Part shown: piece after piece, positions 1 through 64,000 of the stretch
Position numbering within the stretch: position 1 is the stretch's first letter
Layout of the letters: each line of letters starts with the position of its first letter
Source of the DNA: a bacterium
GTDB lineage: Bacteria > Sysuimicrobiota > Sysuimicrobiia > Sysuimicrobiales > Kaftiobacteriaceae
Length of the DNA: 64,000 bases
NCBI GenBank assembly: GCA_035292085.1
Contig: DATDQT010000152.1
Span: 17,828 to 81,827 of the forward strand
Direction of reading: 5' to 3'
Made by a program: the position numbers and the translations under genes
Notes under the pieces: model-generated
Told to the model about the DNA's origin: nothing
Database searches by the model: none
What the model saw: the letters and a program-made list of their open reading frames with translations, nothing else

Positions 1-1119
1 GACCTCGTCCAGCACCGACAAGTCCATCGTTTGCGGCAGGAAGTCCTCGCCGATCCCTTCCACCTTGTACGCGTGCGCCTCGGGCATCCGGCCGGTCTTC
101 ACGTACTCGTAGTACACCGACCCAATCGGATCCGCGCCGATGACGCGCAGGCCAGGATTGCGTTCCTTCAGGTACCGCCCCGCGCCGGAGATCGTGCCGC
201 CGGTCCCCATCCCGGCGACGAGGACGTCGACCCGGCCGCCGGTCTGGGCCCAGATCTCGGGCCCGGTGGTCTCGTAGTGGGCCCGCGGGTTCGCCTCATT
301 CGCGTACTGGTTGGCGTAGAAACTGTTGGGCGTCTCCTGCGCGATGCGTCGGCTCACGCTGTAGTACGATCGCGGGTCCTCCGGCGCGACCGCGGTCGGC
401 GTGATGACCACGCGCGCCCCGAACGCGCGCAGCAGCCGGATCTTCTCGTCCGACATCTTGTCGGGCATGACGAAAATGGTATGGTACCCGCGGATCGCCG
501 CGGCGATGGCCAATCCCACGCCCGTGTTGCCCGACGTCGCCTCGACGATGGTGCCGCTCGGTCGCAGGAGGCCGGCACGCTCGGCGTCTTCGATCATCGT
601 GACGCCGATCCGGTCTTTCACCGAGCCGCCGGGGTTGAGGAATTCCAGCTTGCCGACCACGTCGGCGCGAACGCCGCGCGCCACGCGGCCCAGGCGGACC
701 ATCGGCGTGTTGCCGATGACGTCGACGATACTGTCGAAGATCTGGTCGCCACGCCGGGCTTCGGGCTTCGGGCTTCGGGCTCCGGTTTTGGTCCCAGTCG
801 GCTGTGCGATGCCCGAGGACCGAGGCCCGGGGCCCGTCAGTTCGTCCATGCCGCCCGCCATCGCGGGGATGATGGACACCTCGTCATCGTCGGCCAGCGG
901 GGTGTCGAGTCCGGCCAGCTGGCGGATCTCGGTCCCGTTGACGAAGGTGTTGATGTAACTGCGCACCGCTCCCCGCTCGTCGCACACCTCCGCCTTGATG
1001 CCGGGGAACCGGCCCTCCAGCCCGTCGAGGAGCTCCCGGACTGAGCGCGCCGGTACGTCCGCCCGGCCCTGCCCGTCCGTCCACCGACGCAGCGGACTCG
1101 GAATGTAGACGCTCACCAT
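1..1119 (-). CDS. CysO/ThiS/MoaD-like sulfur-carrier domain fused in frame to a cysteine synthase / cystathionine beta-synthase-family PLP enzyme (3' end beyond the window)
   Basis: Manual minus-strand translation from ATG 1119-1117. It is absent from the ORF track because no stop lies inside the window. Residues 1-90 are MVSVYIPSPLRRWTDGQ...DDDEVSIIPAMAGG, with the GG codons at 850-855. A ~36-aa Pro/Gly/Lys-rich linker follows, then GNTPMVRL...LEFLNPGGSVKDR...EATSGNTGVGLA...YKVEGIGEDF. ATGA start/stop overlap with the upstream gene. Confidence 0.8.
   Translation of the reverse strand, partial: MVSVYIPSPLRRWTDGQGRADVPARSVRELLDGLEGRFPGIKAEVCDERGAVRSYINTFVNGTEIRQLAGLDTPLADDDEVSIIPAMAGGMDELTGPGPRSSGIAQPTGTKTGARSPKPEARRGDQIFDSIVDVIGNTPMVRLGRVARGVRADVVGKLEFLNPGGSVKDRIGVTMIEDAERAGLLRPSGTIVEATSGNTGVGLAIAAAIRGYHTIFVMPDKMSDEKIRLLRAFGARVVITPTAVAPEDPRSYYSVSRRIAQETPNSFYANQYANEANPRAHYETTGPEIWAQTGGRVDVLVAGMGTGGTISGAGRYLKERNPGLRVIGADPIGSVYYEYVKTGRMPEAHAYKVEGIGEDFLPQTMDLSVLDEV
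755..785. repeat. Tandem heptamer repeat (CGGGCTT x3 plus one imperfect copy) inside the CysO-CBS linker coding region
   Basis: Read directly; encodes ...GARSPKPEARRG... on the minus strand. Confidence 0.8.
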
Positions 1120-2267
1120 CACTCCGCCTTTCCCAGCGCCTGTGCCAGATCACCGATCAGATCCTCCACGTGCTCGATCCCGACCGACAGGCGCAGGAGG
1201 CCGGGATCGACCTGGAGCGGCGAACCCGTCAGTGTGGCGTGGGTCATCGACGCCGGATGATCGACCAGCGATTCCACTCCGCCCAGACTCTCGGCAAGGG
1301 TGAAGACCCGCAGGCCCGCGGCCACGCGGCGGGCCGCGGGGTCGCCTCCGTGCAGCGTGAACGAGACCATTCCGCCGAATCCCGCCATCTGACGCGCGGC
1401 GAGCGCATGTCCGGGATGATCGGGCAGCCCGGGATAGAACACGCCCTGGACGGCGGCGTGCCCCCGCAGGGATTCGGCGACGCGCTGAGCATTCGCGCAG
1501 TGCCGGTCCATTCGCAGCGCCAGCGTCCGGATGCCGCGGAGGACCAGCCAGCAGTCAAACGGCCCCGGGACGGCTCCGGCCGCATTCTGGTGAAACTTCA
1601 GGGTCTCGTAGACGTCCCGGCTGCTCGTCACGACCGCGCCCCCGACCACGTCGCTGTGCCCGCCGAGGTACTTCGTCGTGGAATGCACGACCATATCGGC
1701 CCCCAGCCCCAGCGGGCGCTGGAGGTAGGGTGTGGCGAACGTGTTGTCCACGACGACCAGGGCGTCGCGACTGTGGGCCAACTCGGCGACGGCGGCGATG
1801 TCGAGGATTTTCAGGTACGGATTGGTCGGCGTTTCCACCAGCACCAGGCGCGTCTTCGCGGTCAGTGCCGCCTCGACACACGTGAGGTCGGTCATATCGA
1901 CGAAACTCACCTCGAGTCCGTACCGGCGCAGCACCTGCACGAACAGCCGGTGCGTCCCCCCATAGACATCGTCGGGCGCCACGACGTGCTCGCCGGGGCT
2001 GAGCAGGTACGCGGTGGTCGCGATCGCGGCCATCCCCGACGCAAACGCCAGGCCAAACTGGCCATCCTCCAGCGAGGCGAGGCAGGTTTCCAGCGCGGCG
2101 CGGGTGGGGTTCGCGGTGCGGGAGTAGTCGTACCCTTTGTGGACCTCGGGCGCGTCCTGGGCGTAGGTGGCCGTCTGGTAGATCGGAGGAATCACGGCGC
2201 CGGTGGCGGGATCGGGCGCCTGTCCGTCGTGAATCGCGCGTGTTTCGAAGCGCCGCCGTGATGGCAT
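1119..2267 (-). CDS. Cystathionine gamma-synthase/gamma-lyase family PLP enzyme (trans-sulfuration)
   Basis: 382-aa ORF. N-terminus FETRAIHDGQ...IYQTATY and the PLP-lysine motif HSTTKYLGGHSD are typical of the Cys/Met metabolism PLP family. Confidence 0.85.
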   Translation of the reverse strand: MPSRRRFETRAIHDGQAPDPATGAVIPPIYQTATYAQDAPEVHKGYDYSRTANPTRAALETCLASLEDGQFGLAFASGMAAIATTAYLLSPGEHVVAPDDVYGGTHRLFVQVLRRYGLEVSFVDMTDLTCVEAALTAKTRLVLVETPTNPYLKILDIAAVAELAHSRDALVVVDNTFATPYLQRPLGLGADMVVHSTTKYLGGHSDVVGGAVVTSSRDVYETLKFHQNAAGAVPGPFDCWLVLRGIRTLALRMDRHCANAQRVAESLRGHAAVQGVFYPGLPDHPGHALAARQMAGFGGMVSFTLHGGDPAARRVAAGLRVFTLAESLGGVESLVDHPASMTHATLTGSPLQVDPGLLRLSVGIEHVEDLIGDLAQALGKAE

Positions 2268-2271
2268 GGAC

Positions 2272-2976
2272 CTACGCGGGCGCAGGAACGGAGTCGCTTT
2301 CGGCCGCCCCCACGAGCGCCGATCGGGTCACCGGGATGAGATCCAGCGCGTAGACCTCGGCGAACCTCGCCGCGGTGCGGGCACGGACGTTCGCGAGGGG
2401 CACCGGCCGACCGAGGACCATGGCCATCGACGTCACCTCGCGCCCCAACCCGCAGGGATTGATGAATGAGAAGTGCGCCAGATCGGGCGCCACGTTGAGC
2501 GCGAATCCGTGCATGGTCACGCGGCGTTTCACCGCGACGCCGACGGCGGCGATCTTCATGCCGTCGACCCAGACGCCCGGATAGCCGGGTTGCCGGGCAG
2601 CCTGGAGGCCAAAGTCATCAAGGACGTTGATCAGCGTGTGCTCCAAGGAGCGCATGAACTTGCCGATGTCTTCGTTGTACGATCGCAGATCGAGAATCGG
2701 ATAGCCCACCAGTTGTCCGGGACCGTGGTAGGTGACGCTCCCGCCCCGCTCGATGTCGTACACGCCGAGTCCCTGAGCTGCCAGAGATTCGCGGGAGAAC
2801 AGCAGGTGCTCCGATTTCGATGAACGCCCGACGGTGATGACGGGCTCGTGCTCCAGGAGGATCAGTCCATCGCCAACGCGGTTGTGCTGGCGGGCGGCGA
2901 CGAGCGTGCGCTGGAGTGCCCAGGCATCGGCGTAGGGGGTAATGCCGGTGAGATCCAGCAGCCATCCGGACCGCAT
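2272..2976 (-). CDS. lipB: Octanoyltransferase (lipoyl(octanoyl) transferase)
   Basis: 234 aa; LLEHEPVITVGR...GGSVTYHGPGQLVGYPIL...KIAAVGV...HGFALNV pattern of LipB. Its stop lies 4 nt from the next start. Confidence 0.85.
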   Translation of the reverse strand: MRSGWLLDLTGITPYADAWALQRTLVAARQHNRVGDGLILLEHEPVITVGRSSKSEHLLFSRESLAAQGLGVYDIERGGSVTYHGPGQLVGYPILDLRSYNEDIGKFMRSLEHTLINVLDDFGLQAARQPGYPGVWVDGMKIAAVGVAVKRRVTMHGFALNVAPDLAHFSFINPCGLGREVTSMAMVLGRPVPLANVRARTAARFAEVYALDLIPVTRSALVGAAESDSVPAPA

Positions 2977-3003
2977 CTTGGACCCATCTTAGCAAACCTT
3001 CTT

Positions 3004-4113
3004 CTAGGACGCGGGGGTGACCTCTGGAACCTCAACCACGGGGCATTCGACCGGCGCGGCCACGACGGCCTCGCCGTCGGGAAAGCACACCAGCGGGTGC
3101 CCTGGATCGATCGAAACCGCCACACGCATGCCCGGTTGGAATGGTGCCGTGTGGTCGGCGCTGCTGTGAATCACCCGTCCGGATGGAAGCTGCACGCGGT
3201 ACAGCAGGTGCGTCCCTCTGAACTGGCGGGCGACGATGACCCCGGTATCCCCGCGGGAGCCGATCGTCACATCGTCCGCCCGCACCAGGAGATCGACCGT
3301 ACTGCCCGCCGGCAGCGGCGCGAGCAGAGGCACCAGTCCGACCTCGGTGAGCAGGCCGTCGGCGGTAACCGTCGCCGGAACAAAATCCGCGCGTCCCAGA
3401 AACGACGCGATAAACCGCGTGCGCGGCATCTGGAAAATGTGCTCTGGGGCATCGACCTGCTCGATCCGCCCGGCGTGCATAACTGCGACCTCGTCCCCCA
3501 TGAACAGCGCCTCGTCCTGATCATGGGTCACAAATACCGCAGTGGTGCGCGTGCGCCGGAGGATCTCGCGCATCTCCTCGCGCAGTTGCTGGCGCAGGTC
3601 AGCATCCAGGTTGCTGAAGGGTTCGTCCAGCAGCACGACCAGCGGCTGCCGGGCCAACGCCCGGGCGAGGGCCACCCGCTGCTGCTGGCCGCCGGACATC
3701 TCATGGGGCATCCGTGACTCCAGACCCGCGAGTCCGACCAGTACCAGCAAGTCGTGCACACGGCCGGCACGATCCGGACTGTGCGGCGGCAGCCCGTAGG
3801 CGATGTTCTCGGCGACCGAGAGATGCGGGAACAGCGCGAAGTCCTGAAACACCATCCCAATCTGGCGGCGCTCGGGCGGCACGTAGCTGCGCTCCCGGGC
3901 CACGACGCGGCCGCCGATCTCGATGGTGCCGCGGTCCGCAATCTCCAAACCCGCGATTATCCGCAGTACCGTCGTCTTCCCGCAGCCCGACGGACCCAGC
4001 AGCGAGGTGATCTTTCCCGCTCGCACCGACAGATGGAGGTCGCACACGACGGTGGTGGCATCGTAGGACTTCCACAGGCCGCGACACTGGATGGCGTACT
4101 CCACGTGCGTCAT
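3004..4113 (-). CDS. ABC transporter ATP-binding protein, Fe(III)/polyamine-importer type
   Basis: Walker A GPSGCGKTT, signature MSGGQQQRVALARAL, Walker B LLDEPFSNLD, and a C-terminal TOBE-like extension. Confidence 0.85.
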   Translation of the reverse strand: MTHVEYAIQCRGLWKSYDATTVVCDLHLSVRAGKITSLLGPSGCGKTTVLRIIAGLEIADRGTIEIGGRVVARERSYVPPERRQIGMVFQDFALFPHLSVAENIAYGLPPHSPDRAGRVHDLLVLVGLAGLESRMPHEMSGGQQQRVALARALARQPLVVLLDEPFSNLDADLRQQLREEMREILRRTRTTAVFVTHDQDEALFMGDEVAVMHAGRIEQVDAPEHIFQMPRTRFIASFLGRADFVPATVTADGLLTEVGLVPLLAPLPAGSTVDLLVRADDVTIGSRGDTGVIVARQFRGTHLLYRVQLPSGRVIHSSADHTAPFQPGMRVAVSIDPGHPLVCFPDGEAVVAAPVECPVVEVPEVTPAS

Positions 4114-5714
4114 ACGTCAAATCCCCGGCGTTCCTGCGACAGCAGCAGCGCCATCGACAGTGATGAGATCAGCAGCAACAGCAGCGCCGGCGGCGCCGCG
4201 CGGGTGAAAAACCCCTCCGTGGCCGCCGACCAGATGCGCGTCGCCAGTGTCTCAAATCCCGTTGGACTCAGCAACAACGTGGCCGGCAGCTCCTTCATCG
4301 TCGTCAGGAATACCAGCGCCGCCGCCGCGACGGCGCCGGGACGGACCAGCGGAACCGTGACCGTGAGCAGGGCCTGCCGGCTCGTCCGACCCAGCACACG
4401 CGCGGACTCTTCTTGCGAGGGACTGATCTGCTGCAGCGCCGACCGCAGCGTGCCAACGGCTTGGGGAAGAAACAGCACGAGGTAGGCAAACACGAGCACA
4501 GGCATTGTCTGGTAGAGCCACGGCACGGTGCGCGCGGCGAAGAAGACCAGCGACAAGGCGACGACAATCCCCGGCAGCGCGTAGCCGGCATAGGCCAGGC
4601 GCGTGATGAGAGTGGCCAGGGTTCCCCGGTGGCGGATGGCGAGCATCGCGATCGGCATTCCGGCTAACACCGCCGCCCCGGCGCTCAGCGCCGACGCGTA
4701 GACGGAATTCAGCGCCGGTCGCAGCGTGAGGATGAGCGGCTGGCCGTGCCGGAGCCCGACGACGAGCCAGTACAGCACGACCCCCGCCGGCAGCAGTACC
4801 CCGAGGGCGACGACCGTACCGCAGAACAGCAGCGCGGGCCACCGCCACCGGCCTAGCCGGACCAACCGCGGGCGGCGGGCGGCGGCCGCACCGATCCGAT
4901 AGTAGCGCGCGCGCTGGCTGCGCCCTTCGACCGACAAGACGATCACCGTCAGGGCGACGAGCACCAGCGACAGCACCGCGGCATAACTCCGATTGAACGA
5001 CGCCTGGTACTGCGTGTAGATCGCAGTGGTGAACGACTCGAACTGCATCATCGAGACCGCGCCGAAGTCGCTGAGGACGTAGAGCGCCACGAGCAGCGCG
5101 CCCGCACCGATCCAGGGGCGCAGCATCGGCATCGAAATCCGTCTGATCGTCTCGGCGGTCCCGTGGCCGAGGCTCCGCGACGCTTCCTCGAGCGCCGGAT
5201 CGATCCCCCGCAGACCGGCGCGGATGCTCAGCAGCACGTACGGATAGGTGAACAGGCTCAAGGTCAACCACGACCCGGGAAAGCCGTAGACCGCCGGCAG
5301 CCGCGTGATGCCCACAAGCGGTTCGAGCGCCTGCTGCAGCATGCCCGTCGGGCCGAACGCCGTGACCACGACGAACCCGCCGACGTAGGAGGGCACGACC
5401 AGGGGAAGGGCGGTGAGCACGCTCCACAGACGCGAGGCAGGCAGATCCGTGCGGACCGTCAGCCACGCCAGCGGCAGGGCGAGGGCAATCGTGGTCGCCG
5501 TCACCGCGGCGGCAAGGAGCAGCGTGTTGAACAGGATGCGTCCGGTACGCGGGCTGAGCAGGAGACTCCACCCTTCGTCCCCGGCCCCCGCAGCCCGCAC
5601 GATTAGATACGCAATAGGGAGCAGCATCGCGGCGGCCACCAGCACCGACGGGATCCAGACCTGCGCGCCGGCGCCAAGCCGGCGCTGTCGAGCGGGCAGC
5701 ACGACGTCAAGCAT
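4110..5714 (-). CDS. Iron(III)-type ABC transporter permease (duplicated two-module permease)
   Basis: Long polytopic hydrophobic ORF. Start trimmed to ATG 5714, 1 nt after the stop of the upstream binding-protein gene. Overlaps the ATPase start by 4 nt. Confidence 0.8.
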   Translation of the reverse strand: MLDVVLPARQRRLGAGAQVWIPSVLVAAAMLLPIAYLIVRAAGAGDEGWSLLLSPRTGRILFNTLLLAAAVTATTIALALPLAWLTVRTDLPASRLWSVLTALPLVVPSYVGGFVVVTAFGPTGMLQQALEPLVGITRLPAVYGFPGSWLTLSLFTYPYVLLSIRAGLRGIDPALEEASRSLGHGTAETIRRISMPMLRPWIGAGALLVALYVLSDFGAVSMMQFESFTTAIYTQYQASFNRSYAAVLSLVLVALTVIVLSVEGRSQRARYYRIGAAAARRPRLVRLGRWRWPALLFCGTVVALGVLLPAGVVLYWLVVGLRHGQPLILTLRPALNSVYASALSAGAAVLAGMPIAMLAIRHRGTLATLITRLAYAGYALPGIVVALSLVFFAARTVPWLYQTMPVLVFAYLVLFLPQAVGTLRSALQQISPSQEESARVLGRTSRQALLTVTVPLVRPGAVAAAALVFLTTMKELPATLLLSPTGFETLATRIWSAATEGFFTRAAPPALLLLLISSLSMALLLSQERRGFDV

Positions 5715-5715
5715 G

Positions 5716-6723
5716 CTAGAGTATGCCGGCCTCCCGGAGCACCCGCAGTGTCTCCTCAAGGGCCTGGAGGTGGTTCAGATCGACGGCGGGAGTGCGGATC
5801 TGGCCGAGCGGCGGGAGCAGTGGGTGCGCCGCCACCCCCACGACCAACGGATATTCGAAGGTCTCGTTGGCAAAGTAGCGCTGCGCGTCGGCGGACAGGA
5901 GAAACTCCACCAGCCGCGTGGCCGCGGCGATGTTCCGGCTGGTCGTCACGACGCCGGCGCCGGCGACGTTGATCAGATTTCCGACGTCCGGCCCCGGGAA
6001 GAAGTAGTTCCGCGCGGGGAACGACGTGCCGCGCTCGCGGAGGAACTGAAAGAGGTAGTAGTGATTCACGAAGCCAACGTCGATCTCTCCGGCGCCCACG
6101 GCCGCGACGATCGCGGTGTTGTTGCGGTAGACGCGGGGGGCGTTGGCTTTGATGCCGAGCAGCCACCGGCGGGTCCGCTCGTTGCCCCACAGCAGGCGCA
6201 TCGCGGTGACCTGGGCCTGAAAAGACCCGTTGGTCGGCGCCCACCCGATGCGGCCCCGCCACCTCGGGGTGGTGAAGTCTGCGATCGACGCCGGGAGGTC
6301 CCGGGTGGTAAGGTTCCGGGTATTGTAGACGACTACCCTGGCCCGGCCGCTGATCCCGACCCACAACCCGTCGCCTGACCGGAACCGCGGCTCAACCCGC
6401 TGTAGGATGGCATCGGGGAGCCGCCGCAGATGGCCGCCGAATGCCAGCGCTCCGAGCGCGCCTGCATCCTGCGCCACGTACACGTCGGCCGGACTGTTCG
6501 CGCCCTCTTCCATGATGGTGGCTGCCAGTTCCGCGGTTTCGCCGTACCGCGCCCGGACGGCGATGCCGGTCGCTTTGGTGAACTGTTCGAGGATCGGCGC
6601 CACCAATTCGCGGGTCCGGCCCGAATAGACGGTCAGTGAGACCCCTTGTGCCGATGCCGGAGCCAGGATGCCGGCGACGAGGACCGCGATCAGGATGGAG
6701 GCGAGGGTGACCGATCGCTTCAT
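5716..6723 (-). CDS. Fe(III) ABC transporter substrate-binding protein (FbpA/AfuA-like) with signal peptide
   Basis: MKRSVTLASILIAVLVAGILAPASAQG signal peptide. Start chosen at ATG 6723, 8 nt after AGGAGGG. The track ORF extends to 6783. Confidence 0.8.
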   Translation of the reverse strand: MKRSVTLASILIAVLVAGILAPASAQGVSLTVYSGRTRELVAPILEQFTKATGIAVRARYGETAELAATIMEEGANSPADVYVAQDAGALGALAFGGHLRRLPDAILQRVEPRFRSGDGLWVGISGRARVVVYNTRNLTTRDLPASIADFTTPRWRGRIGWAPTNGSFQAQVTAMRLLWGNERTRRWLLGIKANAPRVYRNNTAIVAAVGAGEIDVGFVNHYYLFQFLRERGTSFPARNYFFPGPDVGNLINVAGAGVVTTSRNIAAATRLVEFLLSADAQRYFANETFEYPLVVGVAAHPLLPPLGQIRTPAVDLNHLQALEETLRVLREAGIL

Positions 6724-6838
6724 TCCCATTCCCTCCTGCATGCGGACTCTGCTATGCTGATTCTTGACCTCTACACAGAACAATTAGATTCTAGGAGCGC
6801 GGAAGAAGGTTGCCCCAACAATCGTTGTTGCCAGCGAC

Positions 6839-7258
6839 ATGCTGACGGCGGCTGACCTGCGACAGCAATTTCAGCGCAGGGGCCTGCGCATCACGCCGCA
6901 GCGGGACCTCATCTTCCGGCTGCTGGAGGGCGCACAGGCCGAGCATCCCTCCGCAGAAGTACTGTACGTGCGGGCCTCGCGGGAAATGCCATCCCTGTCA
7001 CTGAGGACCGTATACGCGATCCTTAAGGAACTTGAGCAGGCCGGCGCGATCAGGCCGCTGGATCTCGGCACGGGCAGCATGCGGTACTGCGCGACACCCA
7101 TGCGGCATCACCACATCGTGTGCACGCAGTGCGGAAAGGTGAAGGACGTCTACGTCGACGTCGAGCCGGTGGAGATTCCCCCCGACCAGCGCCGCGGCTT
7201 TCAAGTCAAGGATCAGGACGTCGTGTTCCGCGCGGTCTGCACGGAGTGCCGGGCCTAG
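6839..7258 (+). CDS. Fur family transcriptional regulator
   Basis: 139 aa; LRITPQR...VY winged helix, HHHIVCTQCGKV and a C-terminal CTEC metal-site motif. Divergent from the iron ABC operon. Confidence 0.85.
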   Translation: MLTAADLRQQFQRRGLRITPQRDLIFRLLEGAQAEHPSAEVLYVRASREMPSLSLRTVYAILKELEQAGAIRPLDLGTGSMRYCATPMRHHHIVCTQCGKVKDVYVDVEPVEIPPDQRRGFQVKDQDVVFRAVCTECRA

Positions 7259-7259
7259 A

Positions 7260-7323
7260 TCCGTTCCAACGCGACAGCCACGTGATGCGGCCATGCAGCC
7301 TCTAGCGGTCGCGTTGGAACGGA
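7260..7323. terminator. Perfect 16-bp inverted repeat (TCCGTTCCAACGCGAC / GTCGCGTTGGAACGGA) with a 32-nt spacer, between convergent genes
   Basis: Read directly: arms at 7260-7275 and 7308-7323. Sits between the fur stop (7258) and the trpB2 stop (7325). No clear U-tract. Confidence 0.5.
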
Positions 7324-7324
7324 C

Positions 7325-8686
7325 CTAGCCCGGCTGAATCCCGGCCAGTTCCTTCATGGCCGCTGCGACCTGCGCCTCCGGATACGTGTAGTCCTCCAGC
7401 TGTCCCGTCAGGTAGGCGTCGTAGGCCCCCAGATCGAAGTGCCCGTGCCCGCTCAGGTTGAAGAGGATCACCCGGGACGTGCCGTCGCGTTTGCACAGCA
7501 GCGCTTCGTCGACGGCCTTGCGGATCGCGTGGGCAGACTCGGGGGCCGCCAGGATGCCTTCCGTTCGGGCGAACTGCATGGCCGCGTCAAACACCGTCCG
7601 CTGGCCATACGCCGCCGCCTCGATGAACCCGTGGTGGTAGAGGAGGCAGACCAGTGGCGCATCGCCGTGGTAGCGAAGCCCACCGGCGTGAATGGCCGGC
7701 GGCACGAAGCCATGTCCCAGCGTGTACATCTTCAGCAGCGGCGTCGTCGCGGCCGTGTCGCCGAAGTCGTAGAGGTAGAGGCCCTTGGTCAGCGTCGGGC
7801 AGGCGTCGGGCTCGACGGCGACGACGCGGACGGGATGGCCCTTGAACTTGTCGGCGAGAAACGGGAAGCTCAAGCCCGACATGTTGCTGCCGCCGCCGAC
7901 GCAGCCGATCACGATGTCCGGGTAGTCCCCGGCCATCTCCATCTGCTGTTTGGCTTCCAGGCCGATGACGGTCTGATGGAGCAGGACGTGGTTGAGGACG
8001 CTGCCCAGTGAGTACTTCGTGTCGTCGTGCGTCGCGGCGTCTTCCACCGCTTCGCTGATCGCCATCCCCAGGCTGCCCGGAGACGTGGGGTCGCGCATGA
8101 GGATCTGTCCGCCGGCGCGCGTACGGTCACTGGGGCTGGGGATCACGTCGGCCCCCCACGTCTGCATCATGACCCTGCGGTACGGTTTCTGCTCGTAACT
8201 CACCTTCACCATGTACACGGTGCACTCCAGGCCGAAGAGTTGGCACGCCAGCGCCAGGGCACTGCCCCACTGCCCGGCCCCGGTTTCCGTCGTCAAGCGG
8301 CGGACGCCGGCCTGTTGGTTGTAAAAGGCCTGGGCCACCGCGGTATTGGGTTTGTGGCTCCCCGCCGGGCTCACGCCCTCGTACTTGTAGTAGATCCGCG
8401 CGGGCGTATCCAGCGCGGCCTCCAGCCGCCTGGCGCGATACAGGGGCGTCGGCCGCCACAACCGGTAGATCTCTCGCACGGGTTCCGGAATGGGGATCTC
8501 TCGCTCCGTGCTGACCTCTTGCAGAATGAGCTCCATTGGAAACAGCGGGGCCAGGTCGTCCGGACCGATCGGCTGCCTGGTGCCCGGATGGATCACCGGC
8601 GCCAGGGGCACCGGCAGGTCGGCCGCGATATTGTACCAGGCCGTGGGGATGCGGGACTCGTCCAACACGTACTTGACGGACTCCAT
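7325..8686 (-). CDS. TrpB2-type tryptophan synthase beta-like PLP enzyme
   Basis: [24 protein letters not shown]...[13 protein letters not shown]...GCVGGGSN motifs. Start at ATG 8686, 7 nt after GAGGAGG. Confidence 0.85.
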
Positions 8687-8783
8687 CAGAGACGCCTCCT
8701 CAACCCAGGTCACCGGGGATCCGGGTCGCCTGGCAGCCGAGAACTAGAGTGCGGATATTCGCGTGGACATCGGGGGTTCCTGG

Positions 8784-10493
8784 CTACCGGATTCGCAGGG
8801 TCCGCAGCCGGTTGAACGCCGCCGCAATTTCGTGCCGGCGCGGGCGCGCATAGTCACCCGGATGTCCCTGGAACTGCGACAGCACCGCGAGGCCCCGCTC
8901 CGAGACGTCGCCGTCGATCAGGCCGACGATCTCTCGCAGCGACCGGGTCCCATCGACGTACCCTTTCTCCGCGGCGAAGACGATGGCGTCGCCGACGGCC
9001 CGGATCTGGCCTGGTTCAACCAGTTGCTCCGCGCCTGCCAGGTCCAGCACTTCGCGGCCGATGCCGACCGCGCGCTCGCCGCGCGGCTCCGATCTCACGC
9101 GCCGGGTTTTAAATGGGACGACCGACTCTCCGGCCGGGACGCGCTGGGCGATACCTCCGAACCCCTGCGGCCCTGTCCCGCCCGCACCCCTCGCCGCGGC
9201 GGCGGCGTTGGCGGCGGCGGTCAGGTCGACTGGCCGGAACCCGTCCATGCCGATGATCCTGTCTGCCACTCCGGCGAACCCGGCGGCGGCCCCACCGACG
9301 ATGATGGATGAGACGCCGTGCTCGGCGAACAGGGCACGGGCAAGATCCCGCACCGGCACGACCGGATCGTCCGTCTGGGGCATGAGGGCACCGCGAAAGG
9401 GATCGGCGGCGAGCAGGGCCGGCGCGGTGGTATCTTCATCAAACAGCAGCACCGTACTGCCGAGTTCGAGGGCCTCCATCAGTCCGGCCACCTGGGAAAG
9501 CAGGTCCGGCGCATGCTCCGCGCGGTAGCGCCGGACATCTTCCCCACCGGGCAGGCCCCTGATAAACGGCGCGAGCGGCACGGCCTCAACGCGCCGCCCG
9601 CCCTCCCGAACGACCGCGACCGCATCAGGCGCCGTGACACAGTATTCGCGCCCGTCACCGGGCAGATGTGCGTAGACACCGGCGGCGATCGTTCGCAGCA
9701 GGGTTGACCGTCCGGAGAAGGCCGGGCCGGTGATGAGCGTGACCCCGCGTGGAATCCCCAGGCCGGTGACCGGCCCGCGGTGGGGCGCCTCCAGCGTGAC
9801 GCGCAGTTCCGCCGGAGCGTGAAAGGTGACCACGTGCGCGAGCCGGGGCCGGTCCGACGCGGCCTCCCTGGGAAGCATGGCGCCATCGGCGATGAACGCC
9901 ACGAGGCCGCGGGCGGGCAATTGCGCCCGCAGGGCCTCGGCATCTTCGATCACATCGAGGTAGCGCTGGATCACGTCGACGCTGCGGCTGGGATGCTCCG
10001 CCATCAGGGCCATATCGACGATCTGGGGGAGACCGTCCAGCAGCAGCGCCTGCGCGTCTTTCGGCAGTGCCCGCCGGCCTTCCGACGGCAGGATCACGCC
10101 GCCCCGGATCTCGACGAAATCCTCCGCGATGTGGCAGGCCGTCCGCTCGAGGATCTGCTGGTTTCCCGCCTCGATGACATAGCCTGCCGAGCGGCCGCCA
10201 GGGCGCCCGCTGCGGCCGGCCTTCCGCACGGCATCCTGCCAGCGCCGGGCGAGGAAGTCGGCCAGCGCGATCCGCCTGACCGGTGTCGCCCACAGGTCGG
10301 GAGCGAGCCGGACTTCGGCTTGGTCCACGCGGACGCGCATCGGTGACGGCGGCCCGCCGGGATCGGCCTGTATGTAGTCCAGGTACAGCACGAACCGGTC
10401 GAAACGGTATTCGCCTTCCAGCGCCTTGTAGGCGGCGTAGGGTTTGCCTTCAAGCGTGTACAGCTTGTCGCGCAGGCGCTCCCACGGCAACAT
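8784..10493 (-). CDS. Predicted ATPase of the ABC class (ABC_ATPase / COG3044-like), function unknown
   Basis: 569 aa. N-terminus LEGKPYAAYKALEGEYRFDRFVLYLDYIQADP and a P-loop-like GPAFSGRSTLL recalled from this family. Not verified by search. Confidence 0.65.
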   Translation of the reverse strand: MLPWERLRDKLYTLEGKPYAAYKALEGEYRFDRFVLYLDYIQADPGGPPSPMRVRVDQAEVRLAPDLWATPVRRIALADFLARRWQDAVRKAGRSGRPGGRSAGYVIEAGNQQILERTACHIAEDFVEIRGGVILPSEGRRALPKDAQALLLDGLPQIVDMALMAEHPSRSVDVIQRYLDVIEDAEALRAQLPARGLVAFIADGAMLPREAASDRPRLAHVVTFHAPAELRVTLEAPHRGPVTGLGIPRGVTLITGPAFSGRSTLLRTIAAGVYAHLPGDGREYCVTAPDAVAVVREGGRRVEAVPLAPFIRGLPGGEDVRRYRAEHAPDLLSQVAGLMEALELGSTVLLFDEDTTAPALLAADPFRGALMPQTDDPVVPVRDLARALFAEHGVSSIIVGGAAAGFAGVADRIIGMDGFRPVDLTAAANAAAAARGAGGTGPQGFGGIAQRVPAGESVVPFKTRRVRSEPRGERAVGIGREVLDLAGAEQLVEPGQIRAVGDAIVFAAEKGYVDGTRSLREIVGLIDGDVSERGLAVLSQFQGHPGDYARPRRHEIAAAFNRLRTLRIR

Positions 10494-10510
10494 GCTCTAG
10501 CACCGGTAAC

Positions 10511-10533
10511 GGGAAGCCGGAAGCCGGGAGCCG
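10511..10533. repeat. Tandem heptamer repeat GGGAAGC-CGGAAGC-CGGGAGC, intergenic
   Basis: Read directly. Lies 10-30 nt upstream of the ATG at 10493 on the minus-strand mRNA. Confidence 0.75.
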
Positions 10534-10540
10534 TAAGGAC

Positions 10541-11752
10541 TCATCGCGGCTCCTCAAAAGGCCACCGCGGCAGCGTGACGCGGGTCGGGCGATCCTCGCG
10601 GGACCCCAGGGCATAGTCGGCCTGCAGCAGCGTGTGAATCTCGCGCGTCCCCTCGTAGATCACGCCGCCTTTCGCGTTGCGGTAGAACCGTTCCACGGGG
10701 TACTCATCCGAATACCCGTAGGCCCCGTAGATCTCGACGGCATCGCCGGCGGCCCGCTCCGACGCGGTGGTCGCATACCACTTCGCCAGCGAGGTTTCCC
10801 GGGTATTGCGGAGCCCCTGGTTCTTCATCCAGCCGGCGCGCAGGTACAGCAGCCGGCTGACCTCGTAGTCGCGGGTCATGCCCGCGATCATCTCCTTCAC
10901 GAGTTGGTGCTCGCCGATCGGCCGGCCGAATGTCCGCCGCTCGGCCGCGTAGCGCACGCTCGCATCCAGGCACGCCCGGATGAGCCCCGTCGCTCCCGCG
11001 GCGACGGTGAACCGCCCCTGGTCAAGCGCAAACATCGCGAGGCGGAAACCCTCGCCGTCCTCGCCCAGCCGGTGGCTGGCCGGGACCCGGACCTCCTCCA
11101 TGACGATGGACCCGGTGTTGCCCGCGCGGATGCCCAACTTGCCGTGGATGGTCGAGGTCGACACGCCCCGCATCTCGCGCGTGATGAGGAATGCGCTCAG
11201 ACCGGAGTGATCGCGGCGCCGCTGCTTCTCACGGTCGGTCCACGCGAACACGAGAAAGTGATCGGCCACATCGGCCAGCGACATCCAGGTCTTCTCGCCG
11301 TTGAGGATGTAGTGGGAACCGTCGCGGACGGCGGTCGCCTGAATGCCGACCGCATCGCTGCCGGCGGCCGGCTCGGTCAGCCCGTAGGCCGCGATGCGCT
11401 CGCCCCTGGCCTGCGGGGTCAGGAATTCGCGCCGCTGGGCCTCGGTGCCCCAGGCGAGGACGGACAGGCTGTTCAGGCCCAGATGGACGGACAGGATCAC
11501 CCGCAGGGACGTGTCCACGTACTCGAGTTCCTCGCAGGCCAGACCCAGGCTCATGTAGTCGAGCCCGGCCCCCCCGTAGGACTCGGGCACGCTTAGCCCG
11601 AGAATGCCGAGTCCGGCCATCTTCGTGAGGATGGAGCGGTCGAACTGCTGGGCGCGGTCGAGTTCGCGGATCCGCGGGGCGACTTCAGTCTGCGCGAAAT
11701 CCCGCACCATCCGTGACGCCGCCACCTGATGGTCTGCCAAGGCGAAGTCCAT
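10541..11752 (-). CDS. Acyl-CoA dehydrogenase
   Basis: 403 aa; LGLxVPExYGGAG, GLTEPxAGSD, and a C-terminal YEGTxEIH-type motif (IYEGTREIHTL). Confidence 0.85.
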   Translation of the reverse strand: MDFALADHQVAASRMVRDFAQTEVAPRIRELDRAQQFDRSILTKMAGLGILGLSVPESYGGAGLDYMSLGLACEELEYVDTSLRVILSVHLGLNSLSVLAWGTEAQRREFLTPQARGERIAAYGLTEPAAGSDAVGIQATAVRDGSHYILNGEKTWMSLADVADHFLVFAWTDREKQRRRDHSGLSAFLITREMRGVSTSTIHGKLGIRAGNTGSIVMEEVRVPASHRLGEDGEGFRLAMFALDQGRFTVAAGATGLIRACLDASVRYAAERRTFGRPIGEHQLVKEMIAGMTRDYEVSRLLYLRAGWMKNQGLRNTRETSLAKWYATTASERAAGDAVEIYGAYGYSDEYPVERFYRNAKGGVIYEGTREIHTLLQADYALGSREDRPTRVTLPRWPFEEPR

Positions 11753-11764
11753 CGGTTACTCCGC

Positions 11765-12967
11765 TTACCGTTTCCTGTTTCCCATGTCCGGGAACAGCAA
11801 CCGTTGTCCGAGGAGGGCATAGAACTGGGCGGCGGTCAGGACTTCATCGAGGTCGACGAACTCATCGGTCGTGTGGGCCGCTTCCGGATCACCGGGCCCG
11901 AACAGCACGGTGGGGATGTCGCGCTCGGCGAAGAATCGGCCGTCGCTGGCTTGATGGTATCCAACCACGGCGGGGTCCAGTCCCAACGACGAGGCGATGT
12001 CTTGCCCGGCCGTGACCACGAGCGCCGTCACCGGGGTCTCGATGGGCGGCCCCATCTGCAGCACTTCGACGTCAGCCTCCAGCGCAGGGTCGGCCTGTGA
12101 GAGGTCGGCGATGAGCCGCTCGATTTCCGCGACGGCGTCGGGCACGCTCTCGTTGGGCAGCGTCCGGCGGTCGATCGTCGCTTCGCACCAATCGGCCACG
12201 ATGTTGGTGGCGATCCCGCCGCGGATCGTCCCCACGCTGATCGACGGCCGCGGGGTCAGGGGGTGGGACAGTCGTTCCAGACGTGTCCCGATCTCGCGCT
12301 GGATTGCCAGGAGCACCGTGGCCATGTGGCCGATGGCGTTGTTGCCCTCCCACGGCGTGCTCCCGTGCGCCGCGCGCCCGTGCGTGACAATCCGCACCCA
12401 GAGCACACCTTTCTCGGCCACGGCCAGCCGGTTCGACGTGATCTCACCGACGACCACGTGGTCCGGCCGTACCAGGCCCCGGTCGACGAGGTATTCCGTC
12501 CCCTTGATGCCTCCGACCTCTTCGTCACTGACGGCCGTCAGCGTGAGGGTGCCGCGCAGGGGCAGGACGCTGGTCAAGGTCTCGAGCGCCGCGACCATGG
12601 CAGCCAGCGATGCCTTCGCATCCGCGGAGCCCCGGCCGTACAGGCGCGTCCCGCTGATCTCGGCGCCGAACGGATCCCGCCGCCATGCCGCCCGGTCCCC
12701 CGCCGGGACGGTGTCCATGTGTGTCGTAAACAGGACCTCCGGCCTGCCCGTCCCGATCCGCGCCATGACGTTCGGCTTGCGGGGCTCGTCGGCCAGAATC
12801 TGGAAGTCGATGCTGGCCTCACGCAGCCGCGCGGCCACGAGGTCGGCAACTTTACGGGTATCGCCGGGGGGGTTGGAACTCTCGGCGCGGACCAGCGCCG
12901 CGAGAAACCCGATGATGTCGGCGCGCCGTTTCTCGATTTGCTCAACCAGCGACTGGGTCACCATCAC
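11765..12967 (-). CDS. M20 family metallopeptidase (ArgE/DapE/ACY1-like)
   Basis: HMDTVPAG...GRGSADAKAS...SDEEVGG motifs of the M20 family. Confidence 0.8.
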   Translation of the reverse strand: MMVTQSLVEQIEKRRADIIGFLAALVRAESSNPPGDTRKVADLVAARLREASIDFQILADEPRKPNVMARIGTGRPEVLFTTHMDTVPAGDRAAWRRDPFGAEISGTRLYGRGSADAKASLAAMVAALETLTSVLPLRGTLTLTAVSDEEVGGIKGTEYLVDRGLVRPDHVVVGEITSNRLAVAEKGVLWVRIVTHGRAAHGSTPWEGNNAIGHMATVLLAIQREIGTRLERLSHPLTPRPSISVGTIRGGIATNIVADWCEATIDRRTLPNESVPDAVAEIERLIADLSQADPALEADVEVLQMGPPIETPVTALVVTAGQDIASSLGLDPAVVGYHQASDGRFFAERDIPTVLFGPGDPEAAHTTDEFVDLDEVLTAAQFYALLGQRLLFPDMGNRKR

Positions 12968-12973
12968 GTGGAT

Positions 12974-13050
12974 CGGAAGCGGCGAACCGGAAACCGGGAG
13001 CCGTAACGACCCGTAGCGTTGTCCTTTCAGTGTCCGTTTCCGGTTTCCTG
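12974..13050. repeat. Heptamer-repeat block (CGGAAGC GGCGAAC CGGAAAC CGGGAGC) and an inverted partner GTCCGTTTCCGGTTTCC, able to form a hairpin
   Basis: Read directly, in the 5' region of the M20 peptidase gene. Confidence 0.7.
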
Positions 13051-13084
13051 AACAAGAAGGGGAAGAGGCTTTTGCCCCCTCCCC
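13051..13084 (-). terminator. Candidate intrinsic terminator downstream of the S41 peptidase gene
   Basis: Minus-strand RNA GGGGAGGGGGC-AAAA-GCCUCUUCCCC followed by UUCUUGUUC. About 150 nt after the stop at 13235. Confidence 0.5.
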
Positions 13085-13234
13085 TGCTTCTTCGGCTGCT
13101 CTTCGTTCCCTGTTTGGGTCTGTTCGCGGCTTCCGGTTCCCATTCGACTCGCTCGCCTCTGGCGAGCTCGCTCATGGCCTTCGGCCGTGCGAGTCGGATG
13201 CCCTGAGAGAGCGCAGCGAGTCGAAGGGCGATCG

Positions 13235-14569
13235 TCAGCGGCCGGCGGGCAATGCGAGGATTTGACGCACGAGCCTCACCGCCGTGCTGAGCGGGATATC
13301 GCGTCCCGCCTCCAGGTCCTGGACGCTGAGGGCCGCGGCGATGTTCGGGCTGACGCCCACATTCTCCAGGCGCGCCCCGTGGCCGCTCGCCAGCCGAAAG
13401 GTGGTCACGCTGATGGCTGAGCCGTCGGACAGATCCAGGACGATGCTGGCCTCCACCGCGCCGGCGGTCTTCTCGCCGACCAGCTGCCCGCGCCGGTTCT
13501 CCTTGATGGCCGCGGCCAGCAATTCGGCGGCCGACGCGCTGCTGTCGTCGATGAGCACGACCAGCGGCATGGACGCCGGCACGATCGGCGTACCGGTGGT
13601 GCGCACCACCCGCGTGCCTCCCTTGCGCATCTCGATGTAGATCGGGGTGTTGCGCGGCAGGAGGGCGGTGAGCACACTCGTCAGTTCGTGGAGGTAGCCT
13701 CCGCTGTTGCCGCGCAGGTCCAAAACCAGCGCCTTCGCCCCCTGGAAGCGCACCCGCGAGAGCGCGGCGCGGAACTCCCGGCCCGTGCCGTCGACGAACT
13801 GGTAGAGCTTGATGTAACCGATACCGTTGTCGAGGACCTGGGATTTGAAGATTGCCGGGACGGCGATCGGAGCCCGGGTGATCGTCACCGAGAAGGGATC
13901 GCGCTGCCCGGGCCGCTGCAGGACCAGCGTCACGCCGGTCCCGGCAGGCCCGCGGATCGATCCGGACACCTGCTCGATGGTCATGCCGTCGGTGGTCACG
14001 TCGTTGATCCGGACGATACGGTCGAACTCCTTCACCCCGGCGCGATCGGCGGGGCCGCTGGGCACGACCGCCCACACGAAGAACTTGCCGCCCTCGGGCA
14101 GCAGCACGATCCCGACGCCCGTAAACCCGGCCTGGCCGCGCTGCCGCTGCCGGCGCTCGAAGTTCTGCTGCGGGGTGAAGAAACCGGTGTGCGAGTCCTT
14201 GAAGGACTCCGTCATGCCGCGGATGGCCGCGTAGGCCAGTTCCGTGTCGGTGATGGCGCCGGCGGCCGCCTGCACGGTGCTGGCGAACCGGTCGGTAAAC
14301 ACCCGCCGGGCCTCGGCCTCGCTGGTGCCCGCGGCGATGTCCACCAAGGTGACCGCGACGCCCTTGGCCGACAAGAGCGTGCGCAGACCGGCCATTGCCG
14401 CGTTGAGCGCTTTGACGGGGTCGACGGGATCGATGTACTGGATCTCGAGCAGGCGCAGCGCCTCAAAGACCAGCGATTGATCGGCCGCCAGCGCCGGGGC
14501 AGGCAGCACCGGGGCAACCAGGGTGAAGGCGACAAGCGCTGCGATGATGGTGAGCGTCTTCTTCATCAT
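13235..14569 (-). CDS. S41 family carboxy-terminal processing peptidase (PDZ domain, signal peptide)
   Basis: MMKKTLTIIAALVAFTLVAPVLPAPALA signal peptide, then a PDZ segment. The S41 catalytic-region motifs are LDLRGNSGGY and VLIDDSSASAAE. Confidence 0.85.
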   Translation of the reverse strand: MMKKTLTIIAALVAFTLVAPVLPAPALAADQSLVFEALRLLEIQYIDPVDPVKALNAAMAGLRTLLSAKGVAVTLVDIAAGTSEAEARRVFTDRFASTVQAAAGAITDTELAYAAIRGMTESFKDSHTGFFTPQQNFERRQRQRGQAGFTGVGIVLLPEGGKFFVWAVVPSGPADRAGVKEFDRIVRINDVTTDGMTIEQVSGSIRGPAGTGVTLVLQRPGQRDPFSVTITRAPIAVPAIFKSQVLDNGIGYIKLYQFVDGTGREFRAALSRVRFQGAKALVLDLRGNSGGYLHELTSVLTALLPRNTPIYIEMRKGGTRVVRTTGTPIVPASMPLVVLIDDSSASAAELLAAAIKENRRGQLVGEKTAGAVEASIVLDLSDGSAISVTTFRLASGHGARLENVGVSPNIAAALSVQDLEAGRDIPLSTAVRLVRQILALPAGR

Positions 14570-14680
14570 GCCCTCGCGCACGGGCCTCAGCCCGCACCAA
14601 CGTGATTGTGACATGTGCGTTTCTTCGTATCTTCCGTATCGCTCAGAGAGCAACAGTAATCTATCACGTTGGTACGGGCC

Positions 14681-15409
14681 TCAGAACGCAGGCCGGAATG
14701 GGAACAGTCTGAGAATCCACGCGTTGAGTTGAAAGACGAGATCGAGCATCAGCGCCGCGCCCATCACGACCAGGAACACGCCGCTGACCGTCTCCACGAT
14801 CCGGCCGTACCGGCGGATCCAGGCGAACCCGTCAAATGCCGTCGTGATGAGCACGGCGGTCATCAGGAATGGCACACCGAGCCCCAGCGAATAGGCGAGC
14901 AGGAGTCCCGCCCCGCTGAACGCGTTCTGCGTCGTCGCGGCGAGCGTCAGGATCGCGGCCAGGACCGGACCCACGCAGGGTGTCCAGGCGAAACCGAAGG
15001 CCATGCCGATCGGGAACGCCCCAAGCGGACCACCAGGACGTCGCTCGAGGTGCAGCCGACGCGTGCGGGACAGACCCGGCACCTTGATGATGCCCAGCAC
15101 GGACAGCCCCAGGAGAATGACCAGCACGCCGCCGATGCGGGACAGCAGCTGGCGATTCGTCAGAATAAACGAGCCCAGCACGGTCGCCGAGGCGCCCAGC
15201 GCCGTGAAGATCGAGGCGAAGCCCAGGACGAACACGACGGTCGTCCCCACGATCCTGCTCAGATGCTGCCGCCGTGCCGCCGGATCCATGTCGGCCAGCG
15301 AGAGTCCGGAGACGAAGGAAATGTATCCGGGGACCAGGGGGACGATGCAGGGCGACAGGAAGCCCAGGATCCCCGCGGCAAACGCAATGGCAAAGTTTAC
15401 TTGCGGCAT
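14681..15409 (-). CDS. ccdA: Cytochrome c biogenesis / thiol-disulfide electron transporter CcdA (DsbD family)
   Basis: FLSPCIVPLVPGY and WTPCVGPVL, the two conserved Cys-containing TM motifs of CcdA. Start at ATG 15409. Confidence 0.85.
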   Translation of the reverse strand: MPQVNFAIAFAAGILGFLSPCIVPLVPGYISFVSGLSLADMDPAARRQHLSRIVGTTVVFVLGFASIFTALGASATVLGSFILTNRQLLSRIGGVLVILLGLSVLGIIKVPGLSRTRRLHLERRPGGPLGAFPIGMAFGFAWTPCVGPVLAAILTLAATTQNAFSGAGLLLAYSLGLGVPFLMTAVLITTAFDGFAWIRRYGRIVETVSGVFLVVMGAALMLDLVFQLNAWILRLFPFRPAF

Positions 15410-15463
15410 CGAACCCTCGTGGCAGCGCGCCATGTACCCGAGTGCAGCGAGTGGTACATGGGG

Positions 15464-15952
15464 CTACCGGCCGGTCAGCATCTTGATGGTCGACACGAGT
15501 TCCCGTTCACCCGTCGGTCCGAACGCCGCGCGCAGGAGCCTGCCCTGGCGATCGATGACCGCCCAGAACGGCTGGTGCGTGAAGCCGTAGAGCTTCGCCA
15601 CGCGGCCGTCACCGTCGTAGCCGTTGGGAAACGTCAGGCCGTGTTTCGTGACAAACGCGGCGCTGGCGTCCCGGCTGTCGAGCAGCCCGATCCCCACGAA
15701 CTCGATGCCCTTGCCCTTCCAGTCTCTGTAGGTCCGCTCCCACACGGGGGCGTCGCGGTTGCACGTCACTCACCACGGGGCCCAGAACAGCAGGAGCACG
15801 GCGTTCTTCCCGCGCTGGTCCGCCAGGCGGAACGTCTGTCCGTTGAACAGCTGCAGTTCGAACACCGGCGCCGGGTTGGGCGCGGGGGCGGCCTGCGTGG
15901 CCGCGGCAGCCGCCACGACCATCGCGATTGTCACCAGCGTCAGGACGCGCAT
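15464..15952 (-). CDS. TlpA/ResA-like periplasmic thioredoxin-fold thiol:disulfide oxidoreductase, probable selenoprotein (in-frame TGA at 15770-15772 in place of the first Cys of WCxxC)
   Basis: Track ORFs 15770..16210 and 15464..15769 are adjacent and in the same frame. The joined product has a signal peptide MRVLTLVTIAMVVAAAAATQA. The rest reads ...AVLLLFWAPW-[TGA]-VTCNRDAPVWERTYRDWKGKGIEFVGIGLLDS...FPNGYDGDG...FWAVIDRQG, collinear with TlpA/ResA. Confidence 0.7.
15734..15758 (-). promoter_or_regulatory. Candidate bacterial SECIS-like hairpin 11 nt downstream of the in-frame UGA
   Basis: RNA CCGC-GACG-CCC-CCGUGU-GGG-A-GCGG: 4 bp plus 3 bp with an internal loop and GU in the apical loop. 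Hand-folded only. Confidence 0.35.
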
Positions 15953-15990
15953 GGTCGACACCAGTACACACCACGATTGTAAAGGAATGT

Positions 15991-16776
15991 TTACGGCCGC
16001 GTCACGCGCCGAATCCGCACCGCCATCCCGGCGGCGGCGGCAAAGCGGCGCGCGGCGCTCCCTTCGCGCACCGCGATCTCCAGCAGGCCGTCGCTTCCGC
16101 CGACGACCGCGAGGCGGTTCGGGCTGACTTCTCCATAGGTCCGGGCGCTCCGCCCGCTGCCCCGCCGGGCGCCAACCTGGATCGCGACCGGCCCTCGGTG
16201 TTCCACCCACAGACCGTTGGGCACGTTGGTCACCAGGTTGCCGAACGGATCAACATAGATGACCTGTCCCGCCACACCGCCGTTTATCGTCCGGCCGGAG
16301 CCGAAGTCGAGATCGACGAACTCCGCAGTTGCTAACGCGATGGCCTCCGGCGGTGTTCCCTCGAGCAGCAGCGCCGCCGCCGGCGCAAAGATGTCGCGCC
16401 CGTGGAAGGTGCTCGAGACGCCGGGGCGGAGAATCATTGGATCCGTCATCGTATGGACCGTCGGGCTTCCAAGGCGGCGGGCGGCAGGCATGAGCAGCCC
16501 ATTGTCCGGCCCCACGAACAACTGGCCGCCGGAGACGACGACCAGCGGCTTCCGCTCAGTCCCAACCCCCGGATCGACCACGGCGAGATGCACCGTCCCG
16601 GCGGGAAAGTGCGGCACCGCCGAATAGAGGACGAACGCCCCTGCCCTGATGTCGTGGCGGGGGACGTCGTGGGAGATATCGACCAGCGTAGGACTGGTCC
16701 GGCGCACCAGGACGGCCTTCATCGCCGCCGGGTACGGGCTCGAGGGCCCGAAGTCGCTGAGCAGCGTCACAATCAT
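15991..16776 (-). CDS. SAM hydroxide adenosyltransferase / DUF62 (chlorinase-fluorinase fold) family protein
   Basis: MIVTLLSDFG...YPAAMKAV...VDISHDV...VVDPGVG motifs characteristic of DUF62. Confidence 0.8.
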   Translation of the reverse strand: MIVTLLSDFGPSSPYPAAMKAVLVRRTSPTLVDISHDVPRHDIRAGAFVLYSAVPHFPAGTVHLAVVDPGVGTERKPLVVVSGGQLFVGPDNGLLMPAARRLGSPTVHTMTDPMILRPGVSSTFHGRDIFAPAAALLLEGTPPEAIALATAEFVDLDFGSGRTINGGVAGQVIYVDPFGNLVTNVPNGLWVEHRGPVAIQVGARRGSGRSARTYGEVSPNRLAVVGGSDGLLEIAVREGSAARRFAAAAGMAVRIRRVTRP

Positions 16777-17630
16777 TACTTCAAGAGCCGCGAAAGCCTT
16801 CGGTCAGCATAGACCTTCCCGCCGGTCTGGCACCGCGGACAATAGTAAGTCTCCCGTTCGGCGAAGTGCACCACCGCGATCGGCGTCCCGCAGCGCGGGC
16901 AGGGTTCGCCGCCGTGGCGGTGCACTCGCAGCAGTTCCAGCGGCTCTTTGACCGGCAGCGTGTCGCCGAAGTGGGTCCGGTGCTCGCCGAGCGCGCGCGA
17001 CAGCGTCTCCTTGATGGCGGCAAAGAGGCGGGCCACCTCTCCATCGCTCAGCCGGTGTGCGGGCGCAAACGGCGACAGCCGGGCCTCCCACAAGATTTCA
17101 TCGGAAAACGTATTGCCGATGCTGGTGATGTATCGCTGCAGAGTCAGAAACCGTTTCACCTGTCCGGTGTCCCGCGCCAGCATGTCTGCTAGGACCGTGG
17201 CCGTGAATTCCTCGCTCAGCGGGTCGATGCCAAGATCTCCCAGGGGCTCGACGGACAACAGGGCTGAGGATCGTACGACATACGCGGCGGCGCGCTTCTT
17301 GGGGCCGATCTCGTACAGACGGACATCGCGTCCATCGTCGAGGCTCAGCACAAAGGCCACATCCTTGTTCTGTCCCTGGCGCGATGGGACAACCTGCAGC
17401 CGGCCGTTGCGCATGAGGTGTGTGACGATCGCCAGGTCGCCGAGAGTGAACACGACGAGTTTCCCGACCCGGCGGACGGTGTCGATGGCACGTCCCACAA
17501 CGGCTCCGACCGGTGGGTCGTAGGTCTTGAGCACGGACGGGCTCTTCACGCGGACCGCGGTGATCGTCCGGCCGCGAATCTGTTCCTTGAGATTCCCCGC
17601 AAGTACCTCAATGAACGGCAGTTCAGGCAC
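16776..17630 (-). CDS. mutM: Formamidopyrimidine-DNA glycosylase / endonuclease VIII family (Fpg/Nei)
   Basis: GTG start at 17630 gives M-PELPFIEV, the catalytic N-terminal Pro. C-terminal zinc finger CPRCGTPI...YYCPRCQ. The track ORF is over-extended to 17780. Confidence 0.85.
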   Translation of the reverse strand: MPELPFIEVLAGNLKEQIRGRTITAVRVKSPSVLKTYDPPVGAVVGRAIDTVRRVGKLVVFTLGDLAIVTHLMRNGRLQVVPSRQGQNKDVAFVLSLDDGRDVRLYEIGPKKRAAAYVVRSSALLSVEPLGDLGIDPLSEEFTATVLADMLARDTGQVKRFLTLQRYITSIGNTFSDEILWEARLSPFAPAHRLSDGEVARLFAAIKETLSRALGEHRTHFGDTLPVKEPLELLRVHRHGGEPCPRCGTPIAVVHFAERETYYCPRCQTGGKVYADRRLSRLLK

Positions 17631-18795
17631 GGGTGACCATGTCCCGGATCGTTGTGATCGCCTGGGCAATCCGTTCGGGGGCGACGGCCCCCTGCGCGAA
17701 CTCCACTCTGCCGCCGCCGCGACCTCCCAGCGGCTCGAGAACGGCCCGCAGCGTTGTCCCGCACTCCACGGGCAGCCCACCGGAACGCGCCAGGACGATC
17801 TTTCCCTCCGCTGTCGCCAGCGCGGCGATGGACAGCTCCAGGGTCACCACCTTGCCGGCCAGCAACGCCACCTCGGTGACAGGACGATCCGAATAGATCT
17901 CGGACACGAATTTGGGTGATCCAGGGGCCCCGGCGAGCAGTCTCTTGGCCTCATCCTCAGCCGCGCGTTCCCGCTGTGTCGTGAGTTGCTGGCCGGTCTC
18001 CTTGAGTTGGTCGCGCAGCCGTCGCACCGCGTCCGCCAGTTCGCGGTCCTTCACGGACAGATCGGCCGCCAGTTCGAGAATCACGCTGTTCTTCCACCGT
18101 GCCTCTCGAACGGCCCGCCCGCCGCAGTGGAACTCGATCCGGATCCCTCCCTTGAACCGCTCCCAGCGGCGGATGAGAATGGGCCCGATCTCGCCGGTCC
18201 GGGCCACGTGCGTCCCACCGCACGCGGAGACATCAAAGGCCTGCACTTCGACGACCCGGACCAGCCCGTGCTTCTTGGCCGGTCTCCGCAGGCCCAGCCC
18301 CGGCAACTCCGCCTCGTCCACCTGGCGAACCCCGATGGGCCGGTCCTCAAAGACGATGCTGTTGGCGAAATCCTCCACCCTGGCGGCGTCAGCGGCGCTC
18401 AACTCGGCGATGTCGAGGTCCAGCGTGCAGGTGTCGGCCCCGAAGTGGACCGACGTGGTCCCGGCGCCCGCGGCGCGCAGGAAGGCCTGGGACAAGATGT
18501 GCTGGCCCGTGTGCTGCTGCATGTGGTCGAACCGTCGCGGCCAGTCGATGATGCCGTGGACGCGTCCGGTCAACGCGCGGTCGGCAATATGGAGCACGGT
18601 CCCTCCATCGTCAATGACATCGGTGACCGGGGCCCCGTCCAGGCGGCCGCGGTCGTGGGGCTGACCGCCGGAGGTCGGGTAGAATGCGGTCCGGTCGAGG
18701 ACGATCGCAATCCCGCGAGGGCTCTCACGCGTCTCGAGCACCGTGGCGTCAAACTCTCGCCGGTAGCTGTCCTGGTAGTAGAGGCGTTCCGTCAT
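17623..18795 (-). CDS. Alanyl-tRNA editing protein AlaX-L (AlaRS second-additional-domain family)
   Basis: YYQDSY...TAFYPTSGGQPHD, editing-site HTGQHIL and a CGGTHV motif. Start at ATG 18795. Confidence 0.8.
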   Translation of the reverse strand: MTERLYYQDSYRREFDATVLETRESPRGIAIVLDRTAFYPTSGGQPHDRGRLDGAPVTDVIDDGGTVLHIADRALTGRVHGIIDWPRRFDHMQQHTGQHILSQAFLRAAGAGTTSVHFGADTCTLDLDIAELSAADAARVEDFANSIVFEDRPIGVRQVDEAELPGLGLRRPAKKHGLVRVVEVQAFDVSACGGTHVARTGEIGPILIRRWERFKGGIRIEFHCGGRAVREARWKNSVILELAADLSVKDRELADAVRRLRDQLKETGQQLTTQRERAAEDEAKRLLAGAPGSPKFVSEIYSDRPVTEVALLAGKVVTLELSIAALATAEGKIVLARSGGLPVECGTTLRAVLEPLGGRGGGRVEFAQGAVAPERIAQAITTIRDMVTRA

Positions 18796-18912
18796 CGTAC
18801 AGTCGCTCAACCTTTCTCTTAATGATCGCGCAGAGGACCAAATCGCTCAAGGGCATGTGTGAAACCTCCCGCGCGGAGGAAACGTAGTAAGAGAGTGAGG
18901 AGGTGGAACAGC

Positions 18913-18981
18913 ATGGAATGGCTGTGGATCATCCTCGGAATTGCGCTGGTGATCTGGCTACTCAGCCGCGCGGGCGGTTAG
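18913..18981 (+). CDS. Candidate 22-aa single-TM small protein (MEWLWIILGIALVIWLLSRAGG)
   Basis: ATG preceded by GAGGAGGTGG at about 7 nt. Entirely hydrophobic core. Below the ORF-track size cutoff. Confidence 0.35.
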   Translation: MEWLWIILGIALVIWLLSRAGG

Positions 18982-19036
18982 CCGCGCAGCGAGGTGGGAA
19001 TAACCGAAAGTGAAAGCATCCAATGGAGGTGACCGG

Positions 19037-19096
19037 ATGTTGCTTGCCACACTGGTATTGCTGGCGGTCGTCTTGTGGATGGCCACCCAGTCATAA
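19037..19096 (+). CDS. Candidate 19-aa single-TM small protein (MLLATLVLLAVVLWMATQS)
   Basis: ATG preceded by GGAGGTG at 5 nt. Followed 22 nt later by an intrinsic terminator. Confidence 0.35.
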   Translation: MLLATLVLLAVVLWMATQS

Positions 19097-19118
19097 GTAT
19101 CCTGACAATTGAATAGTC

Positions 19119-19158
19119 CGCCCCCGGGCCGCATCAGCGGGCCGGGGGCGTTCGTTTT
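19119..19158 (+). terminator. Rho-independent terminator after the two small ORFs
   Basis: CGCCCCCGGGCC-GCATCAGC-GGGCCGGGGGCG followed by TTCGTTTT. Confidence 0.6.
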
Positions 19159-19694
19159 CACCGCTCCGCGTCGGGCCCGTAGTGGCCGGGACTCAGAAAG
19201 GGCGCCAGCGCGGCAATCAGTGCCTGCTCGAGGGCGGCCTGGCGATCCACCAGTCCGCGTGTCAACAGGCCGACGGCGCCGAGCACTTCATGGGCCTCGT
19301 CGTGGCCCAGCAGCGCATCGACAATGTCACCGACTTCTTCGCCGGCCAGCGCGCGCGCGGCCATCCACGCCGGGAGCCGGAGGCGCAGTCCGCAGCCGAG
19401 GCCTTCGCGGCCCGCCCGGTCGACGACGGCGACCCAGGCGCAGATCCACACGCCCCACTCGTCCTGGTGCACGCCCCCTTCAATACCGATCCCGTAGTCG
19501 GCATCCTCGCGCGTCCGGCTCTCTCTCGCCCGGTGCAGCGCGCCGCGGATGGTCTCGGTGTCGCTTGTGGGCTGGGCCGCCACCGCCGAATCCACCAGGA
19601 CCGCAACGATCCGTGCGGCCGGATCGATGCGCGCGTAGACGGCGCGCGCCGTCCGCAGTTTCGAATCGCTGGTGGATCCTACGGCGATCAACAT
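19158..19694 (-). CDS. Inosine/xanthosine triphosphatase-like NTPase (YjjX / DUF84 family)
   Basis: C-terminal 178 aa of track ORF 19158..20516: MLIAVGSTSDSKL...GIGIEGGV...W..AWVAVVD. The upstream part of that ORF is antisense to lgt and was discarded. Confidence 0.7.
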   Translation of the reverse strand: MLIAVGSTSDSKLRTARAVYARIDPAARIVAVLVDSAVAAQPTSDTETIRGALHRARESRTREDADYGIGIEGGVHQDEWGVWICAWVAVVDRAGREGLGCGLRLRLPAWMAARALAGEEVGDIVDALLGHDEAHEVLGAVGLLTRGLVDRQAALEQALIAALAPFLSPGHYGPDAER

Positions 19695-19751
19695 GAGATG
19701 TTGGGCTCCCCTATTCCCCTCGTCCCCCCGGTGGTATACTCCCGTCCGCCA

Positions 19752-20483
19752 ATGGATCCCGTCCTCGTTCAGTTCGGCCCGCTGGTCATCCGCTGGTACG
19801 GCGTGATGCTGGCGACGACCATCCTGCTGGGTCTGGTCATGGCCTACCGCTACGGCCCACGGTGTGGGATCATGCGCGAGCAGCTGGACCGGCTGGCCAT
19901 TCCGTTCATCGTGGCCGCGGTCGTGGGAGCCCGTCTCGGGTACGTGCTCTCGCACCCTTCCGAGTTTATCAACCCGGTGGAAATCTTGCGGATCGATCAT
20001 GGCGGGCTGTCCTCCCACGGCGCGATCGCGGCCGGCCTCGTGGTGCTGTGGATCGCCGGGCGGCGTCAGGGGATTTCCTTGTGGACGTTCGCAGACGTCA
20101 TTTCGTTCACCATCCCGCTGGGCAACATCTTCGTCCGCTTCGGGAATTTCATGAACGGGGAGCTGTACGGTGATCCGACGACGCTTCCCTGGGGCGTGCA
20201 GTTTCCCGGCACCACGGAGCTGCGTCACCCGCTGCAGATCTACGAGATGATCTTCGGGGCGATCGTCCTGCTTGCCGGCATCCGAACGGCCCGCCGCCGC
20301 GCGTTCGAAGGCCAGGTCTTCTGGACGATCATGGTCCTCACGTCGATCGGCCGGATCTTCCTCGATGCGCTGCGGAGCGAGGAACGGGTCTGGTGGATTC
20401 TTACACCGGGACAGATTCCGGCGATCTTGCTGGTGATTGTCGGGATTTGGTTCCTGTGGAGGCGTGGTTACCCGTTCCGATAG
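19752..20483 (+). CDS. lgt: Prolipoprotein diacylglyceryl transferase
   Basis: IRWYGVMLA...HGGLSSHGA...GNFMNGELYG...HPLQIYE motifs. Start at ATG 19752 within the over-long track ORF. Confidence 0.85.
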   Translation: MDPVLVQFGPLVIRWYGVMLATTILLGLVMAYRYGPRCGIMREQLDRLAIPFIVAAVVGARLGYVLSHPSEFINPVEILRIDHGGLSSHGAIAAGLVVLWIAGRRQGISLWTFADVISFTIPLGNIFVRFGNFMNGELYGDPTTLPWGVQFPGTTELRHPLQIYEMIFGAIVLLAGIRTARRRAFEGQVFWTIMVLTSIGRIFLDALRSEERVWWILTPGQIPAILLVIVGIWFLWRRGYPFR

Positions 20484-20752
20484 TTGACCCCGTATCCGCC
20501 CCGCGGCAGCCGCCAATCAATGTTGTGGTAGGGGCACCCGGTGAGGCAGGACGTGCACTCCACGCAGTTTTCAAACGACGCGGTGATCTTCTCGCCGTCC
20601 CAGTTGTACACGTTGGCCGGGCAGAACGTCGTGCACGGCCGTCCCCAGGCCGGCCCGCACGTGTCCAGACACGTCTCGTTGCTGCGGATCGAGATGTGAC
20701 TCTGCTTGTCATGCTTATACGTGAGGAGAAAGAGTTTGTCTTCGAGCCTCAT
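20468..20752 (-). CDS. fixX: Ferredoxin-like protein FixX
   Basis: 94 aa; CPANVY...CVECTSC..CP pattern and size typical of FixX, the partner of FixC. Confidence 0.8.
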   Translation of the reverse strand: MRLEDKLFLLTYKHDKQSHISIRSNETCLDTCGPAWGRPCTTFCPANVYNWDGEKITASFENCVECTSCLTGCPYHNIDWRLPRGGYGVNYRNG

Positions 20753-20790
20753 GACGGAGACTTACGACAGATCTTCCTGAACCTCCCGTC

Positions 20791-21855
20791 TCACAAACCC
20801 AAGTTCCAAACTCTCCTGTATTCTGATTCCCTTCCGCCTGAGCCGGAGTACAACTCCGCCTCGTATCCGTTGTGCGCCCGGCATCTAAGCTGGATGTTGT
20901 CGACGGTAGCCTGGCCACCCGCGCCGTACGGGATGACATGATGAAACTCGAGGAAGGCCCGCTCGGTACAACGATGGCCGCTGTGCACCACAAACGCGCA
21001 CCTGCCGCCGTCGCGGGCCCATACGTTTCGCCTGACCTCCGCCGGGATGTGACGCGAGTCAGGCGCCGTGCCTCGACTCCTTCGCGGTCGATTGGCGGCT
21101 CCGAGCTTTTCCCTCTTCAGGTCCTTGACCAGCCTCGCCAGCGCCAGCTCTATGATCTTTCCAGCGTCGCCGTTGGGGATCTGATGGCGCAGCAGGTCCT
21201 GTGCCAGACACAGATTCTCATACCCTCCCATACTGGCTGTGAATTGCACTTTGTAGCGTTCTGGCGCCAGCGGGACGACCACGGGTCGAGCCGAAGGTCG
21301 CACGGGAATTGAAAGCGGCAAAGATAGATCCTGACAGGATTGCGCGGCCACCGGCGCAGCGATTTGGACAGGACTCATGTCTGCAGTAGTGAGCTTCCGA
21401 ACGATTGACGGCACGGGCGACTTAGGTCGCAGACGCGCGATGAGTTCCTGCACCTCCCGCTTGCCCTTGTACCTGGCTGCATCGAGAAGTTTGCGGTGGT
21501 TGGTGGGAGTAAGTTCCGGCACAAGGAGCCCGGCGGTAGTGAGGTTCACGGACCCCTCAGCAAGCCTCTCGAGGATGATCGGGTACTTCCGAGCGGCGCG
21601 TGCGGCTTCAAGGCGGCTGTAGGCAGCGTATTCGGAAAGGTGGAGGATCCGTCTGCAATAGGTGAACATCGACGAGAAGCCCTGGCCCAGGTAAAGGCGT
21701 CGCTCGTCCATTACGGCAAGGTGGGCGATCAGAGCTACGGTTGCTTCCCGCTCTCGCTCGGCCAGAACCTTCACTCGCGCCAAGAGCTCCTGATCGGACA
21801 GTTGTTCCGCAGTCGAGAGGAAGTCTGTGCTCATGGCACATGTATACCACGGCAT
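20791..21855 (-). CDS. HNH endonuclease (DUF222/13E12-like N-terminal region plus C-terminal HNH nuclease)
   Basis: C-terminus VWARDGGRCAF...CTERAFLEFHHVIPYGAGGQATVDNIQLRCRAHN is an HNH motif. The alternative start ATG 21834 (MSTDFL...) is equally plausible. Confidence 0.75.
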   Translation of the reverse strand: MPWYTCAMSTDFLSTAEQLSDQELLARVKVLAEREREATVALIAHLAVMDERRLYLGQGFSSMFTYCRRILHLSEYAAYSRLEAARAARKYPIILERLAEGSVNLTTAGLLVPELTPTNHRKLLDAARYKGKREVQELIARLRPKSPVPSIVRKLTTADMSPVQIAAPVAAQSCQDLSLPLSIPVRPSARPVVVPLAPERYKVQFTASMGGYENLCLAQDLLRHQIPNGDAGKIIELALARLVKDLKREKLGAANRPRRSRGTAPDSRHIPAEVRRNVWARDGGRCAFVVHSGHRCTERAFLEFHHVIPYGAGGQATVDNIQLRCRAHNGYEAELYSGSGGRESEYRRVWNLGL

Positions 21856-22123
21856 TTTCGCAGACTACTGGAGAGCGTTAGACACATTCCAAGACCCAAA
21901 TGCACTCTTCATCGCGCCGACCAGAGCTGGAATCGGTGCTAGGGGCATCCTGCTGCAAAATAGACCCATCAGTGAAGTGTTCGGCCTTGAGCAAATTAGT
22001 GTTCGGGAAAATCTGTCAATGCCTCATCTGGGTCAATCGGCCCAGCTTTTTGCAACTGGGTCCGGACCCAGTTGTGTTCTGTCGCATGAAATAGCGACAG
22101 TGTTCGGCAGGAAATGACGGAGA

Positions 22124-23428
22124 CTACCTGATGACTTTCCAGCCCTGATAGGCATCCTTTAGAAGGTTCCACAGGGACCGCTGTGCGCGGATCTCCCGCC
22201 AGATCAACCGTTGCTTCTCGCGCTTGGACGTGCCATCCACCGTCAGCATCTCGTGCACGGCCCGGTTGACCAGACCCGGGTAGATCTGCAGCAGCTCCGG
22301 ATGGCGGTCGATGAATTCCGGGAGGTGCTGGTACTTCTTGAGGTCTTTGAGCACGAAGCTGTGTTCCAGCCTCGTCTGGTACCCGGCTAGCGTCTGCGCC
22401 GAGAAATCGCCCTTCGCTTTCGCCTCGATGATGGTCTCCCCGGCCAGACGGCCCGCGGTCATCGCCAGGTTGCTCCCCTCGCGGTGCAAGCCGTTGACCA
22501 TCATCGCGGCATCCCCGGCGATGAGCACGCCGTCGCCGTACAGCCGCGGCATCGCCTTATAGCCCCCTTCGGGAATGGCATGCGCCAGGTATTCGACCGT
22601 CTGCCCTCCGGCAATGAGCGGCTGCACGAGCGGGTGGGCCTTCAGCCGCTCCAGCACGTCGTTGGGCGTGATCTTAGTGTGCATGAGGTGGGAGATGAGC
22701 GCGCCGGCGCCGACGGACAGGCTCTCGCGATTGGTATAGATGAACGCGTACCCCCCCATGCCCTGCGTGACCGACCCGTAGATTTCGACGGTCACGCCCT
22801 GCCCCGGACCGACGTTGAACCGCGCGTCGATGGTCTGTGCCGGCAGCGCGATGATCTCTTTGAACGCCAGGGCGACCTCATGCGGTGCGATATCTCGCTG
22901 CTGCAGCCGCGCCCTCTTGGCGAGGAAGGAGTGGACGCCGTCGCAGATCACGACCACGTCCGCGTAGAGATCGCCCTCCTCGCGCCCGGTGCGGACGCCG
23001 ACGATGCGGCTCCCATCGAAGATGACGTCCTCGACGACGGTGGACGGGATGAGGAATGCACCGGCGTCTTCCGCCTTGCCCGCAAACCAGCGGTCGAAAT
23101 GAGCCCGCAGCACGGTGAAGGCGTTCGGCACGTCTGGGGCGGGATGGGCGGTCTTCTGGCCGATGCTGACCGCCGAGTCGTCGGTAGCGATCCACAGCCG
23201 TTCTTCGACAATCACGCGCTCGATCGGCGCATCGCGGATGAAATCGGGGATGAGGTCGGCCAGCATGGCGCCGTACACCACGCCGCCCATGACGTTCTTG
23301 GCCCCCGGATACTCCCCGCGCTCGAGGAGGACGACGGAGAGTCCGGCCTTCGCCATGGTGTACGCGGCCGCGCTGCCGGCCGGCCCGGCCCCCACGACGA
23401 TGGCGTCAAACTTTTCTTGCTCGGCCAC
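22124..23428 (-). CDS. fixC: FAD-dependent electron-transfer-flavoprotein:quinone oxidoreductase FixC
   Basis: FDAIVVGAGPAGSAAA dinucleotide fold and length/pattern of FixC. GTG start preceded by AAGGGGGTG, 11 nt after the nuoN stop. Confidence 0.85.
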   Translation of the reverse strand: MAEQEKFDAIVVGAGPAGSAAAYTMAKAGLSVVLLERGEYPGAKNVMGGVVYGAMLADLIPDFIRDAPIERVIVEERLWIATDDSAVSIGQKTAHPAPDVPNAFTVLRAHFDRWFAGKAEDAGAFLIPSTVVEDVIFDGSRIVGVRTGREEGDLYADVVVICDGVHSFLAKRARLQQRDIAPHEVALAFKEIIALPAQTIDARFNVGPGQGVTVEIYGSVTQGMGGYAFIYTNRESLSVGAGALISHLMHTKITPNDVLERLKAHPLVQPLIAGGQTVEYLAHAIPEGGYKAMPRLYGDGVLIAGDAAMMVNGLHREGSNLAMTAGRLAGETIIEAKAKGDFSAQTLAGYQTRLEHSFVLKDLKKYQHLPEFIDRHPELLQIYPGLVNRAVHEMLTVDGTSKREKQRLIWREIRAQRSLWNLLKDAYQGWKVIR

Positions 23429-23439
23429 CGTTCACCCCC

Positions 23440-24867
23440 TTACTTCACGACCTGCGCGATCTGCTGCACAAACGTCACAAACCCCGCCGGGACAATCCCC
23501 AGGATGAGGACGCCCGCCGCGGCCACGACCAGTGCGGCCCCGGTCCAGCGGCCGCCGGCGATGTGCACATCGGCACGCGGCTCCGCGGCGTACATGATGT
23601 ACGCGACCCGGAAATAGTAGTACGCGGAGACGACGCTGGCCAGCACGCCGATGACCACGAGCCAGACGAATCCGGCCTCGAGGGCGGCCGTGAACACGTA
23701 GAGTTTCGCGAAGAATCCCGCCGTCAGCGGCAGCCCGGCCAGCGAGACCATGAACAAGGTCATGGCCGCCGCCAGCAGCGGCGAGCGGGACGCGAGCCCG
23801 GCCAGGTCGGCGATCTCATCGGCTTCCTGTCCGTTCCGCTGGAGCATCAGCGCAACGCCAAAGGCGCCCAGCGTCATCGCCGCGTACGCCAGCAGATAGA
23901 ACGCCACCGCCGTCGCGCCGACCGCGGTTCCGGCCACGACGCCGATGAGAATGAAGCCGGCGTGGGCGATGCTGGAATACGCGAGCAGCCGCTTCAGGTT
24001 AGTCTGCCGCAGTGCGGCAAGGTTTGCCAGCACGAGCGTCGCGACGCAGATGACCGCCAGGACGGCCGACCACTGCGCGGGCCGGGCCGCCAGTGCCTCG
24101 GTGAAGATGCGCAACAGCGCCGCGAACGCGCCGACCTTGGCGATCACGGCCATGTAGGCGGTCACCGGCATCGGGGCCCCCTCGTAGACGTCGGGCGCCC
24201 AGGCGTGGAACGGGACGACCGCGGCTTTGAACCCCAACCCGATCGTCAGGAGCCCGATCCCGACCGCCAGCAACAGCGACGGGCCCGCGGCCGCCGCCGC
24301 GAGCGCCCCGAGTTGGGTGGACCCCACGGCGCCGTAGACGAGCGCGAGCCCGTAGAGAAAGAACACGGTGCTGAACGCGCCCAGCAGGAAGTACTTCATG
24401 CCGGCTTCCTGCGAGCGCACGTCGCTGCGCGCGAACGCCGCCAGGACGTAGAGCGGGATGGACAGGGTTTCCAATCCCAGGAACACCATGAGCAGATCGC
24501 CGCTGGCCGCCATCAGCATGGCCCCCAGGGCGCTGACGAGCAGGAGCGCATAGTACTCGCCGCTTTCCAGACGCGTCCGCTGCACGTACTCCCCGGACAG
24601 CACGACGGCCAGCAGCGTCGCGGCGAGGGCAATACTCTGCAGCACGAGCGTGAGCGCGTCGCGGACGTACATCCCGGCGAATGACGATCCCGGCGGCACA
24701 CGCAGGACCTGCCACAACGCTCCCGCCAGCCCGACGGCGGCCATCCACCGAAGCACGGGATGGCCCCCCCGTCCGAAGAAGGTGCCGGCGATCAGCACGA
24801 CGATCGCGGCGCCGGTGACGGTCAACTCCGGGGCGATCAGGCGCAGGTCGATGGAGGGGGGAGTCAT
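23440..24867 (-). CDS. nuoN: NADH-quinone oxidoreductase subunit N
   Basis: 475-aa polytopic antiporter-like subunit at the last position of the nuo operon. Confidence 0.85.
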   Translation of the reverse strand: MTPPSIDLRLIAPELTVTGAAIVVLIAGTFFGRGGHPVLRWMAAVGLAGALWQVLRVPPGSSFAGMYVRDALTLVLQSIALAATLLAVVLSGEYVQRTRLESGEYYALLLVSALGAMLMAASGDLLMVFLGLETLSIPLYVLAAFARSDVRSQEAGMKYFLLGAFSTVFFLYGLALVYGAVGSTQLGALAAAAAGPSLLLAVGIGLLTIGLGFKAAVVPFHAWAPDVYEGAPMPVTAYMAVIAKVGAFAALLRIFTEALAARPAQWSAVLAVICVATLVLANLAALRQTNLKRLLAYSSIAHAGFILIGVVAGTAVGATAVAFYLLAYAAMTLGAFGVALMLQRNGQEADEIADLAGLASRSPLLAAAMTLFMVSLAGLPLTAGFFAKLYVFTAALEAGFVWLVVIGVLASVVSAYYYFRVAYIMYAAEPRADVHIAGGRWTGAALVVAAAGVLILGIVPAGFVTFVQQIAQVVK

Positions 24868-26414
24868 CGGCCGCCCTCCGCGCCTCGTGCCCCGTCTCCC
24901 GGGCCGCGGAGTTCACGCATCGCAGAGAGAGACTCGACTCGTTCCCGCGCTTCGGCCACGCGCGCGACCAGCGCCCTGACCGAGGCGTCGCTGCGGCTGA
25001 GCAGGGGCCCGGGGTAGAGTCCGATGACGAAGATCAGGATCACCAGCGGTACGAAGGTCAGGAGTTCCCGCCGCGACATGTCGGGCAGGCGCACCGCCGC
25101 GCGAACAGGCCCGTGCATGACGCGCTGATACATCCACAGCAGGTACACCGCGGACAGGATGACCCCGCTGATGGCGGCCACCGCATACCAGGCGTTGGCG
25201 CGGAACGCCCCGAGGAGCACGAGGAATTCTCCGACAAACCCGTTCGTGGCCGGCAGCGCCATCGACGAGAAGACGACAATGAGGGCGACCGCGGCGAACT
25301 GCGGCATCAGCGCGGCGACCCCGCCGTAGTCGTCCATTTGCCGCGAGTGCGTGCGGTCGTACAGCACGCCGACCAGCAGGAACAGCCCGCCGGTACTGAT
25401 TCCGTGGTTCACCATCTGGACGAGACTGCCTTGCAGCCCCTCGACGGTGAGCGCGAAGGCCCCCAGCGTCACCACCCCCAGGTGGCTGACGCTACTCATC
25501 GCCACGAGGCGCTTCATGTCCGGCTGCGTCCACGCCACGAGGCCCCCGTAGATAATGCCGATGATGGCCAGGACGGCCAATACCGGCGCGAAGGCGACGG
25601 TGGCGTCGGGGAACAGCGGCAGCAGGAAGCGCAGGAACCCGTACGTGCCCATCTTCAGCAGCACGGCGGCGAGGATGACGCTGCCCGCGGTGGGGGCCTC
25701 GACGTGCGCGTCGGGCAGCCAGGTGTGCAAGGGCCAGACCGGGACCTTGATCGCAAACGCCAGCGCGAACGCCGCAAACAGCCACGCCTGCAGCGGCAGG
25801 GCCACGCGGAGGTCCAGCAGTTGCGTCAGATCGAACGTGCGGGCCGGCAGGACCGTCCCGCTCTGCACGTACAAGACGATGATCGCCACCAGCATGAGGG
25901 CGCTGCCGGTCATCGTGAACAACAGGAACTTCAGCGCGGCGTAGGCGCGGCGGGGGCCGCCCCACACCCCGATGATCAGATACATCGGCACCAGCACGGC
26001 TTCCCAAAACACGAAGAACAAGATGAGGTCGAGGCTGAGAAACGTGCCCAGCAGTGCCGTCTGCAGCAGCAGCATGCTGAACGTAAATTCCTTGACGCGC
26101 GCGGTGATCGCCCGCCACGACGACAGCAGGGCGATGGGCATCATCAGCGCCGCGAGCACCATCAGCGGCAGCGAAATGCCATCCACGCCGATGTGATAGC
26201 CGATGCCCAGCGCGCTCACCCACAGGCGCGCTTCCTCAAACTGCATGGCCGCCGTGCCGCTTTCGAACCGGACAAACACGAACAGCGCCAGGACCAGTGA
26301 CAGCGTCGACGCCGCCAGCGCAGTCCAGCGCATCCACGCCTCCCGCCCGCGCGGCAGCAGCAGGACGATCAGTCCGCCGATGATCGGAAGGAAGATGAGC
26401 GCCGTCAGGATCAT
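24864..26414 (-). CDS. nuoM: NADH-quinone oxidoreductase subunit M
   Basis: Start trimmed to MILTALIFLPIIGG (ATG 26414), giving an ATGA overlap with the nuoL stop. The track ORF is over-extended to 26714. Confidence 0.85.
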   Translation of the reverse strand: MILTALIFLPIIGGLIVLLLPRGREAWMRWTALAASTLSLVLALFVFVRFESGTAAMQFEEARLWVSALGIGYHIGVDGISLPLMVLAALMMPIALLSSWRAITARVKEFTFSMLLLQTALLGTFLSLDLILFFVFWEAVLVPMYLIIGVWGGPRRAYAALKFLLFTMTGSALMLVAIIVLYVQSGTVLPARTFDLTQLLDLRVALPLQAWLFAAFALAFAIKVPVWPLHTWLPDAHVEAPTAGSVILAAVLLKMGTYGFLRFLLPLFPDATVAFAPVLAVLAIIGIIYGGLVAWTQPDMKRLVAMSSVSHLGVVTLGAFALTVEGLQGSLVQMVNHGISTGGLFLLVGVLYDRTHSRQMDDYGGVAALMPQFAAVALIVVFSSMALPATNGFVGEFLVLLGAFRANAWYAVAAISGVILSAVYLLWMYQRVMHGPVRAAVRLPDMSRRELLTFVPLVILIFVIGLYPGPLLSRSDASVRALVARVAEARERVESLSAMRELRGPGDGARGAEGGR

Positions 26415-28246
26415 CGCAGGATCCAGTACCCCATCACCAGGATGACGCCGAGCAGAATGACGGCCGCATAGTTCCGCACGTACCCGGTCTGCAGGCGCCG
26501 CAGCGTCCCGCCCGCTCCACCCAGCGCCGCGGCAATCCCGTTGACCGCACCGTCGATGAGGGAGGTCTCCACCGTGGTGGACAGCACGCGGGCCAGCGCG
26601 TGCCCGGGCCGGATGACGAGCGCCTGGTAGACGTCTTCGATGTACCACTGCCGGCCGAAGAAGCGGCCCACCGCACCGAGGGTCTCCGACGGACGGCGGC
26701 GATACGCGTACCATCCGGTCGCGACTCCGAGCGCGCCCGCCGCCACCGACATCAGGGTCACGAGCAGAACAGGCGCCGCGTGTTCCGGCGGCGCCGCAAA
26801 GAACGGCTCCAGGGCCCGCAGCAGCGGGGCGCCGGCAACCCGCGCGCCGAGCAACCCGCCGAACGCCGCCAGCACCGCGAGGGCCACCATCGGCCAGGCC
26901 ATGGGTTCTGACGCCTCATGCGGATGCTCGTCGCGCGGGGCCGGCACGACGAACGTCAGGACGACGGCGCGGGTGATGTACACGGCCGTGATGAACGCGG
27001 TGACCAATCCCGCGGCGAACAGCAGATACCCGCTGCCGCCGCGCGCAAATGCGGCCTCCAGGATCAGGTCTTTGCTGAAGAACCCCGCAAACGGGGGGAT
27101 ACCCGCCAGCGCGAGCGCCCCAATGGTGAAGCCCAGGGCCGTCCACCGCAGCGGCTGCGCCAGCCCGCCCAACCGGCGCATGTCGATGGTGCCGTGCAGC
27201 GCGTGCATCACGCTCCCGGCGGCCAAAAACAGCAGGGCTTTGAAGAACGCGTGCGTCGTCAGATGGAACATTCCCGCGGGCATGGCCACCACACCCATGG
27301 CGAGGAACATGTACCCGAGCTGGCTGATCGTCGAATACGCGAGGACGCGCTTGAGATCCCACTCCACCAGCGCCACGGTCGCGGCAAAGAACGCGGTGAG
27401 GGCGCCGACCGCCGCGACGACCCACACGGTGCCCGCCGCCGCTTCGAACAGCACGTGCAGGCGTCCGATCATGTACACGCCGGCCGTCACCATCGTGGCC
27501 GCATGGATCAGCGCGGACACGGGGGTCGGGCCCTCCATCGCGTCCGGCAGCCACACATAGAGCGGCAGCTGCGCCGATTTGCCCGTCGCGCCGACGAACA
27601 ACAGCAGCGTGATCCCGGCGACCGCCACAGGCGCTAGGGCCGGCGCGGCGCGCGCAATCCCCGTGAAGTCGAGCGTCCCCCCCGCCGCGGCCAGCCACAG
27701 AATCGCCAGCAGGAAGCCCGCGTCGCCGATCCGGTTGACGACGAAGGCTTTCCGGGCCGCCGCGGCGGCCCGCGGCCGGGTGAACCAGTACCCGATGAGC
27801 AGGTACGAGCACATACCCACCAGTTCCCAGCCGACGAACAGGACCAGCAGGTTGTTCCCCAGTACGAGCACGAGCATCGACGCGATGAACAGGTTCAGGT
27901 AGCCGAAGTACCGGCTCACCGACGGCTCATCGGCCATATAGCCGATCGAGTACACGTGGATGAGGAAGCCGACCCCGGTCACGACCAGCACCATGACCGC
28001 CGAGAGCCGGTCGAGCAGCAGCCCCGCCTCGACGGTGACGCCGCCGGCCGTGATCCAGGGGGCGACTGACACCGTCCACCCCTCGTGCCAGACGGCCGGA
28101 TTCCGGAGCGCCACCAGCCCGAGGAGAAACGCCACCGCGACCGATGAGGAGGCGACGACGCCGGCGGCCGTCTTGCCCAGACGTCCACCGAACAGCCCGT
28201 TGATGAGCCAGCCGGCTACGGGCGCGAGGATGATCAGCGGCAGCAC
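26411..28246 (-). CDS. nuoL: NADH-quinone oxidoreductase subunit L
   Basis: 611-aa antiporter-like subunit; order and size. Confidence 0.85.
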   Translation of the reverse strand: MLPLIILAPVAGWLINGLFGGRLGKTAAGVVASSSVAVAFLLGLVALRNPAVWHEGWTVSVAPWITAGGVTVEAGLLLDRLSAVMVLVVTGVGFLIHVYSIGYMADEPSVSRYFGYLNLFIASMLVLVLGNNLLVLFVGWELVGMCSYLLIGYWFTRPRAAAAARKAFVVNRIGDAGFLLAILWLAAAGGTLDFTGIARAAPALAPVAVAGITLLLFVGATGKSAQLPLYVWLPDAMEGPTPVSALIHAATMVTAGVYMIGRLHVLFEAAAGTVWVVAAVGALTAFFAATVALVEWDLKRVLAYSTISQLGYMFLAMGVVAMPAGMFHLTTHAFFKALLFLAAGSVMHALHGTIDMRRLGGLAQPLRWTALGFTIGALALAGIPPFAGFFSKDLILEAAFARGGSGYLLFAAGLVTAFITAVYITRAVVLTFVVPAPRDEHPHEASEPMAWPMVALAVLAAFGGLLGARVAGAPLLRALEPFFAAPPEHAAPVLLVTLMSVAAGALGVATGWYAYRRRPSETLGAVGRFFGRQWYIEDVYQALVIRPGHALARVLSTTVETSLIDGAVNGIAAALGGAGGTLRRLQTGYVRNYAAVILLGVILVMGYWILR

Positions 28247-28249
28247 GGG

Positions 28250-28552
28250 TTAGCCCCGCAGCAGATCGACGTCATCCACATTGACGGTCTCACGGGAACG
28301 GAAAATGTCGACGATGATGGCGAGGCCGACGACGACTTCGACGGCCGCGATGACAATCACGAAGAACACGATGACCTGGCCTTCGATCGACCCTCGGAGG
28401 CGCGCGAAGGTGACAAACGCTAGATTGGTGGCGTTGAGCATCAGTTCGATGGACATGAACACGACGAGCGCGTTCCGCCGGACCAGGACGCCGACCACTC
28501 CGAGCGTGAACAACACCGCGCTGAGCACGAGAAAGGACGCCGGCGGCATCAT
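28250..28552 (-). CDS. nuoK: NADH-quinone oxidoreductase subunit K
   Basis: 100 aa with three TM helices, including the conserved Glu-containing helix ([11 protein letters not shown]). Confidence 0.85.
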
Positions 28553-29049
28553 GTCACCGGCTTGGCCAGCCCCAGCACGACGGCGGCCACGATCCCCACC
28601 AGCAGAATGACCGACGCTACTTCGAACGGGAGCACGTACCCCAGAAACAGCGCGCCGCCCACCGACTCCGCCGACCCGAATCCGCGCGCGACCTCGCGCA
28701 CCGGCGGCGCCGCCGCGGTGAGCAGCGTGTAGCCCAGCACCGCGAGGAAGACGGCGGCCAGGACCACGCCCACCGCGCGCTGGCGGGGGAGCTTCTCGGT
28801 GCGTCCTTCGCCGGTCCGCGCGTGGAGCAGCATGATGACGAACAGGAACAGCACCACGATCGCGCCGGCGTACACGATGACCTGCAGCACGGCGATGAAC
28901 TCGGCGGCCAGGAGCAGGTAGAGGACGGCCAGGCTGCCCAGCACCAGCAGCAGCGACAGGGCGCTGCGCACGGGCTGCGCGCTGGCGATGACGCCGATGC
29001 CCCCGGCCAGCGCCGCGGCGGCAGCGATCACGAAGACGATCAGCTCCAT
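28549..29049 (-). CDS. nuoJ: NADH-quinone oxidoreductase subunit J
   Basis: 166 aa; [19 protein letters not shown] motif. Confidence 0.85.
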
Positions 29050-29052
29050 GAC

Positions 29053-29535
29053 CTAGATCTCACGCGTCGGATCCCGCCCCGACGCCCCCGGATACGGCTC
29101 CGTGAGCATCGGTTTCGTGTAGATCATCTCCTCCCGCGAATACCCGGCCAGTTCGTAGTCGCGTCCCAGCACGATCGCGCCGGTCGGACACGCCTCCTCG
29201 CAGAACCCGCAGAAGATGCACCGCAGTTCATTGATCTGGAACAGTTCGGCGTGGCGCTCGCCCTTGCTCACCTGATGCTCCGGCGTATTCTCGCCCGCCT
29301 TGACGTAGATCGCCTGGGACGGGCAGACGATGACGCACAGTTCGCAGCCGATGCAACGGTCCATCCCGTCCTCGTACAGCGTGAGCCAGTGGCGGCCTTT
29401 GAACCGCGCCTCCACCCGCGTCTTCTGGTCCGGATACTGGATGGTGATCGGCCGGCGGAACAGATACCGAAACGTGACCGACATCCCGCGCGCCATCGCG
29501 AGCACCTGCCTGAGGTAGGTCCCCGCGCGGCTCAT
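29053..29535 (-). CDS. nuoI: NADH-quinone oxidoreductase subunit I (2x[4Fe-4S])
   Basis: [12 protein letters not shown] and [12 protein letters not shown] clusters. Start trimmed to ATG 29535, an ATGA overlap with the nuoH stop. Confidence 0.85.
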
Positions 29536-30509
29536 CGCACGACCAGGAGGGAGGTCACGACGATATTGACCAACCCCAGCGGCACCAGGACTTTCCAGCC
29601 GAACGCCATGAGCTGGTCGTGGCGCACCCGCGGGAGCGTGGCACGCAGCCAGATGAAGACAAAGATGAACGCGAAGAGTTTCAGCGCGAACCAGAGCAGG
29701 GGCGGCAGCACCGGCCCCGTCCATCCGCCGAAGAACAGCGTCGTGATGAGCGCGCTCATGGTCACGACCCCGATGTACTCGGCGAAGTAGAACATCGCGA
29801 ACTTGAACCCGCCGTACTCGGTCTGGTAGCCGGCGATTAATTCCTGCTCCGCCTCGGGCAGGTCAAACGGCGAGCGATTGGTCTCGGCGACCGCAGCGAT
29901 CAGGAAGATGAGAAACCCCAGCGGCTGCGTGGCAACGAACCAGGTCTTCGACTGCGCCCTGACGATCTCCACCAGATTGAGCGAACCCGCGCTGATGACG
30001 ACGGCAACCACGGCCAGCCCGAGGGCGAGTTCGTAGCTGATCAGCTGCGCGCTGCTCCGCAGGCTGCCCAGGAGGGAGTACTTGTTGTCCGCCGACCACC
30101 CGCCGAGGATGATGCCGTAGACGCCCACCGAGGACGCGCCGAGGATCAGAAGAATGCCGACGTTGACGCTGGCCACGTACAGCGGCACCTGACGCCCAAA
30201 CACCGTGATTTCGCCGAACGGGATCACCGCGTAGACGAACAGGGCCGTCACCATGGAGATGGCGGGCGCCACCCAGTAGATGACCCGATCGACGTGCGTG
30301 GGGACGAAGTTCTCCTTGAAGATCAGTTTCACTCCGTCGGCCAGGGGCTGCAGCAGACCGAACGGTCCGACCCGGTTCGGCCCCACGCGGATCTGAAACT
30401 TTCCGAGCAGCCGTCGCTCCAGCAGCGTCATGTACGCGAAGGTGGCCAACAGCAGGACGAGCACGACGGCGCTCTTGAGGGCCGCGGCGGCGAGGTCGGC
30501 TGCCATCAC
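29532..30509 (-). CDS. nuoH: NADH-quinone oxidoreductase subunit H
   Basis: [19 protein letters not shown] and [17 protein letters not shown] motifs. Confidence 0.9.
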
Positions 30510-32989
30510 GTCCCTCCCGTAGAGCCGGCCACCGCGGCGAGTGCGCGAATCCGCACCATGACGCGGGGATCCCCGTCGGTCAGCTTGTTAACCGGCGTCG
30601 CGTCAAACCCGCGTGGAACAAAGACGTCGCCCCGCCTAACCGCATCCGACACGCGGGACCGCAGCGCCACCGATGCACCGGCGGACTCCACGACGACCGC
30701 GTCGCCGTCGGCGATCCCGGCGGCGGCCGCGTCGTCGGGGTGAAGCAGTACCCACGGTTCTCCGGCGAGATCGGCGATCGTCGGACTGCGCGCCGTCATG
30801 GCCCCGCGGTCGAACAAGGCGTCGCCGATGATCAGCGTCAGCGGATAATCGCCAGCCACCGGCGCGACTCGGGCTTCGGGCGTCGGGCCTCGGGCGTCGA
30901 AACCGTCGTGCGGCGGGCGGGCCGTGATGCGATGGTCGATCTCCAGACCCGGAATCATGCGGCGCATCTCGTCAAAGATCTCTTCCCAGCCGCTGTAGGC
31001 CAGCGGGCGGCCGAGCCGCTCCGACAGCAGGCTGATGATCTCCCAGTCGTTCCTGGCCTCGCCGGGTCCCTGGACCGCCGCCTCGACCCGTTGAATGCGT
31101 CCTTCGACATTGCTGACCGTGCCGGATTTCTCGGCGATGACCAGCGCCGGGAACACGACGTCCGCCGCCTGCGCGGTCTCGGTCAGAAACGCGTCCTGCA
31201 CCACGAGGAACGGCAGGGCGGCCCGGGCAGCGGTCCACCGGCGGCGGTCGGGGACAGCCGTGGCGGGATCGGCGCCCACCACGTACAGGAGCGAGAGATC
31301 GCCCCGCGCCGCCGCCGCGAGCATGTCGGGAGCGCTCAGGCCCGGCGCGCCGGCGACGGGCTCGCCCCAGGCCGATTCAAGATCGCCACGCCCCTCCTCC
31401 AGCCGCCGGTAGCCGGGCGCATGGTCGGGGAGCATCCCGGCGAGGGCCGCGCCAAACTCGTTGCCCTTCCCCCGCATCACGTTGAGCGATGTGCCGAGCC
31501 GCCGGCAGACTTCCAGCAGGGCGTCCACTGCCGCGACGCCGTCGGGCGCGTCCAACGCGAGCCGGCCGACGAGGACGGCCGGGCGGGAGGCCGACATCAG
31601 CGCTGCCGACGCCGCCTCGAGGGCGTCGTCCCGGACGCCGCCGGGGGTCTGTCCGATCCGGCGGCGTCCTGTGCGCCCCCCGATCAACGCGGCGAGCACT
31701 TCGGCCCCGACCCCGTAGCGGTGGACGAGATGATGAACGATGAACCGGCCGATCTCCAGCCGCTTCGGCGTGATGGCAATGATGGTCGCGCCGCGGTCGA
31801 CGGCCTGCTTGATCCGCAGCCACAGCACCGGGTACTCCTCGGTCAGATCACAGCCCGCCAGCACGATCACGTCCGCGGCGGCGAGGTCGGCGATCGGCAT
31901 CGTCATGCCCCACGGCACGGCCGCGCTCGCCGTGTGCGGACCCAGATCGACCCGGTGGTCGATGTGGTTGGATCCGGCCGCGGTGCGGAAGAACCGGCCG
32001 AGCACGTACGCATCTTCGTTCGTGCCGCGCCCGCCCCCAAGCAGTCCGGCCCGGCCGCCGGCGGTGCGGATCTGGCGGGCCACGACGTCCACGGCCTCGT
32101 CCCAGGACGTTTCGACGAGCGCGCCGTCGCGGCGCACCAGCGGGCGGCGCAGCCGGTCGTCCCTGCCGACATAGGCCTGTCCGTAGAACCCGAGGTCGCA
32201 CAGCCAGATGTCGTTGACGGCAGGCTGCTCCCGGGCGCGCACGCGCGTGATGGTGTTGCCCCGGACGTCCAGGTGCACGGCGCAGCCGACTCCGCAGAAC
32301 GTACAGACGCTGCTGACGGCACGGTTGTCCCACGGCCGCGCGATGAAGCGGTAACTCTTCGCCGTCAGCGCGCCGACCGGGCAGATCGCGATCGTATTCC
32401 CGATGAACTTGGACTGCACCGGCAGGGTGAACGGCGTGTTGATCTCGCTGGCGAAGCCTCGTTCAAATCCCTTGAGGGCATCGTCGCCGGCGATGATCTC
32501 TCCGAAGCGCACGCACCGCCAGCACAGGATGCATCGCTCGCGATCCAGCACGAGCACCGGCCCCAGTGACACCGGTTTCGCGAAGTCGCGTTTCACCTCG
32601 ACGAACCGGCTGCGTCCCGGTCCCCACCGGAAGGCCTGATCCTGCAGCGGACACTCCCCGCCTTTGTCGCAGATGGGACAGTCGAGGGGATGGTTGACCA
32701 ACAGGTACTCGAGCATCGCCTCCTGCCCCGCGTGGACGTCCGGCGCCGTGGTCGAGACCACCATGCCGTCGGCGGCTTCGAGGGTGCACGAGGTCTGCAG
32801 CCGGCCCATCTTCTCGACTTTGACCAGGCACATCCGGCACGCCCCCAGCGGGGGCATGCGATCGTGGTAGCAGAAGATGGGGATCTCGATGCCGGCCTGC
32901 TTCGCGGCATGGTAGACGGTGGTGCTCTGAGGCACGCGGATGTCGCGGCCGTCGATCACGACGTTGATGAGCGCCTTCGCGTCGGTCAT
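30506..32989 (-). CDS. nuoG: NADH-quinone oxidoreductase subunit G
   Basis: N-terminal 2Fe-2S/4Fe-4S Cys clusters (CRMCLV, HPLDCPICDKGGEC, CILCWRC) and a molybdopterin-oxidoreductase-like body. Confidence 0.9.
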   Translation of the reverse strand: MTDAKALINVVIDGRDIRVPQSTTVYHAAKQAGIEIPIFCYHDRMPPLGACRMCLVKVEKMGRLQTSCTLEAADGMVVSTTAPDVHAGQEAMLEYLLVNHPLDCPICDKGGECPLQDQAFRWGPGRSRFVEVKRDFAKPVSLGPVLVLDRERCILCWRCVRFGEIIAGDDALKGFERGFASEINTPFTLPVQSKFIGNTIAICPVGALTAKSYRFIARPWDNRAVSSVCTFCGVGCAVHLDVRGNTITRVRAREQPAVNDIWLCDLGFYGQAYVGRDDRLRRPLVRRDGALVETSWDEAVDVVARQIRTAGGRAGLLGGGRGTNEDAYVLGRFFRTAAGSNHIDHRVDLGPHTASAAVPWGMTMPIADLAAADVIVLAGCDLTEEYPVLWLRIKQAVDRGATIIAITPKRLEIGRFIVHHLVHRYGVGAEVLAALIGGRTGRRRIGQTPGGVRDDALEAASAALMSASRPAVLVGRLALDAPDGVAAVDALLEVCRRLGTSLNVMRGKGNEFGAALAGMLPDHAPGYRRLEEGRGDLESAWGEPVAGAPGLSAPDMLAAAARGDLSLLYVVGADPATAVPDRRRWTAARAALPFLVVQDAFLTETAQAADVVFPALVIAEKSGTVSNVEGRIQRVEAAVQGPGEARNDWEIISLLSERLGRPLAYSGWEEIFDEMRRMIPGLEIDHRITARPPHDGFDARGPTPEARVAPVAGDYPLTLIIGDALFDRGAMTARSPTIADLAGEPWVLLHPDDAAAAGIADGDAVVVESAGASVALRSRVSDAVRRGDVFVPRGFDATPVNKLTDGDPRVMVRIRALAAVAGSTGGT
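30868..30899. repeat. Four tandem NTCGGGC heptamers inside nuoG
   Basis: CTCGGGC TTCGGGC GTCGGGC CTCGGGC; encodes ...DARGPTPEARV... on the minus strand. Confidence 0.8.
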
Positions 32990-32995
32990 CGGATG

Positions 32996-34261
32996 CTAGG
33001 CTACCGCACGGACGTCGCAGGCTCCGGTGCGGATGTGATGTTCGTATTCATGCCGGAAGAAGCGCAGCGACGCGTTGAGACTCGGCGGAACGCTCTCCCC
33101 CAACGGGCAGAAGCACGTTCCCATCATGCCCCGGGCCACGCCGGCCAGCAGGTCCAGATCGTCTCCGCGCCCTGTTCCGTGCAGGATCCGGTCGAAGACC
33201 TGTGAGAGCCAGATCGTGCCTTCCCGGCAGGGTGTGCATTTGCCGCAGGATTCATCGCGGTAGAACTCGACCGTGCGGGCCACGATCTCCACCATGCAGG
33301 TCGCCTCGTCCATCACGATGAGGGCGGCCGAGCCAAGCATCGATCCGGGGACGTCGAGTTTGGCCAGCGCGTCGTAGTCCATCGGCGTATCCAGATACGC
33401 CGGGGAGAGAATCGCCGACGACGACCCGCCGGGGAAGCACGCCTTGAACGGCCGCCCGTCGCGCATGCCGCCGGCCGCGTCAATGGCCGCTCGGATGGTC
33501 GTGCCCAGCGGCAGTTCGTACACGCCGGGAGCGGCCACGTGTCCGCTGATCGAGATGAGGATGGGCGGTCCCTGCTGCCGGTACCAGTCCGCCCCCCGCG
33601 CCAGGATCCAGGCGACGTGGCAGAGCGTCTCGACATTGTTCAGCGCGGTGGGCTGCATGTACAGCCCCTTGACGGCGGGATAGAACGGCGGCTTCAACCG
33701 CGGCATCGCGCGCCGCCCTTCCAGCGATTCGAGGAGCGCGGTCTCCTCACCGGCGATGTACGCGCCGGCCCCCGTCGCCAGCACGACCTCGAGGTCGAAC
33801 CCGCTGTCCTGGATGTTCCGGCCCAGGAAGCGGGCGTCGTAGGCTTGGGCGAGCGCGCGCTCGAGCAGCCGGCGGGCCCGGTGGAACTCTCTCCGCAGGT
33901 AGATGAACGCCTGGTGCGCGCCGATCGCGTAACTGCCGATGGCGATGCCCTCGATCAGGCGGTGGGGATCCCCTTCCAGCAGGGTCCGATCCTTGAAGGT
34001 ACCCGGCTCGCCCTCATCGGCATTGACGACCAAGTACTTGATGACGCCGGGGTCGGGGGGGATGAACTTCCACTTCCGGCCCGTCGCAAACCCCGCGCCG
34101 CCGCGGCCGCGGAGTCCGGACTTGTCGACCTCCTCGGTGACCTCGGCCGGAGCCATCCGGAGCGCCCGCCGCAGCCCTTCGTAACCGCCACGGGACAGGT
34201 ACCCTTCCAGCCCGGCCTGGCCGGGGTCGTGGACGTATTTAAGTAGAAAGGATTCTGCCAT
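32996..34261 (-). CDS. nuoF: NADH-quinone oxidoreductase subunit F
   Basis: GRGGAGFATGRKW FMN site, ESCGKCTPCREG 4Fe-4S motif. Confidence 0.9.
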   Translation of the reverse strand: MAESFLLKYVHDPGQAGLEGYLSRGGYEGLRRALRMAPAEVTEEVDKSGLRGRGGAGFATGRKWKFIPPDPGVIKYLVVNADEGEPGTFKDRTLLEGDPHRLIEGIAIGSYAIGAHQAFIYLRREFHRARRLLERALAQAYDARFLGRNIQDSGFDLEVVLATGAGAYIAGEETALLESLEGRRAMPRLKPPFYPAVKGLYMQPTALNNVETLCHVAWILARGADWYRQQGPPILISISGHVAAPGVYELPLGTTIRAAIDAAGGMRDGRPFKACFPGGSSSAILSPAYLDTPMDYDALAKLDVPGSMLGSAALIVMDEATCMVEIVARTVEFYRDESCGKCTPCREGTIWLSQVFDRILHGTGRGDDLDLLAGVARGMMGTCFCPLGESVPPSLNASLRFFRHEYEHHIRTGACDVRAVA

Positions 34262-34264
34262 CGA

Positions 34265-34825
34265 CTACCGGGCCTCGGGCGTCGGGCGTCGGGGTTCGGC
34301 ATACCCGGCCAGGATGGCGTCGACGGTCTCCGGGGTCAGTTTCCCGTGGCGGTCTTCCCCGACCATCATGACCGGGGCCTCCTCGCAGGCCGCCAGACAC
34401 TCCGCGGTGCGAAGCGTGAACCGACCATCGGGGGTCGTCTGCCCCACATCGACACCCAGCCGGGCCCGCAGGTGGTGCAGCACCTCTGCGCATCCGTCGA
34501 GTGTGCACGAGACGTTCGTACAGACCTGGATGAGGTAGCGGCCCACAGGTTTGAAGTAGTAGAGGTGGTAGAACGACGCCACGGAGGTGACCTCACTCAG
34601 CGGGAGTCCCACCACTGCGGAGACATCCTCCAGCACCGCGGGCGACAGATATCCCGCTTCGTCCTGGGCCACGAACAACGCCCCCAGCAGCGCCGACTGC
34701 GGCTGCGGGAACTGCGCCATCAGCCGCCGGATCTCGTCCTTTGCCGATTCGGACAACCGCCGCTGGTGTGGGGGTTCGCCCCGCCCTCGGCCCCCGGTTT
34801 CAGGCTCCCGGTTCCCGGTCGTCAT
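34265..34825 (-). CDS. nuoE: NADH-quinone oxidoreductase subunit E
   Basis: 2Fe-2S motif CTNVSCTL...CLAAC. The N-terminal ~25 aa are encoded by heptamer-repeat DNA, so the true start is uncertain. Confidence 0.8.
   Translation of the reverse strand: MTTGNREPETGGRGRGEPPHQRRLSESAKDEIRRLMAQFPQPQSALLGALFVAQDEAGYLSPAVLEDVSAVVGLPLSEVTSVASFYHLYYFKPVGRYLIQVCTNVSCTLDGCAEVLHHLRARLGVDVGQTTPDGRFTLRTAECLAACEEAPVMMVGEDRHGKLTPETVDAILAGYAEPRRPTPEAR
34268..34300. repeat. Tandem NTCGGGC-type heptamers at the 3' end of nuoE
   Basis: CCGGGC CTCGGGC GTCGGGC GTCGGGG TTCGGC; encodes ...AEPRRPTPEAR-stop. Confidence 0.8.
34771..34820. repeat. Heptamer-repeat tract (minus strand GACCGGG AACCGGG AGCCTGA AACCGGG GGCCGAG GGCGGGG) at the nuoD/nuoE junction
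   Basis: Read directly; forms the predicted N-terminus of NuoE. Confidence 0.7.
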
Positions 34826-36000
34826 CGGTCCACGTCCCCCAGCACGATATCAATCGACGCAATCGCGACCACGACGTCGGCCACATACCGCCGAAAGATC
34901 AGCACCGGCAGCACCTGCAGGTTGGAGAACGACGGCGCGCGGACCCTGACGCGCACGGGCCGGTTGCTGCCGTCGCTGACGAGGTAGTACCCTTTCTCCC
35001 CGCGCGGTGATTCGACGGCCGCGTACACCTCGCCGGCCGGCGGGTGGATGCCTTCACTGACCAGTTTGAACTGGTGGATCACCGCCTCCATCGACCGGAC
35101 CAGTTCCCGGCGCGGCGGCAGGGCGACTTTGCGGTCATCGACCATCACCGGGCCGCCGGGGAGCCGCTGCAGCGCCTGCAGCGCGATGCGGCGGCTCTGC
35201 CGCATCTCTTCCATGCGAATCCGGTACCGGTCGAACGCGTCGCCGCGGGTGCCCAGCGGGACGTCAAATTCATACTCGGCGTATCCTCCATACGGGAACG
35301 CTCGGCGAACGTCATAGTCGACCCCGGACCCGCGCAGGATCGGGCCGGTGCACCCGTAGCGGATGGCATCGTCGGGGGTCAGCACGGCGACGCCTTCGGT
35401 GCGCTGGCGCCAGATGAGGTTATCGGTCAGCAGTGCCTCGTACTCGTCGATCCGTCCGGGGAAGCCGTCGAGGAACCCCCGGACGCGCTCGACAAATCCG
35501 TCCGGGAGGTCCCACTGCAGCCCGCCGATGCGGAAGTAGCCGTGCATCATCCGCTGGCCGGAGACCATCTCGAAGATATCGAGCACTTCCTCCCGGTCGC
35601 GGAAGCAGTACATGAACACGCTGCTGACGTTGAGGTCGATGGCCGAGGTTCCCAGCCATACCAGGTGGCTGGCGATGCGCGACAGCTCGGCGAGCACGAC
35701 GCGGATGACCTCGGCCCGTTTCGGCGGTGTGATGCCCAGCAGTTTTTCGACCGCGGTGACGTACGCCTGCTCCTCGATGAACGTCGCGAGATACTCGATG
35801 CGCGGGGGGAAGACGATGTTCTGGTGGTACGTGCGGGTCTCCATCTCCTTCTCGAAGCCGGTATGGAGGTAGCCGATGACCGCCTCGGAGCCGGCGATGA
35901 CCTCGCCTTCCAGGTCCAGGATCAGGCGCAGCACGCCGTGCGTCGACGGATGCTGGGGCCCCATGTTGATGACCAGCGTCTCTCGGGTCAGGTCACTCAT
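34822..36000 (-). CDS. nuoD: NADH-quinone oxidoreductase subunit D
   Basis: INMGPQHPSTHGVLRL N-terminal motif and a DIVLGDVDR C-terminus. Confidence 0.9.
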   Translation of the reverse strand: MSDLTRETLVINMGPQHPSTHGVLRLILDLEGEVIAGSEAVIGYLHTGFEKEMETRTYHQNIVFPPRIEYLATFIEEQAYVTAVEKLLGITPPKRAEVIRVVLAELSRIASHLVWLGTSAIDLNVSSVFMYCFRDREEVLDIFEMVSGQRMMHGYFRIGGLQWDLPDGFVERVRGFLDGFPGRIDEYEALLTDNLIWRQRTEGVAVLTPDDAIRYGCTGPILRGSGVDYDVRRAFPYGGYAEYEFDVPLGTRGDAFDRYRIRMEEMRQSRRIALQALQRLPGGPVMVDDRKVALPPRRELVRSMEAVIHQFKLVSEGIHPPAGEVYAAVESPRGEKGYYLVSDGSNRPVRVRVRAPSFSNLQVLPVLIFRRYVADVVVAIASIDIVLGDVDR

Positions 36001-36044
36001 CGGGTGCTCTCGGTAGCGGTCCGGGACCGTCCATCACCGCAGCG

Positions 36045-36563
36045 CTACGACTGCCGGGGCGGCGTCTTCGGGATGATGTCGCTGGGCACGTTCGGCGTGT
36101 GCCCGAGGAACTGCACCGGCTCTTCAACCAGCGGAAAGTCTTTCCGCAGCGGGTGGCCTTCCCATTCGTCGGGCATCAGGATCCGGCGGAGATCCGGATG
36201 GCCGTCGAACCGAATGCCAAACAGGTCGAACACCTCGCGTTCCAACCAGTTGGCCCCGGGCCATACGGCCGTCGCCGAGGGCACGCGCGGATCGGTCCCG
36301 CTGACCTGGACTTTCACGCGCAGGCGCGCCCGCGCGTCCGGCGCGGTCAGGAGATAGACCACCTCGAAGCGCGGCTCGGCCGGATGCCGGTCGATGGCCG
36401 TCAGATCGGTCAGGAAGATGAACCCGGCCGCCTGCGCCTCCCGGAGCGCGCCGAGGAGATGCTCGGCGGAGACGCTCAGGGTCACTTCGCCGCGAAACTC
36501 GACGCGTTCGAGGACGCTGTCGCCCAGCGCACCCGCCACGGCGGCGACGGGATCGTCCGGCAT
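36045..36563 (-). CDS. nuoC: NADH-quinone oxidoreductase subunit C
   Basis: ANWLEREVFDLFGIRFDGHPDLRRIL motif. Start ATG 36563 shares 1 nt with the nuoB stop. The track ORF is over-extended. Confidence 0.85.
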   Translation of the reverse strand: MPDDPVAAVAGALGDSVLERVEFRGEVTLSVSAEHLLGALREAQAAGFIFLTDLTAIDRHPAEPRFEVVYLLTAPDARARLRVKVQVSGTDPRVPSATAVWPGANWLEREVFDLFGIRFDGHPDLRRILMPDEWEGHPLRKDFPLVEEPVQFLGHTPNVPSDIIPKTPPRQS

Positions 36564-37132
36564 TACCCGGCCTTTCCCGCGGCGGACGGACGGCTGCGGC
36601 GGACGGCCGAGCCGGCGGCAATCAAAGCCTGCAGCTTGATAAATCCATCCAACAACGCTTCCGGACGCGGGGGACAGCCGGCCACATAGACATCGACGGG
36701 GATGAGTTTGTCCACGCCCTGCACCAGCGCATAATTGTTGAACACGCCGCCGCAGCTCGCGCAGTCCCCCATCGCGAGCACCCACTTCGGCTCCAGCATC
36801 TGCTCGTAGATGTGCTGCACCACCGGCGCCATCTTCTGCGAAACCCGGCCCGAGACGATCAGCATGTCCGCCTGCCGCGGGGACGCGCGGAACAACTCGC
36901 TGCCGAACCGGGAGATGTCGAACCGCGCCGCGGCGGCGGACATCATCTCGATCGCACAGCAGGCCAGGCCGAACTGCGCCGGCCAGATCGAGTTCTTGCG
37001 GGCCCAGGAGACGAACCGGTCGACGGTCGTAGTGAGGAAATTTCCCTCCAGCGCACGCACGTCGGTGTCGGTGATCTCGTGGGGGGAGCGCGCGCGGCTG
37101 ACCTGCGTTGGCGGCGGGATTTTCACTGCCAC
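36563..37132 (-). CDS. nuoB: NADH-quinone oxidoreductase subunit B
   Basis: [10 protein letters not shown] and GDCASCGG...GCPPRPE motifs. Confidence 0.9.
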
Positions 37133-37476
37133 TGCAGGGCTCCCCTCCTCCAGGCATAGATGAAGCCGATGCCCAGTACACCGATGAACGTCAGCATTTC
37201 CACCAGGCCGAACCGGCCGAGGTCACGGGCCACGACGGCCCAGGGGTACATGAACACGGTTTCGATGTCAAACAGCAGAAACAGCATCGCGATCAGGTAG
37301 TAGCGGATGGGCACGCGCTCGCGCGCCGAGCCCACCGGCCATACGCCCGACTCATAGGGCGCGCCTTTGCCGGGCGTCGGTTTCCGCCCGCCCAGTACCG
37401 CGTGTGCACCCAGGAGCAGGGCGACGAGCGCGACCGCCAACACGAAATGCACGAAAATCGGAAGGTAGTCGGCCAC
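37123..37476 (-). CDS. nuoA: NADH-quinone oxidoreductase subunit A
   Basis: 117 aa; PYESG...FLLFDIE..F.YPWA motif. Confidence 0.9.
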
Positions 37477-37529
37477 GCTGTTCTGGTTTCGCGGTCAGAA
37501 CGCCGGACGCCTACCGGCCCAAGCAGAGA

Positions 37530-38693
37530 CTACCTCACGGTCACAGAAGTTGTGGCCGGCGCGCGGAGGTCGGCGACGATCTGGGGGATTACGTCGAGCA
37601 GATAGTCGACATCCTCCTCGGTCGTCCAGCGGCCCAGCGTCAGGCGGATCGTGCCGGCGGCGATCTCGGGCGGCAGCCCGATCGCCGTGAGTACGTGCGA
37701 CGGCTCCAAACTCCCCGACGTGCAGGCCGACCCGCTGCTGGCGGCGACGCCCTGAAAGTCCAGCGCCATCAGCAGCGACTCACTGTCGGTCCCCTCGAAC
37801 GACACGTTGACGTTGCCGGGCAGCCGCCGCTCGGGATGGCCGTTGTCATGGGCGCCGTCGATCCCGGCCAGGCCGGCGCGCAGCCGGTCCCGCAATGCGC
37901 GCAGCCGCGCGGCTTCACCGTCCATGTGGTCGGACGCGAGCTCCATCGCTTTCCCGAACCCGACGATGAGCGGCACCGCCTCGGTGCCGGCGCGCCGGTT
38001 CCGTTCGTGTGAACCCCCGTGCTGGATCCGGGTGAGACGCGCGCCCTTCCGGACGTAGAGGGCGCCCACCCCTTTCGGCCCGTACCGTTTGTGTGCGGAC
38101 ATCGACAGCACATCGACCGACAGGTCGTCCACGTTCACGGGCAGCAGACCGACGGACTGGGTGGCATCAGTATGCATGAGGATTCCCCGCTCGCGCACCG
38201 CCCGTCCGACCTCCGCCACCGGCTCGAGCGTGCCGATCTCATTGTTGGCGTGCATCACCGACACGAGGATCGTGTCCTTGCGCAGCGCGGCGAGGACGTC
38301 ATCTGGACCGACCATCCCAGCACGGTCAACCGGGAGGTACGTGACCTCGAACCCTCTCGCTTCCAGGAAGCGGCAGGGCTCGAGCACGGCGTGGTGCTCG
38401 ACGCTGGTCGTCACGATATGGCGGCCCCGGTCTTCGTTGGCGTACGCCGCCCCGAGGACGGCAAAATTGTCCGCCTCCGTGGCCCCGCTGGTGAAGACAA
38501 TTTCCTGCGGTCTGGCGCCGACGACCCCCGCGACCGTCGCCCGGGCGCGGTCGACGCCCTCGCGGGCGTCCTGGCCGAACTGGTGGACACTGCTGGCATT
38601 GCCGAACCGGTCGGTGAAGTACGGCAGCATCGCCTCGACCACGCGTGGGTCGACAGGCGTGGTGGCACCGTAGTCGGCGTACACCGTTCTCAT
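37530..38693 (-). CDS. Cysteine desulfurase (NifS/IscS class V aminotransferase)
   Basis: FTSGATEADN, SAHKRYGPKGVGALY (PLP Lys) and SSGSACTSG (active-site Cys loop). Confidence 0.85.
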   Translation of the reverse strand: MRTVYADYGATTPVDPRVVEAMLPYFTDRFGNASSVHQFGQDAREGVDRARATVAGVVGARPQEIVFTSGATEADNFAVLGAAYANEDRGRHIVTTSVEHHAVLEPCRFLEARGFEVTYLPVDRAGMVGPDDVLAALRKDTILVSVMHANNEIGTLEPVAEVGRAVRERGILMHTDATQSVGLLPVNVDDLSVDVLSMSAHKRYGPKGVGALYVRKGARLTRIQHGGSHERNRRAGTEAVPLIVGFGKAMELASDHMDGEAARLRALRDRLRAGLAGIDGAHDNGHPERRLPGNVNVSFEGTDSESLLMALDFQGVAASSGSACTSGSLEPSHVLTAIGLPPEIAAGTIRLTLGRWTTEEDVDYLLDVIPQIVADLRAPATTSVTVR

Positions 38694-38705
38694 GCTGCCT
38701 TCAGT

Positions 38706-39035
38706 CTAGCCGATCGAAGCGGCCTGGAGGGTGAGGGCGAGTGGAGCGCGTCGCCGCCTGCGGGTACCGGCCGGCGATGGCAGCACCGCAGGCGGCGTGC
38801 GCGGGGTGAGGTGCAGTCTGACGTCGCGCAGCCGGATCCGGCGGCGCGTGACCAGGTAACGGATCTCTTGCAGGCGTTCGACGTCGCGCCAGGAGTAGAG
38901 ACGGCGGCTGGTGCGGCCTTCGCGACGTGGAGCGATCAGGCCCCTGACCTCCCAGCGGCGGATGGTGGACGGAGAAACGCCGACGAGGGTGCCGACGACA
39001 CCGACGGTAAACACGGGCGAGTTGAGCGGCTTCAT
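38706..39035 (-). CDS. MerR family transcriptional regulator (HspR-like short form)
   Basis: FTVGVVGTLVGVSPSTIRRWEVRGLI...R.YSWRDVERLQEIRYL helix-turn-helix. GGAGG lies 9 nt upstream of the ATG. Confidence 0.75.
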   Translation of the reverse strand: MKPLNSPVFTVGVVGTLVGVSPSTIRRWEVRGLIAPRREGRTSRRLYSWRDVERLQEIRYLVTRRRIRLRDVRLHLTPRTPPAVLPSPAGTRRRRRAPLALTLQAASIG

Positions 39036-39192
39036 GAACTAGACCTCCGGGGCCTACTCCTTCAATATACCAATCGAAGCACCGTCCAAACACAAGGCCC
39101 CGAACAGGCTCTCCCTCCCTCCGGCGGCAGAAATCGGCAAATACTGGCAGAAGATCGGGGAAATCAGCGGATATTTCACTATCTGCGCGCAT

Positions 39193-39885
39193 TTACGGGC
39201 CGAATTGCGCGGTTTCAAGCCGTCTTGCATACCGCTCGCCCCCCGGGTTGTCGCTCTTCCGCGACGCGCCGACCGCCGCATCGATGTCGTAGGGAATGCG
39301 GTGGATCTGCGCCGACCAACCCTCGGACGTCTCCTCAAGCGTGGCGAACGACGCGCGCTGGTCGCCGTCAAAGGGCATGCCCACACTGCCCGCGTTCACC
39401 AACAGCCTGGAATCAGCACGCCGCTGGTGCGCCACGTGGATGTGCCCATAGACGACCGCCGCCGCGTTCGCTTCCTGGAACACCCGCTCCACCAGGAGAG
39501 GACCGGCATCGGGCGGCACCACCTCCGTGATGCTCCACGGCGTGGCGTGGACAACGACGAGGTCGCCGCGCGCTCCCTGGGCGTACCGCCAAAGAAACGG
39601 CAGGGACGCCACGTAACGCCGTTGCTCGTCGCCCAGACGTTCGGCCGCCCACCTCGAAATCGGATCCGGGGCCGCCGCCGGATCGGTGACCCACTCGTCT
39701 GTGTTGCCCCGAATGGCCGGATACCCGCGGCGGCGAATCAACTCGACGCATTCCGCGGGCGCCGGGCCACCAAACGCGAGATCCCCGCCAACCGCCACCA
39801 GCGCGGGCCGCAGCCGGTCCAGCTCCTGGAGGACCGCCCGCAATGCCCAGGCGTTTCCGTGGATGTCGGAAATGACGGCAATCAT
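39193..39885 (-). CDS. Metallophosphoesterase (YfcE/MJ0936-like)
   Basis: MIAVISDIHGN...GGDLA...GNTDE...HATP...YGHIH motif series. Confidence 0.75.
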   Translation of the reverse strand: MIAVISDIHGNAWALRAVLQELDRLRPALVAVGGDLAFGGPAPAECVELIRRRGYPAIRGNTDEWVTDPAAAPDPISRWAAERLGDEQRRYVASLPFLWRYAQGARGDLVVVHATPWSITEVVPPDAGPLLVERVFQEANAAAVVYGHIHVAHQRRADSRLLVNAGSVGMPFDGDQRASFATLEETSEGWSAQIHRIPYDIDAAVGASRKSDNPGGERYARRLETAQFGP

Positions 39886-40469
39886 GCCCGCGGCCCGAAC
39901 ACGGAGTCGAGGAAGTTTCTGAGGATCCGGGCCGTGGCCCCCCAGATCTCGTGCGTCTCATGCTGGTAGAAGAGGAGCTGCACCCGTTCGCCGTCGCGAT
40001 CCCGTTCCTCGACGCGGACCTTTGTGGGGTCCGCGAACGTCTCGAGCGGCACGATCAGGACCTCCGCGATCTCGTCGGCGCTGATCCGCAGCTCGAGGGG
40101 ATGCGGGATGATCCCGACGATGGGCGTCACGACGAACCCACTGACGAAGGTGGGCACATCATCGAGGGTGCCCAAGACTCGGACCCGGTGCGGAGGAATC
40201 CCGAGTTCCTCCTCGGTTTCCCGCAGGGCGGTCGCCACCGCATCGGCGTCCCCCGCGTCGGTCGACCCACCCGGCAGGGAGACCTGGCCTTTGTGGTGCT
40301 CCACGGTCTCCGTGCGCTTGGTAAGGAGGACGTGGACGCGGCCGTCGGCTACCACGAGCGGAACCAGAACGGCCGCCCGCCGCAGCCCCGGCCGGTCGTA
40401 TTCACGGCGCGGATGCGTCGAGAGCACGGAGACGATCCGCTCCGCCAGTTCGTCCACCGACAGTTCCAT
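39882..40469 (-). CDS. NUDIX hydrolase (CoA pyrophosphatase-like)
   Basis: Nudix box GGSTDAGDADAVATALRETEEELGI. Start chosen at ATG 40469; the track ORF extends to 40532. Confidence 0.75.
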   Translation of the reverse strand: MELSVDELAERIVSVLSTHPRREYDRPGLRRAAVLVPLVVADGRVHVLLTKRTETVEHHKGQVSLPGGSTDAGDADAVATALRETEEELGIPPHRVRVLGTLDDVPTFVSGFVVTPIVGIIPHPLELRISADEIAEVLIVPLETFADPTKVRVEERDRDGERVQLLFYQHETHEIWGATARILRNFLDSVFGPRA

Positions 40470-40600
40470 GACTGCGTCTTCCCCGTCCGGCGGGTCCGCC
40501 CTGTCTGTCCGGGGACTCCAACATGGAGACACCTAAGGGGTCTGACCCCTTAACCTCACGAACACCCGCTCGCCGCCGTCTCTAGGGCCTGCTCCACAGG

Positions 40601-40609
40601 TTATCCACA
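40601..40609 (+). promoter_or_regulatory. Perfect DnaA-box consensus TTATCCACA (single copy)
   Basis: Read directly in the NUDIX/thyA divergent intergenic region. Confidence 0.3.
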
Positions 40610-40803
40610 ATATGTTGATATCTCGGCAGGAGTTTCTGCCTCCGGCGTGAATTACCCCAAAGACCCTCAGGGGGGAGGAGCCTTCAAGCTGGGCTGATCG
40701 CCTCCACGCTGGCTCCCCACCGAGCAATAACGCTGAACTCACACACGCCTCCTTCGCCCGCACCTCTCCCCTGGGGACAACCACAAGTGCCGGTCAGGCG
40801 CCC

Positions 40804-41724
40804 ATGACGGAATATGTGCCGTTCGAACAGAGAACACCGGACACGCAGTACCGGGATCTTCTCCTCCGCATCCTCACGACCGGCGAGGAGGTCCTCACCG
40901 AACACGGCACGCCGGCGCTGAAGATCATCGGCCATCAGCTGCGTTTCCGGCTGGAGAACGGGTTCCCGGTCGTGACCGAGCGCGACATCGCCAGCTCCCC
41001 GGCGCGCGGGACGCGGCCGTCGCCGTTCTCGCAGGCATTGGGGGAACTGTGCGCGTTTCTCAACGGCGCCCAGACCCAGGAGGAATTGGAGTCATTCGGC
41101 TGTTTCTGGTGGGACCGCTGGGTGGTGCCCGAAGCCGCCGCGGCGTTCGGACTGCCCCCGGGGGATCTGGGACCGGGATCCTACGGTGCGGCGTTCCGAA
41201 GATTCCCGACGTCCACCGGCACCTTCGATCAAGTGGCGGCCTTGATCCAACAGATCAGGGCGCGTCCGGATGCCCGCCACCACGAACTCACACCATGGAT
41301 CCCTCCCTACGTGTTGGCCGCCGACGGACAAGATCGCAAGGCCGTCGTCCCACCCTGCCACGGGTGGGTGCACGTCCACATCAACACAAAGCGGGGCGAT
41401 CTGGTCCTCACCCACCGCCAGCGCAGTGCCGACGCGCCGGTCGGGCTCGTCTACAACCTGATCCACTACGCCGCGCTGACCCTGATGATCGCCCAGGTCA
41501 CCGGGTACCGCGCGCGGGAACTGGTGTACTGGATTGACGACGCGCACATCTACCTCGGGCAGGTCGAAGACGTCCGGGCGATGCTGGCTACCGAGCCGCA
41601 ACGGTTTCCGACGGTGACCGTCGATCCGGCTGTCGCCGATCTGTTCGCGTTCCGAGCGCATCACTTCGCCGTCACCGACTACCACCCGCGGCTGCCCCGC
41701 AGGCGAATCCACACCCCGGCATGA
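40804..41724 (+). CDS. thyA: Thymidylate synthase (ThyA family, divergent)
   Basis: PPCH active-site Cys, HRQRSADAPVGL and DDAHIY motifs. ATGA overlap with folA. Confidence 0.75.
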   Translation: MTEYVPFEQRTPDTQYRDLLLRILTTGEEVLTEHGTPALKIIGHQLRFRLENGFPVVTERDIASSPARGTRPSPFSQALGELCAFLNGAQTQEELESFGCFWWDRWVVPEAAAAFGLPPGDLGPGSYGAAFRRFPTSTGTFDQVAALIQQIRARPDARHHELTPWIPPYVLAADGQDRKAVVPPCHGWVHVHINTKRGDLVLTHRQRSADAPVGLVYNLIHYAALTLMIAQVTGYRARELVYWIDDAHIYLGQVEDVRAMLATEPQRFPTVTVDPAVADLFAFRAHHFAVTDYHPRLPRRRIHTPA

Positions 41725-42227
41725 AGGTCTCGCTCGTCGTCGCCGCCGCCGACAACGGCGTGATCGGGCGGCAGGGCGATCTCCCGTGGCGCCTGCGCGC
41801 CGACCTGCGGCGGTTCAAAGCCCTGACGATGGGCCACCCCGTGATCGTTGGCCGGAAGACCTACGAGTCGATTCGCTCGCGTGTGGGCGGGCCGCTGCCG
41901 GGCCGGAAGATGGTCGTGCTGACGCGCAACCCAGCGTACGCGGCGCCGGGCTGTGAGGTCGTCAGCTCGATGGACGAGGCGCTGCGGCGGGCGGCGGGCG
42001 ACGCGGAGGTATTCGTGATCGGGGGCGCGGACATCTACGCGCTGGCCCTGCCCAGCGCCGACCGCATCTACCTCACCCGCGTCCACGGCGATGTGCCCGG
42101 CGATACCTGGCTCCCGCCGCTGCCGGCCGAAGAATGGGCCGTCGTGCGGCGGGAGCGGCATCCCCGGAATGCCGAAAATGACTACGCCACCACCTACGAG
42201 GTGCTCGACCGGACCCGCGGCGAATGA
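41721..42227 (+). CDS. folA: Dihydrofolate reductase
   Basis: VAAADNGVIGRQGDLPW...VGRKTYESI...FVIGGADIY motifs. Confidence 0.85.
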   Translation: MKVSLVVAAADNGVIGRQGDLPWRLRADLRRFKALTMGHPVIVGRKTYESIRSRVGGPLPGRKMVVLTRNPAYAAPGCEVVSSMDEALRRAAGDAEVFVIGGADIYALALPSADRIYLTRVHGDVPGDTWLPPLPAEEWAVVRRERHPRNAENDYATTYEVLDRTRGE

Positions 42228-43195
42228 ATCTGATCCTGCTCGGCGATGTGATGCTGGGACGGCTGGTGAACCGCGCACTGGCCCGCGGTCCGGCGGAGTC
42301 CCCCTGGGGAGATACCCTTCCGCTGCTGCGCCGTGCGGACGCCGTGGTCTGCAACCTCGAGTGCGTCATCGCCGACGGCGGCCGGCCCGAGCCCGGCAAG
42401 ATGTTCACGTTCCGCAGTGATGCCGCCAACGTGGCTGTCCTCACCGCCGGCCACGTCGCCGCCGTCTCGCTGGCGAACAACCACACCCTGGACTACGGGG
42501 CCGACGCGCTGCTCGAGTGCGTGGACGTGCTCGACCGCCACGGCATCGCGCATGCCGGAGCCGGGCGCACGCTGGAGGAAGCGCAGCGGCCGGCCACGTT
42601 TGTGGCGGGAGCGACCACGGTCGCAATGGTCGCCTGCACCGACAACGAACCTGGGTGGGCGGCCGGCCCGCGCCGGCCGGGCCTCTTCTACGTCCCGTTC
42701 TCGGGCAATGATGTCCGGTGTGACGAGCTGTGTGCGGTCATCTCCTCGGTGCGGCCGGACGCCGACGTGGTGGTAGCCTCCCTGCACTGGGGGCCGAACT
42801 GGGGCTACGAGCCGCCGCGAGAACACGTCGATGCGGCCCGCCGCCTCATCGATGCCGGCGCCGACCTCGTGTTCGGCCACAGCCCGCACGTCTTCCGCGG
42901 AGTCGGCACGCACCGCGGCCGGGCGGTCCTCTACAGCAGCGGCGACTTTGTCGACGATTACGCGGTCGATCCGGTCGAGCGCAACGACCAGTCGTTCTTG
43001 TGCGTCCTGGAGTATGCCGGCGGCCGCCCGGGGACGCTGAGGCTGGTCCCCACGGTCGTCCGCGAGTTCCAGGCCAGGCTGGCCGCGGGGGTCGAGCGGA
43101 GGGAGATCGAACAGAAGCTGCAGCGCCTGTGTGCGGCGCTCGGGACCGAGGTCCACCTAACCCCGGATGGCCTGGGGTGGAGACCAGGGGACTGA
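42224..43195 (+). CDS. CapA family (PGA_cap) metallophosphatase-like protein
   Basis: LLGDVMLGR...NLECV...ANNHTLDYG...HWG.N....P pattern. Confidence 0.7.
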   Translation: MNLILLGDVMLGRLVNRALARGPAESPWGDTLPLLRRADAVVCNLECVIADGGRPEPGKMFTFRSDAANVAVLTAGHVAAVSLANNHTLDYGADALLECVDVLDRHGIAHAGAGRTLEEAQRPATFVAGATTVAMVACTDNEPGWAAGPRRPGLFYVPFSGNDVRCDELCAVISSVRPDADVVVASLHWGPNWGYEPPREHVDAARRLIDAGADLVFGHSPHVFRGVGTHRGRAVLYSSGDFVDDYAVDPVERNDQSFLCVLEYAGGRPGTLRLVPTVVREFQARLAAGVERREIEQKLQRLCAALGTEVHLTPDGLGWRPGD

Positions 43196-43211
43196 AGGAG
43201 CGCAGTGGGCG

Positions 43212-44099
43212 ATGCGAATTGCCACGTACCAGACAGGCAACGAACTGAGGCTCGGCTTCGTGCTCGGGGACCGGGTCGTCGACGTGGCGCCGCTGGCGCG
43301 CCGCCGCAAGGTTCCGCCGCCGGCGGACATGATCGCGTTGATCGACACGGTCCCAGTCCGGACCCTCCGGGCTCTGTACGAGGACGCACAGGAGTGGGCC
43401 GGCGCGGGCCGCCCCACGCGGCCGCTGAGCCGGACGACGTTGCGGGCGCCGATCCCGCGCCCGCGCAAGAACATCTTCTGCATGGGACGGAATTACGCTG
43501 AACACGCCCGCGAGGGCGGGGTGGCGCCGCCGGAGGTTCCGGTCTTCTTCACCAAACCGCCGACGGCGGTGATCGGCCCCGGGGCCCCGGTGACCTATCA
43601 CCGTGCCACCGAAGCCCTCGATTACGAGGTCGAGCTGGTCGCGGTCATCGGGCGCCGCGGGAAGAACATCGCGGAGTCGGACGCTTTGGACCACGTGTTC
43701 GGCTACACGATCATGAACGACGTGACGGCGCGGGATCTGCAGCGCCGGCATCAGCAGTGGTTCAAGGGAAAATCCCTGGACACGTCGGCGCCGATGGGAC
43801 CGTGGATTGTCCACCGATCCGCGATCCCCGATCCCCAGGCCCTGCGTCTCTCGATGCGGGTCAACGGGGAGGTGCGTCAGAACTCCACGACCGCCAACAT
43901 GCTGTTCTCAGTCGCCACACTGATCGCGGTGCTCTCCCTCGGCATGACCCTGGAGCCCGGCGACCTCCTGGCCACGGGCACGCCCGAGGGGGTGGGGATG
44001 GGATTCACCCCACCGAAATGGCTGCAGGTGGGAGACGTGGTGGAAGCCGAGATCGAGCGGATTGGCGTGCTGAAGAACCGGGTCAGAGCCGAACGGTAG
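43212..44099 (+). CDS. Fumarylacetoacetate hydrolase family protein
   Basis: NYAEHARE...DYEVELVAVIG...GYTIMNDVTARDLQ...KGKSLDT..PMGPW motifs. Start at ATG 43212 after GAAGGAG. Confidence 0.8.
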   Translation: MRIATYQTGNELRLGFVLGDRVVDVAPLARRRKVPPPADMIALIDTVPVRTLRALYEDAQEWAGAGRPTRPLSRTTLRAPIPRPRKNIFCMGRNYAEHAREGGVAPPEVPVFFTKPPTAVIGPGAPVTYHRATEALDYEVELVAVIGRRGKNIAESDALDHVFGYTIMNDVTARDLQRRHQQWFKGKSLDTSAPMGPWIVHRSAIPDPQALRLSMRVNGEVRQNSTTANMLFSVATLIAVLSLGMTLEPGDLLATGTPEGVGMGFTPPKWLQVGDVVEAEIERIGVLKNRVRAER

Positions 44100-44104
44100 C
44101 GGCG

Positions 44105-44710
44105 ATGGAACGTCTCCAGCGCTGCACATGGGCAGAAGGCAGCGCACTCCTCCGACGGTACCATGACCGGGAGTGGGGCGTGCCGGTCCGCCGGGACCGG
44201 AAGCACTTCGAGTTTCTCCTCCTCGACGCATTCCAGGCCGGCTTGAGCTGGGATCTGATCCTCAAGAAACGGCGGGCCTTGAAGGAGGCGTTTGCCGGGT
44301 TCGATCCGCGCCGGGTGGCCCGGTTCGGCGCCCGCGACGTCCGCCGGCTGCTGGCCGACTCCGGCATCATCCGCAACCGCGGGAAGATTGAGGCCGCGAT
44401 CACGAATGCCCGCCGGTTCCTCGACATCCAGCGGGAATGGGGCTCCTTCAACCAGTACATCTGGTCGTTTGTCGACGGCCGGCCCGTCCGCAACCGCTTC
44501 CGCCGGATGGCGGACCTCCCGGCGAAGACGCCCCTGGCCGAGACGATGAGCCGGGATCTAGTTCAGCGCGGCTTCAAATTCGTGGGGCCGACGATCTGCT
44601 ACGCGTACATGCAGGCGGCGGGCCTGGTGAACGATCACGTCGTGAGCTGTTTCCGCTATGACGCCCTCACCACGTTGAGAAGGTCCGCGATCCGTTCGAG
44701 AAACCGCTGA
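44105..44710 (+). CDS. tag: DNA-3-methyladenine glycosylase I
   Basis: YHDREWGVP...FEFLLLDAFQAGLSW...FKFVGPTICYAYMQAAGLVNDH motifs. Confidence 0.85.
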   Translation: MERLQRCTWAEGSALLRRYHDREWGVPVRRDRKHFEFLLLDAFQAGLSWDLILKKRRALKEAFAGFDPRRVARFGARDVRRLLADSGIIRNRGKIEAAITNARRFLDIQREWGSFNQYIWSFVDGRPVRNRFRRMADLPAKTPLAETMSRDLVQRGFKFVGPTICYAYMQAAGLVNDHVVSCFRYDALTTLRRSAIRSRNR

Positions 44711-45105
44711 TCGCCGGCCCCAAACGCGTCGAGGTCGGCGCTGTCGATGTCGATCTCGCCGATGACATGCCCATCCGAGAAAATCGGGACGACGACTTCG
44801 GATTTCGTGGACGGAAAGCAGGCAAGATAGCGTGGATCCGCGGACACGTCGGCGACGACTTCGGTCCTCCCCGAAGCCGCGGCTGCGCCGCAGACGCCGG
44901 TGCCGATCGGGATGCGGGTGTGTGCAGTGGCTTCGGGACCCTTCCAGGCGCCGAGTACGAGATCCGATCCCTCCACCCAGTAGATCCCGACCCACGAGTA
45001 GTGCGGAACCCGGTCGTGCAAGTAGTCGACGACCGCCTGTTCAAAGTCCTGCTGGCGCTCGTTGGCGAGGGACTCGATTTCCCGGTAGGCCGCGTCGTAA
45101 TCCAT
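44656..45105 (-). CDS. GAF domain protein (free methionine-(R)-sulfoxide reductase-like)
   Basis: Y.WVGIY...G.C....G....V.DV......ACF..TKSE.VVPI pattern of fRMsr/YebR-type GAF proteins. Confidence 0.75.
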   Translation of the reverse strand: MDYDAAYREIESLANERQQDFEQAVVDYLHDRVPHYSWVGIYWVEGSDLVLGAWKGPEATAHTRIPIGTGVCGAAAASGRTEVVADVSADPRYLACFPSTKSEVVVPIFSDGHVIGEIDIDSADLDAFGAGDQRFLERIADLLNVVRAS

Positions 45106-45543
45106 TCACCGTTCGAACCAGATCGTCTGCGGCTTGAGGTGGCGGGCCAGCCCCAACTGCGCGGCCATCAACCCGGTCCAACCCAGCACGCCCTCGATAA
45201 CGCTGAGGGTCTCCTCTTCGACCTCATCGGCCTCGGCGGTGGCATGGATACGGTCCAGCAGTTCCCGCGCACGGCCGGCCACGGTCTCGATGTCATCGAG
45301 CAGTTCCCGACCGACCCGCAGCGCCGGCGGGGTCACCAGCCGCGGCCGCTGCCCTGAGCGCGGACTGAGATTCTTGCGCTGCGCGACCGCCCAGTCCGAC
45401 AGTTCTTCCAGGGCATACACGGCCTCGGCCGGCCCGCGTTCCATCGCCACCGTGACGAACGCGTGACAGTTGCGCCAGACCTGCTGGATGATGCTGGCCA
45501 GGAACCGGCGGTCATGCGCGGTCCATCCGTGCCGGGCGGGCAC
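45106..45543 (-). CDS. Hypothetical protein
   Basis: 145-aa ORF abutting the GAF gene start. No family recognised. Confidence 0.5.
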   Translation of the reverse strand: MPARHGWTAHDRRFLASIIQQVWRNCHAFVTVAMERGPAEAVYALEELSDWAVAQRKNLSPRSGQRPRLVTPPALRVGRELLDDIETVAGRARELLDRIHATAEADEVEEETLSVIEGVLGWTGLMAAQLGLARHLKPQTIWFER

Positions 45544-45545
45544 GG

Positions 45546-45959
45546 CTAGCCTCCCAGTTCCTTGGCGTAGGTGATGATGAACCGGCCGTCATTGTGGCGG
45601 CGTCCCGCCACCATGGTCTGCGGCCCCACCCAGATGCGGAACACGATCAGTTCGGGTCGCAGCACGCCCATGATGGACCCGGTCGCGAGCAGGGCCTCAC
45701 TGCGCAACTGCTCCCGGTTCCGCGCCGTCGAGTTGGTCGTGCGGAAGAGCGCAGCCTCCCAATCGATTTTGATGTGCCGGCCCCCACGGAGCACCTGGAC
45801 GCGCTTGACGAGGCCCTCCCCCAGCACGTTCTCGGCGAGGTTCTTGGCGATGACCTCCAGCGGGACCGGCGCGTCCTGAGCGGCGACGACAGGCACGGCA
45901 GTCATCAACATGATGCCGCAGAGCGTGCCTGCCAGCCCCCATCTGACGCGCCGGGCCAT
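45546..45959 (-). CDS. Hypothetical secreted protein
   Basis: Signal peptide LAGTLCGIMLMTAVPVVAAQD. No family recognised. Confidence 0.5.
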   Translation of the reverse strand: MARRVRWGLAGTLCGIMLMTAVPVVAAQDAPVPLEVIAKNLAENVLGEGLVKRVQVLRGGRHIKIDWEAALFRTTNSTARNREQLRSEALLATGSIMGVLRPELIVFRIWVGPQTMVAGRRHNDGRFIITYAKELGG

Positions 45960-45981
45960 GCGTGCCCCTTCCGCGCGCCCA

Positions 45982-46683
45982 ATGGACTCTCCTCCGCCCC
46001 GCTATATACTGAATACCGTGCCGCTTGTTGACATCGACGAACTCTGGAAGGGCTACCGTCCCGGTTCCGTGCGCGTGCAGGCGCTGTCAGGGGTCTCGTT
46101 GCGCATCGAACGGGGAGAATTCGTCGCGATCGCCGGGCCCTCGGGCTCCGGCAAATCCACACTGCTGTACGTCATCGGCCTGCTGGACCGTCCCGACCGG
46201 GGCCGGTACCTGCTCGACGGCCGGGATGTCGGCGGCCTGAACGGACGGGAACGGGCACACCTGCGCAATGAAACGTTCGGCTTCGTGTTCCAGACCTTCA
46301 ACCTGCTGCCTCGCGCCACCGTCATGACCAACGTGCTGCTGCCGACACTCTACGCGCGGCATCCGGTCGACGGGAAGCGGCGCGCCGCGGAGTTGATCGA
46401 CCGGGTGGGCCTCACCGACCGCGTGGGCCACCGGTCCAATGAACTGTCCGGGGGCGAGCAGCAACGCGTCGCGATCGCCCGGGCGCTGATCATGAACCCG
46501 CAGATCCTCCTCGCCGATGAACCGACGGGCAACCTCGATCAGAAGACCGGCCGCGAGATCCTGGGCATCTTCCATGCCCTGCATGCCCAGGGCCTCACCG
46601 TGGTCCTGGTCACGCACGATCCGGAGGTCGGAGGGATCGCCGACCGATCCGTCCGCCTCGAAGACGGGCGGGTCACCAGATGA
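45982..46683 (+). CDS. ABC transporter ATP-binding protein (MacB/LolD-type)
   Basis: [37 protein letters not shown]. The alternative GTG start at 46018 (MPLVDIDEL...) is at least as likely. Confidence 0.8.
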
Positions 46684-47885
46684 GACTGCTCGCCGACGCT
46701 TTGCGCACGGCGCTGGACTCGATTCGTGCCGCCAAAGCGCGCTCCGCCCTGACGATGTTGGGCGTGGTCATCGGGGTCTTTGCGGTCATCGCGCTCATCG
46801 CCGTCGGCGAAGGCGTGCGGCAGCAGGCGGAACAGCTCATCGTCGGGTTGGGACCCGATCTCCTCGCAGTTCTCCCCGGCGCCTCGCCTCAGGGCGGCCT
46901 GCCGGCCGCGACCCAGCTCGGCGCGACGTCCTCGCTGACGACCGGAGACGTGACCGCGTTGCGGACGGTGCCGGCCGTGCGTGAGGTCCAGGCGATGATG
47001 TTCCTCGGCCGGATCGTCTCCTACGGGGATCACGAGACCGTGCCGTTCCTGCTGGGGGGAACCGTCGGCATCGAGCGCTTCTTCAAACTCGAACCCGCGC
47101 GCGGGCGAACACTCACTGCCGCGGACGCTGCGTCGCGCCGCCGCGTGGTCGTCTTCGGCAGCGCAGCGGCGGATCAGGTGGGTCTCACCGACCGGCCGCT
47201 GCCGGCGACGGTGATGATCGGCACCGTGCCGTTTACCGTCGTCGGCTACTTCGCGAAGTCTGACCTCCTGTCGCTGGGCTTCAACGTCGACACGACCGTG
47301 ATCATCCCGCTGTCAACGGCCGAAGCGCTGACGCAGAGCAACCGCGTGCACCGCATCTGGGCATTTTCGCGCGATCCCCGCAATCTCCAGCCGGCAAAAG
47401 AGCAGATCAAAACCCTCCTGCTGGCCAGGCATAAGGAGGAAGACTTCAGTATCCTCGAGCAGCGCGAGGTGCTGAGCCTGCTGGACCGGATCCTCACGAT
47501 CATGACCGCGCTCGTCTCAGGTCTCGGCGCGATCTCGCTCCTCGTCGGCGGGGTCGGCATCATGAACATCATGCTGGTCGCCGTCAGCGAACGGACCCGC
47601 GAGATCGGGCTGCGGAAAGCGGTCGGCGCCACCACGGGCGCGATCCTGGCCCAGTTCCTCATCGAAGCGGCGGTCCTCTCGCTGGTCGGATCGGCCGTCG
47701 GGGTGGTCCTGGCCTGGATCGGTGTCGAGGCGGCGGCCCGCTACTCGCCGCTGATCCCGGTGATCACTCCCCAGGCGCTGGCGCTGGCCGCCGGCGTGGG
47801 GGTCGTGATTGGCGTGGTGTTCGGCCTGGTGCCGGCGGTCCGGGCGGCTACGAAGAACCCCATCGAAGCCCTGCGGTATGAATAA
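46680..47885 (+). CDS. ABC transporter permease (MacB-like, FtsX domain)
   Basis: N-terminal TM, large periplasmic domain, and a C-terminal FtsX-type module (GIMNIMLVAVSERTREIGLRKAVGA). Confidence 0.8.
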   Translation: MRLLADALRTALDSIRAAKARSALTMLGVVIGVFAVIALIAVGEGVRQQAEQLIVGLGPDLLAVLPGASPQGGLPAATQLGATSSLTTGDVTALRTVPAVREVQAMMFLGRIVSYGDHETVPFLLGGTVGIERFFKLEPARGRTLTAADAASRRRVVVFGSAAADQVGLTDRPLPATVMIGTVPFTVVGYFAKSDLLSLGFNVDTTVIIPLSTAEALTQSNRVHRIWAFSRDPRNLQPAKEQIKTLLLARHKEEDFSILEQREVLSLLDRILTIMTALVSGLGAISLLVGGVGIMNIMLVAVSERTREIGLRKAVGATTGAILAQFLIEAAVLSLVGSAVGVVLAWIGVEAAARYSPLIPVITPQALALAAGVGVVIGVVFGLVPAVRAATKNPIEALRYE

Positions 47886-48483
47886 GGGCAAGACGCTGTC
47901 GGCTATCCTCGCCGAGATGCTGCGCGGCGACGACCCCGTCACCGTGGGCGAACTGGCCGACCGCGTGCAGCGGCGGGGCTTTGGGTTGTTGATGATCGTG
48001 CTGGCCCTGCCCACGTTCATCCCGGTCCTGCCTCCGGGCGTCGCGGTCGTCGTGGGCCTCCTGTATTTCCTGCTCGGCGTCCAGATGCTGTGGGGGCTGC
48101 CGCAGCCGTGGCTGCCGCAGCGGGTCCGCGCCTACCGGCTCACCGGCCGCGGCCTCCGGCGACTGCGGGAGCGCGGCGTCCCGCTGCTGCGGCGGTTGGA
48201 GGAGTTGTCCCGCGAGCGGCCCCTGCCGATCGATGAGGGGATCATCACGCGGGCCATCGCCGTCGTGATGTGCGTCATCGGCGTCATCCTGGTGCTGCCG
48301 ATCCCGTTCTTCAACACCCTGCCCGCGCTCAGCGTCCTGGCCCTGGGAGTGGGATTGTTGAATCGCGACGCGCTGTTCCTCGTGGCCGGGCTGGCCATCG
48401 CCAGCGGCGCCATCGCGGTGGTGGTCTTCGGGGCCGGCGCGCTGTGGGCCGTGTATGAGTGGCTTCGGGATCGGCTCCGCTAG
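47878..48483 (+). CDS. ExoD family exopolysaccharide-synthesis membrane protein
   Basis: Start ATG 47878 overlaps the upstream stop. The ExoD call rests on two segments: LSAILAEMLRGDDPVTVGELADRV..RGFGLLMIVLALP and P.PWLPQRV. Confidence 0.65.
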   Translation: MNKGKTLSAILAEMLRGDDPVTVGELADRVQRRGFGLLMIVLALPTFIPVLPPGVAVVVGLLYFLLGVQMLWGLPQPWLPQRVRAYRLTGRGLRRLRERGVPLLRRLEELSRERPLPIDEGIITRAIAVVMCVIGVILVLPIPFFNTLPALSVLALGVGLLNRDALFLVAGLAIASGAIAVVVFGAGALWAVYEWLRDRLR

Positions 48484-49238
48484 AGGAGCTGCCGGAGAAT
48501 CAGCGTGAGCCCGCTGACGAAAATGAGCCCGAGCACGAAGCGCCGGAACGTCTCGGCGGGCAGCTTGTCCTGCAGCCAAAATCCCACCTTCGTGCCGGCC
48601 AGCACGGGCAGACAGGCCGCCAGCGCATAGAGCGCCAGCGAGCCGGTATAGAGACCGAGGCGGGCGTAACTGAGCGCCTGGGTCACCCCGCCCAGGAAGA
48701 AGGACGCGGTCAGCCAGAACACAAACGCCCGTTTGTCCACCCGCAGGGAGTGGACGTAGGCCGCAATCAGCGGCGCGAAGATGCCGGTCGTCCCACCCAT
48801 CACGCCGGACGCCACGCCCACGGCGGGTCCCGCGTACGTGCGCGCGCGGCGGGAAATGGCGGGCACGCCGCCGGCGAAGGCGACGACGGCAAACGCCAGC
48901 GTCGTGACTCCGACGATGAGCGACAGCATCCCGGGATCGAGCACGCCCAGGAACTGCGCGCCGATCACCGTGCCGAGGATCACACCGGCCAGCATCGTCC
49001 AGAACTGACGCAGTTCATCGACAGTTCCTCCGCCCCGCAGCAGAATGAGGAGGTTGGAGAACAGCACCGGAATCGCGATGAGCACGACCGCCGTCCGCGC
49101 GCCGATGAGGTTGGCGGAGATGGGCACGGCGATCAAGGGAAAGCCGAATCCCAGGGTGGTTTTCACCGCGGTGGCGAAGGCCACGACGACAAGAACCGCT
49201 ATGAACGCCAGATCGAAGGAGAGGGAAGGCTCATTCAC
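48480..49238 (-). CDS. TauE/SafE family sulfite/anion exporter
   Basis: 252-aa polytopic protein with the repeated G..GG..G...P pattern typical of TauE. GTG start. Confidence 0.75.
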   Translation of the reverse strand: MNEPSLSFDLAFIAVLVVVAFATAVKTTLGFGFPLIAVPISANLIGARTAVVLIAIPVLFSNLLILLRGGGTVDELRQFWTMLAGVILGTVIGAQFLGVLDPGMLSLIVGVTTLAFAVVAFAGGVPAISRRARTYAGPAVGVASGVMGGTTGIFAPLIAAYVHSLRVDKRAFVFWLTASFFLGGVTQALSYARLGLYTGSLALYALAACLPVLAGTKVGFWLQDKLPAETFRRFVLGLIFVSGLTLILRQLL

Positions 49239-49247
49239 AAGAAGACA

Positions 49248-50384
49248 TCAGTCGAGCGTGATTTCGATGAACGGCGTCACGCACGGCGTGCCCGCGGCGA
49301 CGTACATGCGGCGGGCGGTGAGGTCCTGCAGCACCGACACGACAGTCTCGACCCGTTCTTCCTCGGGCAGGTGGGGATTCGGGTGCCGGCAGACCGAGTC
49401 CGGGTGCCCGGTATGATCGGCCAGCATCGCCATCATGGCCGTCCGATCGATCCTGCCCGACGCACGTCCATCCTCCAACATGTGCGTCATCCGGGCCATG
49501 CGGGGGTAGGTCGATGTCTTCTCCTCCGCCAGCGGCTGCCAGACCCCGAGCGCGGCCGGATCGACGAAGTGGTTGGCATGCGCGAAGGTCCCGCCGGCAG
49601 GGAGCAGGCGGCAAGTTGTCTCCGGAGCGGCTTCGATGTTGACCACTTCCGCTTCCCCGTTCGCCTTCCCCATCAAGAAGTTGGCCGAACACGACCGCGG
49701 TTCATCGGTGATCAACGCCACCGCCTCGGCCAGCGTGTGCTGCTGGAGGATCATCCAGGTGCGCACGTGGAACGGCGTCCGCAGGCGCGACCAGTCGTCG
49801 TGGTTGCTGAGCAGGCCGTTGATGACCAGCCCCAATCCGGCCGAGTTCATCCCGATCTTGCCGCCGACAATCCCCGCTTCGGTGAAGGCGGCGATGGTCA
49901 TCCCGTCCGCCTGTCGCATGCGGAGGATCGCGCCCCGGACCTGCGGGAACCAGTCCCAGTTCTGTCCCAGCCACAGGTGGCCGTCGGCGGATGCCTCCGG
50001 CAGCACCGCGAACGCCGTGCAGCCGTCGGGTTCCAACGCGGGGACGCCCGCCGCGGCCTGAGCGGCAAGCGTCTGGTTGATCGTCGAGTACTGGCTGTAG
50101 AGAATCTCGTAGCGGGCGTTCAATGCGGCCACGTCGTCGAGGAGGATCCCTGATCCGTCGCTGACCCCGCGGACCATCGCCGCGTAGGGAGGGGCCGCGC
50201 CGTCCATCACGGCAAGGTACTGCCGACCACGGGACCGGACCTCGTCCACGGTGAGTTTGGCTTCGCGCTGAAACCGGTCGTAGTAGATACGAAGGTTTTC
50301 CGAGATCGCTCCCGCCAGCCGCCGGCCCTGTTCACGGCCCATCTCGTACGGCGTGCCTGTGAGCTGGATGACAGGAAGCGACAT
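49248..50384 (-). CDS. C45 family peptidase / acyl-CoA:6-APA acyltransferase-like N-terminal-nucleophile hydrolase
   Basis: GTPYEMGREQG N-terminus and the autoprocessing-site context DGCTAFAV...GQNWDW. Confidence 0.7.
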   Translation of the reverse strand: MSLPVIQLTGTPYEMGREQGRRLAGAISENLRIYYDRFQREAKLTVDEVRSRGRQYLAVMDGAAPPYAAMVRGVSDGSGILLDDVAALNARYEILYSQYSTINQTLAAQAAAGVPALEPDGCTAFAVLPEASADGHLWLGQNWDWFPQVRGAILRMRQADGMTIAAFTEAGIVGGKIGMNSAGLGLVINGLLSNHDDWSRLRTPFHVRTWMILQQHTLAEAVALITDEPRSCSANFLMGKANGEAEVVNIEAAPETTCRLLPAGGTFAHANHFVDPAALGVWQPLAEEKTSTYPRMARMTHMLEDGRASGRIDRTAMMAMLADHTGHPDSVCRHPNPHLPEEERVETVVSVLQDLTARRMYVAAGTPCVTPFIEITLD

Positions 50385-50394
50385 GCTGCTCCTC

Positions 50395-50431
50395 TTTCAG
50401 TTCCCCGTTCCCGGTTCCCTGTTCTTTCAGA
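50395..50431. repeat. Heptamer tract (minus strand AACAGGG AACCGGG AACGGGG AAC) bracketed by CTGAAAG direct repeats, just upstream of the C45 peptidase start
   Basis: Read directly. About 30 nt closely resemble the minus-strand sequence at 13021-13050. Confidence 0.75.
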
Positions 50432-51407
50432 GCTCCAACTGGAACTCCAGCCACGCGGGCTGGCGGACGAATCCGAGTTTCCCATTGATGGCCAGCATGG
50501 GCCCATTCTTGCTGCTGTTCCAGGTCTGAATGACGCGGTGGCCATGAGCCTTGGCGTATTCCACCGTGCGGACCTTCAGCGTTGTGGCGATACCGAGCCC
50601 GCGGCAGCCCGGGATCACGCCGGTGAGCTCCTGGTGCAGCCATGCCGGATCGGCATCACTGCGCTTGAGGACGCTCTCGCCGACATACATCTCGCCGTAT
50701 TTCGCCAGGAAGTACGCGTCGTGCAGGGCCATCGGGCTGTCGATGCCGCTGCGCCGGAAGTCCACGAAGGCCGGCGGGGTGGGCAGCCCGGGATCATCGC
50801 GCGGGGCCCCCATGTCCAGGATACAGTGCATCTCGTAGACCGCCGGCAGGCAGTCGGGGCGGGACCGGAGTTCCTCCGCCAGCGTCGTCAGCGTGATCCC
50901 GAGATCTGCGACTGTCCGTGCGTAGTGCGCGAAGGGCGCCAGATCACACCGCACCACGTCCAGCCGTGATTCGAAGCTGCGCGAGTACTCGGTGAAACCG
51001 TATCGGCGTACGAATGCGATGGCGCGGCCGTGGTCTTCGCGGACGATTTCTTTCACCCACCGCGCCCCTCGCGCCCGCAATTCCGACAGCAGGCGATCCA
51101 TCATCGCGCGGCCGATGCCCCGGCCCTGCCAGTCCGGGTGGACCGTGAGCCGCAGACGGTACCGGTCCGGGTGGAACGACCAGGGCAGTTGATGGTAGCT
51201 CCCCGTCGCGACCACCTCGCCCGAGTCCCGATCCTCGGCAACAAATTTCTCGAACACGAAGCGCTCCGGATCGACCTCCGCCTCGAACTCTCGGATCTGC
51301 GCGGCCGTGATCGGCCAGTCCGGGAAGACGGCGCGGCGGATCCGGGCGATCGCGTCATAGTCCGAGTCATGCTGATGTCGGATACGGATGCCGGCAGCGG
51401 TCTGCAT
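50427..51407 (-). CDS. Two-domain GNAT family N-acetyltransferase
   Basis: HPDWQGRGIGRAMM and CRGLGIATTLK acetyl-CoA-binding-type motifs in two tandem GNAT folds. Confidence 0.75.
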   Translation of the reverse strand: MQTAAGIRIRHQHDSDYDAIARIRRAVFPDWPITAAQIREFEAEVDPERFVFEKFVAEDRDSGEVVATGSYHQLPWSFHPDRYRLRLTVHPDWQGRGIGRAMMDRLLSELRARGARWVKEIVREDHGRAIAFVRRYGFTEYSRSFESRLDVVRCDLAPFAHYARTVADLGITLTTLAEELRSRPDCLPAVYEMHCILDMGAPRDDPGLPTPPAFVDFRRSGIDSPMALHDAYFLAKYGEMYVGESVLKRSDADPAWLHQELTGVIPGCRGLGIATTLKVRTVEYAKAHGHRVIQTWNSSKNGPMLAINGKLGFVRQPAWLEFQLEL

Positions 51408-51422
51408 CCTGCCCTCTCTTCC

Positions 51423-52412
51423 CTACGCGTACTCTTTCGAGAACGTGATCCACACGGGCTGGCGGACAAACCCGAACTTGACATTAATTGCCAGGATGGC
51501 CGCGTTGTTGATCTCGTTCCACGTCCGGATCTCCCGCACCCCGTGGTCGCGCGCGTATTCGACGGTTCTGACCTTTAATGCCGTGGCCACGTGGCGGCCG
51601 CGGAACTGCCGCCGCACGCCGGTGAGCCCTTGGTTGAGCCAGTCGCCGGTCTTGGGTTTGAACAGCGCGCTCAGCCCGGCGTACTCGCCGTCAACCACGC
51701 CGATGTAATAGGCATCGTTGAGCGCCCAGGGCGCGTCCACCGCGTACTCCCGGAACATCTCAAAGGTCACCGGCGTGTGTACCTCGTCGGGCGGCCGGGG
51801 GATGTCCTGAGCAATCTCGGCCTCCATCGCATGCAGGCGCTGCAGGTTCTCCGGATCCTTCGCCCGCTCCGCGGCCAACGTGGTAATCGTGACCCCGTGT
51901 GAGCCGGCCGCGTGCACGTACGGCGCAAACCGGTCGAATGCGAATGCCGCGACGTCCAGCCGCGACTCCCAGGCGCGCATCACTTCGGTGAAGCCTCGCG
52001 CCATCGCAAACTGCATCGCCTCAGGCATCTTCTCCCAAATGTTCGTCTTCACTGAAACCGCCTGCCGCGCGCGCAGGTCGTGCTCAAGATGATCCCACAG
52101 CGCGGACCCGATACCGCGCCCTTGCCACTGGGGATGGACCCGGACCTCCGATCCGAACTTCTGCGGGTCAAAGGCCCACGCAACGTTCCAGATCCCGGCG
52201 TACCCGGCAATGCTGCCCGAGGCTTTGTCTTCGGCGACGAACCGTTCGTTCACGCACTTCTTGTCGTAGTGCTCGTCGTCGTATCGCCACTCCTCGACGG
52301 TGCTCGGCCGGTCGGGCAAGACGGCGTTGCTGACCGCCACGACATCCTCATAATCCGCGACGCGAAACGGCCGGATCTCGACTGCCGCCGGCGCGTGCCG
52401 TGTGACTTTCAT
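51423..52412 (-). CDS. Two-domain GNAT family N-acetyltransferase (paralogue of 50427-51407)
   Basis: HPQWQGRGIGSALW and FRGRHVATALK motifs. Collinear with the downstream paralogue, including the C-terminal GFVRQP.W. Confidence 0.75.
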   Translation of the reverse strand: MKVTRHAPAAVEIRPFRVADYEDVVAVSNAVLPDRPSTVEEWRYDDEHYDKKCVNERFVAEDKASGSIAGYAGIWNVAWAFDPQKFGSEVRVHPQWQGRGIGSALWDHLEHDLRARQAVSVKTNIWEKMPEAMQFAMARGFTEVMRAWESRLDVAAFAFDRFAPYVHAAGSHGVTITTLAAERAKDPENLQRLHAMEAEIAQDIPRPPDEVHTPVTFEMFREYAVDAPWALNDAYYIGVVDGEYAGLSALFKPKTGDWLNQGLTGVRRQFRGRHVATALKVRTVEYARDHGVREIRTWNEINNAAILAINVKFGFVRQPVWITFSKEYA

Positions 52413-52427
52413 CGCTAGACCTCCTTT

Positions 52428-52465
52428 GAAAAATCAAAAGCGCAGGGTCCACATCGACCCTGCGC
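52428..52465 (-). terminator. Intrinsic terminator immediately upstream of the GNAT operon SD (candidate attenuator)
   Basis: Minus RNA GCGCAGGGUC-GAUGUG-GACCCUGCGC followed by UUUUGAUUUUUC, then AAAGGAGGU and the AUG at 52412. Confidence 0.7.
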
Positions 52466-52491
52466 CCCGGGATGACCTTGAGTGGGATTGC

Positions 52492-52602
52492 CTACACGGC
52501 ATTCCCTCCAACCACGCTCACGCTCTGACGCCCATGGGAGCAGGGCCGGCCCGCTGCCGGGCCGCTGACACACGCGAGATCGATGCCCGCCCGAATCACC
52601 AT
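52492..52602 (-). CDS. Candidate 36-aa leader ORF (MVIRAGIDLACVSGPAAGRPCSHGRQSVSVVGGNAV)
   Basis: AUG 8 nt after GGAGG; ends 26 nt before the terminator stem. Purely positional evidence. Confidence 0.2.
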   Translation of the reverse strand: MVIRAGIDLACVSGPAAGRPCSHGRQSVSVVGGNAV

Positions 52603-52668
52603 GGGTCGAACCTCCAGCACTACGATGGTATCGACGCTAACACAAGTCCGAGGGCCCAGTCAACACAG

Positions 52669-53403
52669 TTACGTGAGGAGGCCGAGTTCTCTGAGGCGGA
52701 TCCGCAGGGCATGCTGCGACACGCGGAATTCGCGGGCGAGGTCGGCGATGACGGTGCGGATCGCCCGGTCCCGGTCGTTGGTGCCCAGCGTGTGGAGGAT
52801 CGTGGGTTCGAGCCGCTGGAACGCCGCGCGCACGACTGCCGCCGGCATCAGCAGTTCTGCGGCAAAGGCTTTGGCATGGACCTCTTCCCCGGCCCGCATC
52901 CGCTCGCGCATGCGCGGTGCGCCGCCGGGGACGTCGCTGGCCGCGAGTGCGGTGTGGCCGAGGACGGCGTGGCCGAGTTCTTCGGCAACGGCCCACCGCC
53001 GTTCACCGTCACTGCGAAACGGGTAGTCCCGATTGAGGATGAGGATCCGGTGCTCGCTGTCTCCCTCGAGCCCGCCCCGGTATGCTGCGCTCAGCGATCG
53101 CCAGCGCACCGGATAGCCGAGCCGTTCGGCCAGCGCCTCGACGTCAGCGGGCGGTCGGATGTTGAACGCCTCGAGGATCTCGCGCGCCTGTACGGCTGCC
53201 GGCCCGGCGGCCCTCCGCCGGCGCGGGCCGATCTGGACGGGCTGCAGGGACCGGACCACGTCGAGTTCCTCCGCCGAGAATTCGCGGCCGCCGCTTTCCA
53301 ACTGCAGCAGCCCGCACTCCGGGCATGACCAAGCCACCGGCGGCTCGCACTCGCTGGCGAACCGCGCGATCATTGCCGTGGAGCAGACCGGACAGTCTCG
53401 CAT
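52669..53403 (-). CDS. ImmA/IrrE family metallo-endopeptidase with N-terminal zinc ribbon
   Basis: CPVCSTAM...CPECG ribbon. HEXXH-type AEELGHAVLGH plus a downstream EVHAKAFAAELLMP. The track start GTG 53442 lies inside repeat DNA. Confidence 0.7.
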   Translation of the reverse strand: MRDCPVCSTAMIARFASECEPPVAWSCPECGLLQLESGGREFSAEELDVVRSLQPVQIGPRRRRAAGPAAVQAREILEAFNIRPPADVEALAERLGYPVRWRSLSAAYRGGLEGDSEHRILILNRDYPFRSDGERRWAVAEELGHAVLGHTALAASDVPGGAPRMRERMRAGEEVHAKAFAAELLMPAAVVRAAFQRLEPTILHTLGTNDRDRAIRTVIADLAREFRVSQHALRIRLRELGLLT

Positions 53404-53408
53404 AGTCG

Positions 53409-53442
53409 AACTCACACAACTCACAGAACCTACACAACTCAC
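53409..53442. repeat. Three AACTCAC heptamers, including an 11-bp direct repeat ACACAACTCAC at 53414 and 53432 (18-bp period)
   Basis: Read directly from the sequence. Confidence 0.8.
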
Positions 53443-53496
53443 CCAAATTACTTGCTCGCAGCTATTCCCCTGCCCTGAGGATTCCTACCGGCTTCT

Positions 53497-53540
53497 AGTT
53501 GAGTGAGTCGTGTGAGTTGAGTGAGTCGAGTGAGTTGTTC
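53497..53540. repeat. 14-bp direct repeat AGTTGAGTGAGTCG at 53497 and 53515 (18-bp period) plus a further GAGTGAGTTG; inverse orientation to the 53409-53442 cluster
   Basis: Read directly from the sequence. Confidence 0.8.
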
Positions 53541-55801
53541 TAGACGACGGGTGCCCGCAGCAGCCGTAGGCGCGCATCGCGGGCGGCGGTGCGCACGTCC
53601 GGAAACGGCAGGCCCTCGAGCTGCATCAGGATCTCAGCCGCCTGCAGGATGATTCGCTGCAGATCACCTTCCTCCGCCTGAGACTCCGCCGCCAGTTGCG
53701 CCCACTCCGCGCCCCGCATCCAGGCCACGACGGCATCCGCACGGCGGTCGGCCGGCGACGCGACCCGCCGGCGACTGATCGGATCGTATTCGCGCTCGAA
53801 CTGCAGCGCCACCGCGTCGGGGGGCAGCGCGAACTGCCGTTCCACGTCGGCGATCTCACGGGCGAGTTTGGCCAACGCCGACAGGTCGGCTTCTCCGCCG
53901 CGGCGCGGCGCACGCTCCGTCGCCAGCGCGCCGGCGAGGGCGGCCCAGGCCGCCGTGGATCCCCCGACCAGGCTGCGGCGGACCGTCTCACCAAGGATCA
54001 GCATTCTGGGGTGCCGGAGTTCGATGGCCCACCGCCCGTCGGCAGTCAACCGGAATGAGTCATCGAGGTATCCCAGGCGCTGCAGAACTCCGGCCCGGCG
54101 CATGAATTCATCGCTCAGCGCGCCTTCCACCGCGTGAAGGGCCTGGCGCAGTGAGGACCGCCTCAATTCGCGCGCCCGCAGCGCCTCGATGGTGGCCAGA
54201 CACGTCGCTTCCACCGGACACGTCGCGCACACCCACGCGGCGATGTCCACTTCGAGCGCGGCGACGTCGTCTGGGGATGCCCGCCCCTGCTTCACCTGCT
54301 TCTGCAGCTTCGGGAGGCGCTCACGCATCCGGTCGTAGCGTCCCCGGGTGACCAGCCGGTCGTCGCACGGACGCGCGGTCAATTCATCGGGTGGAATCTC
54401 GGCGATGGCCTGCCGGAGACGTGTCGTCTCGTCCCGCCGCTCGAATGCGGCCAGAGAACGGTCGAGCGAGCGCAGAGCCTCCGCCAGCGCATACCGGCTG
54501 AGGAGGTTGAGGACTTGTATGTAGCCCGGCGTGAACGACGACGTGATGGGATCGGGCTCGGCGTCTGTGAGGGCCTGCCCTTCGCGCACCTCGTCAAGGG
54601 ATCCGGCGGGCAGTACGAGCACGCCGATGGCGTCCTTCCCGCGCCGACCCGCCCGGCCGCTCATCTGATGAAATTCTGTCGGCGTGAGCGAGACCGGCCC
54701 GTCGGGACTGTTCCGCACCAGCGTCGTCAGCACGACCGTGCGCGCGGGGACGTCCAGCCCGCTGGCCAGCGTGGTGGTGGCGCACACCGCGCGGATCAAC
54801 CCCCGCGCCAGGAGATCCTCGACCGCCAGCCGCCAGCCCGTCGTGTGGCCGGCGTGGTGGGGGGCCACCCCCGAGTCAATCACGGCGCTGCGAAACGGAT
54901 GGTGGCGGAGGAACGGGTATTCGCGCTCCCACCGCGCCAGGGCCGCCGCGCGGAGTTCAGGGCCGAACGCATGGAGCGGGGCCAGCTCGCGCGCCGCCGC
55001 ATCGCACTGGCGGCGCGATGGGAAGAACAGAATTGCCGGCAGCAGACGGTAATGTTCCAGCGAGCGCATGAGCCCGGCCAGCCACGCGGGGGCGCGGGCG
55101 CCGGCGGTGAAATGCCCCATCCCGTCGGGCGGCAGCAGGCGGCCGCGGTGGTCGACCAGGACCTGGCGCAGCGGCACCGGCCGGACAGACTCGATGATCA
55201 CGTCGGGCCGGTTCCCCCGCACGCCGGCCATCCACGCCGCAAAGGATCGGGAATTCGGAAACGTAGCCGACAGCAGCAGCAGGTGGCTGGACGCGGCCGC
55301 GAACAGCACGATCTCTTCCCACGCGGTGCCGCGCTCGGCGTCGGCCAGGTAGTGGGCTTCATCGAGCACAATCAAATCCGGAGCCAAGGCGTCGCCGTAC
55401 AGTGCGTTCCGCAGGATTTCTGTCGTGGCCACAATGACCGGCGCCTGCGCGTTGATGCGCCGTTCTCCGGTGAGCAGCCCGACGTAGTCGGCACCGTACA
55501 GACCGCTGAACCGGTGGTACTTCTGATTGGAGAGCGCCTTCAGCGGAGTCGTGTACCAGGCACTGCCGCCGCGAGCGAGGATCTCGGCCATCGCCTGTTC
55601 GGCGATCCAGGTCTTTCCGCTGCCGGTCGGAGCGACCACCAGGACGTCGTTCGTGCGTATGGCGGCCAGCGCGGCCTCCTGGAATCCCGCGGGGACGAAC
55701 GCCGACGGGGGAGGCGTGCCGACGTCTTCGAGAATCGCGCGCAGTTTCGCGGACGTAGGGCGGCGAACCGGCTCCCGCGAAGCAGTCCTGCTGCGCGCCA
55801 T
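53540..55801 (-). CDS. Ski2/HelY-like DExH-box helicase with DSHCT-like C-terminal domain
   Basis: APTGSGKTW (motif I), VLDEAHYL (DEAH), SATF, HHAG and GRAGRRG motifs. The C-terminal VLQRLGYLD...LTADGRWA.EL resembles the DSHCT domain. Confidence 0.85.
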   Translation of the reverse strand: MARSRTASREPVRRPTSAKLRAILEDVGTPPPSAFVPAGFQEAALAAIRTNDVLVVAPTGSGKTWIAEQAMAEILARGGSAWYTTPLKALSNQKYHRFSGLYGADYVGLLTGERRINAQAPVIVATTEILRNALYGDALAPDLIVLDEAHYLADAERGTAWEEIVLFAAASSHLLLLSATFPNSRSFAAWMAGVRGNRPDVIIESVRPVPLRQVLVDHRGRLLPPDGMGHFTAGARAPAWLAGLMRSLEHYRLLPAILFFPSRRQCDAAARELAPLHAFGPELRAAALARWEREYPFLRHHPFRSAVIDSGVAPHHAGHTTGWRLAVEDLLARGLIRAVCATTTLASGLDVPARTVVLTTLVRNSPDGPVSLTPTEFHQMSGRAGRRGKDAIGVLVLPAGSLDEVREGQALTDAEPDPITSSFTPGYIQVLNLLSRYALAEALRSLDRSLAAFERRDETTRLRQAIAEIPPDELTARPCDDRLVTRGRYDRMRERLPKLQKQVKQGRASPDDVAALEVDIAAWVCATCPVEATCLATIEALRARELRRSSLRQALHAVEGALSDEFMRRAGVLQRLGYLDDSFRLTADGRWAIELRHPRMLILGETVRRSLVGGSTAAWAALAGALATERAPRRGGEADLSALAKLAREIADVERQFALPPDAVALQFEREYDPISRRRVASPADRRADAVVAWMRGAEWAQLAAESQAEEGDLQRIILQAAEILMQLEGLPFPDVRTAARDARLRLLRAPVV

Positions 55802-55830
55802 GATGCTGTCTATGATACGGGGGCCAATCG

Positions 55831-56961
55831 ATGGCTGTCTATGACGTAATTATTCTGGGCCTGGGCGCGATGGGGAGCGCCGCGGCGCATCACCTCGCCC
55901 GCCGCGGCCTCCGGGTGCTGGGCCTCGAGCAGTTCACCCCCGCCCATGACCGCGGCGCCTCGCACGGCCGGTCCCGCATCATCCGGGAGGCCTACTTCGA
56001 AGATCCAGCCTATGTCCCCCTGATCCAGCGAGCCTATGCGCTGTGGGGTGATCTTCAGGCTCAAACGGGGACGCCGCTGCTGGTCACGACCGGCGGGCTG
56101 ATGATCGGCCCTCGGAAGGGGGCGCTCGTGTCGGGGGCGCTGACCAGCGCGGCCCGCCACGGGCTGGTCTACGAACTGCTGGGTCCAGACGACCTCCGGC
56201 ACCGATACCCGCTCTTCCGCCCGCCGGAGGACGCGGTCGCCGTCTGGGAGCCCAGAGCAGGGATCCTGTTCCCCGAAGCCTGCGTCCGGGCGCACCTGGG
56301 GGCGGCGGCACGGCACGGCGCCGACCTGCACTTTGAGGAACGCGTCGGACGATGGGACACGTTCGGCCGCGGCGTGACCATCCGCACGAACCGGGGGCGG
56401 TACGAAGCGCCGCGCCTGGTGGTGACCGCCGGGCCCTGGGCCGGACAGATCTTGGCCGATCTTGGGCTGCCCCTGGAAGTCGAGCGTAACGTCATGTACT
56501 GGTTCCACCCGCTCCGCAATGCCGACGCGTTCGGCCCCGAGCGGTTTCCGGTCTACATCCTCGAGTACACTCCCGGGGCGTTTGTGTACGGATTCCCGGC
56601 GTTGGGCGACGAGGGGATCAAGATCGCCCACCATCACAGCGGCGAACGCTGCACGCCGGCCTCCATCCGTCGCGAGGTGTCGGCCGAAGAGATCGCGCGC
56701 ATGCGGGGGCTGCTGTCCCGCTACCTGCCTGACGGTGACGGCGTCCTGCGGCAGGCCGTGACCTGCATGTACACCAACACGCCGGACGGGCATTTCATCA
56801 TCGGCCGGCATCCGAAACTGCCCGCCGTGACCCTTGCCTGCGGATTTTCCGGACACGGCTTCAAGTTCGCACCCGTGGTGGGAGAAATTCTCGCCGACCT
56901 CGCCACCGAAAGCGGCACCCGCCACAACATCGATCTCTTCCGCCTCGGGCGATTCGAATAG
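55831..56961 (+). CDS. Monomeric sarcosine oxidase / N-methyltryptophan oxidase-like flavoenzyme
   Basis: YDVIILGLGAMGSAAA FAD fold. CGFSGHGFKF covalent-FAD Cys context near the C-terminus. Confidence 0.8.
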   Translation: MAVYDVIILGLGAMGSAAAHHLARRGLRVLGLEQFTPAHDRGASHGRSRIIREAYFEDPAYVPLIQRAYALWGDLQAQTGTPLLVTTGGLMIGPRKGALVSGALTSAARHGLVYELLGPDDLRHRYPLFRPPEDAVAVWEPRAGILFPEACVRAHLGAAARHGADLHFEERVGRWDTFGRGVTIRTNRGRYEAPRLVVTAGPWAGQILADLGLPLEVERNVMYWFHPLRNADAFGPERFPVYILEYTPGAFVYGFPALGDEGIKIAHHHSGERCTPASIRREVSAEEIARMRGLLSRYLPDGDGVLRQAVTCMYTNTPDGHFIIGRHPKLPAVTLACGFSGHGFKFAPVVGEILADLATESGTRHNIDLFRLGRFE

Positions 56962-56970
56962 GGAAGACAA

Positions 56971-57000
56971 TTGGACGCCGTCGCTCAACTATGCTATATT
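56971..57000 (+). promoter_or_regulatory. Candidate sigma-70-type promoter (TTGGAC - 18 nt - TATATT, with TGC extended -10)
   Basis: Read directly. The -10 ends 8 nt before ATG 57009, implying a very short or absent leader. Embedded CTCAAC...GTTGAG dyad. Confidence 0.4.
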
Positions 57001-57008
57001 GTTGAGTG

Positions 57009-57830
57009 ATGACAATGGCGCGCCGACTCCCGCGGCGCGATCCCTTACGACTCTTCCACATCCAATCCGATTTTGCCGCGGGCCTGGCTCCAACCGACAT
57101 AGCCAAAAAGCACGAGTTGCCCGTCCCGGCGGTCTTGCAGATTGTGCGCGGCCGCAAGCGGGATGACGGGCTGCTCGATCCATTCCAGCTGGCCCACGAC
57201 GGCACGCGCGGGCGTAGTACCACGCAGATGTACTGGCTCGGATACATCGCCGCATGCGGCCGGCTCTACCATCAGGGACCCTCGTCCACCCTGGTCTTGG
57301 ACGTCGATCGCCGGGATGTCGATCACGTGCGCCAGCTGGTGGAAGATCTCATTCCCGGACGGACGTCGTGCGAATTCTGCGAGAGCAGCCAGAGCGGTTT
57401 GCAGGCCTACATCCGCGACCGCGACCTGGGCACGCTGCTGTCGCAGTGGGGCATTCCCGGCGCTGATCCGACGGAAGGATCGGTGCCGATTTCGCTGATT
57501 CCCGGCTCGCTGATGCCCCACTTCGTGCGCGGGTATCTCGAGGGGAGCCGCAATCAGCCCCCGTTCGGGCTCACGCTCGTCCCGGCGACGATGGCGTCGA
57601 TCCGCACCGTGGCGATGGTCGGCCCGCAGGACTTCGTCACCGCGCTGGGCGCGGCGCTGCGCAAACACGTCGACATTGGCCCCGGCACGATTACCGGCCG
57701 ACGCGACAGATTGAAGACGCTGACCTTCAAGGGCGCCAAGGCCAAGAAGATCGTCCAGTATGCCTACCGCGACCCCACGCGCTCGATGCCGCGGGTCGCG
57801 AGGTTCGTCCAGTCGATCCGGCCTCGCTAG
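57009..57830 (+). CDS. HTH plus double LAGLIDADG-like fold protein with substituted catalytic residues (putative DNA-binding, non-nuclease)
   Basis: YWLGYIAACGRLY and HFVRGYLEGSRN, about 100 aa apart, resemble the two LAGLIDADG helices (compare YLLGLIIGDGGLY). N-terminal LAPTDIAKKHELPVPAVLQIVRGR is an HTH-like segment. Confidence 0.45.
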   Translation: MTMARRLPRRDPLRLFHIQSDFAAGLAPTDIAKKHELPVPAVLQIVRGRKRDDGLLDPFQLAHDGTRGRSTTQMYWLGYIAACGRLYHQGPSSTLVLDVDRRDVDHVRQLVEDLIPGRTSCEFCESSQSGLQAYIRDRDLGTLLSQWGIPGADPTEGSVPISLIPGSLMPHFVRGYLEGSRNQPPFGLTLVPATMASIRTVAMVGPQDFVTALGAALRKHVDIGPGTITGRRDRLKTLTFKGAKAKKIVQYAYRDPTRSMPRVARFVQSIRPR

Positions 57831-57903
57831 GATTTCGCATCCTGATCTACGACGCGTATCTCTCCGTGCTGACACCGTGAGCTGAGAACGAGAGGAGTCT
57901 GTG

Positions 57904-58287
57904 ATGGCCTCGAAGAGTCTGTACGTTGGCAATCTGCCTCATGACACCACCGAGCAGGAACTGCGGCAGCTGTTTGAAGCCTGGGGTCCGGTCGCCGAGA
58001 CCCGCCTGATCGCCGGACGCGGCTTCGGCTTCGTGGAGGTTCCTGATGAGAAAGCCGCCGACGCGATCGCCGCGATGAACGGAAAAGACCACAAGGGGCG
58101 TGCGCTGGTCGTGAACGAAGCGCGGCCGCGGACACCGCAGCGGTCCGGCGGTGGGTACGGTCGCGATAGAGACTATGGGGACCGCGGCGGCTACGGGCGC
58201 GACAGCGGACCCGGCGGACGCGGCGGCTACGGTGGGCGCGGGGGAAAGCGCACCGGGGGCGGCCGTGGCGGGCGCGGGCATCGCTGA
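57904..58287 (+). CDS. RRM-type RNA-binding protein with Gly/Arg-rich tail
   Basis: RNP2 LYVGNL and RNP1 RGFGFVEV. RGG/GYG repeats at the C-terminus. GAGAGGAG lies 6 nt before the ATG. Confidence 0.85.
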   Translation: MASKSLYVGNLPHDTTEQELRQLFEAWGPVAETRLIAGRGFGFVEVPDEKAADAIAAMNGKDHKGRALVVNEARPRTPQRSGGGYGRDRDYGDRGGYGRDSGPGGRGGYGGRGGKRTGGGRGGRGHR

Positions 58288-58292
58288 CACGG

Positions 58293-58310
58293 TGTGGAAC
58301 GCGTGGGGTT
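58293..58310. repeat. Left copy of the 18-bp direct repeat TGTGGAACGCGTGGGGTT flanking the IS
   Basis: Identical 18-mer at 59851-59868. Confidence 0.8.
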
Positions 58311-59850
58311 GTCGGAGATCAGTGATTCTGTCCGCTTAAGGATTCAGTGATTTTGTCCGCTCCCCGTTCGATGCTACAGTCTTCGCGGTCCTCACCACCA
58401 GCTGCCTCCACGGATGATTGGCGCTGGGAATCGACAAGACGTGATTCTGCCGACGGCCTGAGTTGGGAGACAAAGGTGCCTTCTGCGCGGTCCCAGGACG
58501 CGTTTGGCGGGTCGCGGGAAGCATCCTGATACCCCCTCGGGCGGAGTGGCCCGCGGGTGAGAGATCAGCGATCCGCGGACGGCGACGCTCGCGGGCCGGG
58601 ACGCGAGCCGGGGCGGGAGCGGTGTGCCGCTGACTGACGATGCGCCGCCCGTGATAGACGATCGCGATACTGCCATCGAGCCGCTCGTGGACTTCGACGG
58701 TTGCCTTGGCGTAGCTGCGGCCGCCCGGACCAGGCAGGAGCTGGATCGTGTCGCCGTTCCAAGAGATAGTGTTGGCATTGTCGACGGTGCGCAGGTACTT
58801 GAAGCAGAAAATCGCCTGGGGATCAAGTCCCGTGGGCCAGGGCCGAAAGGCCGACGTCGAATCCGCCGGCGGCTGTGCGAAGCGCGGATTGAAGCGGGCC
58901 AGGAAGTGCGGTAGGTAGGCATTGGCACCGGCCCGGTCCGACACCCCGGCGAGGCGGAGTTCGCTGCACAGTCGATCTTGGAAGGTGCCGAAGAGCCGCT
59001 CGATCCGACCCTTGGCCTGCGGGCTGCGGGCAGGGATCCAGCGGATGCCCAGTTCGGCGAGAGCGCGGCCGACCTGTGTGGGCGCGGGTTTTCCCGCGAG
59101 CTGCTCGGCGAGCGTGAGGGAGTACTGCGGCCGACGGTGGAAGATGCCGTGGCGGTCGCTGTAGACAGCGATGGGCAGGCCATGGCGGTGCGCCAGCATC
59201 TGCAGCAGGGCGAGGTAGCCATGCGCATCTTCCTCGTCGCGGAAGGTGGCGGCGAGGACGGTGCCGGTCGCATCATCGATCGCCGCGAGGAGGACCAGGC
59301 GCGGGCCGCGGCCTTCGAGCCAATCGTGGTCGCTGCCGTCAAGCTGCACCAGCAGGCCGGCCTGCGGCATCCGCTCCCGGCGCCGCCGGTGGCGCGGTGG
59401 GCGCCGTTTCCGGGGGCTTCGGATGCCCGTGGCACGCAGCAGGCGGGAGATCGTCTGGCGGGACAGCCGCAGGGCTTCGTGCTCCGCGAGGAGCTCACTC
59501 AGATGCTGGAAGTTGACTCCCGCGTACGTGGTTTGAGCCAGGTGGAAGAGTCGTGTCCTCGTGGCGTCATTGGTGCGCCGAGGCGATCGGCGCCCGCGGT
59601 TTCCATGCACCAGGGCCTTGAGGCCGCGGTGTCGATACGCTCGACGGAGCCGCCGCACCTGGCGAATCGACAGACCCAGGAGATCGGCGGCCTCCGCCAT
59701 ACGAAGCTCCCCACGGTCCAGGGCGTGTAGGACGGTCAGGTGCTGCTGTGCGCGCTGCGTCAAAGTAATCATCCTCCCCGAATTCGACTGGGTGGGGGGA
59801 GGACATTTTCACTGAGCGATTAGGGCGGACAGAATCACGGAGCGTCCACA
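58311..59850 (-). mobile_element. Insertion sequence, ISNCY / IS1202-like, apparently intact (about 1.54 kb)
   Basis: Bounded by the 18-bp direct repeats. Inverted GTGATTCTGTCCGC lies at 58322-58335 and 59825-59838. Second sub-terminal sites are CAGTGATTTTGTCC (left) and GGACATTTTCACTG (right). One transposase ORF fills the element. Confidence 0.8.
58336..59772 (-). CDS. ISNCY/IS1202-type DDE transposase (N-terminal HTH plus integrase-core domain)
   Basis: 478 aa; HTH LRMAEAADLLGLSIRQVRRL; catalytic candidates QLDGSDHDW, VYSDRHG and KGRIERLF. Confidence 0.85.
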   Translation of the reverse strand: MITLTQRAQQHLTVLHALDRGELRMAEAADLLGLSIRQVRRLRRAYRHRGLKALVHGNRGRRSPRRTNDATRTRLFHLAQTTYAGVNFQHLSELLAEHEALRLSRQTISRLLRATGIRSPRKRRPPRHRRRRERMPQAGLLVQLDGSDHDWLEGRGPRLVLLAAIDDATGTVLAATFRDEEDAHGYLALLQMLAHRHGLPIAVYSDRHGIFHRRPQYSLTLAEQLAGKPAPTQVGRALAELGIRWIPARSPQAKGRIERLFGTFQDRLCSELRLAGVSDRAGANAYLPHFLARFNPRFAQPPADSTSAFRPWPTGLDPQAIFCFKYLRTVDNANTISWNGDTIQLLPGPGGRSYAKATVEVHERLDGSIAIVYHGRRIVSQRHTAPAPARVPARERRRPRIADLSPAGHSARGGIRMLPATRQTRPGTAQKAPLSPNSGRRQNHVLSIPSANHPWRQLVVRTAKTVASNGERTKSLNP

Positions 59851-59868
59851 TGTGGAACGCGTGGGGTT
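59851..59868. repeat. Right copy of the 18-bp direct repeat TGTGGAACGCGTGGGGTT
   Basis: Identical to 58293-58310. Confidence 0.8.
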
Positions 59869-60085
59869 TGACTCCGCGTAGCCCGTATGCTAGGATAAAT
59901 GGTGTCGTCATAGATGCGTTCTGCGGGGGATGCTGAAAAACGGCATCCCTCGCGCTGTGTATCGCGGGCCTGCTTTGTGGTGAGTTGGTACCGGCGAGAC
60001 ACGCGCAGCAGTGCCGGCAACCAATTCACGGCGGTGAAGAGCCGCTTCCCCGGTGAGAGGCCGGGGCACAAGGGAGGCTATGTTT

Positions 60086-61234
60086 ATGACATCAGCACCA
60101 CACGTAAGCGAGGCGCCGAAGCCATTCGGCGGTCTCGCGCTTCGTCCGGAGACACTCCGGGCGATCAACCAAATGGGTTGGGTTGATCCCACCCCCATCC
60201 AGTCGAAAGTGATTCCCCTCATGCGCGACGGTCGGGATCTGGTCGGGCAAGCCCAGACCGGGTCCGGCAAGACCGGCGCCTACGGAATCCCGCTCGTCGA
60301 ACGGCTCGACCCCCAGGTCAAGGCCCTTCAGGCGCTTGTTCTCACCCCCACCCGTGAGCTCGCGGTGCAGGTCACCGAGGAGCTGCGGGGGTTGGGGCGC
60401 GGGCGCGGGCTGAAGGTCGTGACCCTGTACGGCGGGCAGTCGATTGAGCGGCAGTTTGCCGACCTGCGGCGCCGGCCGCAGATCGCCGTCGCCACGCCCG
60501 GCCGCCTGCTGGACCACACGCAGCGCGGCACGGTTAGCCTGAGTGGCGTGCGTACCGTGGTCCTGGACGAGGCGGACCGGATGCTGGACATGGGCTTTTT
60601 GCCCGATGTCACCCGCATCCTGGACCAGACGCCCAGGGACCGGCAGACCTCACTGTTCTCCGCGACGATGCCGCAGGCGATCCGCAAGATCGCCGAGCAG
60701 CAGATGCGCGAGCCGGTGTGGATCCTGATCGCCCAAAAGGAACCGACGGTCGAGACGGTTGAGCAGTTCTACCTGGAGGTAGCAGAACAAGACAAGATCA
60801 AGGCCCTCCGGACCCTGCTCAAAAAGGAACCGATCGAATCGGCGCTGGTCTTCCGGCGCACCAAGCACCGGGCGGACCGGCTGGCCACGGCGCTCGAGCG
60901 CCACGGCAAGGTCGCCGTGCTGCACGGAGGGATGCGCCAGGGCGCGCGGATGTCGGCGCTGCGGGCATTCGAGGAAAAGCGGACGCCGATCCTCGTCGCC
61001 ACCAACGTCGCGTCCCGCGGGCTGGACCTCCCCGAGGTCTCGCACGTGATCAACTTCGACATGCCGGAGGATGTGGATACCTACATCCACCGGGTCGGCC
61101 GGACGGCCCGCGCGGGCCGCTCCGGGACGGCGATCACGTTCGTGGGGCAGTACGACATGGAGATGTTTGATGTCCTGCAGCGCAAGCTGGGCGCCGCGCT
61201 GAAGCGTCATCCGCTGAACATCTACAGCAGCTAA
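60086..61234 (+). CDS. DEAD-box ATP-dependent RNA helicase (RhlE/DeaD-like)
   Basis: Q-motif PTPIQ, AQTGSGKT, PTRELA, VLDEADRMLDMGF, SAT, HRVGRTARAG. Start ATG 60086, 8 nt after AAGGGAGG. Confidence 0.85.
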   Translation: MTSAPHVSEAPKPFGGLALRPETLRAINQMGWVDPTPIQSKVIPLMRDGRDLVGQAQTGSGKTGAYGIPLVERLDPQVKALQALVLTPTRELAVQVTEELRGLGRGRGLKVVTLYGGQSIERQFADLRRRPQIAVATPGRLLDHTQRGTVSLSGVRTVVLDEADRMLDMGFLPDVTRILDQTPRDRQTSLFSATMPQAIRKIAEQQMREPVWILIAQKEPTVETVEQFYLEVAEQDKIKALRTLLKKEPIESALVFRRTKHRADRLATALERHGKVAVLHGGMRQGARMSALRAFEEKRTPILVATNVASRGLDLPEVSHVINFDMPEDVDTYIHRVGRTARAGRSGTAITFVGQYDMEMFDVLQRKLGAALKRHPLNIYSS

Positions 61235-61257
61235 CTGATCCTGTCGGCGACCTGGGA

Positions 61258-61290
61258 GGGCCCGCGGGCAACCGCGGGCCCTTCACTTTG
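61258..61290 (+). terminator. Rho-independent terminator after the DEAD-box helicase gene
   Basis: GGGCCCGCGG-GCAA-CCGCGGGCCC followed by TTCACTTTG. Confidence 0.65.
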
Positions 61291-61312
61291 TCAGAGTAAG
61301 ATAGTGGGTAGC

Positions 61313-62218
61313 ATGCGCATTGCTACCCTGCTGCCCAGTGCCACGGAGATTGTCTGCGCCCTCGGTCTGTCGGAATCGCTGGTCGGTATCTCCCACGACT
61401 GTGACTACCCGCCGGAGATCCGCAGCCGGCCGGTCCTCAGCGACGCGATCGTCGGCGCGGAGCTACCCAGCCGTACGATCGATGACCGGATCCGCGGCCA
61501 GCTGCACAAAGGGAAGAGTGTGTACCACCTGGATGAGGCGCAGCTGGCACAACTTCGCCCGGACCTCATCCTCACCCAGGAACTCTGCGAGGTCTGCGCG
61601 CCCTCCTACACACTGGTGAAACAGGCGGCGAAGGTGCTGGAGGCCGGGACGAGGATCGTCTCGCTCGAACCACTGGGTCTGGAAGACGTCCTCGACAACA
61701 TCGCACTCGTGGGCGAGCTCACCGGTGCACGCGCCCGTGCCGAACAGGTGGTAATCAGTCTGCGCGAGCGAATCGCCCGGGTGACAGCGGCATCCGCCGG
61801 CCTGCCGAAACGAACCATCGTGTGCCTGGAATGGCTGGATCCATTGTTCGTGGCGGGTCACTGGATCCCGGAGATGGTGGAGTATGCCGGAGGGCAGGAT
61901 CTGCTCGGTCGTCCCAGGCAGCCGTCATACGTGGTCGACTGGGATGCCGTCCGGGCAGCGGACCCAGAGGTCCTGGTCGTGATGCCCTGCGGCTTCGATG
62001 TCCCCCGCGTGCGGGAGGAAATTCACCTGCTGACAGACCGGCCGGGATGGCGCGAACTACGGGCGGTGCGCGAACAGCACGTCTACCTGACGGAAGCCAC
62101 CTCGTACTTCAGCCGGCCCGGCCCGCGGCTCGTGGACGGCCTAGAAATCCTCGCGAGCATCCTTCACCCTGAGGAGAACAAGGAGAACGTACCGGCCCAC
62201 TCAGTCGAGCGCCTCTAG
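61313..62218 (+). CDS. BtuF/FhuD-fold (class III) periplasmic-binding-protein-like protein without an evident signal peptide
   Basis: MRIATLLPSATEIVCALGL...LVGISHDCDYP...PDLILTQELC pattern of cobalamin/siderophore binding proteins. No hydrophobic N-terminus. Confidence 0.65.
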   Translation: MRIATLLPSATEIVCALGLSESLVGISHDCDYPPEIRSRPVLSDAIVGAELPSRTIDDRIRGQLHKGKSVYHLDEAQLAQLRPDLILTQELCEVCAPSYTLVKQAAKVLEAGTRIVSLEPLGLEDVLDNIALVGELTGARARAEQVVISLRERIARVTAASAGLPKRTIVCLEWLDPLFVAGHWIPEMVEYAGGQDLLGRPRQPSYVVDWDAVRAADPEVLVVMPCGFDVPRVREEIHLLTDRPGWRELRAVREQHVYLTEATSYFSRPGPRLVDGLEILASILHPEENKENVPAHSVERL

Positions 62219-62240
62219 GTGCTCCTGGCTACCAGGCTAC

Positions 62241-62636
62241 CTAGTAGTTGTCCCAGTCCTTCTTCTCAACTTCCCAATCCGTCGGCCCGGCCGCTTTGAT
62301 CGAGATGTGCACAGTCCGGCTCGTCTTCGTCGCCCCGTGCCAGTGCCAGACGCCTCCTGGAATCACGGCAATTTCGCCCGCCCTCACTGTCCGCCGCTGG
62401 CCTTCCGTGACCACCAGGCCTTCTCCCTCAACGAAATACAGGACCTGGTCGGTCGAGTGGACGTGGGGGATCGTCCGGGCTCCGGCGTCAAAGAACACGG
62501 CCACGATTTCGGGGGCCCCGGCGGGTTGATTCGTGTGCAGCGGCTGCATCCGCACCGAACCCGAGAAGTACTGCGGACGGTCAGGCGGTCCCGCGCGCAC
62601 CCGGTCAGGCTTGAAGGTCTCCATGCTGCCAGACAC
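62241..62636 (-). CDS. Cupin domain protein
   Basis: 131 aa; the G....H.H......Y...G and P.G..H.H motif pair (IPHVHSTDQVLYFVEGEG ... IPGGVWHWHGA). Confidence 0.75.
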   Translation of the reverse strand: MSGSMETFKPDRVRAGPPDRPQYFSGSVRMQPLHTNQPAGAPEIVAVFFDAGARTIPHVHSTDQVLYFVEGEGLVVTEGQRRTVRAGEIAVIPGGVWHWHGATKTSRTVHISIKAAGPTDWEVEKKDWDNY

Positions 62637-62723
62637 CTTCCTCTTTCACAAGACCGTCCCTCCATTTAGTATGTAGAAGGCCATGTGCAGATGGCTTCCT
62701 ACATGAACGGGAGGATGCCCTTG

Positions 62724-63812
62724 ATGTCGACACTTCGTTCCCGCGTACTCGCGCTGACCGTACTGGTGTTGGTGCTGACGACTGCGGCAGGCGCGCAGCA
62801 GCAGGTAGTACGCCCGCCGGTCGCCCAGCTGTGGATCGACCTGGCCACCAACACGATCGCCGCTCCCGGCGGTCTGCGCCTGCCTTCGTTCGGAGGCGAG
62901 AACAGGTTCGGCAATACCCGCTTTGCGTTCGGCCGCTACATGGACGTCGCCCTGGCGGTCCGGACACGGCCCCAGGGGATTCAGGGCACCCAGAGCATCC
63001 CGCAGGGGATGCGCATGGGAGCCAGCCTGCCGCTGGATCCCTTCCGAGCCGCTCCGCCCGCGCCCGGCGGACCCGGCGATGCAAGCCAGGTGGAGCAGCC
63101 GAAGGGGCGGATCCTGTTCTACTGGGGCTGCAGCACCGACGTGCGGAGTGGACAGCCGCGCATCATCGACGTCTCGAGGGCCACGCCGCAGGAGTGGGCT
63201 TCGGTCTTCGCGGGACGGTACGCACCGGAGCGGGGAGCGACCGCGGAGGCAGGCCGCTCGATCTGGCCCAACGACCGCGACAAGCGGATGCTGCCCGACG
63301 GCAACTCGGTGCAGGGAGAGCACGCGATTGCAGGCGACAGCGTCCCCGCGGGGTTCCGCTTCATGATCGGACAGGCCCAGGACATCATGCCGGCCATCGA
63401 GTTGTCGCCGCAGGGCGACCCCGAGGCGAGCGTGACGCTGCAGTGGCGCGCCATCCCTACCGCCCGGGCCTACTTCATCAGCGCGTTCGGCGCGAAGGGC
63501 TCCGACTTCATCATCTGGAGCTCATCTGAGCTTCCGGAGGCCGGGATGGGGCTGCTGGACTATCTGTCCAACGCCAACATCGAACGCTGGACGGGCGAGC
63601 GGGTCCTCTTGTCGGCCTCGGCCACCCGGTGTGCGGTGCCGAGGGGCATCTTCGCCGGGACGGACGGTGCGATAGCCCGCATGATCGCGTACGGCGCGGA
63701 ACTCAACCTGGTTCAGCCGCCGCGGCCCACCGATCCGCGGACGCCGTGGGAGCAGCAGTGGGCAGTACGGGTGCGGGTGAAGAGCACGGTGATGACGGTC
63801 CTGGGTCAGTAA
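62724..63812 (+). CDS. Hypothetical secreted protein
   Basis: MSTLRSRVLALTVLVLVLTTAAGAQQ signal peptide. ATG 62724 lies 9 nt after GGGAGG. No family recognised. Confidence 0.55.
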   Translation: MSTLRSRVLALTVLVLVLTTAAGAQQQVVRPPVAQLWIDLATNTIAAPGGLRLPSFGGENRFGNTRFAFGRYMDVALAVRTRPQGIQGTQSIPQGMRMGASLPLDPFRAAPPAPGGPGDASQVEQPKGRILFYWGCSTDVRSGQPRIIDVSRATPQEWASVFAGRYAPERGATAEAGRSIWPNDRDKRMLPDGNSVQGEHAIAGDSVPAGFRFMIGQAQDIMPAIELSPQGDPEASVTLQWRAIPTARAYFISAFGAKGSDFIIWSSSELPEAGMGLLDYLSNANIERWTGERVLLSASATRCAVPRGIFAGTDGAIARMIAYGAELNLVQPPRPTDPRTPWEQQWAVRVRVKSTVMTVLGQ

Positions 63813-63832
63813 GTCCGGGCAGGCGGCAGGAT

Positions 63833-64000
63833 GTGAGCGGGCGGCCCAAGGCGAGGCGGCGCGCGCCGCCGGTGAATCTCGATGCGGCCGTCCCGCCGCC
63901 GCGGAGTGCGTACGCGGCGCAAGAGTGGCGCCTGATCCGCCGGTTGCGCACGCCGAAAGCGGTCCAGGACTGGCTGCGGAGCCTCCCCTACAACTGGGAG
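63833..64000 (+). CDS. Hypothetical protein, 5' fragment (runs off the window)
   Basis: GTG-initiated open frame VSGRPKARRRAPP...LRTPKAVQDWLRSLPYNWE with no stop before the window end. Weak evidence. Confidence 0.3.
   Translation, partial: MSGRPKARRRAPPVNLDAAVPPPRSAYAAQEWRLIRRLRTPKAVQDWLRSLPYNWE

Follow-up and report, generated by a model that had tools for sequence, protein, structure and literature searches.

The protein-thiocarboxylate pathway of cysteine synthesis in Mycobacterium tuberculosis is formed by CysO, CysM, Mec+ and MoeZ (Rv1334-1336 and Rv3206c). Sulfur carriers of two other systems, QbsE/QbsD and HcyS/HcyD, bear C-terminal extensions trimmed by JAMM peptidases, and eukaryotic fusions of ubiquitin with ribosomal proteins, as well as polyubiquitin, are precursors processed by deubiquitinases. 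Cystathionine beta-synthase (CBS) is not known to use a carrier. Operons composed of ThiS/MoaD, JAB, E1 and cysteine synthase genes are presented in rows 4c and 4d of Iyer et al. 2006 (PMC1779556). MoaX of M. tuberculosis, which is a fusion of MoaD with MoaE, requires cleavage after GG for its activity (PMC4326299), a MoaD-MoaE fusion of Deinococcus radiodurans is cut by the JAMM peptidase DRJAMM (PMC8832034), and maturation of the carrier MetO by Mec is cited in a preprint (10.1101/2024.10.14.618325). A fusion of CysO with CBS was not found described in the literature searched.

Such a fusion is encoded at the beginning of the window, as we call the whole 64-kb stretch of DNA analysed (Table 1). 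Translation of window positions 1-1119 on the minus strand gave a frame of 373 codons without a stop, which starts at 1119 and runs off position 1. Its N-terminal domain matched the Pfam ThiS model with E 1.3e-11 and 45.4 bits (cutoff 22.5), the end of the model falling on GG, and scored 56 bits on NCBIfam SAMP1, slightly below the equivalog cutoff of 60. The top PDB matches of this domain were CysO structures of M. tuberculosis (3dwg_C, E 2.4e-11, 36% identity) and Amycolatopsis (4n6e_B, E 2.2e-13, 37.5% identity), both aligned with it from end to end. The pair G89-G90 occupies the last positions of PF02597 and coincides with the C-terminal GG of both CysO proteins, i.e. it is the terminal Gly-Gly of the beta-grasp. 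The resemblance to CysO stated in the first-pass annotation was thereby confirmed. After Gly90 the frame proceeds with Met91 and goes on for at least 283 residues within the window and for 491 on the nearly identical contig L089; the primary translation product therefore does not end with a free GG carboxylate, which can arise solely through proteolysis. The enzyme part matched Pfam PALP with E 3.8e-64. The earlier claim that carrier and PLP enzyme share one frame through GG was upheld by the stop-free translation and by the junction alignment: the gene product is a carrier joined via Gly-Gly to CBS. No RNA families or riboswitches were registered in the window with Rfam.

Table 1. Positions of the features discussed, in coordinates of the window
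Feature	Position	Strand	Remarks
CysO-type ThiS/MoaD beta-grasp sulfur-carrier domain	850..1119	-	aa 1-90, MVSVY...SIIPAMAGG; PF02597 and PDB
Gly89-Gly90 codons, putative processing and activation site	850..855	-	no stop after GG
36-aa linker MDELTGPGPRSSGIAQPTGTKTGARSPKPEARRGDQ	742..849	-	aa 91-126; hypervariable among orthologues
7-nt tandem repeat GCCCGAA (coding strand)	755..785	.	in linker; TRF, 4.4 copies, 95% match
Second, weaker tandem repeat (7-nt)	807-836		inside linker; TRF
CBS catalytic (PALP) domain, N-terminal 247 residues	1..741	-	PF00291; window edge cuts the rest
Cystathionine gamma-synthase/gamma-lyase family gene (Cys_Met_Meta_PP)	1119..2267	-	PF01053 E 1.2e-145; PRK07811
LipB-type octanoyltransferase	2272..2976	-	PF21948 E 8.7e-48

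The fragment of the enzyme present in the window scored 362.8 on TIGR01137, which is less than the cutoff of 510.25 solely due to truncation and is still its best match in NCBIfam. The full-length protein P0001, encoded at L089:832-2577 (581 aa, 99% identical), reached 526.7 on the same model and protein P0017 reached 513.4. P0001 also contains the C-terminal CBS-pair (Bateman) module PF00571, and the best PDB match of the full-length protein was Cbs of M. tuberculosis (Rv1077), whose residues 5-464 aligned with residues 128-581 of the query at E 1.6e-114. The stretch G164-G165-S166-V167-K168-D169-R170, containing the SxKDR motif, is invariant in alignment A1, and K168 corresponds to the Schiff-base, PLP-binding lysine established for this family. 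CBS is a homologue of CysM, and both belong to the PLP enzymes of fold-type II; on the cysM model TIGR01138 the fused enzyme gave from 216 to 281 bits with a cutoff of 394. From the earlier assignment to a “cysteine synthase/CBS-type” domain the CBS part, therefore, stands. Judged by these profile and structure matches, the fused PLP enzyme is a genuine cystathionine beta-synthase rather than a carrier-using CysM.

Contig L089 (ENA ERZ27254843) coincides with window positions 1-1950 at 99.8% identity, with zero gaps and an identical junction. The ThiS+PALP+CBS architecture was registered in 45 protein clusters at 65–99% identity; the largest of them comprises 68 sequences, and the clusters came from four data sources (ENA, NCBI, JGI and Logan assemblies). 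MAGs with such carriers are labelled as Armatimonadota, CSP1-3 and Candidatus Sysuimicrobiota, and relatives are present in Anaerolineae; GCA_031460055.1 is an example of a MAG containing the fusion. The ending IIPAMAGG is kept in 44 of the 45 fused clusters, and mean pairwise identity is highest in PALP (0.82), followed by the Bateman module (0.70) and the ThiS domain (0.65). The linker, in contrast, is unalignable; it consists largely of Ala, Arg and Pro and has a length of 2-37 aa (median 9; alignment A1 and junction survey). It follows that selection acts on the carrier domain but not on the linker. A separate start of CBS directly after GG, at Met91, was also considered and proved not to be general, the residue after GG being Ala in 23 out of 38 orthologues.

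Whether carrier and enzyme are separate genes elsewhere, as the first-pass annotation asked, turned out to depend on the locus. Besides the fused clusters there are close relatives encoding the carrier as its own ORF with a tail of 8–12 aa past GG: GG-LFTMEMSAWPEE in L005, GG-LVALGTAGR in L010, GG-EPPVWSRE in L011 and GG-RAARGPGR in L012, each followed by a stop codon. This state is identical in two assemblies, L005 and L006, and in the tree of CBS cores fused and unfused states interleave. The IIPAMAGG motif is present in 118 of the 120 closest standalone homologues, and every one of these 118 proteins continues past GG, with a tail of one residue in 37 cases, two residues in 20 and 4-57 residues in 61.

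The gene preceding the fusion keeps its earlier assignment to the cystathionine gamma-synthase/lyase family, since in addition to the match with PF01053 it scored 571 bits on PRK07811 (cutoff 513), and it is syntenic in L001, L005, L007, L010 and L012. Its overlap with the fused gene, described before as ATGA, reads TGATG in the sequence, so that the stop codon (1121-1119) and ATG (1119-1117) have one base in common. The LipB-type gene is located directly upstream of the cassette, and this position is conserved in relatives. E1, CysM-type synthase and JAB are absent from the 64-kb window and would lie beyond position 1. Beyond the CBS gene L089 includes just the beginning of the SbnI/SerK-like gene; for the source organism this beginning is what has been confirmed, and JAB, CysM and MoeZ are extrapolated from relatives with 80-86% identity of the fused protein. 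In these relatives the JAMM/Mec-type peptidase and MoeZ-like E1 predicted by the first-pass annotation were found. Downstream of the CBS gene L001, L004, L005 and L090 contain genes for the SbnI/SerK-like protein, CysM, JAB and Rrf2. Wherever the flanking DNA of a relative is long enough, the Prok-JAB gene (Pfam) is present 2-3 genes downstream; its motifs (conserved Glu and HSHx(7-8)PSxxD) are intact in L001, L004, L005 and L007, and the solved structures closest to it include Pyrococcus JAMM1 (5ld9). The closer relatives L004, L005, L007 and L090 encode the ThiF+rhodanese E1 at a distance of about 6 kb downstream (in L090 at 8387-9571), and the catalytic motifs of E1 and of the rhodanese domain are intact. 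The downstream PALP proteins of CysM type scored near but below the cutoffs of both TIGR01138 (348-358, cutoff 394) and TIGR01136 (328-342, cutoff 344). The conserved protein of 264-286 aa is SbnI/SerK-like according to NCBIfam and PDB and has no match in Pfam.

Overall, association of the carrier with E1, PLP synthase and JAB was observed in relatives L001, L004, L005, L090, L091 and L094. Locus L091 represents a core cassette free of CBS, CysO(GG-R)-SerK-like-CysM-JAB-Rrf2, and in L094 the same carrier subfamily is accompanied by E1 and CysM. The cassette of L091 connects the function of the carrier with CysM and JAB and not with CBS, and since the clusters also have a separate CysM downstream, the fusion probably does not reflect a carrier-enzyme partnership. 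In the L007/L008 locus the whole cluster is present with no carrier gene nearby; carriers, therefore, can be encoded elsewhere and a second one in the source genome is possible. The fusion itself is conserved, is under purifying selection and is situated inside a cysteine-biosynthesis gene cluster.

These comparisons indicate a putative variation of the known CysO/CysM/Mec+ cysteine pathway, in which the carrier would be made as a precursor and cut by the neighbouring JAMM. We consider it likely that the fused product is a precursor polyprotein, the carrier of which is released by JAB, thiocarboxylated by MoeZ and used by a separate CysM, so that fusion with CBS is only tolerated. In this model the Mec+-like JAB/JAMM peptidase encoded in the cluster would cut after Gly90, giving a 90-aa carrier of ~9.6 kDa with free GG carboxylate and leaving normal CBS of ~53 kDa with a short basic N-terminal extension. 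The MoeZ-like ThiF+rhodanese E1 would then adenylate and thiocarboxylate the carrier, and the separate CysM-type PLP enzyme would condense carrier-COSH with O-phosphoserine, supplied by the SbnI/SerK-like serine kinase. Hydrolysis of the carrier-cysteine adduct by the same JAB peptidase would yield cysteine. CBS together with the upstream gamma-lyase-family enzyme may provide a parallel supply of cysteine by reverse transsulfuration. Cleavage after GG we infer from comparative data, and linear ubiquitin fusions serve as the analogy for assuming that the peptidase reaches the bond following GG in those many orthologues where the linker has only 2-3 residues. Since GG is never the primary C-terminus among standalone carriers with the GG motif, processing in this subfamily appears to be obligatory already, and loss of the stop codon between adjacent cysO and cbs could therefore be tolerated; it may have occurred and reverted repeatedly. 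Thus, fusion with CBS is probably a tolerated piggy-back.

With the pathway of M. tuberculosis this system shares a carrier similar to CysO over its full length and, in relatives, the set of CysM-type enzyme, JAB/JAMM and ThiF+rhodanese E1. However, the carrier is fused to CBS, or tailed in front of the CBS gene in relatives, instead of being free and ending with GG; the CBS gene is inserted between cysO and the remaining cassette; there is a dedicated SbnI/SerK-like serine kinase; CysM is fused to JAB in some relatives, e.g. at L090:3244-4683; and the regulator is an Rrf2 protein. MoaX and the Deinococcus MoaD-MoaE protein have the same N-terminal Ubl of the ThiS/MoaD family and the same GG junction to a downstream enzyme, with the carboxylate becoming exposed only upon cleavage after GG, and a co-encoded JAMM with intact metal motif is present here too, as seen in the loci of relatives. 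Their MoaE, however, is the carrier's own catalytic partner, whereas here the carrier is joined to CBS of a parallel route and the cleavage is a predicted one. The common feature with QbsE, HcyS and MetO is that GG is not the primary C-terminus and the JAB of the operon is expected both to mature the carrier and to release the product, but the known extensions have 1-2 residues and here they range from one residue to an enzyme of ~490 aa. As in ubiquitin fusion precursors, the Ubl is N-terminal to an unrelated protein and the putative cut after GG would free both; the chemistry, however, is that of bacterial sulfur carriers and not of protein tagging, and the analogy concerns logic rather than shared descent of the fusion.

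Uncleaved CysO-CBS might also be a control device, a latent form of both proteins. The JAB cut, by releasing the one and unmasking the other, would supply carrier and CBS in a fixed 1:1 ratio and so co-activate both cysteine routes, or, in another version, CBS would consume the carrier thiocarboxylate. This reading we regard as unlikely. If it were true in either version, bacterial metabolism would possess an equivalent of ubiquitin-fusion precursors, regulated through processing of the deubiquitinase type. The JAB peptidase itself is sometimes fused to CysM.

It is also improbable that the carrier, released or in cis, serves CBS itself, so that carrier-thiocarboxylate acts as a nucleophile on serine or O-phosphoserine and the fusion joins a true enzyme-substrate pair. 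Functional partners are often united by gene fusion, and the homology of CBS and CysM agrees with such a role. In Anaerolineales a canonical ThiS gene ending at GG is placed directly upstream of the CBS gene in L026, and in L013 the genes for JAB and CBS overlap by 4 nt, which may be compatible with a direct relationship of carrier and CBS. In L056, L079 and L080 the SerK-like gene directly follows CBS, while CysM and JAB are absent. However, the enzyme scores above the cutoff of the CBS equivalog and is most similar to M. tuberculosis Cbs, the clusters other than these three have a dedicated CysM, and the carrier subfamily is found with SerK-like, CysM and JAB but no CBS in L091 and with E1 and CysM in L094. 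Free interchange of fused and unfused states also argues against such a pair.

Likewise improbable is the assumption that the beta-grasp is never cleaved and stays attached to CBS permanently as a regulatory or docking domain, for example to recruit E1, JAB or CysM or to sense how the pathway is running. Enzymes with an uncleaved Ubl domain do exist, for instance the Ubl-ThiF fusions listed in PMC1779556, and the linkers of 2-3 residues in many orthologues fit this idea. Nevertheless GG is preserved almost without exception in fused clusters and closest standalone homologues alike, linker length is unconstrained, the same domain is a separate ORF in close relatives, and clusters with CysM, JAB and E1 show no further carrier gene.

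The 7-nt repeat of the linker was noticed by the first-pass annotation, and both its presence (TRF) and the frameshift upon changes in copy number (simulation) were reproduced. As the unit is not a multiple of three, gain or loss of one copy turned the product into CysO with a nonsense tail and destroyed the CBS frame, and toggling of fused and unfused states in evolution might suggest a phase-variable switch operated by slipped-strand mispairing, which turns CBS off and leaves a tailed carrier. Yet there are only about four copies, their number in L089 is the same, and the repeat is not conserved, linkers of orthologues being wholly different; a role as a switch is, therefore, very unlikely. 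The chance that the fusion is due to an indel from assembly or sequencing, or belongs to a pseudogene, at this high-GC junction with two 7-nt tandem repeats is negligible, even if some database tails (e.g. P0137) resemble frameshifted linkers; this explanation was rejected on the basis of the gap-free L089 junction, the 45 fused clusters from four sources and amino-acid-level conservation of both domains.

At present the fused proteins are annotated merely as “cystathionine beta-synthase”, which hides the carrier, and the CysO step of such genomes would be scored as missing. The composition of the cluster suggests a self-contained route from serine to O-phosphoserine by the SbnI/SerK-like kinase and further to cysteine via carrier-thiocarboxylate, and no description of such a route was found in the literature searched. 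If the precursor model is correct, there is a whole lineage of CysO-type carriers made only as precursors, with tails from one residue to an entire enzyme. The JAMM peptidase in this case would be both an obligatory maturase and a product-releasing hydrolase, bringing the logic of ubiquitin precursors into bacterial sulfur metabolism.

A gene in which a CysO-type sulfur carrier is joined in frame to cystathionine beta-synthase (CBS), its Gly-Gly retained, is conserved, and this is the observed basis of the interpretation given here. In the window it forms a stop-free minus-strand frame of 373 residues from position 1119 to 1, the translation of which bears out the earlier reading that no stop follows the GG codons and that the frame runs on into a PALP domain; the ThiS/MoaD and PALP profiles both matched. 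Gly89-Gly90 (nt 850-855) coincide with the end of the Pfam ThiS model, and the nearest NCBIfam models, SAMP1 and archaeal MoaD, reach 56 bits, just below their cutoff of 60. Resemblance to CysO, which the first-pass annotation had noted, was confirmed by end-to-end matches to two solved and experimentally studied CysO proteins, of Amycolatopsis (4n6e_B, top match; E 2.2e-13, 37.5% identity) and M. tuberculosis (3dwg_C; E 2.4e-11, 36% identity), on whose GG the C-terminal GG of the carrier superposes in the alignments.

The enzyme moiety is a bona fide CBS and not a CysO-using synthase of the CysM type, because the full-length fusion protein passes TIGR01137 (cystathionine beta-synthase equivalog; 526.7 against a cutoff of 510.25) and fails both the CysM and CysK curated models, and because, among solved structures, M. 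tuberculosis Cbs Rv1077 comes closest, with a match that spans the entire CBS (E 1.6e-114). "Cystathionine beta-synthase" is the sole database name given to the fused proteins. CBS and an enzyme of the gamma-lyase/gamma-synthase family are the usual reverse-transsulfuration pair, and here they share an operon. Coupling of the two genes had been claimed from an ATGA overlap; an overlap is present, but its sequence is TGATG, in which the stop codon of the upstream gene and the carrier's ATG have one base in common.

Neither homologues of E1, JAB, CysM and serine kinase nor Rfam families were found within the 64-kb window. These four genes would sit past position 1, where a look for JAMM and MoeZ-like E1 genes had been suggested, and in relatives' clusters both were found (E1 in the closer ones). 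Gene order was read in L004, L090 and L001, loci whose fused proteins are 86%, 80% and 65% identical to that of the window, and in the unfused loci L005 and L007. It runs LipB, gamma-lyase-family enzyme, CBS with or without carrier, a 264-286-aa protein, CysM-like PALP protein, Prok-JAB, then Rrf2, an ECF sigma/anti-sigma pair and further genes, with a thioredoxin-reductase-like gene and ThiF+rhodanese at the far end in closer relatives. The 264-286-aa protein gave no match in a Pfam search, NCBIfam hits to SbnI (E 5e-22) and archaeal SerK (E 2e-7 to 3e-11) and a hit to PDB SbnI structures (E 5e-15, 5uje); it belongs to the ParB-fold L-serine kinases making O-phosphoserine. Its gene stands between CBS and CysM or, where CBS is absent, immediately 3' of CysO, and the partial gene 3' of the fusion in L089, a near-identical contig continuing past position 1, encodes a product 74% identical to it. 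Relatives' JAB proteins carry the catalytic Glu and HSHx(7-8)PSxxD, and their E1 the GxGGxG, two CxxC pairs and rhodanese Cys loop. JAB is fused to the C-terminus of CysM in the closest relatives; in the more distant L001, L007 and L091 the two are separate neighbouring genes.

A conserved gene for a LipB octanoyltransferase stands immediately upstream of the cysteine cassette in every relative, also in the lineage without CBS and gamma-lyase. An ABC importer of periplasmic binding protein, permease and TOBE-domain ATPase lies 5' of it in the same direction (window 3004-6783, minus) and is syntenic with L001:3333-7761; its neighbours in L001 include genes for a FUR-family regulator and for a cysteine-desulfurase-like Aminotran_5 protein. 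The importer may be an iron-uptake module tied to the sulfur cluster.

Features of the fusion locus in the window and of the corresponding genes in related loci
Feature	Location	Strand	Remark
Carrier domain	residues 1-90, MVSVY...SIIPAMAGG	minus	Pfam ThiS PF02597, E 1.3e-11, 45 bits vs cutoff 22.5
Linker	nt 742-849	minus	36 aa, from Met91 directly after GG; translation
PALP domain	3' of linker, exits window at position 1	minus	E 3.8e-64
Cys_Met_Meta_PP gene (gamma-lyase/gamma-synthase family)	2267..1119	minus	passes PRK07811 model; upstream of fusion
LipB	window 2272-2976; L001:8129-8860; L005:5840-6550; L007:6031-6723; L091:3114-3836		
SerK-like gene	L089:2619-3056; L004:1778-2572; L090:2402-3238; L001:11698-12543; L091:6306-7166		L089: first gene past window position 1, partial
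CysM-JAB fusion	L004:2681-4123; L005:10478-11923; L090:3244-4683		479-481 aa, intact HSHx8PSxxD

The carrier itself is tied to CysM, JAB and E1, since the same carrier subfamily occurs in L091-L093 in a cassette of CysO (GG-R), SerK-like gene, CysM, JAB and Rrf2 that lacks CBS and gamma-lyase, and in Anaerolineae L094 as CysO (GG-RA) with rhodanese/ThiF and CysM. Comparison of the loci suggests that in the window's lineage CBS came to separate cysO from the other cassette genes and that loss of the stop codon then fused cysO with CBS. The clade's unfused CBS proteins begin with a basic extension (MARKTKS...) like the fused linkers, as would be expected if two neighbouring genes had simply fused.

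As read in relatives' clusters, not within the window, the cluster encodes a full set of components for a CysO/CysM/Mec+/MoeZ-type pathway and, in addition, a serine kinase. We consider it fairly probable that the fusion protein is a processed precursor: JAB would cut after Gly90, MoeZ would thiocarboxylate the freed carrier, the SerK-like kinase would make O-phosphoserine, CysM would condense it with the carrier thiocarboxylate, and JAB would hydrolyse the carrier-Cys adduct, CBS and gamma-lyase running in parallel. Cleavage of the carrier-CBS protein is what we infer here; precedents for such a cut at GG in Ubl-enzyme fusions are M. tuberculosis MoaX (PMC4326299) and Deinococcus MoaD-MoaE, cut by DRJAMM (PMC8832034), and the carrier MetO is reported to be matured by Mec (preprint 10.1101/2024.10.14.618325).

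Use of the carrier by CBS itself, for which adjacency of ThiS and JAB to CBS in Anaerolineales and SerK-like genes 3' of CBS elsewhere would speak, is unlikely. Among these Anaerolineales, L013:3047-6927 reads ThiF-UbiA-JAB-CBS with a 4-nt JAB/CBS overlap, and L026:7810-11722 reads Trx-CysK-CysE-ThiS(GG-stop)-CBS. In several Chloroflexota the SerK-like gene lies directly 3' of CBS (L056, L079, L080, around 11400-11600 / 3170), with no CysM or JAB detected nearby within the stretch fetched. Such linkages hint at possible use of O-phosphoserine or a carrier by some CBS-type enzymes.

Comparison of orthologous loci, proposed in the first-pass annotation, revealed fused, separate and missing carriers within one clade. 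The fused state is found in the window, L001, L004, L089 and L090. L005, L006, L010, L011 and L012 have a separate tailed carrier ORF that overlaps the beginning of CBS in a different frame; the tails read GG-LFTMEMSAWPEE-stop (L005/L006, two assemblies), GG-LVALGTAGR-stop (L010), GG-EPPVWSRE-stop (L011) and GG-RAARGPGR-stop (L012). The carrier gene is absent from L007/L008, so it is encoded elsewhere or lost; there (6728-9428) gamma-lyase, CBS, SerK-like gene, CysM, JAB, Rrf2 and MoeZ are all present, and the spacer before CBS is only 103 nt. A canonical GG-stop carrier occurs in the distant homologue L026. Fused and unfused proteins interleave in the neighbour-joining tree of CBS cores.

IIPAMAGG is present in 118 of the 120 closest standalone homologues of the carrier domain, window 850-1119 (P0121-P0240; 52-80% identical), none of which 118 ends at GG (tails of one residue in 37 and of two in 20, the other 61 having 4-57 aa), whereas solved CysO proteins terminate exactly there. 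Because all GG-motif standalone carriers are tailed, C-terminal trimming is predicted to be obligatory in this subfamily, CBS attached or not, and the CBS fusion would be the long end of a tail-length continuum. Many tails and linkers open with (L/M/H)DE(D/L/P), for example LDEDNGG, or MDELTG in the window. This opening might serve in prime-side recognition, or it might be imposed by the overlapping downstream start.

The ThiS, PALP and CBS-pair architecture recurs in 45 protein clusters (65-99% identical; ENA, NCBI, JGI, Logan), 44 of them keeping IIPAMAGG, while the distance from GG to the first conserved CBS residues is 2-37 residues (median 9) and unalignable. Within 38 full-length fused proteins the carrier domain has a mean pairwise identity of 0.65, as against 0.82 in PALP and 0.70 in the Bateman module. 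Selection acts on the carrier domain and its GG, not on the linker. A beta-grasp domain kept permanently as an uncleaved regulatory part is quite improbable, as GG is retained, the linker is unconstrained and fused carriers interchange freely with separate ORFs.

The 7-nt repeat reported at 755-785 is present, and a one-copy change in either direction would break the frame; phase variation is nevertheless very improbable, the repeat being neither conserved nor variable in the sequences compared. The linker also holds a second, weaker 7-nt tandem repeat nearer the GG codons (807-836; 4.3 copies, 82% match). That the fusion is an artefact has next to no probability, given its presence in clusters from four sources and in L089 (ENA ERZ27254843), a second contig 99.8% identical to window 1-1950, gap-free, with junction and repeat number unchanged. 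L089 runs 1107 nt past position 1, completing a 581-aa fusion protein and entering the next gene.

The named relatives carry the labels Armatimonadota, "Armatimonadetes bacterium CSP1-3" or "bacterium". One of them, L011 (JAVKJW010000001.1; tailed carrier), is Candidatus Thermofontivivens primus, which is placed in Candidatus Sysuimicrobiota, the former CSP1-3; many of the MAG proteins may therefore bear an outdated "Armatimonadota" label.

A catalogue published in 2006 covers operons of ThiS/MoaD, JAB, E1 and cysteine synthase; its fusions are ThiS-ThiG, MoaD-MoaE, ThiS-sulfite reductase and MoaD-AOR, with no ThiS-CBS among them (PMC1779556). Full-text literature searches returned no description of a CysO-CBS fusion, nor of a serine kinase, as dedicated O-phosphoserine supply, within a CysO/CysM operon. 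The carrier-CBS protein is not a new principle; accompanied by several undescribed accessory features, it would be a clear-cut and testable example, from the sulfur metabolism of bacteria, of processing like that of ubiquitin precursors.

Follow-up and report, generated by a model that had tools for sequence, protein, structure and literature searches.

The minus-strand segment at positions 15464−15952 of the 64 kb stretch of DNA analysed here (the window) most probably constitutes a single gene for a ResA/TlpA-type reductase, predicted to be exported, whose attacking residue is selenocysteine within a U61-V-T-C64 motif. We estimate the probability of this reading at roughly 0.86. The frame runs from an ATG at 15952 to a TAG at 15464−15466 and is broken solely by a TGA at 15770−15772 (FWAPW-TGA-VTC). 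This TGA, the proposed selenocysteine codon, specifies residue 61, the first Cys position of a CxxC motif, and the TGC codon at 15761−15763 specifies Cys64, the resolving cysteine of the resulting UxxC. Translated from the ATG, the joined product reads MRVLTLVTIAMVVAAAAATQAAPAPNPAPVFELQLFNGQTFRLADQRGKNAVLLLFWAPW-TGA-VTCNRDAPVWERTY...LTGR and comprises 162 amino acids plus the stop codon. The original prediction held that two minus-strand open reading frames, 15770−16210 and 15464−15769, are contiguous, in the same frame and parted by the TGA at 15770−15772 alone, and re-reading of the frame bears this out. The N-terminal segment MRVLTLVTIAMVVAAAAATQA (15890−15952, minus strand) is a predicted export signal with probable cleavage between ATQA and AP, as judged by eye; inspection of all orthologues likewise shows a hydrophobic N-terminus with A-x-A-type sites behind it. 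A sigma-70-like promoter match, GTGACG-18-TACAAT (15976−16005, minus strand), lies 24 nt upstream of the ATG. It is a consensus match only, with one site found against 0.2 expected in shuffled sequences.

With U read as C, the joined product yielded one Pfam AhpC-TSA/Redoxin domain at residues 26−138, spanning the TGA (PF00578, 70.8 bits; PF08534, 60 bits). Phmmer aligned residues 25−149 with ResA (1st9, 2e-17) and with 3kcm (9e-19), collinearly across the TGA. In both cases the codon is matched to the first CxxC cysteine (FWGTWCEPC in ResA and FWATWCPPC in 3kcm), exactly where it had been placed beforehand, and Pro128 aligns with the ResA loop proline (cis-Pro loop, HQP with PLP). As a structure model we used the Cys orthologue P0002, which is 63% identical and has an AlphaFold pLDDT of 88.9. 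Its active-site Cys is positioned between a strand (53−58) and a helix (63−82). The predicted structure superposes on Bacillus subtilis ResA with an rmsd of 1.5 Å, and its top Foldseek matches are ResA structures (TM 0.88−0.93). The joined product is thus a single thioredoxin-fold domain of the ResA/TlpA type; Pfam Redoxin/AhpC-TSA matches, the ResA alignment and the Cys-orthologue model all agree with the TlpA/ResA-like oxidoreductase first proposed.

The division made by the gene callers could conceivably be genuine, with a secreted peptide of 60 residues and a distinct protein of 101 residues started at the GTG that directly follows the TGA in the window. Databases do list a 101-aa product (P0001 and P0016, 'TlpA disulfide reductase family protein'). 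In most orthologues, however, the codon after the TGA is ACG, CCC, CCA, ATC, GCG or similar, which is no start, and callers begin further downstream in such orthologues, giving 89−93-aa fragments. The split would also cut the thioredoxin fold at its active site and leave a C-terminal part without the first β-strands, the signal peptide or the nucleophile. We consider two products hardly credible, and continue with the single selenocysteine-containing reductase.

ResA and the TlpA/CcmG/DsbE group are extracytoplasmic reductases that are reduced by CcdA or DsbD. The window protein shares with B. subtilis ResA (1st9, 1su9) and with this group the same fold, an active site at the N-terminus of helix 1, the aligned cis-Pro loop, an N-terminal export/anchor segment (predicted here) and a ccdA neighbour. 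It differs from ResA in that Sec would replace the nucleophilic Cys and in that no ccsA/ccsB gene is found nearby. Assignment to ResA proper was rejected, with a score of 83.6 bits against a cut-off of 170 for NCBIfam NF002854 and no accompanying WWD-motif CcsA/ResC gene. Nor is the protein a member of NF041054, the ResA-like WAxxUGC selenoproteins: it scores 66.5 bits where the cut-off is 300. The NF041054 selenoproteins likewise resemble ResA/TlpA and carry Sec in the WAxx-U region, but the model has 354 positions compared with the 162 amino acids of the window protein, and it carries a UGC motif instead of U-x-x-C (here U-V-T-C).

Two UxxC selenoprotein families, 'Prx-like thiol:disulfide oxidoreductase' and 'Redoxin family protein', are catalogued in Table 1 of PMC13188914, and a Prx-like selenoprotein family is described in PMC1088965. 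The window gene resembles the catalogued families in its Pfam domains (PF00578/PF08534), in the UxxC motif with Sec for the first Cys, in its widespread Cys homologues and in the Sec/Cys-pair logic by which it is predicted. The correspondence is one of domain and motif description, and the clade may be one of these families, whose representatives are WP_010940744.1, HEU0032618.1 and MGB1650493.1, or a separate Cys-to-Sec conversion. The window clade has distinguishing traits: it comes from MAGs labelled Armatimonadota, Sysuimicrobiota (CSP1-3) or 'bacterium', it is often accompanied by ccdA and it has its own invariant hairpin. The earlier statement that thioredoxin-like Sec/Cys selenoproteins are already known is correct, and because UxxC redoxin and TlpA-like selenoproteins have been catalogued, the window gene is a new, systematically mis-annotated example of a known sort.

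GTDB species genomes were scanned for relatives with a protein pattern in an unbiased manner; this yielded 23 TGA loci, six Cys loci (TGC or TGT) and one partial locus, with 45−81% identity. The TGA column is informative in 29 species-level genomes, with TGA in 23/29 and TGC or TGT in 6/29, so that the comparison of orthologues suggested at the outset returned Sec/Cys pairs. TGA is present at 77 metagenome sites as well. The window allele itself was assembled independently in four JGI metagenome samples, with TGA, hairpin and both coding halves identical. The peptide upstream of the TGA is conserved while synonymous sites vary, and purifying selection acts on the protein sequence of each half. 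Neither the window gene nor any of the 28 genome orthologues whose frame is intact departs from Cys64: among 22 TGA forms analysed its codon is TGC in 19 and TGT in three, and Cys is also found in locus L033 and in 6/6 Cys forms. L031, a frameshifted locus, retains Cys64, which lies upstream of its own frameshift. The closest relative of the window gene, L005 (77% identity), has the same arrangement.

These data bear directly on whether the gene is simply dead, as a pseudogene, or the TGA an assembly or sequencing error for a true TGC or TGT. Either would account for the splitting by gene callers, and a few relatives do appear damaged, L031 being frameshifted inside the hairpin and L062 and L078 looking broken. 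Yet the same TGA recurs in four assemblies made independently and also in 23 species-level genomes whose frames are intact on both sides (L031 being frameshifted), synonymous changes have piled up around an invariant TGA, and a dead gene would not hold 45−81% protein identity in both halves. A pseudogene or error is accordingly very improbable, and the initial view that the TGA is no chance nonsense hit stands, both flanks being conserved as protein. We therefore retain selenocysteine as the meaning of the codon.

The proposed bacterial SECIS core is an 18-nt hairpin, CGCCCCC-GUGU-GGGAGCG (15735−15752, minus strand), with an apical loop G-K-G-U at 15742−15745, 24 nt past the UGA. Numbered from the U of UGA, the stem pairs are G22-C37, C23-G36, C25-G34, C26-G33 and C27-G32, with C24 and A35 mismatched; an alternative register has a CGKGU loop and a bulged A35. 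The element is invariant across the TGA forms, the frameshifted L031 being broken within it. Three stem codons, +7 GCC (Ala), +8 CCC (Pro) and +11 GAG (Glu), are each present in 22/22 sequences with zero synonymous variation, whereas the other conserved degenerate codon columns all vary (approximately 47 columns in total, of which the three frozen ones lie in the hairpin stem). Pro is mostly encoded by CCG elsewhere in the gene, as opposed to CCC in the stem. The hairpin has been lost in 5/6 Cys forms. Two of these (L021 and L027) keep the peptide A-P-G-W-E-R with the codons GCG CCG or GCA CCG, which break the hairpin, and in the other three (L022, L023 and L030) AP has become AA. The sixth, L029, is a Cys form with the hairpin still present, next to the Sec form L025. 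The hairpin at 15735−15752 is under constraint at the RNA level.

The significance of the hairpin comes from the comparison of homologues only, as the single-sequence fold is no better than chance. It is short, with 5−6 pairs and one mismatch, and in its minimal form folds at −9.6 kcal/mol. A 61-nt segment gave z = +0.4 relative to shuffled sequences, which is not above chance, and a loose bSECIS-like hairpin filter was passed after 57% of arbitrary codons in window genes; for these two reasons thermodynamics was dropped as evidence. There is no covariation in the stem, nor could there be, since the stem never varies. Rfam yielded no SECIS or relevant family in the window at the gathering threshold or at 15600−15850 in a permissive scan, where the sole match, Hammerhead_II (E=8), was dismissed as chance.

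In the bSECIS model, an apical loop of 3−9 nt lies 16−37 nt after the UGA on a stem of at least 4 bp, and a G within the first two loop positions precedes a G or U (PMC13188914). The window hairpin shows this geometry, with G then G/U in the loop, no fewer than 4 stem pairs and a spacing of 24 nt, although geometry alone is non-specific. It is presumably akin to the SECIS element of Escherichia coli fdhF. Features in common with fdhF-type elements and the bSECISearch consensus are a stem-loop in the coding region just past the UGA, a small loop with G then G/U, one unpaired or mismatched stem base and a loop at 24 nt, within the 16−37 range; the sequence (CGCCCCC-GKGU-GGGAGCG) differs, the stem is short and there is no Rfam match. 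The larger hairpin drawn in the original prediction survives in part: its inner portion exists and is conserved in homologues, but the lower stem CCGC/GCGG is not kept in them. Its suggested likeness to bSECIS elements is supported by geometry and by the frozen synonymous sites in homologues, while the single-sequence hairpin carries no weight alone.

A second gene with these features was found in nine related loci, where a nearby rhodanese gene scores 100.6 bits with NF041203, 'rhodanese_LYCAU (seleno)protein'. The TGA of this gene takes the place of the catalytic Cys codon, and the hairpin after it, GCGCC-CGKGU-GGCGC, has the same CGKGU apical sequence as the TlpA-like gene at nearly the same distance from the TGA. 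The rhodanese was the only other gene in the related loci to have an in-frame TGA with a two-sided coding signal; the window has no further such TGAs, and a search for CCGKGTGG after an in-frame TGA revealed no additional family in all DNA examined. The apical CCGKGUGG common to the TlpA-like and LYCAU genes suggests a putative lineage-specific SelB recognition motif. In the TGA-carrying genomes, fdhA would be a likely further selenoprotein gene. Term searches for WAxxUGC and LYCAU found no relevant literature.

It had been noted that no Sec machinery is visible in the window, and our searches concur, with no tRNA, Rfam match or SelA, SelB or SelD homologue in the 64 kb. The same holds for the flanks of related loci, approximately 0.4 Mb from 30 genome loci and 0.44 Mb from 76 metagenome loci (approx. 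0.85 Mb in total), in which ARAGORN detected no tRNA-Sec and tblastn with the E. coli proteins gave no convincing match to SelA, SelB or SelD. A SelA candidate in L020 proved to be a weak SelA-like PLP enzyme (23% identity), and a match in L022 was a generic GTPase. This absence counts against the selenoprotein reading, although it is expected if the machinery is unlinked, and the Sec trait of the source genome is a putative one. The curated selenoprotein family NF041203, with a TGA of its own in nine related loci, speaks indirectly for such machinery.

The lack of Sec machinery in the window and in approximately 0.85 Mb of related flanks would also suit read-through of the UGA without selenocysteine, through near-cognate insertion of Trp, Cys or Arg or through a suppressor tRNA peculiar to the lineage, while the hairpin would serve as a general stimulator. 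In other systems, read-through can be promoted by hairpins downstream of the stop. Against such read-through here, recoding affects the catalytic Cys of two redox families that are unrelated, the TlpA-like proteins and the LYCAU rhodanese, the latter a curated selenoprotein family; the loop obeys the G(G/U) rule with a spacing as in bSECIS elements; and Trp or Arg as the nucleophile would inactivate the enzyme. TGA is moreover an ordinary stop that terminates 22 of the 50 likely genes in the window, which rules out global UGA reassignment too. We regard read-through of this kind as unlikely. A different possibility is that the lineage uses Sec but the source organism has lost the machinery, in which case the gene is a relic that gives a truncated peptide only. 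The family does include switches from Sec to Cys as well as losses, as the pair of L029 and L025 illustrates, but a gene deprived of its decoding machinery should decay quickly, whereas the TGA, the hairpin and both coding halves of the window gene are intact and identical in four samples and L005 keeps the same arrangement at 77% identity. A relic therefore seems improbable as well, and a functional selenoprotein gene remains our preferred reading.

The adjacency to ccdA was confirmed: a gene for a DsbD_TM family membrane electron transporter (14681−15433, minus strand; Pfam DsbD_TM, 4e-18) follows on the same strand, and the two conserved Cys motifs, LSPCIVPL and WTPCVGPV, can be read in its translation. 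In 16 related loci, too, ccdA is the gene immediately after the orthologue; these comprise two re-assemblies of the window allele (L002 and L003) and 14 genome loci (L005, L006, L013, L014, L021−L027, L029, L030 and L033). It is missing from the flanks of a second subgroup (L007−L012, L015−L020 and L028). Sequence and gene order suggest that the oxidoreductase is probably reduced by CcdA. A WWD-motif gene of the ccsA/ccsB (resB/resC) type was found neither in the window nor in the related loci, which leaves a role in cytochrome c maturation without support.

We envisage that a SelB-type elongation factor carrying Sec-tRNA(Sec) would bind the hairpin at 15735−15752 and deliver selenocysteine at the UGA at 15770−15772 in place of termination. 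The protein would then be exported by means of its N-terminal signal peptide, and the U61 selenolate could attack disulfides of extracytoplasmic client proteins, forming a mixed selenenylsulfide intermediate that Cys64 would resolve. The resulting Se-S bond would be re-reduced by membrane CcdA, with electrons presumably coming from cytoplasmic thioredoxin.

That automatic calling splits the gene, as first suspected, is evident from public entries, which are widely truncated. Among 76 matching database clusters, 65 are C-terminal fragments of 89−101 aa with neither signal peptide nor catalytic residue, some of them named 'TlpA disulfide reductase family protein' or 'peroxiredoxin'. Corrected annotation gives back a complete enzyme, predicted to be exported, and points to selenium dependence in a lineage of soils and hot springs that is widespread and uncultivated. 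As far as searched, the two published CSP1-3/Sysuimicrobiota genome analyses and their supplements make no mention of selenium. The gene would add a CcdA-coupled, probably extracytoplasmic selenoenzyme to those known, while the general picture is unchanged, UxxC thioredoxin-fold selenoproteins having been known since 2004−2008. The Sec and Cys orthologues, which encode the same peptide with different codons, also provide a natural experiment on RNA-level selection acting on a coding-region SECIS.

More speculatively, the Sec form could be both ancestral and dominant in a CcdA-linked extracytoplasmic reductase across Sysuimicrobiota (CSP1-3) and relatives, with the SECIS apical motif CC-CGKGU-GG, common to this gene and the LYCAU rhodanese, being read by a co-evolved SelB. 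We advance this only tentatively and think it rather doubtful; if true, it would establish a small redox module of the envelope that depends on selenium, along with a new class of bSECIS sequence. The Sysuimicrobiota (CSP1-3) lineage in question is one of soil and the subsurface.

The minus-strand frame running from ATG 15952 to TAG 15464 has a sole interruption, TGA 15770-15772. A mechanical ORF list gives it as two pieces on the minus strand and in a common frame, 15770..16210 and 15464..15769, contiguous across the TGA just as the original prediction had described. Read through, the product is 162 residues long, contains LLLFWAPW-TGA-VTCNRDAPVWERTY and has a hydrophobic N-terminus that reads as signal-like. 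With Cys in place of the stop, Pfam AhpC-TSA/Redoxin covers residues 26-138 as a single domain, and the TGA therefore lies inside one domain. TGA is an ordinary stop in the window, terminating 22 of the 50 likely genes (ccdA among them), and no other TGA there lies between two stretches with coding signal. A sigma-70-like promoter match (GTGACG-18-TACAAT) is present at 15976-16005 on the minus strand, directly 5′ of the ATG and within the 3′ end of a SAM hydroxide adenosyltransferase gene.

A search of the joined product against a collection of 5.8 billion proteins yielded 76 matches, 65 of which are fragments of 89-101 residues starting at or just past the TGA position (for example MTCN... 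and VWER...), which bears out the predicted splitting of the gene by automatic annotation. Six full-length close relatives read FWAPWCPTCN at the active site. Four JGI metagenome samples independently yielded assemblies of the exact window allele, TGA included. We also scanned one genome per GTDB species at the DNA level with LYGFTYQP and LTFPNGYD, two peptide patterns taken from the C-terminal half and blind to both the TGA and the hairpin. Inspection of the active-site column in the resulting 30 loci revealed TGA in 23, TGC or TGT in six (L021, L022, L023, L027, L029 and L030) and one partial locus. In all 23 the TGA occupies exactly the column of the first Cys, and the frame 5′ of it is open in every TGA locus, including a signal-like N-terminus and a conserved segment, A-P-x-F-x-L-x-L-F-x-G-x-T-x-x-L-A-x-x-K-G-x-x-V-x-L-L-F-W-A-x-W. 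The upstream codons vary synonymously while the peptide is kept, the mark that translation past the TGA leaves at the level of sequence. Three related loci are irregular: in L031 (443-836), one of the 23, an extra G within the hairpin loop (CCCCCGGGGTGGGAG) shifts the frame, and in L062 and L078 the sequence diverges or breaks soon after the active site. Misassembly, chimerism or true pseudogenization could explain these cases.

Taken from this sequence alone, the hairpin downstream of the TGA is not more than chance: shuffled versions of the 61-nt segment fold equally well (z = +0.4), 57% of arbitrary codons in the window (67% G+C) are followed by a hairpin that passes as bacterial-SECIS-like under a loose definition, and no Rfam model matched. 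The decisive evidence is comparative. All TGA forms share an invariant stretch, GCCCCCGKGTGGGAGCG, from nt +22 to +38 counted from the U of UGA, where RNAalifold predicts a hairpin of five pairs, each the same in 22 of 22 sequences; a stem this uniform offers no covariation to score. In the window this element lies at 15735-15752 on the minus strand, with the loop G-K-G-U (K, G or U) at 15742-15745, and the minimal hairpin has a folding energy of −9.6 to −10.1 kcal/mol. Of the hairpin drawn in the original prediction, this part is present and invariant in the TGA forms, whereas the lower stem CCGC/GCGG is not conserved. The bacterial SECIS model calls for a stem of 4 bp or more, a UGA-to-loop distance of 16-37 nt and a loop of 3-9 nt in which a G within the first two positions precedes G or U (PMC13188914); the geometry here fits, with a spacing of 24 nt.

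Constraint on the stem is evident at synonymous sites. Among approximately 47 codon columns with a conserved, degenerate amino acid, only three show zero synonymous variation, and all are stem codons: +7 Ala GCC, +8 Pro CCC and +11 Glu GAG, each in 22/22 sequences. Elsewhere in the same genes Pro columns are mostly CCG, and the remaining Ala and Glu columns are mixed. Among the Cys forms, by contrast, L021 and L027 retain the peptide A-P-G-W-E-R with codons GCG CCG and GCA CCG, while L022, L023 and L030 have Ala-Ala, encoded GCC GCC or GCG GCG; the matching segments of these five adopt weak, different folds (−2.5 to −6.2 kcal/mol). Only L029 (8842-8920, TGC) keeps the hairpin sequence GCCCCCGGGTGGGAGCG; it is most closely related to the Sec form L025, consistent with Sec having recently given way to Cys and the SECIS persisting as a relic.

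Neighbour-joining recovered the Sec forms as a paraphyletic group and the Cys forms as one clade plus L029. This topology implies two or more Sec/Cys switches and suggests, from these sequences, an older origin for Sec than for Cys in this clade. The taxonomic labels on the genome loci are Armatimonadota, ‘bacterium’, Chloroflexota and Candidatus Fervidifonticultor, the last assigned by NCBI to phylum Candidatus Sysuimicrobiota (CSP1-3). An exact-pattern scan of JGI metagenomes (TGA-N6-TGY-N9-GCCCCCGKGTGGGAGC), a set selected for the hairpin and used for breadth only, located the pattern at 77 sites on 76 contigs. The source data sets are soil, sediment and hot-spring, and all sites belong to the Sec oxidoreductase family, with 63 distinct C-terminal protein sequences when the first 60 residues are compared. 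One related locus, L047, carries tandem paralogues approximately 540 nt apart (9783-9819 and 10325-10361, plus strand), both with TGA and hairpin and with His for Trp before Sec (WANH-U-PVC and WAAH-U-PTC). The MAG DATGHZ01 (SMAG_U9794) likewise has two divergent TGA paralogues, L025 and L032, with motifs U-PTC and U-AMC and approximately 45-59% identity to the window protein; ccdA follows only L025.

A scan of every related locus for in-frame TGAs flanked 5′ and 3′ by coding signal brought up a rhodanese-domain gene (...[LIV]-x-[YF]-C-[TA]-TGA-x-x-E-A-T-S-A-R-V-A...). It is present in nine loci, each with the TlpA-like TGA gene as well, at a distance of 1.5-7 kb; it is not present in the window. 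Its copies, 44 to 97% identical, lie at L050:611-919, L093:726-1034, L099:10984-11292, L112:2040-2321, L065:4342-4623, L092:2837-3118 and L012:7712-8008 on the plus strand and at L010:6648-6941 and L011:12688-12858 on the minus strand, and the stop at the catalytic Cys is TGA in 9/9. NCBIfam NF041203 (‘rhodanese_LYCAU, rhodanese-related (seleno)protein’), a CxU selenoprotein family (PMC13188914), scored 100.6 bits, slightly below its cut-off of 115. The rhodanese TGA is followed by a hairpin, GCGCC-CGKGU-GGCGC, with the loop G at +26, and the apical CC-CGKGU-GG is common to both hairpins when the TlpA-like one is read in an alternative register with A35 (from the U of UGA) bulged. Since two unrelated redox genes share a conserved TGA at the catalytic Cys, like loops and near-equal spacing, the parallel provides strong indirect evidence, at the sequence level, that the lineage decodes UGA as Sec.

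As originally noted, selA, selB, selC and selD are absent from the window; none was found in approximately 0.85 Mb of flanks from related loci either. In one of these loci, L020, the ORF at 6819-8399 (plus strand), 2 kb 5′ of the Sec gene, is weakly similar to E. coli SelA (23% identity over 287 aa, E = 8e-5) in a stretch without the SelA N-terminal region, and is probably a SelA-family PLP enzyme, not selenocysteine synthase. The Sec reading of the TGA at the nucleophilic Cys draws support from the Sec/Cys pairing, the conserved flanks and the constrained hairpin, and we put the probability that residue 61 is selenocysteine at roughly 0.86.

The predicted collinearity with TlpA/ResA was borne out: the closest solved structures by sequence, a Geobacter metallireducens thioredoxin-family protein (3kcm, E = 9e-19) and B. 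subtilis ResA (1st9, E = 2e-17), align over residues 25-149 with the TGA opposite the first active-site Cys of each. An AlphaFold model of P0002, a Cys orthologue 63% identical to the window product, places this Cys between strand 53-58 and helix 63-82 (pLDDT 88.9), and its best Foldseek matches are ResA structures (target-normalised TM 0.88-0.93, rmsd approximately 1.5 Å). Among NCBIfam models the ResA subfamily ranked first, yet below cut-off (83.6 versus 170), and the ResA-like WAxxUGC selenoprotein model fell far short (66.5 versus 300). Thus, while alignment and fold are shared with B. subtilis ResA, the protein scores below the ResA cut-off, and no CcsA/ResC WWD-motif gene was found in the window or any related locus. 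The product would work like a TlpA/ResA-type reductase, judging from alignment and model, and is not demonstrably a ResA of cytochrome c maturation.

The next gene downstream is indeed ccdA (DsbD_TM/CcdA membrane protein, 14681-15433, minus strand), with both conserved Cys motifs; it lies directly 3′ of the Sec gene or Cys orthologue in the window and 16 related loci, Sec and Cys forms alike. A second subgroup (L007-L012, L015-L020 and L028) lacks ccdA and has a two-component system downstream instead, suggesting a different envelope redox context; in its representative L009 (10517-14536, plus strand) a response regulator, a histidine kinase and a small secreted protein are followed by a molybdoenzyme-like gene, which by eye resembles the membrane-anchored sulfite-oxidase family.

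The proposed mechanism builds on what was observed: a single gene with a single ResA-like domain, a Sec/Cys pair at the nucleophile, a constrained hairpin and an adjacent ccdA. SelB with Sec-tRNA(Sec) would bind the hairpin and insert Sec at UGA 15770-15772, and the signal peptide would export the protein. The U61 selenolate would then attack disulfides of client proteins, C64 would resolve the intermediate, and CcdA would re-reduce the Se-S bond with cytoplasmic thioredoxin. With selenium or the machinery in short supply, translation would end at the UGA and leave a 60-residue peptide.

Among the catalogued UxxC thioredoxin-fold selenoproteins are the ‘Prx-like’ family, whose UxxC motif is thioredoxin-like (PMC1088965), and, in Table 1 of PMC13188914, a Prx-like thiol:disulfide oxidoreductase (PF00578), a thiol:disulfide interchange protein, a Redoxin family protein (PF08534, UxxC) and a UGC-containing TlpA family protein. 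The window gene, placed by domain and motif alone, belongs to the same class, and is a new, or at least un-annotated, representative of it. It is of interest in that public databases mis-annotate it almost universally, Sec and Cys orthologues differ cleanly in their synonymous codons, it is putatively coupled to CcdA, and its SECIS apical motif recurs in a rhodanese selenoprotein, in a phylum (CSP1-3) for which two genome papers, as far as searched, make no mention of selenium.

Two genes downstream of ccdA, an M20 peptidase (11765-12967, minus strand) best matches the ArgE/DapE family (259.6 bits), with sub-threshold scores to the ‘YgeY family selenium metabolism-linked hydrolase’ models (200 and 166 bits versus cut-offs of 321); we did not take it as evidence of a selenium link. 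Tandem repeats occur at 53497-53537 (18-nt unit, 2.3 copies, intergenic) and 58148-58232 (36-nt unit, 2.4 copies).

Follow-up and report, generated by a model that had tools for sequence, protein, structure and literature searches.

The element described in this study fills the spacer between two genes read from the minus strand, a Ski2/HelY-like DExH helicase gene and, downstream of it, a gene encoding a zinc-ribbon and Peptidase_M78 (ImmA/IrrE-like) protein (Table 1). The window, that is the whole stretch of 64,000 nucleotides analysed, comes from a MAG (G000) of 1.97 Mb in 158 contigs, with 67% GC and 87% completeness. Both gene assignments given in the initial annotation agree with the Pfam domains found, and, as had also been remarked there, no repressor gene lies adjacent. 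The helicase-ImmA pair is single-copy and is kept across the taxonomic family, with ImmA identities of 62-74%.

Table 1. Features of the helicase-ImmA spacer and its flanking genes.
Feature	Coordinates	Strand	Basis and position
Ski2/HelY-like DExH helicase	53540..55801	-	DEAD, Helicase_C, DSHCT (Pfam); 5' neighbour of spacer
Zinc-ribbon + Peptidase_M78 (ImmA/IrrE-like) gene	52669..53403	-	Pfam; 3' neighbour of spacer
Arm adjoining ImmA	53408..53452	-	Sequence; 9-spaced repeats; paired in MFE
Loop between arms, 44 nt	53453..53496	-	Sequence; fold
Arm adjoining helicase	53497..53541	-	Sequence; 9-spaced repeats; fold
Whole predicted intercistronic RNA hairpin	53395..53548	-	Folding energy vs shuffles

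On the plus strand the helicase stop codon reads CTA at 53540-53542, and the ATG of the ImmA-like gene lies at 53403. The latter is taken as the start codon because the ImmA orthologues share a conserved N-terminus, M-R-x-C-P-x-C; a GTG at 53442, inside one of the arms, was ruled out as a start by the same N-termini. No SD precedes the ImmA start, which stands 4 nt beyond the 3' arm, and the 3' arm is followed by CGACUAUG. Neither an intrinsic terminator (GC-rich hairpin and U-tract) nor a sigma-70 promoter was recognised in a scan of 53300-53700, and the Rfam 15 covariance models gave no match at E up to 1 over 53000-54000. The loop between the arms holds no ORF.

The spacer of about 137 bp is composed of two inverted arrays of 9-bp units, four to five copies of CAACTCACN and four to five of NGTGAGTYG, on either side of the loop. 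The ImmA-side arm has five units on the plus strand (GAACTCACA, CAACTCACA, GAACCTACA, CAACTCACC and CAAATTACT), the last one being degenerate. The helicase-side arm likewise has five (AGTTGAGTG, AGTCGTGTG, AGTTGAGTG, AGTCGAGTG and AGTTGTTCT), and its final unit overlaps the helicase stop codon. Four in-register copies at a spacing of 9 were recovered from each block by the repeat search, and TRF returned a period of 9 with 4.2-4.3 copies. All the individual repeats listed in the initial annotation are present, namely AACTCAC three times near the ImmA start (53409, 53418 and 53436), ACACAACTCAC at 53414 and 53432, and the 14-mer AGTTGAGTGAGTCG at 53497 and 53515 followed by GAGTGAGTTG. The 18-bp period assigned to them needs to be revised, as the basic period is 9 bp and 18 arises from two alternating unit variants (TTG and TCG). 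These variants, TTGWGTGAG and TCGWGTGAG, fall in a superfamily TTGNGTNNN. The unit GTGAGTTGN contains no run of three or more G. The 9-mer repeated along each arm is itself not a palindrome; only the element as a whole is palindromic.

Within the window, the 14-mer AGTTGAGTGAGTCG has three matches at up to two mismatches (0.26 expected), and the 8-mer core GTGAGTTG/CAACTCAC occurs six times (1.2 expected), four of these inside the spacer. A related 9-mer at 57001-57009, which had been offered as a possible coincidence, is a lone dyad (CTCAAC-N13-GTTGAG) with no tandem structure, and this fits coincidence. The loop contains CGGTAGGAATC, a match with two mismatches to a motif CGGCAGGAAGC, which is weak given that about 8% of random 200-nt windows equal it; the motif is exact in four array-less orthologous spacers and significant in G005 (one mismatch).

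The mutual complementarity claimed for the two clusters holds: over 49 nt of inverted pairing the arms are 73% complementary, and sub-pairs reach 80-92%. In the sense (minus-strand) RNA the helicase-side arm becomes a C/A-rich 5' arm of CAACUCACN type, and the ImmA-side arm a G/U-rich 3' arm of UGUGAGUUG type that ends just ahead of the ImmA AUG. The sense RNA of 53395-53548 is predicted to adopt a single long hairpin with interruptions, at -69.3 kcal/mol, compared with -43.3 +/- 3.9 kcal/mol for shuffled controls (z = -6.6), none of the 200 controls folding as well. About 45 interrupted base pairs are predicted, with a mismatch about every 9 nt, and at the base of the hairpin the helicase stop region is paired with the ImmA start region. 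The earlier proposal that the transcript could join these two regions is thus supported by the predicted fold, and the energy is far better than that of shuffled sequence. In a cross-genome strand comparison the same spacer gave -63.9 for the sense and -46.7 for the antisense strand.

The same build was found at about 20 intergenic sites of this 2-Mb Sysuimicrobiota (CSP1-3) MAG, so the repeat is not specific to the locus, as the genome scan suggested in the initial annotation has made clear. A BLAST search of G000 with the element returned 19 matches, i.e. 18 further ones on 11 contigs, and a two-unit pattern gave 16 matches against one for its control. A scan with the degenerate unit recognised 27 arrays, with none in three shuffled genomes, which served as the control since the unit is quasi-symmetric on reversal and a reversed genome would be invalid. 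All 27 lie between genes, the neighbours being co-directional in 17 cases, convergent in four and divergent in two. Most of them take up nearly all the sequence separating one gene's stop codon from the next start codon, and at C158 the first unit includes the stop codon. The common build of these loci is (CRACTCACN)n, a loop of 20-80 nt and (NGTGAGTYG)n, with a conserved core of TTGNGT at period 9 and three variable positions, for which the variants GAG, AGG, CGG, CAG and AGA were seen. Copies differ in unit number (3-7), and solo arms occur. Among arms of the AGATTG type, an asymmetry between left (CAATCTACC) and right (GGGAAGATTGG) is identical in four copies. When 19 copies in G000 were folded in sense and antisense, in order to detect RNA-level selection by way of G-U pairs, no consistent bias was observed (4 vs 5 for the co-directional copies).

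A broader survey of G000 with TRF gave 170 strong arrays of period 7-9. An inverted partner lies no more than 200 bp away for 71 of them, compared with a direct partner for only five. The paired arrays represent at least ten unit families, including AACTCACAC, AATCTACCC/AAGATTGGG, ACCTACG, ACTGCCT, AAACCGG, ACCATCC, ACCCCGG and a GGGATCA type. The element in the helicase-ImmA spacer belongs to this broader class of inverted 7-9-nt tandem-repeat hairpins, which comprises many unit families and fills intergenic gaps in this Sysuimicrobiota family.

The relatives to which the ImmA-like protein led are MAGs under the names Armatimonadetes, ANGP1 or Candidatus Calidihabitans tengchongensis, and such MAGs fall in the phylum Candidatus Sysuimicrobiota, formerly CSP1-3 (PMC11604079). 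The exact unit GTGAGTYG was found only in G000 and one congener, G003. Degenerate TTGNGTNNN arrays were found in 11 of the 40 relatives searched; ten belong to taxonomic family f1, and the eleventh, G027, belongs to another family and has TTGNGTNNN counts no higher than its control counts. Several variants are genome-specific (TGTAGGTTG and TGTCGGTTG in G002, TTGCGTCYA in G005), and G008 gave more than 70 hits. Most array-bearing genera also have dispersed arrays with a GGGAT core and a period of 7, 8 or 9; G005 has none of these and carries GGAAACGA arrays instead. Genera g2 and g7 have neither TTGNGTNNN nor GGGAT-core arrays. A scan of metagenomes for three consecutive GTGAGTYG units gave at least 119 hits, of mixed GC and from unrelated habitats. 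An inverted partner accompanied only 5 of 80 of them, and a home-built HMM picked up no PF05635-like ORF.

At the orthologous helicase-ImmA site, two inverted tandem arrays of unrelated units were observed in G001, G003, G005, G007, G011 and the ANGP1 MAG. The units of these relatives are GGGATTA (period 7), GGGATAAGA (period 9), GGAAACGA (period 8), GGGATCC (period 7), GGGGATAA and GGGACTAG. Hairpins were scored in G000, G001, G003, G005 and G011, the inverted arrays of G007 (GGGATCC) and ANGP1 (GGGACTAG) being judged by eye; those of the scored relatives have z values of -6 to -9, and the sense strand gives the more stable fold of the two in all five scored genomes, a small sample. A hairpin base of AACTGCGGGA...TCCCGTAGTT is common to most of the relatives' spacers. 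In genus g2 and four further lineages that lack arrays, the orthologous spacer shows no significant structure (z near 0). Conservation in homologous loci, which the initial annotation had made a touchstone of its reading, is therefore divided, with the repeats themselves not conserved and the pairing potential kept in some lineages only. Given that orthologous spacers vary or lack the hairpin altogether, the gene pair has no conserved requirement for the repeat sequence or for the structure.

The GGGAT type occupies this site in G001 and G003 (genus g1), G011 (g3) and G007 (g5). Because it is shared across three genera, the GGGAT-type hairpin may be the older state, in which case the G000 lineage would have swapped in the GTGAGTTG type and kept the outermost AACT...AGTT pairs.

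Turnover was also evident at other sites. Twelve elements of G003 and G002 had their flanks placed in G000 by tblastx, and nine of them had usable synteny. Three of the nine sites are empty in G000 (C83:30376-30486, C51:77316-77360 and C154:14827-14910), and at four others the element in G000 has another unit variant and another loop (C20, C115:15218-15330, C6:8362-8467 and C129). The remaining two (C83:29465-29626 and C124:47425-47618) have kept one alignable arm, the other having been swapped for a different hairpin repeat, cattgcgag...ctcgcaatgac, so that nested insertions are seen as well. At orthologous sites the arms of G003 can be aligned with those of G000, the units having changed little. 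The three empty-site comparisons revealed no recognisable insertion signature, such as a target-site duplication, in genomes that are strongly diverged. The arms sit as long inverted termini of the element, which invites comparison with MITEs. In this turnover the sites behave as unstable or mobile DNA does, with a measure of vertical inheritance.

PF05635 is a four-helix-bundle protein family of 23S-rRNA intervening sequences (IVS). It is a very large family, for which, to our knowledge, no role is known beyond diversity-generating retroelements and rRNA intervening sequences. One to nine copies were found per array-bearing genome, and the family is present in exactly the array-bearing genera; it is absent from g2 and g7, and from eight out of eight other families of the order. 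Only about two clades that lack arrays independently (g2 and g7) inform this co-occurrence by genus, and RAYT-like genes share the pattern. Of the 30 PF05635 loci in relatives, 19 are flanked by arrays within 220 bp on each side and 25 on at least one side. Chance bracketing is negligible, given that the density of strong arrays in G000 is about one per 12 kb. The layout of these cassettes is an array, 30-110 nt, the ORF and an inverted array. The units on the two sides are complementary in nearly all loci, and their sequence changes from one locus to the next (AGTTGGAA, GTGACTG, GCGATAAGA, CGTTGGT, AACGTTGA, GGAAACA, CGACAACG, GTGAATC, GTCTTCCCA and others). Around half of the cassettes share an outer motif, AACTGC-(array)...(array)-GCAGTT, regardless of the unit. 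The architecture of the repeat class is that of the ends of PF05635 cassettes in sister genomes, and 23S-rRNA intervening sequences are built in this way too.

For some of these cassettes the orthologous site was located in G000. The cassette of G002:C82 and G001:C118 corresponds to a 19-bp empty spacer at C152:5285-5303, and that of G002:C135 to an empty site directly after a stop codon at C130:~14690. At C77:8688-8785, the site matching a third cassette, G002:C30 (GGTTCGG/CCCGAAC), there is a hairpin that has no gene and whose units (CGGGCAT/GAAGCCC) are nearly identical. The terminus of the G002:C135 cassette, ...GATCCCGTAGTT, matches the ends of the relatives' helicase-ImmA hairpins. Cassettes with the 9-mers GTCTTCCCA/GGGAAGACT are one base away from the gene-less AGATTGGGA family of G000, and the sister 9-mer unit AAGACTGGG likewise differs from AGATTGGGA by one mismatch. 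Overall, 11 of 33 cassette units lie at a distance of one or less from G000 arrays, a modest excess over shuffled units (6.6 +/- 1.8). None of the PF05635 cassettes among the loci examined has TTGTGTGAG-type arms, and G000, as an 87% complete MAG, gave a single sub-threshold PF05635 hit (26.8 bits) with no arrays alongside. The link to PF05635 cassettes is accordingly one with the repeat class and the sister 9-mer unit, and not with the exact TTGTGTGAG family. Since its loop is without an ORF and G000 is without an array-flanked PF05635, the copy at 53404-53539 is at most a gene-less derivative. PF05635 has been discussed in connection with rRNA intervening sequences and diversity-generating retroelements (PMC10053308), and no paper tying it to tandem-array flanks was found in our literature search.

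The spacer is probably best regarded as a gene-less copy of a lineage-specific, dispersed inverted-array hairpin repeat, similar to IVS, which is selfish or neutral and not a dedicated regulator. This view draws on the dispersal and lineage restriction of the repeat, its presence or absence at orthologous sites, the replacement of unit families at this very spacer and the bracketing of PF05635 genes. A gene-less derivative may have arrived in the gap by insertion or conversion, displacing an older GGGAT-type hairpin, and would have persisted as a selfish or neutral element. The hairpin is presumably co-transcribed with the helicase gene, as no terminator or promoter consensus was found, and it would then act only as an imperfect RNA duplex of about 45 bp. 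Such a duplex could block 3' exonucleases and so shield the 3' end of the helicase mRNA. By analogy with rRNA intervening sequences (PMC4990558) it is also a likely substrate of RNase III, which could split the two cistrons, and it could partly mask the closely following, SD-less ImmA start.

A further-reaching idea, which we put forward tentatively and to which we give a minor share of the probability, is that inverted tandem-array hairpins, with or without a PF05635 gene, constitute one undescribed class of mobile cassette in which each PF05635 lineage reads the unit of its own arms. Such cassettes would be free-living relatives of rRNA intervening sequences, with PF05635 serving as an oligomeric reader of the 7-9-nt register, tuned in each lineage to its own-arm unit. 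Gene-less hairpins such as that at 53404-53539 would be non-autonomous copies, and arms could be overwritten by another unit family, as from the GGGAT type of relatives in three genera to the GTGAGTTG type here.

Other explanations of the spacer have to be weighed against a gene-less dispersed repeat. One is that the operon needs an intercistronic hairpin at this point, whether for processing, as a 3' stabiliser or as a mask on ImmA translation, selection acting to preserve the fold despite drift in sequence, and the copies elsewhere being incidental. Strong hairpins stand at the same position in all five scored genomes, with arrays visible in G007 and ANGP1 and a basal stem common to most relatives. 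The proximity of an SD-less ImmA start to the 3' arm points the same way, and the greater stability of the sense strand in five out of five would also fit selection on RNA. However, the hairpin is missing (z about 0) from g2 and four further lineages that retain both genes, and the identical architecture is seen in dozens of unrelated gaps. The sense bias does not extend genome-wide (4 vs 5 co-directional copies). Moreover, permissive gaps are few in a compact genome, so that repeated occupancy of one of them is to be expected, and a locus-specific structural RNA is on balance unlikely. The operator or iteron array offered as an alternative in the initial annotation, with phased sites for a repressor cleaved by ImmA or for the HTH protein encoded at 57006-57830, is very unlikely. 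Contiguous short repeats in both orientations do recall the heptad operators of ribbon-helix-helix repressors, and one copy of GTTGAGTGA lies upstream of the 57006 gene. That site is a lone dyad, though, an adjacent repressor gene is absent, and arrays of the unit occupy about 20 functionally unrelated gaps, including those between convergent genes. The orthologous spacers hold hairpins of unrelated units, or none, despite the ImmA identity of 62-74%, and with a period of 9 bp neighbouring sites would not share one face of the DNA helix.

Mobilisation as a REP/REPIN-type element by a RAYT (Y1 HUH) transposase would also account for extragenic, dispersed elements that are polymorphic for presence and absence. 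PF01797 is found in exactly the array-bearing genera, with four copies in G000 and none in g2 or g7. GTAG, the tag of one REP superfamily (PMC3733652), was seen within variant units, including the common unit TGTAGGTTG, and at the ends of the relatives' hairpins (...CCCGTAG). Yet none of nine Y1_Tnp loci is flanked by tandem arrays, and two of the four Y1 genes of G000 are flanked on both sides by a different palindrome of their own (GATCGGTGCCAGGCACCGATC and GGGGTCTGACCCC). The arms are runs of a non-palindromic 9-mer and not palindromic units of 20-40 nt, and G024 has Y1_Tnp but lacks arrays of both types tested, all of which makes this origin improbable. Much the same low probability attaches to a purely local microsatellite, grown in place by slippage with hairpin-templated (quasi-palindrome) correction and no mobility. 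Such growth would explain the variable number of units (3-7), the solo arms, the GGGAT core shared by periods 7, 8 and 9, and the small unit changes between alignable arms of G003 and G000. Polymerase slippage has indeed been raised as one explanation for the abundance of Xanthomonas heptamers (PMC4692102). Independent growth nevertheless leaves unexplained why about 20 loci share one unit that is confined to two genomes, and array-gene-array cassettes are present or absent as whole units. The arm asymmetry that recurs in four copies of the AGATTG type points to common descent.

Reading the spacer as a gene-less copy of a dispersed repeat removes a tempting but wrong inference, that of an operator array of its own, from the annotation of the ImmA locus. 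It also adds a new phylum, Sysuimicrobiota/CSP1-3, and a 9-nt unit that is not G-rich to the little-studied paired inverted microsatellite hairpins, which within the literature searched had previously been described only in Xanthomonas and cyanobacteria. The association of the repeat class with PF05635 cassettes is the part worth following. The contrast within the family is clean, with PF05635 in the array genera and not in the array-less ones, and a repeat partner would make the function of PF05635 testable.

Several known systems share features with the element. Like REP, BIME and REPIN sequences (PMC3733652), it is extragenic, dispersed, hairpin-forming and species-specific in sequence, and it recurs at the same intergenic positions of related genomes, mostly in co-directional or convergent gaps; unlike REP and REPIN, its arms are tandem 9-mers, and the Y1 transposase genes are without flanking arrays. 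The STRR heptamers of heterocystous cyanobacteria form hairpins between genes, e.g. hupS-hupL, and have been proposed to act in transcript stability or translational coupling (PMC2670836). They too are dispersed intergenic tandem arrays of short units that form hairpins, but they differ in being heptamers of cyanobacterium-specific sequence with no associated gene in their descriptions (PMC2670836). The 23S rRNA IVS with an S23p/PF05635 ORF, known from Coxiella and Leptospira, have been described as selfish and as excised from the RNA by RNase III (PMC4990558). A long stem of inverted flanks is common to both, and in the gene-bearing relatives a PF05635 ORF is enclosed as well. The copy here lies between protein genes and has a 44-nt loop without an ORF, and published accounts of IVS do not include a stem made of tandem units.

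Among published systems the nearest analogue is the convergent pairing of GGGAATC heptamers in Xanthomonas, where 70-75 inverted pairs occur per genome (Rehm et al., 2015, PMC4692102). Those heptamers are 89-93% intergenic and lie near ORF ends, at sites that are kept across species while length and sequence vary (PMC4692102). The element shares with them head-to-tail units of 7-9 nt (here 4-5 per arm) and a complementary array in convergent orientation nearby (here 44 nt apart), capable of forming a stem-loop. It also shares the intergenic location near ORF ends and the occupation of orthologous sites by differing units or unit numbers. It differs in its 9-nt unit without G-runs, to which a G-quadruplex reading is inapplicable, although the GGGAT-type families elsewhere in these genomes would be open to it, as the Xanthomonas type is. 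It differs further in belonging to another phylum, in the coexistence of several unit families and, in a respect for which the Xanthomonas study (PMC4692102) reports no parallel, in an architecture that brackets PF05635 genes in sister genomes.

The 9-mer elements (two inverted arrays of 9-bp units around a loop) are not always intact in the source genome. A second hairpin repeat family with a GC-rich stem, cattgcgag...ctcgcaatgac, was observed outside the window (see table), and one arm of 9-mer elements is interrupted or substituted by such a hairpin. The orthologous site in the same-genus relative G003 holds an intact, complete 9-mer hairpin, which suggests that the cattgcgag-type hairpins are nested insertions into pre-existing hairpins.

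Locations of arrays, hairpins, motifs and genes
Feature	Location
Second hairpin family	C83:29465-29626; C124:47425-47618; C36:255-345
Further 7-nt arrays	window 755-836; 10512-10537; 30869-30899; 34269-34293; 50400-50424
Contig ends with 9-mer element	C148:26-318; C152:315-611
AGATTG-type hairpin	C91:3295-3588
Loop match to CGGCAGGAAGC	window 53478-53488
CTCAAC-N13-GTTGAG dyad	window 56986-57009
RAYT-like Y1_Tnp genes (outside window)	C106:9525-10160; C83:4114-5037
C-numbers, contigs of the source genome.

The further 7-nt arrays recognized by TRF in the window, with units of the CGGGCTT/CGAGGCC, GGAAGCC, TCGGGCG and GTTCCCC types, represent additional unit families within the class to which the 9-mer element belongs; some apparently lie within coding regions. 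The two contig ends bearing the same 9-mer element are mutual reverse complements, reflecting either a contig overlap or an assembly break at the repeat. The AGATTG-type hairpin adjoins an apparent minus-strand tRNA gene (GGGGAGACTCGAACTCCC...).

Amongst the orthologous helicase-ImmA spacers that lack arrays, four (L041, L043, L044 and L047) carry CGGCAGGAAGC exactly, some 65-70 nt upstream of ImmA, and decayed TAATCCC-like remnants were found on one side in spacers of this kind. The same motif occurs with one mismatch in the hairpin loop of the relative G005 (L037) and with two in the loop of the source genome. CGGCAGGAAGC may be an ancestral spacer signal now bracketed by the arms, perhaps a promoter element for ImmA. 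The 155-226 nt spacers of Ca. Calidihabitans and a relative (L045, L046) contain direct arrays of CGTTGGAA/GTTGAAG and CCCTCTT/CTTTCCC units but no significant overall hairpin, and these units also flank a PF05635 gene in G012 (L074). Around half of the PF05635 cassettes in the relatives (L067-L096) bear an inverted motif, AACTGC ... GCAGTT (or GTAGTT), outside their arrays and independent of the array unit; it could be a common cassette end recognised by whatever mobilises them.

The related 9-mer with a CTCAAC dyad partner noted in the initial annotation in the promoter of the LAGLIDADG-like HTH gene is indeed present, directly upstream of that gene (57006). This dyad has one 9-mer in common with the 9-mer element; no tandem structure was found at it, and it is therefore probably an unrelated small operator, or a coincidence.

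Each of the two RAYT-like genes is flanked on both sides by short palindromes of its own, GATCGGTGCCAGGCACCGATC and GGGGTCTGACCCC respectively. This palindrome-gene-palindrome arrangement is the classic REP-RAYT layout, so this genome probably contains a REP system alongside, and distinct from, the array hairpins.
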